Source: an uncultured Gammaproteobacteria bacterium | GTDB taxonomy: Bacteria; Patescibacteriota; Patescibacteriia; UBA2591; UBA6264 | DNA: 30,932 bases | Assembly: GCA_964494785.1 (NCBI GenBank) | Contig: CAZBSA010000001.1 | Span: 1 to 30,932 of the forward strand | Reading direction: 5' to 3' | Shown here: positions 1 to 30,932 of the stretch, piece by piece | How the letters are laid out: every line of letters starts with the position of its first letter | How positions within the stretch are numbered: the stretch's first letter is position 1 | Translations under genes and position numbers: made by a program | The notes under the pieces: generated by a model | What the model was told of the DNA's origin: nothing | Seen by the model: the letters and a program-made list of their open reading frames with translations, nothing else | Databases searched by the model: none

Positions 1-1
1 A

Positions 2-2005
<2,004 letters not shown>

Positions 2006-2006
2006 T

Positions 2007-3704
2007 TTATTCAATTACCCTAAATACTTCTTCAACGCTTGTAATTCCATTAGCAGCTTTTATAAGACCATCTTGAACCATAGTAACCATACCTTGTTTT
2101 TTAGCTAATTTTTGAATTTTTCCCTTTGTAATATTTTGATCAGATATTTCTTTTTCAACATTTTCATCAACATCAAAAATTTCATAAATACCAATTCTCC
2201 CCTTATAACCTAAATCTTGACATTTTTTACAACCTTCTCCTTTGTAAAAATGTAAATCATTAAAATTAATTTTAGATTTTACTCTATCAGGTAAACCTGA
2301 TAGTATTTTTTTTACTCTTTCTAATCTTTGAGAAGAAAGCTTTACTTCTTTTTTACAATGAGGACAAACTCTTCTTACTAATCTCTGACCAATAATAGCA
2401 TTAATTGCAGGCCCTAAAAGATAAGGTTTAACACCTAAAGACAAAAGCCTTGGTATTGCCCCTGCTGCATCATTGGTATGAAGAGTAGAAACAACTACGT
2501 GTCCAGTTAAAGCAGCTTGAAGAGCAATTTTAGCGGTTTCTAAATCTCTAATTTCTCCTACCATTACAACGTCAGGGTCTTGCCTTAAAAGAGACTTTAA
2601 ACCTTTAGCAAAATCATAATCTTTAGATTTATCTACCTGACTTTGATTTATTCCTTCCAGTCTATACTCAACAGGATTTTCCAGAGTAATAATTTTTGTT
2701 TCTTCATCGTTTAACTTTTTTAAAATAGCATAAAGAGTTGTTGTTTTACCGGAACCAGTTGGTCCAGTAGTCAAAATCATACCATTGGGGCGTTTGACTT
2801 CTTTTTCTAATTTGTCTAAAGCATATTTTCCTACCCCTAAATTTTCAAAGCCAATACCAAGAGAAGAAGAGCGTAATAATCTCATTACTATACTCTCTCC
2901 GTAAGAAGTGGGAAGAGCAGAAGCTCTTATGTCAATCCTTTCATCAGGTAATTTTATAACAAAATGACCATCCTGAGGTATATCACTAACATTTAACTTC
3001 ATGCCAGACAACAACTTAATTCTTGAGGCAATATTTTTCCATTTATCTTTAGATATCTCAGCTACATCTACTAAAACACCATCAATCCTAAACCTTAGTT
3101 GAATACCTTTTTCTTCCGCCTCAAAGTGAACGTCAGAAGCCCCGGCGCTTGTAGCGCTGGCCATTACAAAAGTTAAAAGCTTAGATGTAGAAACATTTTC
3201 AATTTGATTGGGTAAATCATGAAAAGTATCTACGCTTTCCTGAAAATTTTTAAAATCTTGGGGAGAAATAGCAATTTGTTTTTTTTGTTCTCTAATCTTG
3301 GGTAAAGCCTTGTATCTTTTTAAAGCTTTTTGAAAATTTCTTTGTGAAATAAGGTATAATTTTACTTGAAGATTTTTCTCTTGAGCAACATCATCAACTT
3401 TTTTTTGGATTTGTTGTGAAAAAGCTTTAGGAGAAGCAATTCTTACTTGATTACCTTTTCTAAAAAAACAAATTATTTGATCTGATTTTGCATCTTTTTC
3501 TGGAATTAAACGCAAAGCTTCTGGAGAAATAGGAAACTTTGACAAATCAATATATGGCAAACCAGATTTTTTAGCCTTTAGTTTAGTCTTTTTCTCTTGA
3601 TTTTTAGCCGCCATATCAGATAATTTTTCATTTAATCTATTTGAAGATCCCTTTGCATTTGTATTTTTTGAATTTTTGTTTAATAAATCTCCTATATCTT
3701 GCAT
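2007..3704 (-). CDS. pilB: Type IV pilus assembly / T2SS GspE-PilB family ATPase
   Basis: ASDVHFE, RFRIDGVL, PQDG, Walker A GPTGSGKT, LRQDPDVVMVGEIRD, His box GHVVVSTLH, tetracysteine CPHC...CKKC, GYKGRIGIYE. N-terminal GLPYIDL/LIPE domain typical of PilB/GspE. Confidence 0.93.
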   Translation of the reverse strand: MQDIGDLLNKNSKNTNAKGSSNRLNEKLSDMAAKNQEKKTKLKAKKSGLPYIDLSKFPISPEALRLIPEKDAKSDQIICFFRKGNQVRIASPKAFSQQIQKKVDDVAQEKNLQVKLYLISQRNFQKALKRYKALPKIREQKKQIAISPQDFKNFQESVDTFHDLPNQIENVSTSKLLTFVMASATSAGASDVHFEAEEKGIQLRFRIDGVLVDVAEISKDKWKNIASRIKLLSGMKLNVSDIPQDGHFVIKLPDERIDIRASALPTSYGESIVMRLLRSSSLGIGFENLGVGKYALDKLEKEVKRPNGMILTTGPTGSGKTTTLYAILKKLNDEETKIITLENPVEYRLEGINQSQVDKSKDYDFAKGLKSLLRQDPDVVMVGEIRDLETAKIALQAALTGHVVVSTLHTNDAAGAIPRLLSLGVKPYLLGPAINAIIGQRLVRRVCPHCKKEVKLSSQRLERVKKILSGLPDRVKSKINFNDLHFYKGEGCKKCQDLGYKGRIGIYEIFDVDENVEKEISDQNITKGKIQKLAKKQGMVTMVQDGLIKAANGITSVEEVFRVIE

Positions 3705-3708
3705 AAAT

Positions 3709-4569
3709 TTATTGTTTACCTAAAAGTATTTTAGCTTCATCTGTTAAACTAATTAAAGTGTCATGATAAATTTTAGTTTCTTTTTTATAAAAATCTCTTT
3801 TTTTATTTAAAAACTCCTTACAAGTAATTATATCTTTAGAAAATAAAGTTTTCCTAACAAAAGAATTAGCGCTTTTTAAAATCGTAATTGGGTATAACTT
3901 TTTCTTATCAATTAGCCTTTCTAATCCCGAACCTTTGGGGTGTTTCCAACCTAATAGTCTCACTTTTTCGCATTTACTATATTGAATTGCCATATTAGAA
4001 AACTTTGTATTGGAAATCAGCCAAGGATAATCAAATGACTGTTTTTTATTATTTGCTTTTTGTAAATCTAAGAATCTAGCTTTAGTATAAAGAGCGGTTT
4101 TAATACCTGATCTTATTCCAGCATCATTATGATATTTACATTCTACCATATAATTTAAACCCTTCCCAGTTTCTTGCCAGGGAATCGCTTCTTTTTTAGA
4201 GGCTTTAGAAACAATATCTACTTCGTGTTTAACACATTTCCCTGATAATAAATCAGGCATAAAAGCCTTATATCCATATTCGTTCAAAAAACTGCAAATA
4301 AATTTTTCAAAAATAAAACCAGCTGGCCCTAATGCCAGCACAGATTGCTTAAGATTATAGCGAGTTGCGAGTCGAGGATTTTCATGATGTAAAAAATTTA
4401 GCACTAAATCAAGTATTTCTCTAGTTGTAATTCCTTGATATAAATTATCTTTAACCTTTTTTGCAATCCTGCGAGCTAATTTTTCATTAGCGCCTGCTTT
4501 TTTACAAGTTCTTATAATTTTTTCTATTTTAAATTCTTCTTTTCTCCCCGAAGCTTTTAAAACTTGCAT
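3709..4569 (-). CDS. ATP-cone domain fused to a PD-(D/E)xK restriction-endonuclease-like (Mrr-like) domain
   Basis: N-terminal VLKASGRKEEFKIEKI...AG is an ATP-cone signature. GPAGFIFEKF, HEVDIV and VECKYHN give the E...D...ExK nuclease triad. Confidence 0.8.
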   Translation of the reverse strand: MQVLKASGRKEEFKIEKIIRTCKKAGANEKLARRIAKKVKDNLYQGITTREILDLVLNFLHHENPRLATRYNLKQSVLALGPAGFIFEKFICSFLNEYGYKAFMPDLLSGKCVKHEVDIVSKASKKEAIPWQETGKGLNYMVECKYHNDAGIRSGIKTALYTKARFLDLQKANNKKQSFDYPWLISNTKFSNMAIQYSKCEKVRLLGWKHPKGSGLERLIDKKKLYPITILKSANSFVRKTLFSKDIITCKEFLNKKRDFYKKETKIYHDTLISLTDEAKILLGKQ

Positions 4570-4582
4570 AAGAAATAAAAAA

Positions 4583-5965
4583 TTATTGATTATATAACCT
4601 TTGCTTTATAAGATCTACCTCCTGTTTAATTCTGCCTTCTTTTTTAATTTCTTTTTTAATTTTTTTATGAGCATGCATTGCCGTAGTATGGTCCCGGTCT
4701 CCTACTTTTTCTCCTATGGTTGGAAAAGAAGAATCAATTTCTTCTCTCATAAGATACATAGCTACTTGCCTTGGAACAACTATTTCTCTTTTACGGGAAC
4801 TGCCTAGCATTTTATCTAATGGAATACCATAAAAATTTGCTACAGTTTTTATAAGTTGTTTAGGCCTAACTAAAGACTTGCTTTTTTTAGCTTTGAGACC
4901 ACTTAAAATATTTTTAGCTACATCTAAGCTCATTTCTGTTTTATGAAAATCACAATATGCAGTTAATTTATTAAGAGCACCTTCTAATTCGCGAACATTA
5001 CTTTGAATATGGCTTGCTAAATATTGAATAATTTTATCGCTTAACTTAACTCCTTTATTTTCAGCTTTATTTTTTAAAATAGCAATCCTAGTTTCTAGAT
5101 CAGGCGAAGATATATCAGCAATCAAACCCCACTCCAATCTTGAAACTAGTCTTTCTTCTAAAGCTGGAATAGCCTTAGGCGTTCTGTCGGATGTTATAAC
5201 AATTTGTCTATCTTCTTGGTATAAGCTATTAAAAGTATGGAAAAATTCTTCCTGAGTTCTTTCTTTACCAGCCATAAATTGAACATCATCAATCAATAAT
5301 AATTCTAACCCCCTATACTTTCTTTTAAATTGATCCATGTTGTTGTTACTAATTGCCCTAATAAACTCATTTGTAAACTTTTCTGCGTTAGTATATAAAA
5401 TTTTAATATCTTTTTTTTCTTTTAGAAGTTTATGGCCTATAGCTTGTAAAAGATGAGTTTTACCAAGGCCAACATCTCCATATATAAATAAAGGGTTATA
5501 TCTAGTACCAAGCTCTTTGCTAACTGACTCGCAAGCCGCATAAGCTAATTCAGATCCTTTACCTACTACAAAATTTTCAAAAGTATAATTAGGGTTAAGG
5601 CCGTATTTGTTTTCTTGTTTTTTAGAAGTCTTTGAACTAGTTTTTTGTTTATCAGATTTACTTGATTTTAGATCTTTAGATTTTTTATTATCTTTTTTTT
5701 CTGGAGCAACTTTATACTTTACTTTTCTCACTTTGCTATCCATTGCATCTTGTAGAGCGTCTAAAATAGAGCGATGATATTTTTTTTCTAACCAATCTTT
5801 AGAAAAATTAGTTGGTACACCAACTACTACAGTTTGATTATTGTCTTCTAATTTTAAAATTCTAGTATTAGAAAACCAAGTTTTAAAATTAGCCTTTGAA
5901 AGATTAAGCTCAAGGTCGGATAAAACTATTTCCCAAAGTTCTTTTTTATCTATTGTTTGATTCAT
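4583..5965 (-). CDS. dnaA: Chromosomal replication initiator DnaA
   Basis: Domain I FKTWF/VPTNFSKDWL; YTFENFVVG; YNPLFIYGDVGLGKTHLL (Walker A); LLLIDDVQF (Walker B); RLVSRLEWG; NVRELEGA; domain IV PRQVAMYL...RDHTTAMHA. Confidence 0.98.
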   Translation of the reverse strand: MNQTIDKKELWEIVLSDLELNLSKANFKTWFSNTRILKLEDNNQTVVVGVPTNFSKDWLEKKYHRSILDALQDAMDSKVRKVKYKVAPEKKDNKKSKDLKSSKSDKQKTSSKTSKKQENKYGLNPNYTFENFVVGKGSELAYAACESVSKELGTRYNPLFIYGDVGLGKTHLLQAIGHKLLKEKKDIKILYTNAEKFTNEFIRAISNNNMDQFKRKYRGLELLLIDDVQFMAGKERTQEEFFHTFNSLYQEDRQIVITSDRTPKAIPALEERLVSRLEWGLIADISSPDLETRIAILKNKAENKGVKLSDKIIQYLASHIQSNVRELEGALNKLTAYCDFHKTEMSLDVAKNILSGLKAKKSKSLVRPKQLIKTVANFYGIPLDKMLGSSRKREIVVPRQVAMYLMREEIDSSFPTIGEKVGDRDHTTAMHAHKKIKKEIKKEGRIKQEVDLIKQRLYNQ

Positions 5966-5997
5966 AAAGCAAAAGTATCTAAAATTGATTTATAATT

Positions 5998-6027
5998 ATT
6001 ATACTATATTCTTTTCATAACAAACAA
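5998..6027 (-). promoter_or_regulatory. Putative sigma70-type promoter of dnaA (TTGTTT-N18-TATAAT)
   Basis: Minus-strand TATAAT at 6003-5998 and TTGTTT at 6027-6022, 18-nt spacer, about 30 nt upstream of the dnaA ATG. AT-rich context makes chance matches likely. Confidence 0.4.
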
Positions 6028-6037
6028 ACTAACAAGC

Positions 6038-6059
6038 TGTGGATAAATTGTGTAAATAA
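6038..6059 (-). promoter_or_regulatory. Tandem DnaA boxes (one perfect TTATCCACA plus a 2-mismatch TTATTTACA)
   Basis: Plus strand TGTGGATAA at 6038-6046 and TGTAAATAA at 6051-6059, 4 nt apart, directly upstream of dnaA. Confidence 0.75.
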
Positions 6060-6100
6060 AAATATTACTACTTATTTAAAACCTACCATACCAAAATGAT

Positions 6101-6128
6101 TTGTCAAGAAATAAAAAAATGTTATAAT
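6101..6128 (+). promoter_or_regulatory. Promoter of the rpmF-nusB-rnc-smc operon (TTGTCA-N16-TATAAT, extended -10)
   Basis: TTGTCA 6101-6106; TG at 6120-6121; TATAAT 6123-6128; about 32 nt before the rpmF ATG. Confidence 0.65.
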
Positions 6129-6160
6129 ATAATCAATTAAAAAAGTAAATAAATAAAAAT

Positions 6161-6361
6161 ATGGCAGTTCCAAAACAAAAAAGATCAAAATCTAGACAAA
6201 AAAGAAGAAAATATCACTTTAAAGTTAAGAATTCTAATTTAAGAAAATGTCCTGAGTGTAAAAAATTGATTCCTCCTCACCAAGCATGTCCTTATTGCGG
6301 TTATTATAAAGGTAAAAAAGTCACCAAAGAAGACAATAAAGATAATAAAGATAAAAAATAA
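6161..6361 (+). CDS. rpmF: 50S ribosomal protein bL32 (Zn-binding form)
   Basis: [16 protein letters not shown]; CPEC...[11 protein letters not shown]. Confidence 0.97.
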
Positions 6362-6366
6362 GCTTT

Positions 6367-6807
6367 ATGGCTAAAAGACATATTGCTAGAACTATTGCTT
6401 TAAGATCCCTGGCTGAATGGGACTTTAACATTAATGCTTTAAATAAAAAAAAAGACATTAAATTAATATTAAAACGCAATCTAGATGAGTTTACACATAA
6501 TAAATTTGATGCCCAAGATTTTGCTAAAGATTTGACCCATAAAGTCTTAGAAAAAATAGATGAATTAGATAAATACATAAGAAAATATGCTCCTCAGTGG
6601 CCTATAGGCCAAATAACTATTATAGATAGAAATATTTTAAGAATTGGTATTCTTGAAATTATATTCTTTAAAACCCCACCCAAGGTCGCTATAAATGAAG
6701 CCATTGAAATAGCTAAATCCTTTGGCGGAGATACTTCTTCTAAATTCATAAATGGAATATTGGGAGCAATTTATGAAGATATAAAAAGCGATGATGATAA
6801 AAAGTAG
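6367..6807 (+). CDS. nusB: Transcription antitermination factor NusB
   Basis: [37 protein letters not shown]. Confidence 0.96.
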
Positions 6808-6809
6808 TT

Positions 6810-7493
6810 ATGAAAAATAGACTAGATAGCCTTGAAAAAAAAATTAATATTAAATTTAAGGATGAAAAACTTGCCCTTAAAGCTTTAACCCATAAATCTT
6901 ATTTAAACGAACACCCTAACTTAAAAAGAAACGATAATGAAAGATTAGAATTTTTAGGTGATGCTATTTTAGAATTTATTACTACTGATTTTTTATATAA
7001 AAAATACAAAAGTTATCCTGAAGGTAAATTAACTGCATTAAGATCTAGTTTAGTAAATACTAGATCTTTAACTAAATTAGCTCAAAAAATAAATTTAGAA
7101 CAATATATATTTCTTAGCAAAGGAGAAAAAGCTGGTAAAACTCGCTCTACTATATTAGCTAATGTTGTAGAATCTTTAATAGGAGCTATATATTTAGACC
7201 AAGGTATGAAGGCAACTAAAAAATTTGTAACTGAATTTGTCACCCCTAAAATTAACATTATTTTAAAAAAAGAAAGCTATAAAAATGCTAAAGGACAACT
7301 TCAAGAAATTACTCAATCAAAAATAAAAACAACCCCTACTTATAAACTTCTTTCCTCAACTGGACCTGAGCATGATAAAATATTCAAAGTGGGGGTTTTT
7401 ATTAACGAAAAAAAAATAGCCATCGGTAAGGGCAAAAGTAAACAAAGAGCTCAAATAAAAGCAGCTCAAAAAGCTATTAAAAAATTAAAATAA
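6810..7493 (+). CDS. rnc: Ribonuclease III
   Basis: ALTHKS, NERLEFLGDA signature, ESLIGAIYLD, C-terminal dsRBD (KGQLQE...GPEH...GKGKSKQRAQ). Confidence 0.97.
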   Translation: MKNRLDSLEKKINIKFKDEKLALKALTHKSYLNEHPNLKRNDNERLEFLGDAILEFITTDFLYKKYKSYPEGKLTALRSSLVNTRSLTKLAQKINLEQYIFLSKGEKAGKTRSTILANVVESLIGAIYLDQGMKATKKFVTEFVTPKINIILKKESYKNAKGQLQEITQSKIKTTPTYKLLSSTGPEHDKIFKVGVFINEKKIAIGKGKSKQRAQIKAAQKAIKKLK

Positions 7494-7495
7494 GA

Positions 7496-9709
7496 ATGTA
7501 TTTAAAAAAAATAAAAATTCAAGGTTTTAAATCTTTTGCTAATAAAACTGTCCTCTCTTTTCCAAAACCAGAAGAGGACAGATTTAACATTATTAGTATT
7601 GTTGGCCCAAATGGCTCAGGCAAATCAAATGTTTTAGATGCAATCCAGTGGGGGTTAGGAGAACAAAGCATGAAATCTTTAAGAAGCAAAAAATCAGAAG
7701 ATATTATTTTTTCTGGGTCTAAAGAAAAAAGGCCCAAGAATAAAGCAGAGGTAACTCTTTACTTTGACAACCAGGCTGGTAAAAGCCCGATTGATTATAA
7801 AGAATTTACTATAACAAGAACTATTTTCCGAGATGGTACTAGTAAATATAAATTAAATAAAGACGAGGTAAGACTAAAAGATATATTACTACTTTTAGCA
7901 AAGACTAACTTTGGTCAAAAAAGTTATAGTATTGTAAGCCAAGGCATGGTAAATCAAGTCCTTATAAGCTCTCATAAAGAAAGAAAAGAATTTTTTAATG
8001 AAGCTACCGGGGTACAAAAATATATTTATAAAAAAGAAAACGCTTTAAATAAAATAGAAAAAAGCCAAGAAAACCTTAAAGAAGCAAAAATTGCATTAAG
8101 AGAAATAACCCCAAGAATGCGCTCCTTAACTAGACAAATCAAAAAACTATCTAAGAAAAAAGATATTAAAGAGAAATTAACTAATTCACAAATTCAATAT
8201 TATGGTAAAAACATAAAAACAATCAACCAAAAAATTGAGCAAAATAATAATAAAAGGCAAGAAATTGCTAAAAAACAAAAAGAAGTTAAAAAAACATTAA
8301 ATAATCTTCAAGATCAATCTAAAAAAATTGTTTATAAAAAACAGGAAAATAAATATCAAGATCTGCAAAATAAACAACAAAAGCACTTAGATACTAAAAA
8401 CCAACTCATTACCCAACGCTCTGAACTAAAAGCAAAAATAGAAATTTTAAAAAATCAATTAAAAGAAAAACAAGAAACTAATAGAAAAGAAAACATTGAA
8501 ATCACTAATGCTAATAAATTATTTAAAAAATTAAAACAAATAAATAATCTTCAAAAAGAACAAATAAAAGAAATTAAAAATATAAAATCCTTAAGTGAAA
8601 TTGAAAAAATCCAACAAATCTCTCAAAAAGTTTTTAATAAGCTAAATTCTTTGTTTGATTTATTTAAAAAAACTAATTTTGAAAATAAACCTAAAAATAA
8701 TAATAAATTAAAAAAAGAAAAAATTAATGACTTAAAAAATAAATTAGAAAATATTGATAAAAATATTAAAACAGTTAACACTAATTTAGAACAAATTAAA
8801 AAAGATCTTAATCAATTTAATAATGTAGAACAAGAAAAAAGAGAAAAATTATTAAAATGGCAACAAGATACTCAAAAACAGCAAGCCAAATTAAACGAAA
8901 TTAATAATAAATTAAATAAAATAGATATAGAAAACACCCGCTTAAAAACAAAAAAAGAAGACCTAGAAGCAGAAATTAAAAATGAAATGGGACTTTCCTT
9001 AAAAGAGTTATTAAAAAAAGACATTAAAAACAAAGAAATAAACTATGATCACATTTCAAAACTGAAAGAAAAACTGAGTATTATAGGAGGCATTGATCCT
9101 AGCATAGAAGACGAGTACCCAAAAGTTAAAGAAAGATACGACTTTTTAAAATCCCAAACAGATGATTTATCAAAAACCATAAAATCCCTTTTAAAAATCG
9201 TTAAACAATTAAATAAAAAAATAGAATCCACTTTTAAACAAAAATTTAGTCAAATTAATACAGAATTTAATGAATATTTTCAAACTATTTTTGGTGGTGG
9301 TAAAGCTAAAATAACTTTTCAAGAAAAAGATATAGAACAAGACAAAAAAAATAATTCTTTAATCAGTAATATAGAAATTTTTGCCTCTCCTCCAGATAAA
9401 AAAATTAAAAATATTGAAATGTTGTCAGGAGGAGAAAAAGCCTTAACATCTTTAGCATTAATTTGTGCTATTATAGCTATTAATAAACCCCCTTTTGTAA
9501 TACTAGATGAAGCAGATGCTGCCCTTGATCAAAAAAATTCTGCTCGTTTTGCTAATATATTAAAAGATTTAAGAAAACATACTCAATTTATTGTCATAAC
9601 ACATAATCAACAAACAATACAAATCGCAGATATTTTATATGGTGCCACTATGAAGAAAACAGGCGCTTCTAAATTAGTTTCCCTAAAGCTAGAAGAAGAA
9701 AGTATTTAA
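7496..9709 (+). CDS. smc: SMC-family chromosome segregation ATPase, short and apparently hinge-less
   Basis: IQGFKSFA, Walker A GPNGSGKSN, EDIIFSG, Q-loop SQG, signature LSGGEK, Walker B/D-loop ILDEADAALD, H-loop QFIVITH, pre-head ERYDFL. Directly follows rnc as in Firmicutes. Confidence 0.9.
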   Translation: MYLKKIKIQGFKSFANKTVLSFPKPEEDRFNIISIVGPNGSGKSNVLDAIQWGLGEQSMKSLRSKKSEDIIFSGSKEKRPKNKAEVTLYFDNQAGKSPIDYKEFTITRTIFRDGTSKYKLNKDEVRLKDILLLLAKTNFGQKSYSIVSQGMVNQVLISSHKERKEFFNEATGVQKYIYKKENALNKIEKSQENLKEAKIALREITPRMRSLTRQIKKLSKKKDIKEKLTNSQIQYYGKNIKTINQKIEQNNNKRQEIAKKQKEVKKTLNNLQDQSKKIVYKKQENKYQDLQNKQQKHLDTKNQLITQRSELKAKIEILKNQLKEKQETNRKENIEITNANKLFKKLKQINNLQKEQIKEIKNIKSLSEIEKIQQISQKVFNKLNSLFDLFKKTNFENKPKNNNKLKKEKINDLKNKLENIDKNIKTVNTNLEQIKKDLNQFNNVEQEKREKLLKWQQDTQKQQAKLNEINNKLNKIDIENTRLKTKKEDLEAEIKNEMGLSLKELLKKDIKNKEINYDHISKLKEKLSIIGGIDPSIEDEYPKVKERYDFLKSQTDDLSKTIKSLLKIVKQLNKKIESTFKQKFSQINTEFNEYFQTIFGGGKAKITFQEKDIEQDKKNNSLISNIEIFASPPDKKIKNIEMLSGGEKALTSLALICAIIAINKPPFVILDEADAALDQKNSARFANILKDLRKHTQFIVITHNQQTIQIADILYGATMKKTGASKLVSLKLEEESI

Positions 9710-9731
9710 AATTAACACATTATACTAAATA

Positions 9732-9761
9732 AAAAACTCCGAAAGCAAAATCGGAGTTTTT
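9732..9761. terminator. Bidirectional intrinsic terminator between convergent smc and mreB-like gene
   Basis: AAAAACTCCGA-AAGCAAAA-TCGGAGTTTTT: 11-bp stem whose outer A/T runs give a U-tract in either direction. Confidence 0.85.
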
Positions 9762-9792
9762 GTATATTAAAATTATTTTAAATTTTTAACAC

Positions 9793-10833
9793 TTACTCCC
9801 TGGCTGAAGGAATCAAAACAGGCTTTAAATTATCAAAATCCTCTAATATTAACCCTATCCCCCTTATTACAGAGGTTTCAGGCTCATTAGTAATATAAAC
9901 TGGGACTTCTATTTTTTCTTTGGCTAATTTTTCAAAACCACCTAATTTAGAACCACCACCGGAAAACATAATACCTCTCTCATAAATGTCAGAAACTAAT
10001 TCTGGCGGGCTAGATTCTATAGTATCATGAATAGATTCGATAATAGTGTTTAATAAAGGCATTATAGCTTCCCGTATTTGAGATTCCGTTACAATAATCT
10101 CTTTGGGTAAACCACTTCGTAAATCTCTACCCTTAACAGACATCTCTTTATTTTTATCAGACTGAAAAGCAGAACCTATTTGTGTTTTTAATTTAGATGC
10201 AGTTTGATTACCCAAAAGTACGCCAAACTCTTCTCTTACAAAACTAATTATTCTAGAATCAAATGATTCACTACCTATTTTTAAAGATTTCCACTCCACA
10301 ATCCCATTTAAAGAAATAACAGCTATTTCAGTTAAACCGCCCCCTATTTCTACCACCATACTTCCAATAGACTCTTGAACCGGCAAACGAGCCCCTATAG
10401 CTGCTGCCATTGCTCTTTGTACTAAATGTACTTGCTTTGCCCCAGCTTGTAGTATAACGTCCTCTAAAGACTTTTGTTCTACTTCTGTTACTTCCAAAGG
10501 GACGGCTGTTATTACAGTTGGTCTAGATACTAAAGCAAAAACATCTCTGTGTACTTTTTCAAAAACATTTTTAAGCATTTTTTCTGTCACTTCAAAGTCT
10601 GAAATCACTCCATGATGAAGGGGTTTTACTACTTCTATATGTTCAGGCACTTTACCCTCCATTTTTAAAGCATTTTGGCCAAGAGTAATAATTTGATCTT
10701 GTCTTTTATTAATAGCAACAATAGATGGTTCACTCATCATAATCCCCCTATCTTTTAAATAAACCCTAGTGTTGCTGGTTCCTAAATCAAGACCAATATC
10801 TTTTGAAATTGTTCCTAATATTTTTTTAAACAT
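9793..10833 (-). CDS. mreB: MreB-like actin homolog (divergent paralog)
   Basis: DIGLDLGTSNT, EPSIVA, PLHHGVISDF, AMAAAIGA, EIGGGLTE, IKTQIGSA-like LKTQIGSA, VKGRDL, SGGGS, GIG. Catalytic residues altered (see findings). Confidence 0.88.
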   Translation of the reverse strand: MFKKILGTISKDIGLDLGTSNTRVYLKDRGIMMSEPSIVAINKRQDQIITLGQNALKMEGKVPEHIEVVKPLHHGVISDFEVTEKMLKNVFEKVHRDVFALVSRPTVITAVPLEVTEVEQKSLEDVILQAGAKQVHLVQRAMAAAIGARLPVQESIGSMVVEIGGGLTEIAVISLNGIVEWKSLKIGSESFDSRIISFVREEFGVLLGNQTASKLKTQIGSAFQSDKNKEMSVKGRDLRSGLPKEIIVTESQIREAIMPLLNTIIESIHDTIESSPPELVSDIYERGIMFSGGGSKLGGFEKLAKEKIEVPVYITNEPETSVIRGIGLILEDFDNLKPVLIPSARE

Positions 10834-10844
10834 ATAATTTTAAT

Positions 10845-12305
10845 TTAATAACTTTGTGCAAAAAGCCATTTATGATTAGCTTCTTTACCACAATAAATAC
10901 ATTTCCCCTTTTCATTTTTATTTAATCGATCCATTTCTAAAACCCTGGTTGAAAACTTAGTTTCGTGTTTAATATTATCTTCACATTCTTTATTGCCACA
11001 CCAAAAAGCTCTTATAAACTTTTTAGAATTCTTGGCAATATCTTTAAATTCATCATAATTTTCTACCTCAACTGTCATTTTCTTTTTATTCTTTTCTGAT
11101 CGCTCAAATAAATTTAATTGAATAGAATCAAGCACTTCTTTAACCTTTTTAGATAATTTATTTTTTGTAATTTCTTGTTTTTTAAAATTATCCCTTCTTG
11201 CTAATGTTAAAACCTTATCCTCCATCTCGTTTTGCCCAATTTCAATTCTTAAAGGAACCCCTTTTAATTCCCAGTCATTAATCTTAAAACCAAGAGAATG
11301 TTTATCATCGTTATCTAAAACTACCCTAATATCATTTTCTTTTAATTCGTCTCTAACTCTTTTAGCATATTTTTCTACTCTTTTTTGTTTTTTCTCATCT
11401 TTATAAGGTACAGTTACTATAACTACTTGATTAGGAGAAATTTTAGGGGGAAAAATTAAGCCAGCATCATCACCATGACTTAAAATCAATCCCCCAATAG
11501 AGCGAGTAGAAAGACCCCATGAGGTTTGAAAAGGATGACTTTTTTCACCATTTTTATTTAAAAAACTAATATCAAATACTTTGGAAAAATTATTCCCTAA
11601 ATTATGAGAAGTAGCAGCCTGCAAAGCCTTTCCATTAGGAATAACCAATTCTACTGAATAGGTTCGCTTAGCTCCAGCAAATTTTTCTTGCTCACTTTTA
11701 ACTCCAACATAAGGAGAAATTGCTAAATAATCTTTATAAATCTTTTTATACCAATTCAATGCCTTCAAGGTCATTTCTTTAGCTTTTTCTTTTGTTTTAT
11801 GAACAGTATGTCCTTCTTGCCATAAAAATTCACTAGTTCTTAAAAATGGGTAAGTTCTTTTTTCCCATCTTACAATATTACACCACTGGTTTATTAAAAA
11901 AGGAAGATCCCTATAACTTTCTATCCAATCTGCAAAAGTTTTATACATAATAGTTTCAGAAGTTGGTCTTAAAACATAAGATTCTTTTAAGTCTTTGCCA
12001 CCGGCATGCGTCACTACAGCAAGCTCTGGAGAAAAACCTTTTAAGTGGTCTTTTTCTTTTTTTAGCAAATGATGGGGAATAAGCATTGGAAAATAATAAT
12101 TTCTTACCCCATAATCCTTAAACCATTTATCCAAAACAGTTTTAATCCTTTCCCATAATTCATAACTATTAGCCCTCATTATCATAGCTCCTTTTACTTC
12201 AGATTGATCCACTAACTTTGCCTGTGATACAACTTCATTATACCATTTAGCAATATTTTCTGATTTTTTAGTAAGATTTTTCTTTTCTTTTTTGCTATCT
12301 AACAT
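10845..12305 (-). CDS. proS: Prolyl-tRNA synthetase, archaeal/eukaryal (ProRS family I) type
   Basis: NYYFPMLIP, GFSPEL, RPTSET, NQWCNIVRWE, FLRTSEFLWQEGHT, ALQAATSHNLG, QTSWGLSTR, C-terminal C...C...CIYC Zn site, ends FAQSY. Confidence 0.97.
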   Translation of the reverse strand: MLDSKKEKKNLTKKSENIAKWYNEVVSQAKLVDQSEVKGAMIMRANSYELWERIKTVLDKWFKDYGVRNYYFPMLIPHHLLKKEKDHLKGFSPELAVVTHAGGKDLKESYVLRPTSETIMYKTFADWIESYRDLPFLINQWCNIVRWEKRTYPFLRTSEFLWQEGHTVHKTKEKAKEMTLKALNWYKKIYKDYLAISPYVGVKSEQEKFAGAKRTYSVELVIPNGKALQAATSHNLGNNFSKVFDISFLNKNGEKSHPFQTSWGLSTRSIGGLILSHGDDAGLIFPPKISPNQVVIVTVPYKDEKKQKRVEKYAKRVRDELKENDIRVVLDNDDKHSLGFKINDWELKGVPLRIEIGQNEMEDKVLTLARRDNFKKQEITKNKLSKKVKEVLDSIQLNLFERSEKNKKKMTVEVENYDEFKDIAKNSKKFIRAFWCGNKECEDNIKHETKFSTRVLEMDRLNKNEKGKCIYCGKEANHKWLFAQSY

Positions 12306-12325
12306 ATATATATTTTTAATTTCAT

Positions 12326-13492
12326 TTAAAATAAACCTATAATTTCTTTTAATGTGACAAAACCCATTAAGCCAAGAAGTAGTATAAATCCTGTACTGAC
12401 TATAATATTTTCAGTTTTATGTTTAATAGGTTTACCTTTAATACCCTCTATAATAGAAAAAAGTGCTCTTGAGCCATCCAAGGCTGGAAAAGGTATTAAT
12501 TGAAAAACTGCAATTGCAACAGACAAAAGAGCTAAAAATTGTATTAAATAAATATAGCCAATGCTTGCTATGCCTGCAGTTATTTTAGTAATACCTACTG
12601 GCCCGACTAAGCCACCTATCATTTGTCCCTTAGATATTAAAGAGCTAATCATTAAAAATATCCCATAACATATTTGGCTTGCTAAACCAATAGTAGATTT
12701 TACCCCCTTATAAAAGGCAATATGAATGGGGTATTTAACAATAGCAGACTTTGCAAGACTTGCCCCGATTACTCCGCGCTCAGGATTATCTTCTTCAATA
12801 TTATAAATATCAGCTATTTTGCCATAAACTTCTTTATATGATCTAATGCTTACTTTTTTTTCTACTATATTTTTATTTTTTTTCAAACCAATATTTAAAA
12901 CTTTGCCTTTTTTATCATTTATATATTCTTGAATATCTTTAATGTTATTAACATCTTTTCCATCAACTTTTTTAATAATATCGCCCATTATAATGCCAGA
13001 TTTATCAGCTGGAGAATCAGGAATTACAGAACCAACCTGAACACCAATGTTTTTAACTATATTAGCCTCTTTTCCTAAACTAGCTATATCTTGGGGTATG
13101 CCAGTACTATAAAGGGCAAAGAATATCAAAGCAGCTACCAAAAAATTCATGCCTGCTCCAGCTATAGAAACTAAAAACTTTTTCCACCATTTAGCGGTTC
13201 GGAAACTATCTGGACTATTATCTTTTTCCATTTCTCCCTTTAACTTATTAAAGCCACCAAATGGAATCCAATTTAAAGAATATATAGTTTTTCCTTGAGC
13301 CTGGTCTGGTTCATTTTTACCAAAAAACAATCTTTTTTTTCCTTTTTCCTTAAAAATGCCTAATAACCGAGGCGGATAACCAATCCCAAATTCTTCCACT
13401 TTAATACCAGAAATTTTAGCAACAAAAAAATGACCTAATTCATGAAAAAAAACTAAAATACTAAGCCCTATAATTGCTGTGATTACAAACAT
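12326..13492 (-). CDS. rseP: Site-2 protease (peptidase M50, RseP/RasP) with one PDZ domain
   Basis: HELGH Zn motif, GIKVEEFGIG, WIPFGGF, SIAGAGMN, PDZ (SPADKSGI..GD.I), QLIPFPALDG third-ligand motif. Confidence 0.93.
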   Translation of the reverse strand: MFVITAIIGLSILVFFHELGHFFVAKISGIKVEEFGIGYPPRLLGIFKEKGKKRLFFGKNEPDQAQGKTIYSLNWIPFGGFNKLKGEMEKDNSPDSFRTAKWWKKFLVSIAGAGMNFLVAALIFFALYSTGIPQDIASLGKEANIVKNIGVQVGSVIPDSPADKSGIIMGDIIKKVDGKDVNNIKDIQEYINDKKGKVLNIGLKKNKNIVEKKVSIRSYKEVYGKIADIYNIEEDNPERGVIGASLAKSAIVKYPIHIAFYKGVKSTIGLASQICYGIFLMISSLISKGQMIGGLVGPVGITKITAGIASIGYIYLIQFLALLSVAIAVFQLIPFPALDGSRALFSIIEGIKGKPIKHKTENIIVSTGFILLLGLMGFVTLKEIIGLF

Positions 13493-13498
13493 AAATGA

Positions 13499-14053
13499 TT
13501 ATCCTTTTATTTCTTGCTTTTTATTCTTTGCAAATTCTTCTAATTCAGCCTGTTTTTGATGAGTTAATTCATCTAATTTTTCTATTAAACGATATTTATC
13601 ATCTTCTGTAATATCGTGATTTTTTTCAGCTTTTTCTATTTTTGATTTAACCTCATCTCTAATAGATCGGAGTGATTCTCTGGCATTTTCAAGTTTTTTA
13701 TTTAAAACCTTTACTATTTTTTCTCTTGTTTCTTGATTAAGAGGGGGTAAATTTAGTCGAATAACATTATCCTCACCAATATTAGGATTAGCTCCTATAT
13801 CTGCCTGACTTAAAGCCTTTTCTATTTCTTTAACAATATTTTTATCCCAAGGACTAACTACTATAGTATGAGCATCTGCCACGCTAATAGAAGCAAGCTC
13901 TTCTAAAGGAGTTTTGGTGCCATAACTTTCTACTAATATATTATTAACTAATTTACTGCTTGCCCTGTTACTTCTAATAGAAGACATATCTTTTTTACCA
14001 AACTCAACCGCTTTTTCAAATTCTTTTTTGTGTTTTTCAATAATATTTTTCAT
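13499..14053 (-). CDS. frr: Ribosome recycling factor
   Basis: IRSNRA, YGTKTPL, ISV...IVVSPWD, IRLNLPPLNQETR, ARESLRSIRD, ITEDD. Confidence 0.95.
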   Translation of the reverse strand: MKNIIEKHKKEFEKAVEFGKKDMSSIRSNRASSKLVNNILVESYGTKTPLEELASISVADAHTIVVSPWDKNIVKEIEKALSQADIGANPNIGEDNVIRLNLPPLNQETREKIVKVLNKKLENARESLRSIRDEVKSKIEKAEKNHDITEDDKYRLIEKLDELTHQKQAELEEFAKNKKQEIKG

Positions 14054-14060
14054 AAATTTA

Positions 14061-15110
14061 TTATTTAGTTGTTGCTAAGTATAATATATCTGGATCTTTA
14101 GGGTGAACAAAAATATTTACTGGCAGCCCATCTACATCAAGATCTCGAGTAATCCAATCCTCGCCCCCGTTTCTAGATTTATAAAGAGTGTTTCCAGTTG
14201 CATAATATAAAATATCCGTATTACTATTAGAAAAACCTGCTACCCTAATTTCAGACTTATCTCTATGCCCTGAAGGTAATAATAAATCTAGTTTTGTCCA
14301 AGTTTCTCCACCATCTTGGCTTTTTAAAATGCTTTCTTTAGTTAAAACTAAAATAAATTTATCTTCCTTAAAATATACTTCTTTTATTTTTTTGTCTAAC
14401 TTCTTTTCTAATGATTCAACTTCATTCCATTCTTTTTGATCTTTGTCAGAATAAAGCAAGTCTTCACGACTAGTAGCTATAAAAATCTTATTACTTGTTA
14501 CTGGAGTATAAATTTTAACAATTGATCCGTAGAAATCTTTTAAAAGACTCCAGCTAGTACCTTCATTTTTGCTTTTAATAACCCGGCCATCTGAAAAACC
14601 AGCGTAAACACGATTAGGATACAAAGAGTCAACAAACACCTCTACAATTTTATCATTACTTTTTTTATCGTCCACATAAACTGGATCCCAAGTCCTTAAA
14701 GCATCAGCTGTTTTATAAAGGGTTTTACCTACCCCAACATAAACTACATGTTTTTTAACAGGATTTACTGTAATGGCTGTAATTTCGCCTTTAGGTAATC
14801 TTTTAACTTTGTGCCAATTTTTACCGCTATCATAGCTAAAAAATAAACCCTTTTCTTTTGTGCCAATATAAAAAGTTCTAGAATCTTGAGGGTCAATAGT
14901 AAAAACATTCACTTCTACATTTTCTAAAAACTCCTGCTTTTCTAAAGTATTTAAAACAGCTTTTTCTTTTAGCCAAGTTTTGCCGCTATCAGAAGATTTA
15001 TAAAAACCTCCTAAATCAGTTTTAATACTTATATTAGCACAACCAGCTAATGTAAATATTAAAACTATCACAAATAACACTAAAATAGTTTTAAGATTGT
15101 TTTTAGTCAT
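14061..15110 (-). CDS. Predicted lipoprotein with BNR/Asp-box repeats (Ycf48/VPS10-like beta-propeller)
   Basis: Signal peptide with lipobox LAG-C24. Seven Asp-box-like units: SSDSGKTW, SYDSGKNW, TADALRTW, SKNEGTSW, SDKDQKEW, SQDGGETW, SRNGGEDW. Confidence 0.82.
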   Translation of the reverse strand: MTKNNLKTILVLFVIVLIFTLAGCANISIKTDLGGFYKSSDSGKTWLKEKAVLNTLEKQEFLENVEVNVFTIDPQDSRTFYIGTKEKGLFFSYDSGKNWHKVKRLPKGEITAITVNPVKKHVVYVGVGKTLYKTADALRTWDPVYVDDKKSNDKIVEVFVDSLYPNRVYAGFSDGRVIKSKNEGTSWSLLKDFYGSIVKIYTPVTSNKIFIATSREDLLYSDKDQKEWNEVESLEKKLDKKIKEVYFKEDKFILVLTKESILKSQDGGETWTKLDLLLPSGHRDKSEIRVAGFSNSNTDILYYATGNTLYKSRNGGEDWITRDLDVDGLPVNIFVHPKDPDILYLATTK

Positions 15111-15121
15111 AATATTATAAA

Positions 15122-16036
15122 TTAAAGTCCTATAATTAAATATTCAAGAGCTATTTTTCTATTAACATATGATTTTAAAAAATAATCCGTTTTTAAAACT
15201 CTTTTTGAAATATTAATTAATTTTTCTTTATTATATTTTTTTAAAATTGATTTCAAGCCTAAACTTGTAGAAGCATTTAAATTAGGGGCCAAAATTAAAA
15301 ACCGCAGTATTGACAAAAGCAAAAACATAAAAGTTTCTAAATCTTCTACATTAAAAAGAACTTCCTCTTTTTCATAAAGTTCATCTTTTATAAGCAGCTT
15401 TTTGCATTCTAAGGCTTTCTTTTTTCTTTGATTAAATAATTTTTTATCTTGAGCTAAACTAAGAGCAAGCTCCATTTTATTACCTGCTAAAAACAAGATA
15501 TCTTGAATTTTTTGTTTATCAAAACTAAATTTATTCAAGGCTTTAATAATTTCTTGCTTACTAGGTGGGCTAAATCTTAATATTTGACACCTGGAAATTA
15601 TAGTTGGCAGCAAAAGATCTTTATTATCAGCAGTTAAAATAATATAAGCGTAAAAAGGGGGTTCTTCTAAAAATTTTAAAATTGAATTAGAGGCGGATTT
15701 TGTCATTTTATCAGCCTGATTTATTATAGCAACCCTTTTATTAGCAGAAAAGGGGGAATTGTTCAAATCAGAAACTAAATCCCTGGTTTGCCCTATTTTA
15801 ATAGAATCATTTTTATCTGGGGAAATAACCCTAAAATCAGGATGAGCGCCTTTGTCTATTTTCTTAAAAATTTCTTTCTTATTAGAATTTTTGTAAGATA
15901 ATATTTTTTTAGCAAACTCTTTGGCAACCTTAAACTTTCCAATCTTAGAGGGGCCATAAAAAAGATAAGCCTGAGTTAATAAACTTTTTTGTAAAGATTT
16001 ATTTAAAAATTCCAACTGTTTTTTATGCCCTGTCAT
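15122..16036 (-). CDS. holB: DNA polymerase III subunit delta-prime
   Basis: AYLFYGP..IGK, HPDF, IKIGQTR, RVAII..ADKM...ASNSILKFLEEPP, LLPTIISRCQ. Confidence 0.93.
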   Translation of the reverse strand: MTGHKKQLEFLNKSLQKSLLTQAYLFYGPSKIGKFKVAKEFAKKILSYKNSNKKEIFKKIDKGAHPDFRVISPDKNDSIKIGQTRDLVSDLNNSPFSANKRVAIINQADKMTKSASNSILKFLEEPPFYAYIILTADNKDLLLPTIISRCQILRFSPPSKQEIIKALNKFSFDKQKIQDILFLAGNKMELALSLAQDKKLFNQRKKKALECKKLLIKDELYEKEEVLFNVEDLETFMFLLLSILRFLILAPNLNASTSLGLKSILKKYNKEKLINISKRVLKTDYFLKSYVNRKIALEYLIIGL

Positions 16037-16070
16037 TAAAACTTAATTTAAATGTTTTTAGCTTATTTAA

Positions 16071-16099
16071 AGTATAACAATTAAAAGTTAAATCATCAA
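16071..16099 (-). promoter_or_regulatory. Promoter for the holB-lipoprotein-frr-rseP-proS-mreB block (TTGATG-N17-TATACT, extended -10)
   Basis: Minus-strand TTGATG 16099-16094; TGnTATACT with -10 at 16076-16071; 17-nt spacer. Confidence 0.6.
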
Positions 16100-17202
16100 G
16101 ATTTTAACGACTTTAACAATTTTAAAGTTTGTAGGCTACATTTTTGCCAAGAATATTTTTTAGCTCTTTTAAAACCCTTTTCTTTTAAGTGTCCCCTTAA
16201 ATTATTTTTTAAAATAATTTTTTTCATTAATTGAGAAAGTTCTTCAATACTATCAGGATCAAAATAAATAGCTGCTTTGCCTCCCACTTCTTTTAAAGAA
16301 CCGTTCTGAGATAAAATTACAGGAGTGCCAGATGCCATTGCCTCTAAAACAGGAATACCAAAACCTTCATAAAAAGAAGGGAATACAAAAGCTAGAGCAC
16401 CAGAATAAAGAAAAGATAAGGTTTTTTGATCAACATAACCTAGAGTTTTAATTCTTTTATCATTTGCAATTAAAGGCTTAATTTTTTTATAACCTAACCC
16501 AAAAGACCCAGCTAAAACTAACTGTATTTTAGAGAAATTTTTTTTAATTTTTTGAAAAGCTTTTATTAAGGTTAAAACGTTTTTCTTTTTTTCAATTCGT
16601 CCTACATATAAAAAATAGGGTTGATTAATTTTTAACTTTGACAACTTATCGTAAACTAATTCCTTATTTTTATGATAATAAAGATCTTTGTTATAACCAA
16701 GCGGGACAACTTTAATTTTTTCTTTTTTCACAAAATATGTTTTTAAAATTTCTTTTTTTGTAAATTCTGATGGAACAATAATTTTATCAGCTATTTTTAT
16801 ATTCCAAAAATGTACAAAACGAAAATAGATTCTTTGCCAAAAAGAATAAACCCAAGGATATTTTTTAAATCCCAAATCATGAACTGTAACTACTGACTTT
16901 TTAAAATAAAACAAGGGAATACTAGCTGCCGGCACAAATAAAACATCAATGGGGTGAAAAAATAACTCCCAATTTAATCTTATATGTGTCCATAAATATT
17001 TAAAAATCCAATTTAGAGTTTTCACATTAAGATTTTTTTTGTTTTTAAAATCTAAATTCTCTCTAGAATATATAAAAAAATTATCTCTCTTAAATTCATC
17101 AGTTTGAGATAAAAAAGAGAGATTTTTTAAAATTTGATAACTATACCAGCCTACACCTGTTTTTTGGCCCTCAGCTCGAGAACCATCTATACCTATTTTC
17201 AT
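16096..17202 (-). CDS. GT4-family (GT-B fold) glycosyltransferase
   Basis: MKIGID, KTGVGWY, VVTVHDL, IIVPSEFTK, YFLYVG..E.KKN, FVFPSFYEGFGIPVLEAMASG (E-x7-E motif). Confidence 0.92.
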   Translation of the reverse strand: MKIGIDGSRAEGQKTGVGWYSYQILKNLSFLSQTDEFKRDNFFIYSRENLDFKNKKNLNVKTLNWIFKYLWTHIRLNWELFFHPIDVLFVPAASIPLFYFKKSVVTVHDLGFKKYPWVYSFWQRIYFRFVHFWNIKIADKIIVPSEFTKKEILKTYFVKKEKIKVVPLGYNKDLYYHKNKELVYDKLSKLKINQPYFLYVGRIEKKKNVLTLIKAFQKIKKNFSKIQLVLAGSFGLGYKKIKPLIANDKRIKTLGYVDQKTLSFLYSGALAFVFPSFYEGFGIPVLEAMASGTPVILSQNGSLKEVGGKAAIYFDPDSIEELSQLMKKIILKNNLRGHLKEKGFKRAKKYSWQKCSLQTLKLLKSLKS

Positions 17203-17205
17203 ATT

Positions 17206-18213
17206 TTAATTAACTGATAAAATACTTCTTTTATAAGAATCTAAATTACTAAGAGCTTGTCCAGTTCCTTTTGCTACTGATAAAAGAGGTGCATCAGCTG
17301 CATAAGCAGGCACACCTATATCCTGAGTAAGTAATTTATCTAAATTCCTTAAAAGAGCGCCTCCACCGGATAAAACCATACCCTTTTCTATAACATCAGC
17401 TGAAAGTTCTGGGGGCGTTTCGTGTAATACTGACTTCACTGCTACTACAATAGAATTAAGCTCATTTTGAATTGCTTCAGTAACATCAGTTGAATCAATG
17501 GTAATTACTCTAGGCAAACCTAAAACCATATCTCTCCCCTTAATGTCCATTTCTTTAGCTTTTTCTAGCTCTAAGGCAGAGCCAATTTTAATTTTTATCT
17601 CTTCAGCACTTCTTTCTCCAACAGCTAAATTATATTTCTTTTTAATAAAATCTGCTATAGCAGCATCCAATTTATTCCCAGCTACTCTAACTGAAGTACA
17701 TTCAACTATTCCCCCTAAAGATATAACAGCAGCTTCAGTAGTACCTCCACCAATATCAATAATCATATGCCCAGAAGCTGAACCAATAGGAATCCCTGAA
17801 CCAATAGCAGCAGCAATAGGCTCTTTAATAATATAAGCTGCTTTTGCACCAGCTTTCATAGTAGCATCTACAACAGCCCTTCTCTCAGTTGAGGTAATTC
17901 CGCCTGGAACAGCAACCATCACTTCTGGCTTAAATAAATTAAGTCTACCAATTGCCTTTGACACAAAATAATTAAGCATAGCTTCGGTTGAACGATAATC
18001 TGCAATAACTCCATCTTTGAGCGGCTTTTTAGCAATAATTGTTCCCGGGGTCCTTCCAATCATTTCTTTTGCTTCATCTCCCACAGCTAAAACTTTTTTA
18101 TCTACGGTAGAAATAGCAACAACCGAAGGCTCGTTTATGACTATACCTTGGCCTGGCAAATATACTAAAATATTAGTTGTGCCTAAATCAATACCTATTT
18201 TTTTAGAAAACAT
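17206..18213 (-). CDS. mreB: Rod shape-determining protein MreB (canonical)
   Basis: IGIDLGTTN, NEPSVVA, MIGRTPG, PLKDGVIAD, KEPIAAAIG, DIGGGTTE, AEEIKIKIG, GRD, LSGGGALL, VAKGTG. Confidence 0.97.
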   Translation of the reverse strand: MFSKKIGIDLGTTNILVYLPGQGIVINEPSVVAISTVDKKVLAVGDEAKEMIGRTPGTIIAKKPLKDGVIADYRSTEAMLNYFVSKAIGRLNLFKPEVMVAVPGGITSTERRAVVDATMKAGAKAAYIIKEPIAAAIGSGIPIGSASGHMIIDIGGGTTEAAVISLGGIVECTSVRVAGNKLDAAIADFIKKKYNLAVGERSAEEIKIKIGSALELEKAKEMDIKGRDMVLGLPRVITIDSTDVTEAIQNELNSIVVAVKSVLHETPPELSADVIEKGMVLSGGGALLRNLDKLLTQDIGVPAYAADAPLLSVAKGTGQALSNLDSYKRSILSVN

Positions 18214-18241
18214 AAAATAATTTAAAAATATTTATATCTTT

Positions 18242-18269
18242 ATTGTAATTTAATATTTAAAAAAGTCAA
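18242..18269 (-). promoter_or_regulatory. Promoter of mreB-GT4 (TTGACT-N16-TACAAT)
   Basis: Minus-strand TTGACT 18269-18264 and TACAAT 18247-18242, about 29 nt upstream of the ATG. Confidence 0.55.
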
Positions 18270-18280
18270 CTCTTATATAA

Positions 18281-18307
18281 TAAAAGGGACAATTATTGTC
18301 CCTTTTA
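18281..18307 (-). terminator. Intrinsic terminator after rfbA
   Basis: Perfect 13-bp inverted repeat TAAAAGGGACAAT-T-ATTGTCCCTTTTA, about 25 nt downstream of the rfbA stop. Confidence 0.8.
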
Positions 18308-18331
18308 AATTATATAGAAAAAATTATAAAA

Positions 18332-19057
18332 TTAATCTGATTTATGGTCTTTATCATATAAATATTTAGTAGTTCTAAATAAAGACTCAAATTTTCCAGC
18401 ATCTGACCAAAACCCATCTAAAATCTCAAAAGTAGCTGTACCTTGATTAATATAAAAATTATTAACATCAGTAATTTCGTATTCTCCCCTGTCAGATAAA
18501 GTTAATCCTTCAATAACATCAAAAACTTGATTATCAAACATATAAAGCCCAGTTACAGCTAAGTTGCTTTTAGGTTTATCTGGCTTTTCTTCAATATTTA
18601 TAACTTTATCTTTTTCAACCTCAGCTACTCCAAACCTATTAGCCTTCTCTACTTCTTTGAAGAAAAGCTTAGCACCCTTTTTTTGTTCTTTAAAATCTTC
18701 AACATACCCTCCAATATTATCTTCAAAAATATTATCTCCTAAAATTACAGCTATTTTTTCTCCATCTGAGAAATCTCTAGCCCTTTTTAGAGCATCTGCA
18801 ATCCCTTTAGGAGCAGTTTGAATAGCATAGTTTAGATTAACCCCAAATCTTTTGCCATCATTTAAAAGCTCTAAAAAATCTCCAGCATGACCTTTGCCAG
18901 AAATAATTAAAATATCTTCAACTCCAGCTTTAGCTAACTTTTCTAAAGGATAATAGATCATTGGTTTTTTATAAACCGGTAAAAGATGTTTATTTGTGAC
19001 TTTTGTACAGGGCATAAGTCTAGTCCCTCTGCCCCCAGCTAAAATAACTCCTTTCAT
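18332..19057 (-). CDS. rfbA: Glucose-1-phosphate thymidylyltransferase (short form)
   Basis: GVILAGGRGTRL, NKHLLPVY.KPMIYYP, YAIQ..P.GIA.A, LGDNIF, FGVAE, EKP, AVTGLY, RGEYEITD, WSDAG. Clustered with rfbBDC. Confidence 0.9.
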   Translation of the reverse strand: MKGVILAGGRGTRLMPCTKVTNKHLLPVYKKPMIYYPLEKLAKAGVEDILIISGKGHAGDFLELLNDGKRFGVNLNYAIQTAPKGIADALKRARDFSDGEKIAVILGDNIFEDNIGGYVEDFKEQKKGAKLFFKEVEKANRFGVAEVEKDKVINIEEKPDKPKSNLAVTGLYMFDNQVFDVIEGLTLSDRGEYEITDVNNFYINQGTATFEILDGFWSDAGKFESLFRTTKYLYDKDHKSD

Positions 19058-19076
19058 AATTTTTTATAAATTAAAT

Positions 19077-20036
19077 TTATTTAAGTTTTTCCCACCACCA
19101 TTTATTATTTTTATACCAATTAATAGTATTTTCAAGGGCATCACTAAAATTAAATTCAGGCTGCCAGCCTAAATTACGAATCTTAGAATTATCTAAAGCA
19201 TATCTAAAATCATGCCCTTTTCTATCAGTTACAAACTTAATTAACTCCTTATTGGGTTGAATTTTTTCTTGCAATAATTTAGCAATTTCTAAATTACTTT
19301 TTTCCTCTCCTGTCCCAATATTATATATTTCGCCAATTTTTCCCTTTTTTAAAACTGTATCAATACCTTTACAATTATCTAAAACATGAATCCACTCACG
19401 TATATTACTACCATCTCCATATAAAGGCACTTTTTTTTCTTCAAATAAGTTAGTGGTAAAAAGTGGTATAAACTTCTCTACATGTTGATAAGGCCCAACA
19501 TTATTACAAGAACGTGTAATAAGGGCAGGAAAGTTATAAGTTTTAATATAAGATCTTACCAACACATCAGCAGCTGTTTTTGAAGCTGAATAAGGATTAT
19601 TTGGCTTTAATGGATCTTTTTCTCGAAATTTACCTTTTTTTGCACTACCATATACTTCGTCTGTGCTAATTTGAATAAAACGATCTATATTATAAAATTT
19701 AGAAACATTTAATAAAACATTAGTCCCCAAAACATTTGTTTTGGTAAAATTAAGAGAATTTTTAATAGAATTATCTACATGTGATTCAGCCGCAAAATTT
19801 ATCACTGCATCTGGCTTTTCATTTTCCATGATTTGAGAAACTATACTTTCATCAGCTATATCACCTTTTATGAGTTTATAATTATCATTATCCTCTAAAT
19901 CTTTAAGGTTGTCTGGATTACCAGCATAAGTTAACTTATCTAGATTAATAATTTTAACTGAAGAATCAGAGTTTAATTTATATCTAATAAAATTAGAGCC
20001 AATAAAACCTGCCCCACCAGTAACTAATATTTTCAT
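19077..20036 (-). CDS. rfbB: dTDP-glucose 4,6-dehydratase
   Basis: VTGGAGFIGSNF, DKLTYAGN, AAESHVD, STDEVYG, PYSASK, LYGDG..IREWIHV, DRKGHDFRYA. Confidence 0.96.
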   Translation of the reverse strand: MKILVTGGAGFIGSNFIRYKLNSDSSVKIINLDKLTYAGNPDNLKDLEDNDNYKLIKGDIADESIVSQIMENEKPDAVINFAAESHVDNSIKNSLNFTKTNVLGTNVLLNVSKFYNIDRFIQISTDEVYGSAKKGKFREKDPLKPNNPYSASKTAADVLVRSYIKTYNFPALITRSCNNVGPYQHVEKFIPLFTTNLFEEKKVPLYGDGSNIREWIHVLDNCKGIDTVLKKGKIGEIYNIGTGEEKSNLEIAKLLQEKIQPNKELIKFVTDRKGHDFRYALDNSKIRNLGWQPEFNFSDALENTINWYKNNKWWWEKLK

Positions 20037-20039
20037 AAA

Positions 20040-20891
20040 TTATATATTTAAATTATTTAAAAATCGTTTTGTAGCATCTTGCCAAGTCGGTGTTTTATAA
20101 TTAAGTATTTTTTCAATAGGAAAATTATTTAAGCTAGTGCTTTGAGGTCTTTTTGCTAAAGTGTCAAAATCGCTTGCCTTAGCCTTTTCTAATTTACCTT
20201 GCCAGCCTACTTGTTTTAAAATTAATTTTGCCCAATCATATTTAGAACATTGACCACTATTTGAAAAATGGTAAAGGCCAAAATTATTAGTTTGAAATAG
20301 CTTAATTGAAACATCTGCTAGGTCATTTACAAAAGTTGGGCTACCTATTTGATCTGATACTATTTTTAAACTATTCTTTTCTTTCGCCCAATTTAAAGCC
20401 TTTAAAGGAAAACTGCTTTTGGGATTTTTTCCAAAAAGCCAAGAGGTTCTTATTATAAAATATTTATTAGCAAAACTTTTAACCATTTTTTCGCCTAAAA
20501 GTTTACTTTGGCCATATTTATTTATAGGATTGGGAATATCAGCAATATTATATTCTTGCTTTTGGCCTGAAAAAACATAATCGCTGCTAAAATGAAATAG
20601 TAATGCATTGATTTTATTGCTAAAGTGGGCAAGATATTTTAAGGCTATACCATTTACTAAAAAAGCTTTTTTCCAATCCTTTTCTGCTTTATCAACCATA
20701 TTATAAGCAGCACAATTAAAAATTATATCAGGTTTTTTACTTAAAATATTTTCTTTTACCTGATCAAATTGAGTAATATCTAAATCTTTTTTGGTCAATA
20801 AAAAAACCTCATTTTCAGAGGATAGTTTTTCTTTAAAACTTTGAGCCAGTTGTCCTTTAGCGCCAGTAATTAAAATCTTTTTATTCTTCAT
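20040..20891 (-). CDS. rfbD: dTDP-4-dehydrorhamnose reductase
   Basis: ITGAKGQL, LDIT, NCAAYNMVDKAE, SSDYVF.G, PINKYGQSK, IIRTSWLFG, IVSDQIGSPT. Confidence 0.95.
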   Translation of the reverse strand: MKNKKILITGAKGQLAQSFKEKLSSENEVFLLTKKDLDITQFDQVKENILSKKPDIIFNCAAYNMVDKAEKDWKKAFLVNGIALKYLAHFSNKINALLFHFSSDYVFSGQKQEYNIADIPNPINKYGQSKLLGEKMVKSFANKYFIIRTSWLFGKNPKSSFPLKALNWAKEKNSLKIVSDQIGSPTFVNDLADVSIKLFQTNNFGLYHFSNSGQCSKYDWAKLILKQVGWQGKLEKAKASDFDTLAKRPQSTSLNNFPIEKILNYKTPTWQDATKRFLNNLNI

Positions 20892-21432
20892 AAGAAAAAT
20901 TATTATTAGACTCTTTTAAACTGGGTAAATTTTTATCTTTTTTAGATAGAATAGGATCTTGAATAGGCCAATCAATACCAATATCTGGGTCATTCCATCT
21001 AATACCCGCCTCATGCTCAGGAGAATACTCTTTGGTGCATTTATACATAATTAAAGAGTTGTCTTTAAGAGAACAAAATCCATGGGCAAAGCCTTCTGGG
21101 ACATAAAGCATCTTTGTATTATCTTCTGACAAAATCTCCCCTATCCATTTACCATAGTTAGGTGAACCTTTTCTAATATCAACTGCTACATCTAAAATTT
21201 TTCCCTTAAGGCAATAAACAAGCTTGCCTTGTGCTTTAGGATTATTTTGAAAATGAAGCCCCCTAATTACACCTTTTTTAGAAACAGAAATATTGTCCTG
21301 CTTAAATTGGGGTACTTTACCATTAAAAAAAGACTCTTTAAAAACTTCTTCAAAATAACCCCTGTTATCTTTAAAGGACCTTAAGCGAAACAATAAAACA
21401 TTATTGTGTTTTTTAGATATTTTAAAAGGCAT
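20881..21432 (-). CDS. rfbC: dTDP-4-dehydrorhamnose 3,5-epimerase
   Basis: DNRGYF, QDNISVS.KGVIRGLHFQ, QGKLV, DVAVDIRKGSP, VPEGFAHGF, GIRWNDP, LSKKD. Confidence 0.96.
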   Translation of the reverse strand: MPFKISKKHNNVLLFRLRSFKDNRGYFEEVFKESFFNGKVPQFKQDNISVSKKGVIRGLHFQNNPKAQGKLVYCLKGKILDVAVDIRKGSPNYGKWIGEILSEDNTKMLYVPEGFAHGFCSLKDNSLIMYKCTKEYSPEHEAGIRWNDPDIGIDWPIQDPILSKKDKNLPSLKESNNNFSYEE

Positions 21433-21468
21433 AAAATTATTTACTTAAATTCTACTTTTACTAATTCT

Positions 21469-21497
21469 ATAATATATAAATTTTAAAATTATTGCAA
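21469..21497 (-). promoter_or_regulatory. Promoter of rfbCDBA (TTGCAA-N17-TATTAT)
   Basis: Minus-strand TTGCAA 21497-21492 and TATTAT 21474-21469, 17-nt spacer, 36 nt upstream of the rfbC ATG. Confidence 0.55.
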
Positions 21498-21515
21498 ACC
21501 AAAACTAGTTAATAT

Positions 21516-22061
21516 TTAAAGAGAGTTATTTTTATTTTTTTCTATTTTTTTTAATAAAGTTTTTTTTAAATCTTGGGCTATTTTAGGATCCAAACCAGGA
21601 ATTTTCCCCTCAGCTCCCCTAATCCCAGAATAGCCAGCTGTTTGAACAAGTAAATTACTTAATTTTAAAAATCTAGCAACTAGATCCCTTTGAATATCTA
21701 CATTTTGTATATTTTGATACGGAATAGTTATATATTTTTTGTGAATTACTCCCTTGTTTATATTTAAAATTTTCTCTTTTAGCTCATAACGCCAATTACG
21801 ATAAACTAATTTAGACCAAATATAGCAAAAAATTATTATTAAAAGCATTAAAAATATTAAGGGCAATAAAAACACGACTAAGAAAGGCAATCTTTCTAAA
21901 ACATTACTTAAACCAGCTTGACTAGCTTTCATTAAAGAAGCAATCGCAAAAAAGATCATAGGCAAGATTAAAAAAATAGAAAAAGCACCCCCTGCTATCA
22001 AAGAGCCTCCTAAATAGCGCACAAAGAAATACCAAACTGATTTTTGATGTATTTTTTGCAT
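21516..22061 (-). CDS. Bacterial PH-domain (YdbS/bPH_2-like) membrane protein; start reassigned to ATG 22061
   Basis: Two hydrophobic segments, then WRYEL...INKGVI......IPYQNIQNVDI.R....RFL.L..L.VQTAG...IPGL. The ORF-track extension to 22139 runs through two promoters. Confidence 0.85.
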   Translation of the reverse strand: MQKIHQKSVWYFFVRYLGGSLIAGGAFSIFLILPMIFFAIASLMKASQAGLSNVLERLPFLVVFLLPLIFLMLLIIIFCYIWSKLVYRNWRYELKEKILNINKGVIHKKYITIPYQNIQNVDIQRDLVARFLKLSNLLVQTAGYSGIRGAEGKIPGLDPKIAQDLKKTLLKKIEKNKNNSL

Positions 22062-22085
22062 ATAAAATAAGTTATTATTAATTTT

Positions 22086-22114
22086 AGTATAATACTTTTT
22101 TAAAAAAATAACAA
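22086..22114 (-). promoter_or_regulatory. Promoter of the PH-domain gene (TTGTTA-N17-TATACT)
   Basis: Minus-strand TTGTTA 22114-22109 and TATACT 22091-22086, 17-nt spacer; back-to-back with the plus-strand promoter at 22126. Confidence 0.55.
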
Positions 22115-22125
22115 TATTCTCTAGT

Positions 22126-22154
22126 TTGACAAAATACAAAAAAAGTTATATTAT
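22126..22154 (+). promoter_or_regulatory. Cassette-1 promoter TTGACA-N17-TATTAT
   Basis: TTGACA 22126-22131, 17-nt spacer, TATTAT 22149-22154; SD AGGAGG at 22184-22189. Confidence 0.8.
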
Positions 22155-22194
22155 CAATATAAATAGATCTATAAAATTTAAAAAGGAGGAAAAA

Positions 22195-22758
22195 ATGAAA
22201 ATAATCTCGCCTACCGAATTTCAAGAAAAATTAACCAGTGGCTATAAGCGCTTTTATAATACCATTATCACTGGATCAATTAGAATTGAAAATAAAAAAG
22301 TAAAAGATATTATTTTATCCGATGTAGAAATTAAAGGTAGCTTTGAAATAGAAAATATTGATTTAGATAATTTTTGTCTTTGTAATGTTAATATAAGAGG
22401 TATCATGGTTTTAAGAAATATACTGGTGAAATGTATTTTAGATATTAGAAAGACTCAAGCAGATAGTATAAAATTCTCAGAAGTTAATGTTCAACAAAGA
22501 TCTCTTTTATCTCAAATCAAGATTAGCAGTTTTTTAGATATTGTTGAATCCAGATTTCATGCTTTTAATCTAAAAGAAATTAAAGTTACTGAAGAAGATT
22601 TAGCAAGAAAAACTTTTTCAAAAGGAATTGGCCAGGAAAAAATAAAAGATTGTTATATGTTGAGAATCCAAAGATTGATGTTTTATGGCAAAGAAATTTT
22701 AATAAAATACAGCCCCAGCCCGCAAAAGTGCACTAGATTTAAAATCGTCACTGGTTAA
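22195..22758 (+). CDS. Hypothetical 187-aa protein with 10/11-residue repeats (predicted beta-solenoid, pentapeptide-like); start reassigned to ATG 22195
   Basis: AGGAGG 5 nt before the ATG. Repeats NTIITGSIRIE / NKKVKDIILS / DVEIKGSFEIE / NIDLDNFCLC / NVNIRGIMVLR / NILVKCILDIR. Own promoter and terminator. Confidence 0.75.
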   Translation: MKIISPTEFQEKLTSGYKRFYNTIITGSIRIENKKVKDIILSDVEIKGSFEIENIDLDNFCLCNVNIRGIMVLRNILVKCILDIRKTQADSIKFSEVNVQQRSLLSQIKISSFLDIVESRFHAFNLKEIKVTEEDLARKTFSKGIGQEKIKDCYMLRIQRLMFYGKEILIKYSPSPQKCTRFKIVTG

Positions 22759-22795
22759 AAGCCCCAAGTAATAAAATATTGGGGCTTCTTTTTTT
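22759..22795 (+). terminator. Intrinsic terminator of cassette 1
   Basis: AAGCCCCAA (22759-22767) ... TTGGGGCTT (22779-22787), then C and a 7-T tract, directly after the stop codon. Confidence 0.85.
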
Positions 22796-22797
22796 GC

Positions 22798-22826
22798 TTG
22801 ACAAAAATAATTTTTAATATTATTAT
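22798..22826 (+). promoter_or_regulatory. Cassette-2 promoter TTGACA-N17-TATTAT
   Basis: TTGACA 22798-22803, 17-nt spacer, TATTAT 22821-22826; SD GGAGGT at 22865-22870. Confidence 0.8.
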
Positions 22827-22873
22827 AAAAATAGTACGATAAAAAATTAAAAAAACAAAGGAAGGGAGGTAAT

Positions 22874-23053
22874 ATGCAGCGCATATTAAAACTAAAAAGA
22901 GTCATCTGCCCTAAAAAAACTTGTTTTAGAGAAATAGAGATTCAAATTGTTACAAAATGCTACAAGAACAAACCTGATGAGCCTGAAGTTAAATTTGTAC
23001 AATGTCCTAGATGCAAAACCATATACAATATAGAAAAAAATACAAGCACTTAA
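22874..23053 (+). CDS. Small 59-aa Zn-ribbon-like protein, not in the ORF track
   Basis: My translation: MQRILKLKRVICPKKTCFREIEIQIVTKCYKNKPDEPEVKFVQCPRCKTIYNIEKNTST*. CPxxxC...CPRC knuckles, SD GGGAGGT 3 nt before ATG, dedicated promoter and terminator. Confidence 0.85.
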   Translation: MQRILKLKRVICPKKTCFREIEIQIVTKCYKNKPDEPEVKFVQCPRCKTIYNIEKNTST

Positions 23054-23066
23054 TCTAAATACAAAT

Positions 23067-23094
23067 AAAGAGGTGAAAAAACACCTCTTTTTTT
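23067..23094. terminator. Bidirectional intrinsic terminator between the Zn-ribbon gene and the GGDEF gene
   Basis: AAAGAGGTG-AAAAAA-CACCTCTTT followed by further T residues; the reverse reading also ends in TTTATTT. Confidence 0.85.
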
Positions 23095-23122
23095 ATATAA
23101 AAAATAAACTTAATTTATGAAT

Positions 23123-23656
23123 TTAATTGCCATTTTTTGTCTTATCTTTATGATAATACATTTTTCTATCAGCTCTTTTTGAAACTTGTACTAAATTATC
23201 TATTTTCCAAGACTCTATACCATAACTTAAACTAGTTTCTGAACATAAATTATTTTTGTTAATATATTCGTTAAATTGTTTTGTTACTCTTTTTAAAAGT
23301 TTTTTTGAATTTTCCTTGCTAGTTCCAGGTAAGAGAGCCACAAACTCGTCCCCTCCCCATCTAGCTACTAAATCACTTTCTCGACTATTTTCCTCAAGCA
23401 ATTCACCTATTTTAGTTAAAACTTTATCTCCTACATCATGACCAAATTGATCATTAATCCTTTTAAAATTATTAACATCCATCATAACAAAAGTTAAATC
23501 TCTGTCATAGCGACGAGCGTTTGCTAGTTCTGTCTTAGCCACTTCTTCAAAATAACGCCTATTGTAAAGGCCGGTTACCGGATCTTTAAATATATTTTCT
23601 CCCATTTTATTTAATATTGATAATTTATGAAAAAAATCTTTAATTACTTTAAACAT
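23123..23656 (-). CDS. Stand-alone GGDEF diguanylate cyclase
   Basis: DPVTGLYNRR, MDVNNFKRINDQFGHDVGD, I-site RESD, RWGGDEF, SYG, ADRKMY..K. Confidence 0.93.
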   Translation of the reverse strand: MFKVIKDFFHKLSILNKMGENIFKDPVTGLYNRRYFEEVAKTELANARRYDRDLTFVMMDVNNFKRINDQFGHDVGDKVLTKIGELLEENSRESDLVARWGGDEFVALLPGTSKENSKKLLKRVTKQFNEYINKNNLCSETSLSYGIESWKIDNLVQVSKRADRKMYYHKDKTKNGN

Positions 23657-23677
23657 AAAAATACTAAGTTTTAAAAA

Positions 23678-24952
23678 TTATTTATTTAATTCCTTTTTTA
23701 AATTTAAAATTTCTCTCATTTGGTTTTTCAACCAATTACTGCCAGAAATCATATTATTATATGTGCCCTCATCAACTTCTTGTAATTGTTCTCTCACACC
23801 TTTAATAGCGCTTTTTAAATATTTAATATTTTTCTTGTAATCATTTTTCTGAGATATTATATCCTCTTTCTCTTGGTCAGATAAATTGGTTTGTAACCTT
23901 TTATTACATTTTTCTAACCCTATTTCTGAGTTTTGCAATAATTTTCTAAAAAATCTAATTTGTATTGTCATTGCATTTTTTTCAGTATATTTTGTGAATT
24001 TTACCTGATGCTTTATACGCATTTCAACCTCCTCCATATTTTCGGGTAAATATTCTAAATTATCAGTTATATTCTCTATCTTGCTCCATTTGTTGCAAAT
24101 AATTTCGTTTTTTTGCATTTCTGGATATTGATTATAATCCACCGCATGAACAGTTTCATGTACTATGGCAGCAAAAACTGAAGCAGTAATATTGTTTGCA
24201 CTTGCCGGATTTTCAGCTGGATTGTTTTGTAAAATTTTTGCATAGCGAGGGTTAATAACAATTGCTTTATGCTCTGGCCAATACGCCCCAACAGTATGAT
24301 CGGGTATTTTAGCCTCCTTGCCATTATCAAGTTCTAAATTGCTAGCTATACGTATATCTATTGTAGGTATATCAATATCAACTCCTACCTCTTCTGCCCA
24401 ATCTTCATATTGTTTAACTCCTAGCTTAACAGCTTCTTTAGCAAACTCCTCAATATCTTCAACACTAAAATATCCCTTTTCTAGTTTTGATTCTATGCTA
24501 ATAGGAACATCAACTGTTTTTACTTTGTTTTCAACTGAGCGCAGATAACTAAAATCTGACTTTTTAGTAATTTCTCCAGATTCTGCCCGGCCAGGCAAAG
24601 CGGGGATAGCAACCATTGCAAGAGCAAAACCAGTCTTTAAAACCCTTTTTAACTTCCCTATTAAACTATTAACTTTTTTGCGTTTTGGTATTTCTTTATT
24701 TTTTGATGAAGAAAAAAGACTATTGTAATTTTCTTTAATCTTATCAAGTAATGAATAAAAACTTTCTTTATTTTGTTCTTTTAGATCATCTATTTTATTT
24801 AAAAAACCATATCTATCTTTGTTTTCTTTTTTTGCGTGAGGCAACCTTTTAAAATTAGGGTCTACTTGAAAATTGCCTCCCTCTTTATTTATTTTTTCTT
24901 TTTTCTTTTTAGGGTCAGTCTGATTAAAAACTGGCTGTTTTTCAAAATTCAT
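23678..24952 (-). CDS. Hypothetical protein with HExxH zincin-like motif
   Basis: GAYWP...IVIN...AIVHETVHA, with a downstream Glu in YTEKNA as candidate third ligand. One internal hydrophobic segment at aa about 105-120. Confidence 0.6.
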   Translation of the reverse strand: MNFEKQPVFNQTDPKKKKEKINKEGGNFQVDPNFKRLPHAKKENKDRYGFLNKIDDLKEQNKESFYSLLDKIKENYNSLFSSSKNKEIPKRKKVNSLIGKLKRVLKTGFALAMVAIPALPGRAESGEITKKSDFSYLRSVENKVKTVDVPISIESKLEKGYFSVEDIEEFAKEAVKLGVKQYEDWAEEVGVDIDIPTIDIRIASNLELDNGKEAKIPDHTVGAYWPEHKAIVINPRYAKILQNNPAENPASANNITASVFAAIVHETVHAVDYNQYPEMQKNEIICNKWSKIENITDNLEYLPENMEEVEMRIKHQVKFTKYTEKNAMTIQIRFFRKLLQNSEIGLEKCNKRLQTNLSDQEKEDIISQKNDYKKNIKYLKSAIKGVREQLQEVDEGTYNNMISGSNWLKNQMREILNLKKELNK

Positions 24953-25005
24953 ATTAAATTAAAATTATATAATATTTTTAAACTAAGCCAAGCTAATAAT
25001 TAGTA

Positions 25006-25740
25006 TTATTTATTTAAATACTGTTGAAATTGTTTGGCATTTTTAATAGCATGGGCTTTTATGTCGTTATTAAAATAAATAAAAACCTGATCTAAATTGC
25101 TTTTCCAATCTTTTACTTTTTCAGCCCATTCTTTTAAAAAATCACTATTATAACTATTTTTGTAATTACCACTTGGACCATGAAAGCGTATATATACAAA
25201 ATTTGAGGTTATCCAATCAATATTTTCATCAACCATATCATTAATGCAAAAACCTATATTAAATTTTCTTAATATAGATCTTATGTTCTCCTTTAACCAA
25301 GCCTTATTACGAAACTCAAAAACATAGTCTTGGTCTTTAGTTTGATTTAAAAGCAATTTTATAAAATTTTCTAACCTCTTAGCATCAACATGCCAGTTAG
25401 GGGGAAGTTGAAAAAGTATAGGCCCTTTTTTAGCATTCAGATATTCCATTCTTTTTAAAAATCTTTTTAAAGAATTTTTTGGATTTTTAAGCTTTTTAAG
25501 GTGAGTAATATAGCGACTGGCTTTAACAGAAAAAACAAAATCAGATGGTACTTTTTTAAGCCATTTCTTTAAACTCTTTTTAGATGGCAGCTGATAAAAA
25601 CTATTATTAACCTCCACCGTATTAAAATGATCAGCATAAAAATTTAACCAAGCACTATTTTTTAAGGATTTGGGATAAAATTTATTTTTCCAATCTTTAT
25701 AAGACCAGCCTGAGGTGCCAATAAAAATTTTACCTGACAT
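25006..25740 (-). CDS. DUF72 (YecE-like) family protein
   Basis: IGTSGWSY..W...FYP, FNTVEVNNSFY, FVFSVKASRYITH, GPILFQLPP, FEFR, YIRFHG, FIYFNND..AHA..NA. Confidence 0.92.
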   Translation of the reverse strand: MSGKIFIGTSGWSYKDWKNKFYPKSLKNSAWLNFYADHFNTVEVNNSFYQLPSKKSLKKWLKKVPSDFVFSVKASRYITHLKKLKNPKNSLKRFLKRMEYLNAKKGPILFQLPPNWHVDAKRLENFIKLLLNQTKDQDYVFEFRNKAWLKENIRSILRKFNIGFCINDMVDENIDWITSNFVYIRFHGPSGNYKNSYNSDFLKEWAEKVKDWKSNLDQVFIYFNNDIKAHAIKNAKQFQQYLNK

Positions 25741-25765
25741 AAACTAATTATAAGCCATTTATTAA

Positions 25766-26815
25766 CTAAATTTTGGCCTGCTTTTCAATTTCCCTTTTTT
25801 TGGCAGATTTCTTTTTATAAATCATATAATCCTTTATTAAAATCGAGACGATAGTAGCAAAAGGAACGGCTAAAATCATTCCTAGCGGTCCAGCAATTTT
25901 ACCTCCTATTAAAAGCACTACTATAATTGTTAAAGGGTCTAGCCCAACAGCTCTGTGCATAATGTAGGGTGAAATTAAATTACCTTGAATTTGTTGGATA
26001 ATAATATAAAGAATTATAACAAATAAAGCCAAAGTAGGGGATTGCGTTAAAGCGACAATTACGGCTGGTATTGCTCCTATGTATGAACCAATATAAGGTA
26101 TAAATTCTGTAATACCAGCTAAAACCGCTAAAGCCAGAGCATATTTTACCCCTAAAATCGAAAGACCAATATAAGACATAATAGTAACACAAACTACTAA
26201 CATAAGCATACCTCTTCCCCAAGAACCAATCTCTTTTTGGACTGAATCTAAAAACCTATCAATAAAACCTTTATATTTTTCAGGGATAAATCTTTCTATC
26301 ACAGAAGAAAGGGTCTTTTTTTCTATTGTTAAATAAAATGCAATAACAAAAATCATAAAGCCAGTAAAAAATTGCCCAGTTACTGAACCTAAAACAGAAA
26401 AAACACTCTTCCCAACCCCAGGAGAACCTTGGAGCCAGCCCCCTAAAACCTGAACTAAATCGGATTGAGTTTTAGTAGAAAAATTTTCCATTAAAGAAGC
26501 AATTGTTTCAGGTAATCTTGTGATTAAAACATGGCTTTGATTTATAACCTTTGGTACTACGGCTACTCCTATTAAAGAAATAACAGCAGCAATTAAAATA
26601 TAAGTTATAGCAGCTCCCAGCCATCTAGCTATTTTTTTTCTTTCTAAAAAATTAACTAAAGGAGTTATAATAGTAGCTATAATAGCAGCTGTAAAAATAA
26701 TTAATATAATATCTCTTATTAAATAAAGAAAAAGCAGCCCTAAAATTACTCCAAAAATCTTCGCAATAGACCAGAAATCAAATTTAATAATAGTTGTTTT
26801 AGTGTTTTTGTTCAT
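25766..26815 (-). CDS. AI-2E (PerM-like) family transporter
   Basis: Multiple TM helices; LAGITEFIPYIG, QQIQGNLISPYIM, GL.PLTII..L..GG...G.LGMILAVP. Confidence 0.9.
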   Translation of the reverse strand: MNKNTKTTIIKFDFWSIAKIFGVILGLLFLYLIRDIILIIFTAAIIATIITPLVNFLERKKIARWLGAAITYILIAAVISLIGVAVVPKVINQSHVLITRLPETIASLMENFSTKTQSDLVQVLGGWLQGSPGVGKSVFSVLGSVTGQFFTGFMIFVIAFYLTIEKKTLSSVIERFIPEKYKGFIDRFLDSVQKEIGSWGRGMLMLVVCVTIMSYIGLSILGVKYALALAVLAGITEFIPYIGSYIGAIPAVIVALTQSPTLALFVIILYIIIQQIQGNLISPYIMHRAVGLDPLTIIVVLLIGGKIAGPLGMILAVPFATIVSILIKDYMIYKKKSAKKREIEKQAKI

Positions 26816-26851
26816 AATATTTGAAAATAAAACAAATTAAATATATAAAAA

Positions 26852-28171
26852 TTAAAAACCTAAATTTTCCCTTAAATAAGATTCTAACTCATTGATTTTA
26901 ATCCTATCTTGTTCCATAGTATCTCTATCTCTTATGGTTACAGACTTATCATCCAAAGAATCAAAATCAACAGTAATACAATAAGGGGTGCCAACTTCAT
27001 CTTGCCTTCTATATCTTTTTCCTATTGACCCTGTTTCATCATATTGACACATCCAAATATTCTTTAAATCATTAAAAATTTCCCGGGCTAATTTTTGTAA
27101 TGGTTTTTTCTTAATTAAAGGAAAAATGGCTACCTTAATTGGTGATAAGCGCTTATCAAGCCTCAAAACTATTTCTTTTTTCTTATTAGAGCCCTTACCC
27201 CTTCCCCCACCAACCTCATGATAAGCATCCATTAAAAAAGCAAATAAAGGTCTTTCAACTCCGGCCGACGGTTCAATAATATAGGGGGTGAATTTTTCAT
27301 TTGTTTGAGGATCTTGATAAATTAAATCTTTTTGAGAATATTTAGAGTGTTGAACTAAATCAAAATCTTGCCTATTTGCAATCCCTTCAATTTCTGACCA
27401 GCCAAAAGGAAACTTGTATTCAACATCAGAGCAAGCTTTAGCATAATGGGCTAACTCGTCTTTGCTGTGTTTTTCTAACCTAATATTCTTCTTATTAATA
27501 CCTAAATCAATATACCAATCTAATCTCTTTTTTTGCCATTCTTTGTGAATTTTATCTGCATTTTTAGGATTGACAAAATACTCAAGCTCCATTTGCTCAA
27601 ACTCTTTAATTCTAAATATAAAATTACCAGAAGTAATTTCATTTCTAAATGCTTTACCAATTTGGGCAATACCAAAAGGTAAACTTAGCCTAGTAGATTG
27701 TAATATATTTTTAAAATTAACAAATATCCCCTGAGCAGTTTCTGGTCTTAAATAAACTTCAGAAGCAGTATCTTTAGTCGAGCCCATAAAAGTTTTAAAC
27801 ATTAAATTAAAATCTTTAGATTCAGTAAGTTCTCCTTGACAATCTGGGCATTTATCTGAATCAAGCTCATCTGCTTTAAATCTTTTGTGACACGCCCTAC
27901 ACTCTACTAATGGATCAGTAAAACTTTTTAAATGTCCTGAGGCTTGCCAGGTTTTAGGATGCATTAAAATAGAGGAATCAAGGCCAACTATTTCAGCATG
28001 CTTTTGAACCATTTCTTTCCACCAAAGTTTTTTAATATTTCGCTTTAAAGCCACTCCTAAAGGGCCATAATCATAAAAAGATTGCAGTCCACCATATATT
28101 TCTGAGGTTTGAAATATAAAACCCCTTCTTTTACAAAGTGATATTAAATTTTCTTGAATTTCTTTTGCCAT
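26852..28171 (-). CDS. glyQS: Glycyl-tRNA synthetase, alpha2 homodimeric type
   Basis: CKRRGFIF...EIYGG, YDYGPLG, FNLMFKT, YLRPETAQGIF, QIGKAFRNEI, FEQMELE, ELAHYA, EIEGIANR.DFDL, IEPSAGVER, IGKRYRRQDEVGTPYCITVD. Confidence 0.97.
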   Translation of the reverse strand: MAKEIQENLISLCKRRGFIFQTSEIYGGLQSFYDYGPLGVALKRNIKKLWWKEMVQKHAEIVGLDSSILMHPKTWQASGHLKSFTDPLVECRACHKRFKADELDSDKCPDCQGELTESKDFNLMFKTFMGSTKDTASEVYLRPETAQGIFVNFKNILQSTRLSLPFGIAQIGKAFRNEITSGNFIFRIKEFEQMELEYFVNPKNADKIHKEWQKKRLDWYIDLGINKKNIRLEKHSKDELAHYAKACSDVEYKFPFGWSEIEGIANRQDFDLVQHSKYSQKDLIYQDPQTNEKFTPYIIEPSAGVERPLFAFLMDAYHEVGGGRGKGSNKKKEIVLRLDKRLSPIKVAIFPLIKKKPLQKLAREIFNDLKNIWMCQYDETGSIGKRYRRQDEVGTPYCITVDFDSLDDKSVTIRDRDTMEQDRIKINELESYLRENLGF

Positions 28172-28237
28172 AAATAATATGTTTTTAGTTACTTTTTTAT
28201 TTTAGCAAAAATAAAGAAAAATAAAAGTGGATTTCAA

Positions 28238-29395
28238 CTATTCAACACTTAAAACTTTTTTAAAATCAAAATAATCATTTTTAGAACTCCACAACAAAAA
28301 GCCATAAGCATTGTTATCTAAAACCGCTTGTTTTTGTTTTTTTAAGAAATCTGGCGTAGCCTTATCTTCTTTTGTATCAAAAGCCTGAATCCAGGGCCTA
28401 ATAAAAGTATTTTGATTATTTTTATCTTTAATAAATAAAGAAGCATCTTGAAAACTCTTATTAATAATTTGATATGGTTTTTGAAAAGGATCTTTAATGT
28501 CTTTATATGCACCTTGAAAATACGAAGGATAAAGCATTGGGCAAATATAATCAAAAAATGGATATGCATCTTCCAATCTTTGACCGATATTCATATCAAA
28601 TCCGTCTAAAACATGACTCATAGTCATGCCAAAAAGATCAGCTGAAACTCTAAAATCTTTTAATTCTTTAAACTGATGTTCAAAAAATGATTTTATAATT
28701 TGCTGTTTTGATCTTTTACCTTGCCAAATTGGATACTTAATATCTTTGATATTCCCATCTGAAGGAAATCTAATATAATCAAAGTTAATTTCTTCAAACC
28801 CTAAACTTAATGCTTCTTTTGCTAAAGCAATATTATAATTCCAAACTTGCTTTGAACTTGGATCTACCCAAGAAAGACTGGATGAATCTTTCCATACCTT
28901 GTTAGTTTGTTTGTCTTTTAAAGCAAGCCGCATTTTCTTGCTTGCTAAGGCATTATCTTTAAAAACAGATATTCTTCCAATTACATAAATTCCTTTATCT
29001 TTTAAAAATTTAATAAGTTTTTTAATATTTTGAATTCTTAACTCATAAAGATGATTTTCTCTAGCTAACGGAACCTCGGTTATATAAGAAACCCTGCCAG
29101 TTACATCTTTAATATCAATAACTGCTGCATTCAACCTTGTATTTAAAATAAAGTCGGTTAATTTTTTAATTCTTGCTTTTTCCCCAGCAGTCCAAGAAGA
29201 TATATAAACCCCTTGCGCTTTTACGGGTCCTTGTCTTTTAACCTCGATTTTTTGCTGGAGCATTTTAATAATTTTTACTGTATTAGAAAATTTAAAAGCT
29301 GTGCCAAAGATTATAAATAATATTAAAATAAAGATGGGTAAATAATATACCCACTTTATTTGAGATAAATCTTTTTTAACAAAACTCCAATCCAT
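28238..29395 (-). CDS. Membrane-anchored putative glycoside hydrolase (DUF4015-like TIM barrel)
   Basis: N-terminal TM; GVYI, NAAVIDIKD..G, IGRISVFKD, WVDP, GFEEINFDYIRFP.DG, SADLFG, GQ, DYICPMLYPS, RPWIQAF, GFLLW. Confidence 0.8.
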   Translation of the reverse strand: MDWSFVKKDLSQIKWVYYLPIFILILFIIFGTAFKFSNTVKIIKMLQQKIEVKRQGPVKAQGVYISSWTAGEKARIKKLTDFILNTRLNAAVIDIKDVTGRVSYITEVPLARENHLYELRIQNIKKLIKFLKDKGIYVIGRISVFKDNALASKKMRLALKDKQTNKVWKDSSSLSWVDPSSKQVWNYNIALAKEALSLGFEEINFDYIRFPSDGNIKDIKYPIWQGKRSKQQIIKSFFEHQFKELKDFRVSADLFGMTMSHVLDGFDMNIGQRLEDAYPFFDYICPMLYPSYFQGAYKDIKDPFQKPYQIINKSFQDASLFIKDKNNQNTFIRPWIQAFDTKEDKATPDFLKKQKQAVLDNNAYGFLLWSSKNDYFDFKKVLSVE

Positions 29396-30096
29396 TAAAG
29401 CAATTTAAAGTCATTTATAAATAATCTGAAGTTATAACCTAAATATTCTGCTGCTTTTCTACAATACGCCATTCTGCCTGTAAATATCTCAAAATACTCC
29501 ATAATAGGAACATTACTAGTATCAATCTTTAATCTTAAATCAATATTTTTATTATTATCCACTTTTATATCAGATTGGGTTACAGCATAATTTACCCTAT
29601 CGTGAATGTCTTTAGCAATTTCCTGTTCGCTTTTTGTAGTTACTCTAGAGCGATGAACATCAGATTTATCAGCTATCACAACAATAGCTGAAACAGGGTT
29701 AGTTAATTTCATAGTATCTTTATCATGATTAGCCAAGCATTGTACTATAATAGAAATTTCCTCAGGGGTTAAAGCTAAATTATCTTTTTCCCATTTATCT
29801 TGATCATCCACAACATGAGAAGAAAATACTTGATGGAATAATAAAGCCCCCCAATAATGGTGTCTTGTTCGACCAATAAAATTCCCCATATCTTGACAAT
29901 AACCAGCTATAGCAGATAACTCTTGGGTTCTTTTATCTAAACCTATATCTTTTGCTAATTCTCGAGATCTTTTAGCCACTATATTTGCATGACGGGTACC
30001 ATGCTCTGTAAAATCCATAGCATCCATAGAAATTTGGCTTTGTTTAATAAACTCTGAGATTTGAGAATTTTTTTTAACTTGTTCTAAATTTAACAT
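29395..30096 (-). CDS. HD-superfamily phosphohydrolase-like protein with HD changed to QD
   Basis: TEH..RH, IAGYCQDMGN, NHD, IADKSDV.RSRV, DIHDRVNYAV, MEYFEIF..RM..CR.AA match a widespread short HD family. Stop overlaps the next ATG (TAATG). Confidence 0.8.
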   Translation of the reverse strand: MLNLEQVKKNSQISEFIKQSQISMDAMDFTEHGTRHANIVAKRSRELAKDIGLDKRTQELSAIAGYCQDMGNFIGRTRHHYWGALLFHQVFSSHVVDDQDKWEKDNLALTPEEISIIVQCLANHDKDTMKLTNPVSAIVVIADKSDVHRSRVTTKSEQEIAKDIHDRVNYAVTQSDIKVDNNKNIDLRLKIDTSNVPIMEYFEIFTGRMAYCRKAAEYLGYNFRLFINDFKLL

Positions 30097-30106
30097 ATAA
30101 TAAATT

Positions 30107-30337
30107 TTAAATACTTAACAATTCCTCCATCTTTTTTTTATTAAACCCCACAATAAATTTACCATTTATCTCTATTACTGGTACTCCCATTTGACCAGTG
30201 CCTTGAATCATGCGTTTGGCAGCTTCTTGGTCCTTGCTAACATCTATTTCTTCAAAATCAACTCCTTTTTCTTTTAAAAATTCTTTAGCATGATGACAAT
30301 AAGGACAGGTTGGTGTAGAATATACTTTTACATTCAT
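30107..30337 (-). CDS. Glutaredoxin-like protein (YruB/NrdH family)
   Basis: VYSTPTCPYC, GVDFEEIDVS, GQMGVPVI, IVGFN. Confidence 0.92.
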   Translation of the reverse strand: MNVKVYSTPTCPYCHHAKEFLKEKGVDFEEIDVSKDQEAAKRMIQGTGQMGVPVIEINGKFIVGFNKKKMEELLSI

Positions 30338-30371
30338 ATTATAATATAAATTAATTTAATTACTTTTATTT

Positions 30372-30400
30372 ATTATAAAAAAAACAAAAAAGAAAATCAA
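30372..30400 (-). promoter_or_regulatory. Promoter of the glutaredoxin-HD-DUF4015 unit (TTGATT-N17-TATAAT)
   Basis: Minus-strand TTGATT 30400-30395 and TATAAT 30377-30372, 17-nt spacer. Confidence 0.65.
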
Positions 30401-30405
30401 AATTT

Positions 30406-30930
30406 TTAATTTAAGTCCAGAGCTTTTTCAACCTGTTTTAAGGTTTCGTTAGCATTTTTCTGAGCAATTTTTTTGCCTTTTTTAAGTATTGAAGATATAA
30501 GGTCTGGTTTTTTTAAAAGCTGATTTCTTTTAGTCTGAAAATCAGATAAAAAACTCTCTACAATATCTGTTAAAACACTTTTAAATTCCCCCATTACTTG
30601 ATCGCCTTTTTTGTGTTTTTCAATGATATTATCAATGGTTTGAATTTCTTTTTCATTTCTTGCCAATTTTTTAGCCATTAAAATATGACTTTTTAATTTA
30701 TCAGACATCTCTCCTTTAAAAGCAGTTTCAGCTGATTTTATTTTTTTTACTATAGTTTTTTTATCATCTGTTAAAAATATAGCCCCCCCTGGTAAACTCT
30801 TGCTCATTTTACCGCTGCCTTTTAAAGAAAGAATACGAATAGATTCGGTTTGCAATGCTTTTGGCAAAGGAAAAACTTTGCCATATTTTTTATTAAATTT
30901 GTTTGCTAAATAACGAGTCACCTCCATATG
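30406..30930 (-). CDS. trpS: Tryptophanyl-tRNA synthetase, C-terminal part (gene starts beyond the window end)
   Basis: HMEVTR..A.KFN, FPLP, RILSL, GKMSKS, IFLTD, KIKSA.T, GEFK..L...V..FL. The frame is open to the window edge. Confidence 0.9.
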   Translation of the reverse strand, partial: HMEVTRYLANKFNKKYGKVFPLPKALQTESIRILSLKGSGKMSKSLPGGAIFLTDDKKTIVKKIKSAETAFKGEMSDKLKSHILMAKKLARNEKEIQTIDNIIEKHKKGDQVMGEFKSVLTDIVESFLSDFQTKRNQLLKKPDLISSILKKGKKIAQKNANETLKQVEKALDLN

Positions 30931-30932
30931 TG

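What the first reader, a model, noticed from the sequence alone, without database searches (positions are those of the whole stretch)
7496..9709. SMC with intact ATPase heads but no hinge domain
Seen: all head motifs are intact, as is the SMC-type pre-head segment (IGGIDPSIEDEYPKVKERYDFL), and the gene keeps the rnc-smc synteny. It is 737 aa, and the middle (aa about 170-580) is continuous K/N/Q/E-rich coiled-coil-like sequence with no Gly-rich globular hinge and no CxxC zinc hook. Established: bacterial SMC is about 1,150-1,200 aa and dimerises through a roughly 150-aa hinge; Rad50/SbcC use a hook. Inference: a minimal condensin with short arms and an unknown or absent apical dimer interface, which would challenge ring and loop-extrusion models. 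scpA/scpB are not in this window.
Basis: partly seen in the sequence, partly recalled or inferred. Interest (0 to 1): 0.66.

Follow-up and report, generated by a model that had tools for sequence, protein, structure and literature searches.

The report
Hingeless short-armed SMC of Patescibacteria
This gene is the organism's real chromosome-organising SMC protein, but its dimerising hinge and the outer half of each arm are replaced by a small helical tip, a design shared by hundreds of related ultra-small bacteria and useful for testing what the hinge and arm length do.

Summary
Window 7496-9709 (+) encodes a 737-aa protein with all ABC/SMC head motifs intact, directly after rnc, with no SMC_hinge hit and no CxxC. 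It is not an assembly artefact. About 240 homolog clusters from independent assemblies (contigs up to 927 kb), none with a hinge annotation, are mostly 720-795 aa, with 13 at 876-902 aa. It is the orthologous SMC: it passes the NCBIfam SMC equivalog cutoff, its best PDB match is the B. subtilis Smc head (1e-100), and the rnc-smc-(rpsP-KH-trmD) gene order is kept. Profile alignment shows canonical residues ~321-861 (hinge plus the distal ~200 aa of each arm strand) replaced by ~85 aa. That segment is not featureless: AF2 and family conservation define a ~60-70-aa beta-clamped helical hairpin with no hinge homology and no PDB analogue. Arms are ~157 aa (~22 nm). Patescibacteria hingeless SMCs form one clade (93% bootstrap); Thermoleophilia lost the hinge independently. 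Hingeless SMCs were reported once before (oceanic Actinobacteria, 2025), not for this phylum. The claim that this challenges ring or loop-extrusion models is overstated, because B. subtilis Smc works with a Rad50 hook in place of its hinge. Not tested: ScpAB co-occurrence, a second SMC in the genome, dimer geometry.

The parts
7496..9709 (+). smc gene, 737 aa, hingeless short-armed form
   Evidence: ORF; TIGR02168 607.7 bits against a cutoff of 567.35; hhalign to canonical SMC probability 100, E 1e-146
7496..8014 (+). N-terminal half of the ATPase head (aa 1-173), with Walker A at aa 37-44 (nt 7604-7627) and Q-loop Q149
8015..8485 (+). N-terminal arm helix (aa 174-330, about 157 aa); the head-proximal neck part is highly conserved
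   Evidence: AF2 helices 174-279 and 284-320/330; conservation profile; aligns to canonical residues up to about 320
8486..8692 (+). Apical module replacing the hinge (aa 331-399): beta 334-336, helix aA 339-361, turn, helix aB 366-387, beta 390-392, Pro-rich linker
   Evidence: AF2 fragment model pLDDT 86; conserved hydrophobic core positions 342, 346, 349, 356, 360, 369, 379, 383, 386, 387, 390; no hinge homology, hhalign probability 0.1%; no PDB analogue
8693..8989 (+). C-terminal arm helix, distal part (aa 400-498)
   Evidence: AF2; aligns to canonical residues from about 862
8990..9103 (+). SMC joint (aa 499-536), including the invariant I530, G531 and D534 of IGGIDP
   Evidence: top Foldseek hit is the Smc head with coiled coil and joint, 5xei
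9104..9706 (+). C-terminal neck helix and C-terminal half of the head (aa 537-737): signature LSGGE aa 643-647 (nt 9422-9436), Walker B aa 667-672 (nt 9494-9511), D-loop D678, H-loop H703
6810..7493 (+). rnc (RNase III), the conserved upstream neighbour of smc
   Evidence: Pfam; rnc lies directly upstream of smc in 14 of 24 Patescibacteria loci and in canonical genomes
6161..6807 (+). rpmF and nusB, upstream genes on the same strand

Best explanation
Shown: this is the orthologous SMC (condensin ATPase) of a Patescibacterium of the Paceibacteria/Parcubacteria type, in a lineage-wide derived form. Head, neck and joint are canonical and catalytically intact. The hinge and the distal ~200 residues of each arm strand have been replaced by a ~60-70-aa beta-clamped helical hairpin, leaving arms of ~157 residues (~22 nm) against ~340 (~47 nm). 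The length of the middle region is tightly constrained in discrete classes. Inferred: the protein still works as a homodimeric SMC motor. Two subunits are held together at the arm tip by the apical hairpins, most simply as a four-helix bundle, possibly with the short strands pairing. At the other end they are held by ATP-dependent head engagement, with the strongly conserved neck and cap surfaces binding a kleisin (ScpA, with ScpB). ATP binding and hydrolysis would then drive DNA clamping on the heads and opening and closing of the short arms, organising a chromosome of ~1 Mb or less in a very small cell. The hinge fold is dispensable because only apical dimerisation and a correctly phased arm are required, as shown experimentally for B. 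subtilis.
For: Identity as SMC: TIGR02168 above its cutoff, RecN, Rad50 and SbcC far below theirs; best PDB sequence match is the B. subtilis Smc head at 1.6e-100; top Foldseek hits are Smc head/coiled-coil/joint structures; hhalign to 38 canonical SMCs gives probability 100. Orthology: rnc-smc adjacency and downstream rpsP-KH-trmD across loci. Not an artefact: 240 homolog clusters from two searches, none with a PF06470 annotation, mostly 720-795 aa with 13 at 876-902 aa, on contigs up to 927 kb. Deletion mapping: query 1-324 aligns to canonical 1-320 and query 410-736 to canonical 862-1182. Under selection: catalytic residues invariant in 93 of 93, and head DNA-contact equivalents R63, K66 and R126 conserved; neck and joint at 2.6-3.4 bits against 1.4-2.3 in the distal arm; middle length falls in discrete classes of 264-310 and 395-415 with sharp sub-modes. 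Apical module: conserved hydrophobic core, AF2 pLDDT 84-89 for the two helices plus two short strands, and a wider hydrophobic face on aA than on two-stranded arm segments. Precedent: a Rad50 zinc hook functionally replaces the Bs Smc hinge, and arm-length constraints persist (PMC5344682). That paper reports a minor natural arm-length mode at 163 aa, close to the ~157 aa here.
Against: Dimerisation through the apical module is not shown. The apex has low sequence information: its profile misses 29 of 127 class-1 and 15 of 18 class-2 members. ScpA/ScpB were found neither in the window nor within 10 kb of smc in any Patescibacteria locus, and their presence elsewhere in these genomes could not be checked. 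A second, canonical SMC elsewhere in the genome cannot be excluded with the data held. Engineered B. subtilis mini-Smc proteins were functional only in certain arm-length windows, the shortest reported in the passages read being 253-267 aa, so function at ~157 aa is extrapolated.
Confidence: 0.6

Rival explanations
1. It is a functional orthologous SMC with no apical dimer interface. The two subunits are joined only by ATP-engaged heads, a bridging kleisin or side-by-side arm zipping, and the apical hairpin merely caps the coiled coil or binds DNA or another factor.
For: No dimer evidence could be obtained. The apex is weakly conserved in sequence. The monomer AF2 model satisfies the two short strands intramolecularly. 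SMC arms are known to co-align as rods (own knowledge; PMC5526789 was listed but not read).
Against: The hydrophobic core positions of the apex are 82-100% conserved and aA has a wider hydrophobic face than a two-stranded coil needs. In the passages of PMC5344682 that were read, the B. subtilis hinge was exchanged for another dimerisation domain, and a simple hinge-region deletion served as an smc null strain.
Confidence: 0.22
2. It has changed role. It is a RecN- or Rad50-like DNA-repair or tethering ATPase derived from SMC and works without a kleisin, rather than acting as a condensin.
For: The architecture (short coiled coil, no hinge) resembles RecN. ScpAB was not found in any sequence held. 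The authors of PMC12153180 speculate on a different function for actinobacterial hingeless SMCs.
Against: It occupies the orthologous smc locus. Its RecN and Rad50 HMM scores are tiny (42.8 against a cutoff of 407.85; 63 against 700) while it passes the SMC equivalog cutoff. The neck and joint, which are SMC-specific and kleisin-related, are among the best-conserved parts. No nuclease partner is adjacent.
Confidence: 0.08
3. It is an assembly collapse or deletion inside a low-complexity gene, or a decaying pseudogene.
For: The gene is very AT-rich and repetitive in composition (GC 0.21 for 8001-9000). Logan contigs cover the apex-coding part poorly.
Against: The same architecture and near-identical lengths occur in about 240 independent clusters at 38-84% identity (to the query of the search that found them), on long contigs. 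The reading frame is intact and all catalytic residues are invariant. Contigs of run X1 are colinear over 6800-8368, apart from an uncovered 47 bp, and show no indels.
Confidence: 0.02

Closest known systems
Canonical prokaryotic Smc (Smc-ScpAB condensin; TIGR02168; B. subtilis Smc, PDB 3zgx, 5xg3, 5h68)
   Same: Head halves, all ATPase motifs, neck, joint, antiparallel intramolecular coiled coil, and the rnc-smc locus. Heads are about 45-51% identical to canonical ones.
   Different: No hinge domain. About 540 central residues are replaced by about 85. Arms are about 157 aa instead of about 340. Total length is 737 aa against 1178-1237.
Hinge-less SMC clade of oceanic Actinobacteria (PMC12153180, Environ Microbiome 2025)
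   Same: SMC-type heads and coiled coil, no hinge, no CxxC, closer to SMC than to Rad50/SbcC, and apparently the only SMC in the genomes checked by those authors.
   Different: A different phylum and an independent origin. The Patescibacteria proteins form their own clade (93% bootstrap), while the hingeless actinobacterial (Thermoleophilia) proteins in my set group with canonical actinobacterial SMCs. That paper describes no apical module, synteny or arm-length classes.
Engineered B. subtilis Smc(Zh) and Mini-Smc (Burmann et al. 2017, PMC5344682)
   Same: An SMC with its hinge replaced by an unrelated dimerisation element and with shortened arms. Arm length is restricted to discrete permitted classes.
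   Different: Those are laboratory chimeras with a Rad50 zinc hook. Here the replacement is natural, contains no metal-binding Cys, and the arms (about 157 aa) are shorter than the functional engineered windows read (253-267 aa).
RecN
   Same: SMC-like head with a short coiled coil and no globular hinge. From my own knowledge, RecN dimerises through the end of its coiled coil.
   Different: TIGR00634 scores 42.8 against a cutoff of 407.85. RecN is about 550 aa, lacks the SMC joint and neck signature, and is not at the rnc locus.
Rad50/SbcC
   Same: ABC-type head, antiparallel coiled coil, non-hinge apex.
   Different: No CxxC zinc hook in any family member. No Mre11/SbcD partner nearby. HMM scores are far below cutoff.

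Membership tests
Prokaryotic SMC (TIGR02168 / Smc-ScpAB) | Curated equivalog HMM score above cutoff | tested here: met
   607.7 bits against a cutoff of 567.35, matched in two stretches that skip the middle of the model
Prokaryotic SMC (TIGR02168 / Smc-ScpAB) | Split ABC ATPase head with Walker A, Q-loop, signature motif, Walker B, D-loop and H-loop | tested here: met
   All present and invariant in 93 of 93 homologs
Prokaryotic SMC (TIGR02168 / Smc-ScpAB) | Intramolecular antiparallel coiled-coil arm with a head-proximal joint | tested here: met
   AF2 pLDDT 82.7; top Foldseek hit is 5xei, a Smc head with coiled coil and joint; the arm is about 157 aa rather than about 340
Prokaryotic SMC (TIGR02168 / Smc-ScpAB) | Central hinge dimerisation domain (PF06470) | tested here: not met
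   No Pfam hit at E<=1. hhalign of the apex against the canonical hinge gives probability 0.1%. Controls L038 and L041 do hit PF06470.
Prokaryotic SMC (TIGR02168 / Smc-ScpAB) | Orthologous genomic position (rnc-smc, with the rpsP-trmD cluster downstream) | tested here: met
   Window; 14 of 24 Patescibacteria loci have rnc upstream and 13 have rpsP downstream
Prokaryotic SMC (TIGR02168 / Smc-ScpAB) | Partner kleisin ScpA and ScpB encoded in the same genome | not testable with these tools
   Absent from the window and from within 10 kb of smc in all loci held, but scpAB is not linked to smc in canonical genomes either, and whole genomes could not be scanned
Prokaryotic SMC (TIGR02168 / Smc-ScpAB) | Homodimer joined at the arm tip | not testable with these tools
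Rad50/SbcC | CxxC zinc hook at the coiled-coil apex | tested here: not met
   The single Cys is at 657, and no CxxC occurs in 120 homologs
Rad50/SbcC | Family HMM score and an adjacent Mre11/SbcD nuclease | tested here: not met
   Rad50 63.3 bits against 700 and sbcc 28.1 against 478.5; no nuclease among the neighbours
RecN | TIGR00634 score above cutoff | tested here: not met
   42.8 bits against 407.85
Archaea-specific SMC-related proteins (ASRP, NF045487) | Family HMM score above cutoff | tested here: not met
   61.2 bits against 300
Oceanic actinobacterial hinge-less SMC clade (PMC12153180) | Branches with or at the base of actinobacterial SMCs | tested here: not met
   The window protein lies in a Patescibacteria-only clade (141 sequences, bootstrap 93), separate from the actinobacterial group. 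The published sequences themselves were not available for the tree.

The most novel reading that the evidence does not exclude
The beta-clamped helical hairpin is a third, previously undescribed solution for joining SMC arms, after the hinge and the zinc hook. Hinge loss with arm shortening has evolved convergently at least twice (Patescibacteria and Thermoleophilia/Actinomycetota). This would mean that neither the hinge nor a ~50-nm arm is needed for SMC function, and would give the field a natural ~740-aa minimal condensin.
Probability: 0.35. Interest if true: 0.8.

Novelty: new variant of a known kind. Interest (0 to 1): 0.62.

Why it matters
SMC complexes are thought to need a hinge for dimerisation, and perhaps for DNA binding or gating, and arms of tuned length to load and move on DNA. 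Here a whole bacterial lineage has a natural SMC with no hinge and arms less than half the usual length, while its ATPase, neck and joint stay under strong selection. If it is the sole SMC of these cells, it sets a natural lower bound on what a condensin needs. It supports the engineered result that the hinge fold is dispensable. It also offers a compact protein (~740 aa, ~22-nm arms) that should be far easier to study by cryo-EM, single-molecule assays and simulation than 1,200-aa SMCs. The independent hinge loss in Thermoleophilia, together with the published oceanic actinobacterial clade, suggests this is a recurrent evolutionary route and not a curiosity.

Tried and rejected
1. Assembly collapse: rejected on homolog lengths and synteny. 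Read laying added little because the Logan contigs are 2-7x deep and fragmentary, and positions 8691-8729 were blocked by a filter.
2. A hinge relic in the apex: rejected, hhalign probability 0.1-0.2%.
4. Apex-only profile against 1.84 billion representatives: 19 weak hits, mostly multi-stretch coiled-coil noise. The profile carries too little information to map the module library-wide.
5. ScpA/ScpB search:
   - Seed HMMs built from PDB-verified sequences found nothing in 84 loci.
   - The IMG/VR scan found none.
   - The metagenome scan returned only Firmicutes-like ScpB loci.
   - Improved HMMs from 80 ScpB and 62-69 ScpA sequences still found nothing near any short smc.
   This is uninformative, because canonical genomes also lack smc-scpAB linkage.
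6. An alternative conserved partner next to smc: none. The conserved neighbours are rnc, nusB, RNase HII, rpsP, a KH protein and trmD.
7. The 233-aa ORF with no Pfam hit (29395-30096) as a divergent kleisin: rejected, its sequence looks like an HD-type hydrolase.
8. Literature on SMC or ScpAB in Patescibacteria: nothing found.
9. Matching class 2 arm length to the 238-aa natural mode of Burmann et al.: not convincing. My estimate is about 209 aa, and part of the length difference is a ~45-50-aa head-loop insertion.
10. UGA recoding as an explanation for the interrupted smc in L011 and L017: no, the stops remain under translation tables 4 and 25.
11. Presence in cultivable Saccharibacteria: not established. 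The MAGs labelled Saccharibacteria turned out to be Paceibacteria/Nomurabacteria-like.
Full report
**Observation**

The ORF at 7496-9709 (+) is real. It starts with ATG and encodes 737 aa. It follows rpmF (6161-6361), nusB (6367-6807) and rnc (6810-7493) on the same strand, and dnaA is transcribed divergently upstream.

The head motifs are all present: Walker A GPNGSGKS (37-44), Q-loop Q149, signature LSGGE (643-647), Walker B FVILDE (667-672) and H-loop H703. Pfam finds SMC_N spanning residues 2-725 but no SMC_hinge (PF06470), even at E<=1. Two canonical control SMCs scanned the same way do hit PF06470.

Residues 171-520 are 22% K, 13% N and about 10% each of L, I, E and Q. No glycine occurs between 237 and 499. 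The only cysteine is at 657, and no CxxC occurs in any of the 120 closest homologs. No ScpA or ScpB is encoded anywhere in the window.

**It is not an artefact**

Two homolog searches returned 240 clusters from independent assemblies (JGI, ENA, NCBI, Logan). None has a precomputed PF06470 annotation. They are at 38-84% identity to the query of the search that found them. Most are 720-795 aa long, and 13 are 876-902 aa. Some lie on contigs of 480-930 kb.

A relative whose protein is 51% identical (P0005) shares the entire gene order of the window: leuS, T2SS-E, ATP-cone protein, dnaA | rpmF, nusB, rnc, smc | mreB, proS, an M50 peptidase and RRF.

Public Logan contigs are shallow (2-7x). In one run they are colinear with the window over 6800-8368, apart from an uncovered 47 bp, and show no indels. 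The case against an assembly collapse therefore rests on the homologs, not on reads.

**It is SMC, and the orthologous one**

- NCBIfam's SMC equivalog TIGR02168 scores 607.7 bits against a cutoff of 567.35. RecN (42.8 against 407.85), Rad50 (63 against 700), SbcC and the archaeal ASRP family all fall far below their cutoffs.
- The best PDB sequence match is the B. subtilis Smc head (1.6e-100), covering residues 1-214 and 526-735.
- The top Foldseek hits of the AF2 model are prokaryotic Smc head/coiled-coil/joint structures (5xei, 5xns, 5xg3).
- Across 24 Patescibacteria loci the conserved neighbours are rnc (14), nusB (13) and an RNase HII-like gene (8) upstream, and rpsP (13), a KH-domain gene (9) and trmD (9) downstream. 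From my own knowledge, this is a remnant of the Bacillus order rnc-smc-ftsY-ffh-rpsP-ylqC-rimM-trmD.
- No conserved neighbour of unknown function suggests a replacement partner.

**What is missing**

I ran a profile-profile alignment of 93 family members against 38 canonical SMCs (1035-1237 aa, taken from named genomes). It gives probability 100 and E 1e-146. Query 1-324 aligns to canonical 1-320, and query 410-736 to canonical 862-1182, using Planococcus numbering with the hinge at 520-639. About 540 canonical residues, meaning the hinge plus the distal ~200 residues of each arm strand, are therefore replaced by about 85 residues. The replacement shows no hinge homology (hhalign probability 0.1-0.2%).

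**Anatomy of the protein**

AF2 with the family alignment gives a confident model (pLDDT 82.7). A fragment model of residues 270-465 is sharper (pLDDT 86.2). Together they give:

| Element | Residues |
|---|---|
| N-terminal head half | 1-173 |
| N-arm helix | 174 to ~330 |
| β-strand (conserved I-x-I) | 334-336 |
| Helix αA | 339-361 |
| Four-residue turn | 362-365 |
| Helix αB | 366-387 |
| β-strand | 390-392 |
| Pro-rich linker | 393-399 |
| C-arm helix | ~400-498 |
| Joint (includes the invariant I530, G531 and D534 of IGGIDP) | 499-536 |
| Neck helix | 537-599 |
| C-terminal head half | 600-737 |

The arm is about 157 residues per strand. Scaled from the ~47 nm quoted for the 344-aa B. 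subtilis arm, that is about 21-23 nm.

The apical β-α-α-β module is under selection. Positions 342, 346, 349, 356, 360 and 390 are 98-100% hydrophobic in 93 sequences. Positions 336, 369, 372, 379, 383, 386 and 387 are 82-94% hydrophobic. Proline-enriched positions flank the module. Helix αA has a wider hydrophobic face than two-stranded arm segments (36% of positions against 25-28%).

Foldseek of the fragment finds no significant PDB analogue. The best hits (E 0.2 and above) are generic antiparallel coiled-coil hairpins, and none is an SMC hinge, a MukB hinge or a zinc hook.

**Constraint on the rest of the protein**

All catalytic residues are invariant in 93 of 93 sequences. The equivalents of the B. 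subtilis head DNA-contact residues R57, K60 and R120 are conserved, although the K122 equivalent is not (the role of these residues is from my own knowledge). The neck and joint carry 2.6-3.4 bits per position, against 1.4-2.3 in the distal arm. That fits a retained binding partner on the neck, which in canonical Smc is the N-terminal domain of ScpA.

The distance from the neck block to the joint block falls into discrete classes:

| Class | Distance (aa) | Sequences |
|---|---|---|
| Class 1 (sub-modes 274, 277, 288, 290; this protein is 290) | 264-310 | 127 |
| Actinomycetota outlier (L026) | 336 | 1 |
| Class 2 | 395-415 | 18 |
| Anaerolineae SMC with a hinge and short arms (L038) | 598 | 1 |
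| Canonical | 743-807 | 36 |

Part of the total-length variation is a ~45-50-aa insertion in a C-head loop. The apex profile recognises 98 of 127 class-1 proteins, 3 of 18 class-2 proteins (with the module shifted ~50 residues distally) and 0 of 38 canonical proteins.

**Evolution**

I built a neighbour-joining tree from the head, neck and joint blocks (430 columns, 183 sequences, 100 bootstraps). All Patescibacteria hingeless proteins (123 class 1 and 18 class 2) form one clade with 93% support and no canonical SMC inside it.

Source names for members include Paceibacterota, Parcubacteria, and Buchanan-, Nomura-, Uhr-, Azam- and Ryanbacteria. Some MAG labels (Gammaproteobacteria, Bdellovibrionales, Saccharibacteria) are evidently unreliable. 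For example, the relatives of the "Saccharibacteria" locus L024 are named Paceibacterota or Nomurabacteria.

Separately, 777-789-aa hingeless SMCs occur in Thermoleophilia/Solirubrobacterales (L025, L027, L029). They lie directly after rnc. Their closest heads are canonical actinobacterial SMCs (47-49% identity), and they group with those at 93% bootstrap. That points to an independent hinge loss. A further low-GC Actinomycetota example (L026) also follows rnc, but its placement is unresolved.

**Prior knowledge**

No paper in the searchable library describes SMC or ScpAB in Patescibacteria.

One paper (PMC12153180, 2025; preprint 2024) reports an abundant oceanic clade of "hinge-less" SMCs assigned to Actinomycetes. 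These lack CxxC and are closer to SMC than to Rad50/SbcC. The paper gives no synteny, apical element or arm-length analysis, and does not mention CPR forms. The general phenomenon is therefore known, but this lineage and its apical module are not.

Burmann et al. 2017 (PMC5344682) showed three relevant things:
- Natural prokaryotic arm lengths are multimodal, with modes at 238, 341 and 515 aa and minor modes at 163 and 423 aa. Their survey located arms by finding the hinge, so hingeless proteins were invisible to it.
- Only certain engineered arm lengths function.

The ~157-aa arm found here lies close to their minor 163-aa mode.

**Mechanism**

Shown: this is an intact SMC ATPase with canonical neck and joint, short arms and a conserved non-hinge apical module. 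It sits in the orthologous locus and is the lineage-wide form.

Inferred: it acts as a homodimer joined at the tip by the two apical hairpins, most simply as a four-helix bundle, and at the heads by ATP. A kleisin closes the head end, and the complex acts as a compact condensin on a small chromosome.

The main rival is that there is no apical interface, and the dimer is held only by the heads, a kleisin or arm zipping. A change of role towards RecN-like repair is less likely, given the locus, the HMM scores and the conserved neck. Artefact and pseudogene explanations are effectively excluded.

**What could not be tested**

- Whether ScpA/ScpB or a second SMC exist elsewhere in these genomes: only ±10 kb around genes can be fetched.
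- Whether cultivable Patescibacteria carry this form.

**Verdict**

It is a new variant of a known kind. It is of good interest to the SMC field as a natural experiment on hinge and arm-length requirements.

Noticed in passing
L025:10001-12370, L027:10001-12349, L029:10001-12334 (Thermoleophilia/Solirubrobacterales); L026:10001-12283 (Actinomycetota, GC 0.38): Hingeless 767-789-aa SMCs lie directly after rnc in high-GC Thermoleophilia. They group with canonical actinobacterial SMCs (93% bootstrap), so the hinge was apparently lost independently of Patescibacteria. L026 may belong to the published oceanic clade.
   Followed up: partly
L038:5194-8301 (Anaerolineae MAG): A 1035-aa SMC that keeps a PF06470 hinge but has clearly shortened arms (neck-to-joint distance 598 against about 750). 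It is a natural intermediate-length form.
   Followed up: no
P0066, P0082, P0085 and others (family members); the equivalent site in the window protein is aa 603-622, nt 9302-9361: Many family members carry a ~45-50-aa insertion in the C-head loop between the GGGKAKL strand and the GIEI strand. It accounts for part of the total-length variation.
   Followed up: partly
window 5966-6160: The dnaA-rpmF divergent intergenic region holds the only perfect DnaA box in the window (6038-6046, - strand). Near-matches across the whole window are at chance level (9 against 8.3 expected), so this is a possible dnaA autoregulation site or part of oriC, weakly supported.
   Followed up: partly
window 9793-10833 (-) and 17206-18213 (-): Two MreB/Mbl paralogues lie within 8 kb in a reduced genome. 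Both are also present in the syntenic contig of P0005.
   Followed up: no
window 3709-4569 (-): A 286-aa protein combining an N-terminal ATP-cone with an AF1548-like C-terminal domain, next to dnaA. It is conserved at the same position in the P0005 contigs. Function unknown.
   Followed up: no
window 8001-9000: Extreme composition (GC 0.208, AT skew +0.42), caused by the K/N/E/Q-rich arm coding sequence. Positions 8691-8729 tripped the read-laying filter.
   Followed up: partly
window 23123-23656 (-) and 18332-21432 (-): A stand-alone 177-aa GGDEF diguanylate cyclase domain protein, and a complete dTDP-rhamnose (rfbA/B/D/C-like) operon.
   Followed up: no
L005, L006, L008, L009, L028, L030, L031, L015-L024, L032, L037 (GTDB MAG records): The record titles label these contigs Gammaproteobacteria, Bdellovibrionales or Saccharibacteria, yet they carry Paceibacteria-type hingeless SMCs. 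The relatives of L024 are named Paceibacterota or Nomurabacteria, so these MAG labels look unreliable.
   Followed up: partly
L011:10001-12270 and L017:10001-12229: The smc reading frame is interrupted (after 89 aa and 615 aa) in two MAGs. The stops persist under genetic codes 4 and 25, so these are probably frameshift or assembly errors rather than recoding.
   Followed up: partly

Follow-up and report, generated by a model that had tools for sequence, protein, structure and literature searches.

Two self-contained orphan genes with Shine-Dalgarno sequences in a variable interval of an AT-rich Patescibacteria chromosome

Results

Architecture of the locus

The window, i.e. the whole 30,932-nt stretch of DNA analysed here, contains two plus-strand units (unit 1, 22126-22796; unit 2, 22798-23097) within a 21-kb minus-strand block, all long ORFs from 9793 to 30927 besides ORF1 and ORF2 lying on the minus strand. 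The parts follow the same order in both units, namely a TTGACA-N17-TATTAT promoter, an unstructured A-rich leader, a strong Shine-Dalgarno sequence (SD), an ORF and an intrinsic terminator. This is the arrangement that the original prediction had described, and its coordinates and signals were confirmed. The main features are:

22126-22154, plus strand: promoter 1, with -35 TTGACA (22126-22131), a 17-nt spacer and -10 TATTAT (22149-22154)
22155-22194, plus strand: leader 1, A-rich and unstructured, with the SD AGGAGG (22184-22189) 5 nt upstream of the ATG at 22195
22195-22758, plus strand: ORF1, 187 aa, pI 9.4, orphan
22759-22796, plus strand: intrinsic terminator 1, with a hairpin at 22759-22787 (9-bp stem, 11-nt loop, -14.1 kcal/mol) and a U-run at 22789-22795
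22798-22826, plus strand: promoter 2, with -35 TTGACA, a 17-nt spacer and -10 TATTAT
22827-22873, plus strand: leader 2, A-rich and unstructured, with the SD GGGAGG (22864-22869) 4 nt upstream of the ATG at 22874
22874-23053, plus strand: ORF2, 59 aa, pI 9.5, orphan
23067-23097, both strands: intrinsic terminator 2 (hairpin 23067-23090), common to ORF2 (plus) and the convergent GGDEF gene (minus)
21516-22061, minus strand: divergent neighbour, a bPH_2 membrane protein with a bacterial PH domain, without SD
23123-23656, minus strand: convergent neighbour, a GGDEF protein of 177 aa with a stand-alone diguanylate-cyclase domain, without SD
21498-25757: lineage-specific segment of ~4.3 kb (boundaries approximate, within ~10 nt), with bPH, ORF1, ORF2, GGDEF, a 424-aa HExxH protein and DUF72
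18214-25765: variable interval from mreB (17206-18213) to the AI-2E transporter gene (25766-26815), with 10 genes in the window

The units are two real, independent, monocistronic genes, as the length of ORF1, the paired Cys motifs of ORF2 and an independent JGI annotation calling both of them indicate. They are complete and insulated as predicted, with a terminator after each ORF, the second of which is bidirectional given a hairpin z-score of -5.4 on each strand. The folding energy of leader 1 and of leader 2 is 0. The U-run of terminator 1 is followed by GC and then by the -35 of promoter 2, and the 2-nt gap claimed between them is thus right (U-run to 22795, -35 at 22798). Each unit would be transcribed from its near-consensus housekeeping (sigma-70-type) promoter, translated from the unstructured leader via the strong SD, and terminated at the intrinsic hairpin, with transcripts predicted to start near 22161 (unit 1) and 22833 (unit 2) and to end near 22795 and 23097, respectively. 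Similar layouts occur elsewhere in the window, with a -35 following a terminator at ~10 nt at the host rmlA/mreB junction and a bidirectional terminator between convergent genes at 9732-9761. The 133-nt intergenic region shared by unit 1 and the bPH gene also holds a candidate bPH promoter (TTGTTA-17-TATACT).

Exact matches to TTGACA-N17-TATWAT number two in the window, both of them the unit promoters, versus 0.06 expected, and none of 100 shuffles reached two or more. The claim that both units have the same promoter holds for the hexamers and their spacing but not for the spacers, which agree at 6 of 17 positions, the chance level for such AT content. The two promoters are consensus sites with the same hexamers and spacing, not copies of one module, and a duplicated promoter module was ruled out by the unrelated 17-nt spacers. 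Repeats flanking the units or common to both were merely AT-rich chance matches, no Rfam family reached threshold within or around the units, and an Rfam-type RNA search found no c-di-GMP riboswitch beside the GGDEF gene.

As originally noted, no integrase, transposase, attC or tRNA lies nearby: the window has no tRNA, and a scan of 30 of its 32 long ORFs gave no integrase or transposase domain. Genes for phage structure, replication or integration were likewise not found in the window; the bPH neighbour gave a weak match (E = 1e-5) to a PHROG of the 'moron/auxiliary' category. The window shows no sign of insertion in the form of a mobility gene, a repeat or an att-like site, which weighs against import.

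The encoded proteins

ORF1 encodes a basic protein of 21.7 kDa in which hydrophobicity recurs every 5 and ~21 residues. Its single-sequence AlphaFold model (pLDDT 54) shows a beta-solenoid with pLDDT 75-91 over residues 1-70, while the C-terminal half (~90 residues) has no confident predicted fold. The front half (N-terminal ~100 aa) is probably a pentapeptide-like beta-solenoid, judging from the model and the periodicity. The best fold matches, none of them significant, were SV2 luminal domains, ice-binding proteins and pentapeptide proteins (best Foldseek E of 0.1 in PDB and 0.06 among viral models). ORF2 encodes a basic 7-kDa protein with cysteines at positions 12, 17, 29, 44 and 47 (Cx4C ... 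CxxC), consistent with a zinc-ribbon-like beta-hairpin protein; its single-sequence model (pLDDT 68) predicts beta-hairpins, and its score against Pfam Zn_ribbon_4 was 18.1 bits, below the cut-off of 30.3. Neither the ORF1 nor the ORF2 model had a Foldseek match at E <= 0.001 in PDB or BFVD. Both proteins are probably cytoplasmic, because sequence inspection revealed neither a signal peptide nor a membrane segment, and as a guess they might bind nucleic acid or protein.

Neither protein belongs to a known family, and the original prediction had assigned neither to one. Word-indexed searches of 5.8 billion proteins returned self-matches only for both, an exhaustive phmmer (HMMER) search of 1.84 billion representatives did the same for ORF1, and exact-protein look-ups retrieved strain-level copies only. 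Pfam gave no usable match for either at E <= 10, and 50,697 phage records, plasmids and IMG/VR viral contigs gave no match at all. The suggested defence or phage-derived role found no backing, with no PADLOC defence model reaching E <= 1 in ORF1, in ORF2 or in four neighbouring genes and no PHROGs hit to either ORF better than E = 0.055. A similarity between ORF1 and the pentapeptide-like part of an SD-bearing protein at relative locus L162 (26% over 98 aa, E = 0.31) was considered and rejected as homology.

Shine-Dalgarno use in the window and the clade

Among the 31 genes of the window, an SD precedes only ORF1 and ORF2. The rpmF, mreB and dnaA genes do without one, rpmF and mreB nevertheless having good promoters. 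The host has an AT-rich chromosome whose own genes initiate translation without SD. Its Patescibacteria group, to which Komeili-, Uhr- and Falkowbacteria belong, presumably corresponds to GTDB class ABY1.

We extended the census to 62 mreB-centred loci of the clade (895 kb, 832 genes called heuristically from the first ATG; window left out; SD of at least 6 nt). Twenty-two genes (2.6%) bore an SD, compared with a background of ~0.75% at decoy positions, and ~6 of these 22 are expected to be chance motif matches. The ~3.5-fold enrichment at the correct position implies that some of these SDs are probably functional, and only ~2% of genes in this Patescibacteria group appear to carry a genuine SD. 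A larger share of the SD-bearing than of the SD-less genes ran opposite to both neighbours (7/22 vs 28/810, P = 1e-5), had an exact TTGACA in the 110 nt ahead of the gene (7/22 vs 34/810, P = 4e-5), was followed by a strong intrinsic terminator (14/22 vs 54/810, P = 3e-11) and encoded proteins shorter than 270 aa (19/22 vs 320/810). No Pfam family was found in nine of the ten clade SD-bearing genes tested. Across 24 genes, including the two of the window, GC3 exceeded the locus median by 12.7 points (P ~1e-7). Being more often counter-oriented, terminator-flanked, short and GC-deviant, these genes fit horizontal acquisition.

Individual examples resemble the window units. At relative locus L090 (11026-11960), a terminator, TTGACA-17-CATAAT, an A-rich leader, AGGAGG, a 234-aa ORF and a further terminator separate mreB from a glycosyltransferase gene, two genes that are adjacent or nearly so in the other relatives, and L147 (18974-20064) has a similar tandem pair of SD-bearing units. 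The 16S rRNA 3' end was not found in the window or in any of 164 loci searched; about half of Parcubacteria are reported to lack the anti-SD (PMC9297842).

Strain-level copies and relatives

Three independent strain-level assemblies show the same arrangement, which is therefore not an assembly artefact. The expected variation in cassette number or content did not materialise: these copies have 0 differences across 21029-24006 and thus no SNPs in the units. In the closest sampled relative, L085 (MreB 98.5% and class II aaRS 84% identical), the order is AI-2E / rmlCDBA / mreB, with a ~20-nt spacer in place of the six-gene segment; the rmlC promoter is conserved there, and so is the spacer adjoining the AI-2E stop. 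In ten genus-level relatives, the AI-2E transporter gene directly adjoins mreB. The AI-2E-to-mreB interval, with 0 (ten genus-level relatives), 4 (rmlCDBA in L085) and 10 genes (window), is by this comparison a place of repeated, nested gene gain, with the direction (gain here rather than loss in L085) set by parsimony from one intermediate genome. The gain unit visible by sequence comparison is the ~4.3-kb six-gene segment rather than the two cassettes, and nothing pointed to an entry of ORF1 and ORF2 apart from their four neighbours. The bPH-to-GGDEF interval itself was carried by no sampled relative; when relatives were sought via the bPH neighbour, a genome scan was empty and a protein search gave a single match, 38% identical, on a contig of 713 bp.

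The proposed array-like insertion hotspot is thus upheld in so far as the interval gains genes, but there is no array of like modules. Two observations had been set against it beforehand, a fixed order of both genes in all relatives and an expression architecture ordinary for the genome. The genes turned out to be absent from relatives, not fixed; the promoter and terminator style is normal here, but the SD is not. The restriction of SDs to two of 31 genes, the orphan status and the absence of the six-gene segment from L085 are new beyond the original prediction.

Discussion

Origin of the two units

We hold it slightly better than an even call that the units are horizontally acquired, autonomously expressed orphan genes in an AT-rich Patescibacteria chromosome. 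The two genes would have arrived by horizontal transfer as autonomous units with their own expression signals, in an arrangement analogous to phage 'morons' but in a chromosome without a nearby recombinase. They would now lie head-on within the ~4.3-kb accessory segment of the gene-gaining AI-2E-to-mreB interval, as neither copies of one module nor members of an organised array. The two ORFs are no compositional outliers: their GC content (ORF1 27.1%, ORF2 30.0%) is close to that of the host (29%), and their codon usage falls inside the host range. Relatives, in contrast, have SD-bearing genes that are GC-rich. Accordingly, the window pair came from an AT-rich donor, has been resident for longer, or is native to the host. 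A broader and more tentative proposal, which we think somewhat less probable than its opposite, is that translation in this Patescibacteria group has all but given up the SD, and that a strong SD with a TTGACA-type promoter and an intrinsic terminator marks a whole class of imported, autonomous orphan genes, chromosomal 'morons' that enter between conserved genes without a recombinase and often head-on, with the window pair as its AT-rich members.

Other explanations have to be weighed against import. That AT-rich DNA produced the signals by chance and that neither ORF is a gene has a negligible likelihood: weak promoter-like matches do abound in such sequence (103 found vs 85 expected), but two perfect promoters stand against 0.06 expected, each is correctly positioned ahead of an SD, an ATG and a long ORF that ends in a strong terminator (z down to -5.4), and the 187 codons of ORF1 at 27% GC, where stops are estimated at ~8% of codons from base composition, are very improbable by accident. 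Terminator statistics, SD census and promoter shuffle counts therefore effectively refute it. The units might instead be native lineage-specific genes of a host that has kept a working anti-SD and reserves the SD and consensus promoters for a few genes whose expression must be very high or conditional. Host-like composition and codon usage, the absence of mobility signatures, a promoter and terminator style that is the host's own, the enriched and in part probably functional clade SD motif, and the precedent of the Bacteroidia, which are poor in SDs and yet have a special gene with one (PMC9976891, PMC13000453), all speak for such an origin. We nevertheless regard it as rather unlikely, since ORF1 and ORF2 are absent from L085 and every other relative, and have no homologue in any collection searched, since a highly expressed core gene, rpmF, does without an SD, and since genes with an SD in the rest of the clade are counter-oriented GC outliers, a pattern that signals transfer and not a regulatory class.

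Two further scenarios invoke more specific routes of acquisition. The bPH-to-GGDEF interval could be an array-like hotspot in which complete units, possibly defence or anti-defence effectors, were stacked independently of an integrase. The completeness and abutment of the two units, stepwise gene gain in the wider AI-2E-to-mreB interval, the tandem pair of L147 and the lack of a recombinase agree with this, but we consider it improbable, as there are just two units rather than an array, their spacers (6/17) betray no common module sequence, boundary repeats are absent, the three strain-level copies do not differ, such abutment is nothing unusual where host operons meet, and PADLOC and PHROGs (best E = 0.055 for ORF1/ORF2) offer no support. 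Still less credible, and in our view very improbable, is that the units are true phage morons left from a decayed prophage or another mobile element. Phage morons are defined by just this combination of promoter, gene and terminator, phage gene pools typically contain orphan proteins, and the bPH neighbour has its weak 'moron/auxiliary' PHROG match, but the window lacks phage structural, replication and integration genes as well as att repeats, the phage records and IMG/VR contigs gave no match, and the flanks are housekeeping genes.

Implications

Patescibacteria make up a large share of uncultured bacterial diversity and have small genomes and unusual ribosomes, and to our knowledge both gene gain and translation start remain poorly known in them. 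If the SD-bearing self-contained units are indeed imported, the SD would be a simple and cheap sequence marker of recent transfer in these genomes, and the units would be a source of orphan proteins as candidates for roles in host interaction or conflict. They would also offer a natural test of whether Patescibacteria ribosomes still read the SD, and raise the question of how and when an SD-indifferent ribosome translates SD-bearing imported genes. The practical value of ORF1 and ORF2 themselves is modest pending a function.

Comparison with known systems

At the protein level, the 5- and ~21-residue periodicity and the modelled beta-solenoid of ORF1 are suggestive of pentapeptide-repeat (Rfr-fold) proteins. 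ORF1 differs from them in matching no Pfam pentapeptide model, even at E = 10, and in being basic, whereas the DNA-mimic members (Qnr, MfpA) are acidic. A type II toxin-antitoxin pair is not apparent, given that a terminator and a second promoter part ORF1 from ORF2 and that neither has domain matches.

Integron cassettes are usually promoterless, lying next to intI and a common Pc promoter, attC-ended and IntI-dependent, and many encode orphan proteins. The small single-gene units of the window are likewise stacked head to tail with orphan products, but each has its own consensus promoter and terminator, and neither attC nor an integrase domain was found, the only structured elements after the ORFs being GC-stem/U-run terminators. 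Like genomic islets and other strain-specific accessory segments, which occupy recombination hotspots between core genes, the segment is polymorphic at a site between AI-2E and mreB, shows nested gains and carries no mobility genes; it is, however, very small (4.3 kb), with counter-oriented cassettes whose translation signals differ from those of co-resident genes. Of the hallmarks of a classical genomic island, presence/absence at a conserved site was observed, but not a tRNA, an integrase or direct repeats.

Phage morons are said to have been described in 2000 by Juhala and colleagues and by Hendrix and colleagues as autonomous promoter-gene-terminator units inserted between phage genes. Each window unit similarly combines one gene with a sigma-70-type promoter and a factor-independent terminator, lies between unrelated genes, is missing from close relatives and does not depend on carrying a recombinase. 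In contrast to morons, the units are located in a bacterial housekeeping stretch (rml, mreB, aaRS, GGDEF, DUF72) and not in a (pro)phage, show no deviant base composition relative to the host and have no phage relatives, and their hallmark is the SD in a genome otherwise without SDs. In the latter respect they recall Bacteroidia, where the SD is almost unused across the lineage and strong SDs occur in very few genes (PMC9976891, PMC13000453). The Flavobacteria exception is a conserved ribosomal-protein gene, rpsU, which bears an SD used for autoregulation though the ribosomes otherwise ignore SDs (PMC9976891, PMC13000453), whereas the exceptions here and in related Patescibacteria are mostly orphan and counter-oriented, and in the relatives also GC-deviant.

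Two complete transcription units in a housekeeping region

The chromosome is that of an AT-rich (29% GC) member of the Patescibacteria, and the window covers a housekeeping part of it, with dnaA, rpmF, nusB, rnc, smc, two mreB paralogues, proS, another class II aaRS gene, frr, rseP-like genes, the rmlABDC sugar operon, and genes for an AI-2E-family transporter, DUF72 and DUF4015. Its MreB is 83% identical to that of several 'Patescibacteria group' MAGs and 70-74% identical to that of Komeili-, Uhr-, Falkow-, Kuenen- and Kerfeldbacteria, a set we take to be GTDB class ABY1. Numerous MAG records titled 'uncultured Gammaproteobacteria bacterium' (L003, L013, L016, L021 and others) carry MreB 70-83% identical to that of the window, and L003, the one such record where gene order was checked, shares the local order; these titles look like mislabels. 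The two MreB paralogues (9793-10833 and 17206-18213) lie less than 8 kb apart, and in relatives too a second copy (~40-50% identity) lies 7-8 kb away. At 4583-6160, minus-strand dnaA is separated from rpmF by a 195-nt divergent intergenic region, so the window may adjoin the replication origin. GC skew on the plus strand is negative over 18-27 kb, which fits replication running in the direction of the minus-strand block and head-on to ORF1 and ORF2.

Between 9793 and 30927, every long ORF except ORF1 and ORF2 is encoded on the minus strand; the coordinates, signals and strands confirm two complete plus-strand units in this block.

Features of the two units (SD, Shine-Dalgarno)
22126-22131 and 22149-22154, plus: promoter 1, -35 TTGACA, 17 nt, -10 TATTAT
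22184-22189, plus: SD of unit 1, AGGAGG, 5 nt upstream of ATG 22195
22195-22758, plus: ORF1, 187 aa
22759-22787, plus: terminator 1, 9-bp hairpin 3' of ORF1, with U-run 22789-22795
22798-22803 and 22821-22826, plus: promoter 2, -35 TTGACA, 17 nt, -10 TATTAT
22864-22869, plus: SD of unit 2, GGGAGG, 4 nt upstream of ATG 22874
22874-23053, plus: ORF2, 59 aa
23067-23090, both strands: terminator 2, hairpin 3' of ORF2, z = -5.4 on either strand

The U-run of terminator 1 ends two bases ahead of the unit 2 -35, as originally described, and the terminator 2 hairpin also serves the convergent GGDEF gene. Neither leader is predicted to be structured (folding energy 0). Since three independent assemblies (99.8-99.97% identity) show the same two-unit arrangement, it is not an assembly artefact. 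The promoters are the top two promoter-like sites of the window. They had been called the same promoter, which holds for hexamers and spacing; the spacers match at just 6 of 17 positions, and the pair are two consensus promoters rather than copies of one module.

The Shine-Dalgarno sequence as the anomaly

What the original prediction overlooked is that the anomaly of these units is their SD. Of the 32 long ORFs, 31 were inspected over the 25 nt preceding the start; an SD was present at ORF1 and ORF2 only, and the other 29 genes (rpmF, dnaA, frr, the aaRS genes and both copies of mreB among them) had AT-rich leaders with nothing like GGAGG. The SD-less rpmF (TTGTCA-16-TGnTATAAT, 6101-6128) and mreB (TTGACT-16-TACAAT, 18269-18242) have good promoters and high expected expression; strong expression in this host therefore needs no SD. 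Apart from the SD, the units are built as is usual in this genome: the mreB -35 comes ~10 nt after the rmlA terminator (~18284-18307; -19 kcal/mol, z = -4.8), and another convergent gene pair has a bidirectional terminator in common (9732-9761). Reading of the SD by host ribosomes depends on the 3' tail of the host 16S, and roughly half of Parcubacteria reportedly lack the anti-SD motif (PMC9297842).

We surveyed 62 AT-rich (GC <= 40%) Patescibacteria loci fetched via MreB (895 kb, 832 genes; window left out), with heuristic gene calls (ORFs of 50 aa or longer without overlaps, each started at the first ATG). SDs of 6 nt or longer stood at 22 of the 832 starts (2.6%) against ~0.75% of decoy windows, a chance rate that GC-rich foreign DNA lifts; ~16 of the 22 would thus be genuine, and the clade is almost SD-free.

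SD-bearing versus SD-less genes in the 62 loci (all mreB-centred, some lineages akin to one another)
Counter-oriented to both neighbours: 7/22 vs 28/810, P = 1e-5
Exact TTGACA <=110 nt upstream: 7/22 vs 34/810, P = 4e-5
Strong intrinsic terminator downstream: 14/22 vs 54/810, P = 3e-11
Shorter than 270 aa: 19/22 vs 320/810, P = 2e-5

Nine of ten SD-bearing genes tested had no Pfam family, and the 24 such genes, the window's two included, exceeded their locus medians by 5.7 points in GC and 12.7 in GC3 (P ~1e-7). One unit (L090, 11026-11960) consists of a terminator, TTGACA-17-CATAAT, an A-rich leader, AGGAGG, a 234-aa DUF5701 protein gene and a terminator; it has 44.5% GC in a 32% GC genome and separates mreB from a GT4 glycosyltransferase gene, two genes that abut or nearly so in other relatives. 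Another locus (L147, 18974-20064, minus) mirrors the window's pair with tandem SD-bearing units: a 77-aa Cys-rich protein, a terminator, TTGACA-17-TATAAT and a 243-aa orphan of 59.8% GC (host 36.5%). The layout originally noted is thus a recurrent, statistically distinct class in the clade, which outside the window bears classical marks of horizontal transfer.

Two orphan proteins

ORF1 and ORF2 are both orphans. Among 5.8 billion proteins, word-indexed searches returned only the two themselves, and at E <= 0.001 ORF1 had no relative among 1.84 billion cluster representatives scanned exhaustively with HMMER. Pfam (up to E = 10), PHROGs and PADLOC yielded nothing usable for either, and neither matched phage records, plasmids or IMG/VR contigs, in keeping with the earlier failure to assign them to a known family. 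ORF1 is basic (pI 9.4), its hydrophobic residues recurring with periods of 5 and ~21, and a single-sequence AlphaFold model predicts a beta-solenoid over residues 1-100 (pLDDT 75-91 over the first 70; remainder not confident). Its top Foldseek matches, none significant (E >= 0.06), were all beta-helices: pentapeptide-like SV2 domains, ice-binding proteins and pectate lyases. Its best match among the comparison loci, also non-significant (26% over 98 aa), is an SD-bearing orphan of 447 aa, part of which is pentapeptide-like (L162, 2481-3824, minus), probably a resemblance of repeat type only. ORF2 is likewise basic (pI 9.5), with Cx4C and CxxC pairs on predicted hairpins and sub-threshold matches to zinc-ribbon models. 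Sequence inspection revealed no signal peptide or membrane segment in either, and cytoplasmic binding of nucleic acid or protein would be our guess.

Gene gain between the AI-2E transporter gene and mreB

Ten genus-level relatives (L002-L005, L086, L087, L089-L091, L096; MreB 78-83%) have no genes between AI-2E and mreB (20-305 nt gap), the closest relative, L085 (MreB 98.5%, aaRS 84%, AI-2E 76%), has rmlC-D-B-A only, and the window has ten genes, which marks the neighbourhood as a site of stepwise gene gain. Alignment with L085 shows conservation of the rmlC promoter and leader and of the first ~8 nt past the AI-2E stop codon, and thus places the extra DNA at ~21498-25757. This segment, with no boundary repeats, holds genes for a bacterial PH-domain protein (bPH), ORF1, ORF2, GGDEF, a 424-aa HExxH protein and DUF72; four of the six have host-style signals and no SD. 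The visible unit of gain is the six-gene segment, not the two cassettes. Neither bPH nor GGDEF occurs at this site in any sampled genome except strain-level copies, and the closest bPH relative anywhere (38% identity) is on a 713-bp contig.

The HExxH gene (23678-24952, minus) has no family match; its product has an N-terminus rich in Lys, a single hydrophobic segment and an HETVH motif and may be a metalloprotease-like protein, either anchored in the membrane or secreted. The gene is probably co-transcribed with the GGDEF gene, which lies 21 nt downstream. Between a comparison copy (L083) and the window there are 13 differences in 6.6 kb, clustered in mreB, rmlD/rmlC and the 424-aa gene, with none in the 3 kb of bPH, ORF1, ORF2 and GGDEF, a distribution too sparse and clustered to be interpreted alone. 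A second variable junction lies between the class II aaRS and AI-2E genes: ~1.3-1.5 kb separates them in L002, L004, L087, L089, L090 and L091, whereas they are adjacent in L085 (32 nt) and the window (36 nt).

Origin of the units and comparison with known systems

We lean towards reading ORF1 and ORF2 as autonomously expressed orphan genes that would have been gained horizontally, bringing their own signals, and that would now reside in a small accessory segment within a gene-gain hotspot. The main weakness of this reading is that their GC and codon usage are those of the host, unlike their SD-bearing counterparts in relatives; GC content is also unchanged across both units. The donor was therefore AT-rich, or the genes are older residents, or they are native. 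Native genes, for which the host keeps SD-led initiation as a special class, are a possibility we rate as lower but real, with a precedent in Flavobacteria, where it is reserved for rpsU and ribosomes otherwise ignore the SD (PMC9976891, PMC13000453).

The original prediction was that this may be an array-like, integrase-independent insertion hotspot, in which cassette number and content would vary. The absence of integrases, transposases and tRNAs nearby was borne out (no such domains among 30 of 32 long ORFs scanned, no tRNA in the window), and no meaningful repeats were found in the window. The expected variation in cassette number or content did not appear: strain copies show 0 differences over 21029-24006 and hence give no evidence for it, and we regard the array as unlikely. 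A decayed prophage, for which phage and viral-contig searches offered no match, is quite improbable. Chance is hardly credible; exact TTGACA-N17-TATWAT occurs only at these two promoters in the window (2 vs 0.06 expected), and none of 100 shuffles gave as many as two.

By themselves, the two genes are a modest finding; their wider interest, a moderate one, is the clade-wide pattern to which they lead. A literature search found no papers describing this setting or an association of SDs with orphan genes. Morons, which are promoter-gene-terminator units, and accessory islets that lack a recombinase are already-known kinds. What appears to be new is the setting of such units in a nearly SD-free Patescibacteria chromosome and the tie of SD-bearing genes to orphan genes that are autonomous and counter-oriented and that, in relatives, also deviate in GC.
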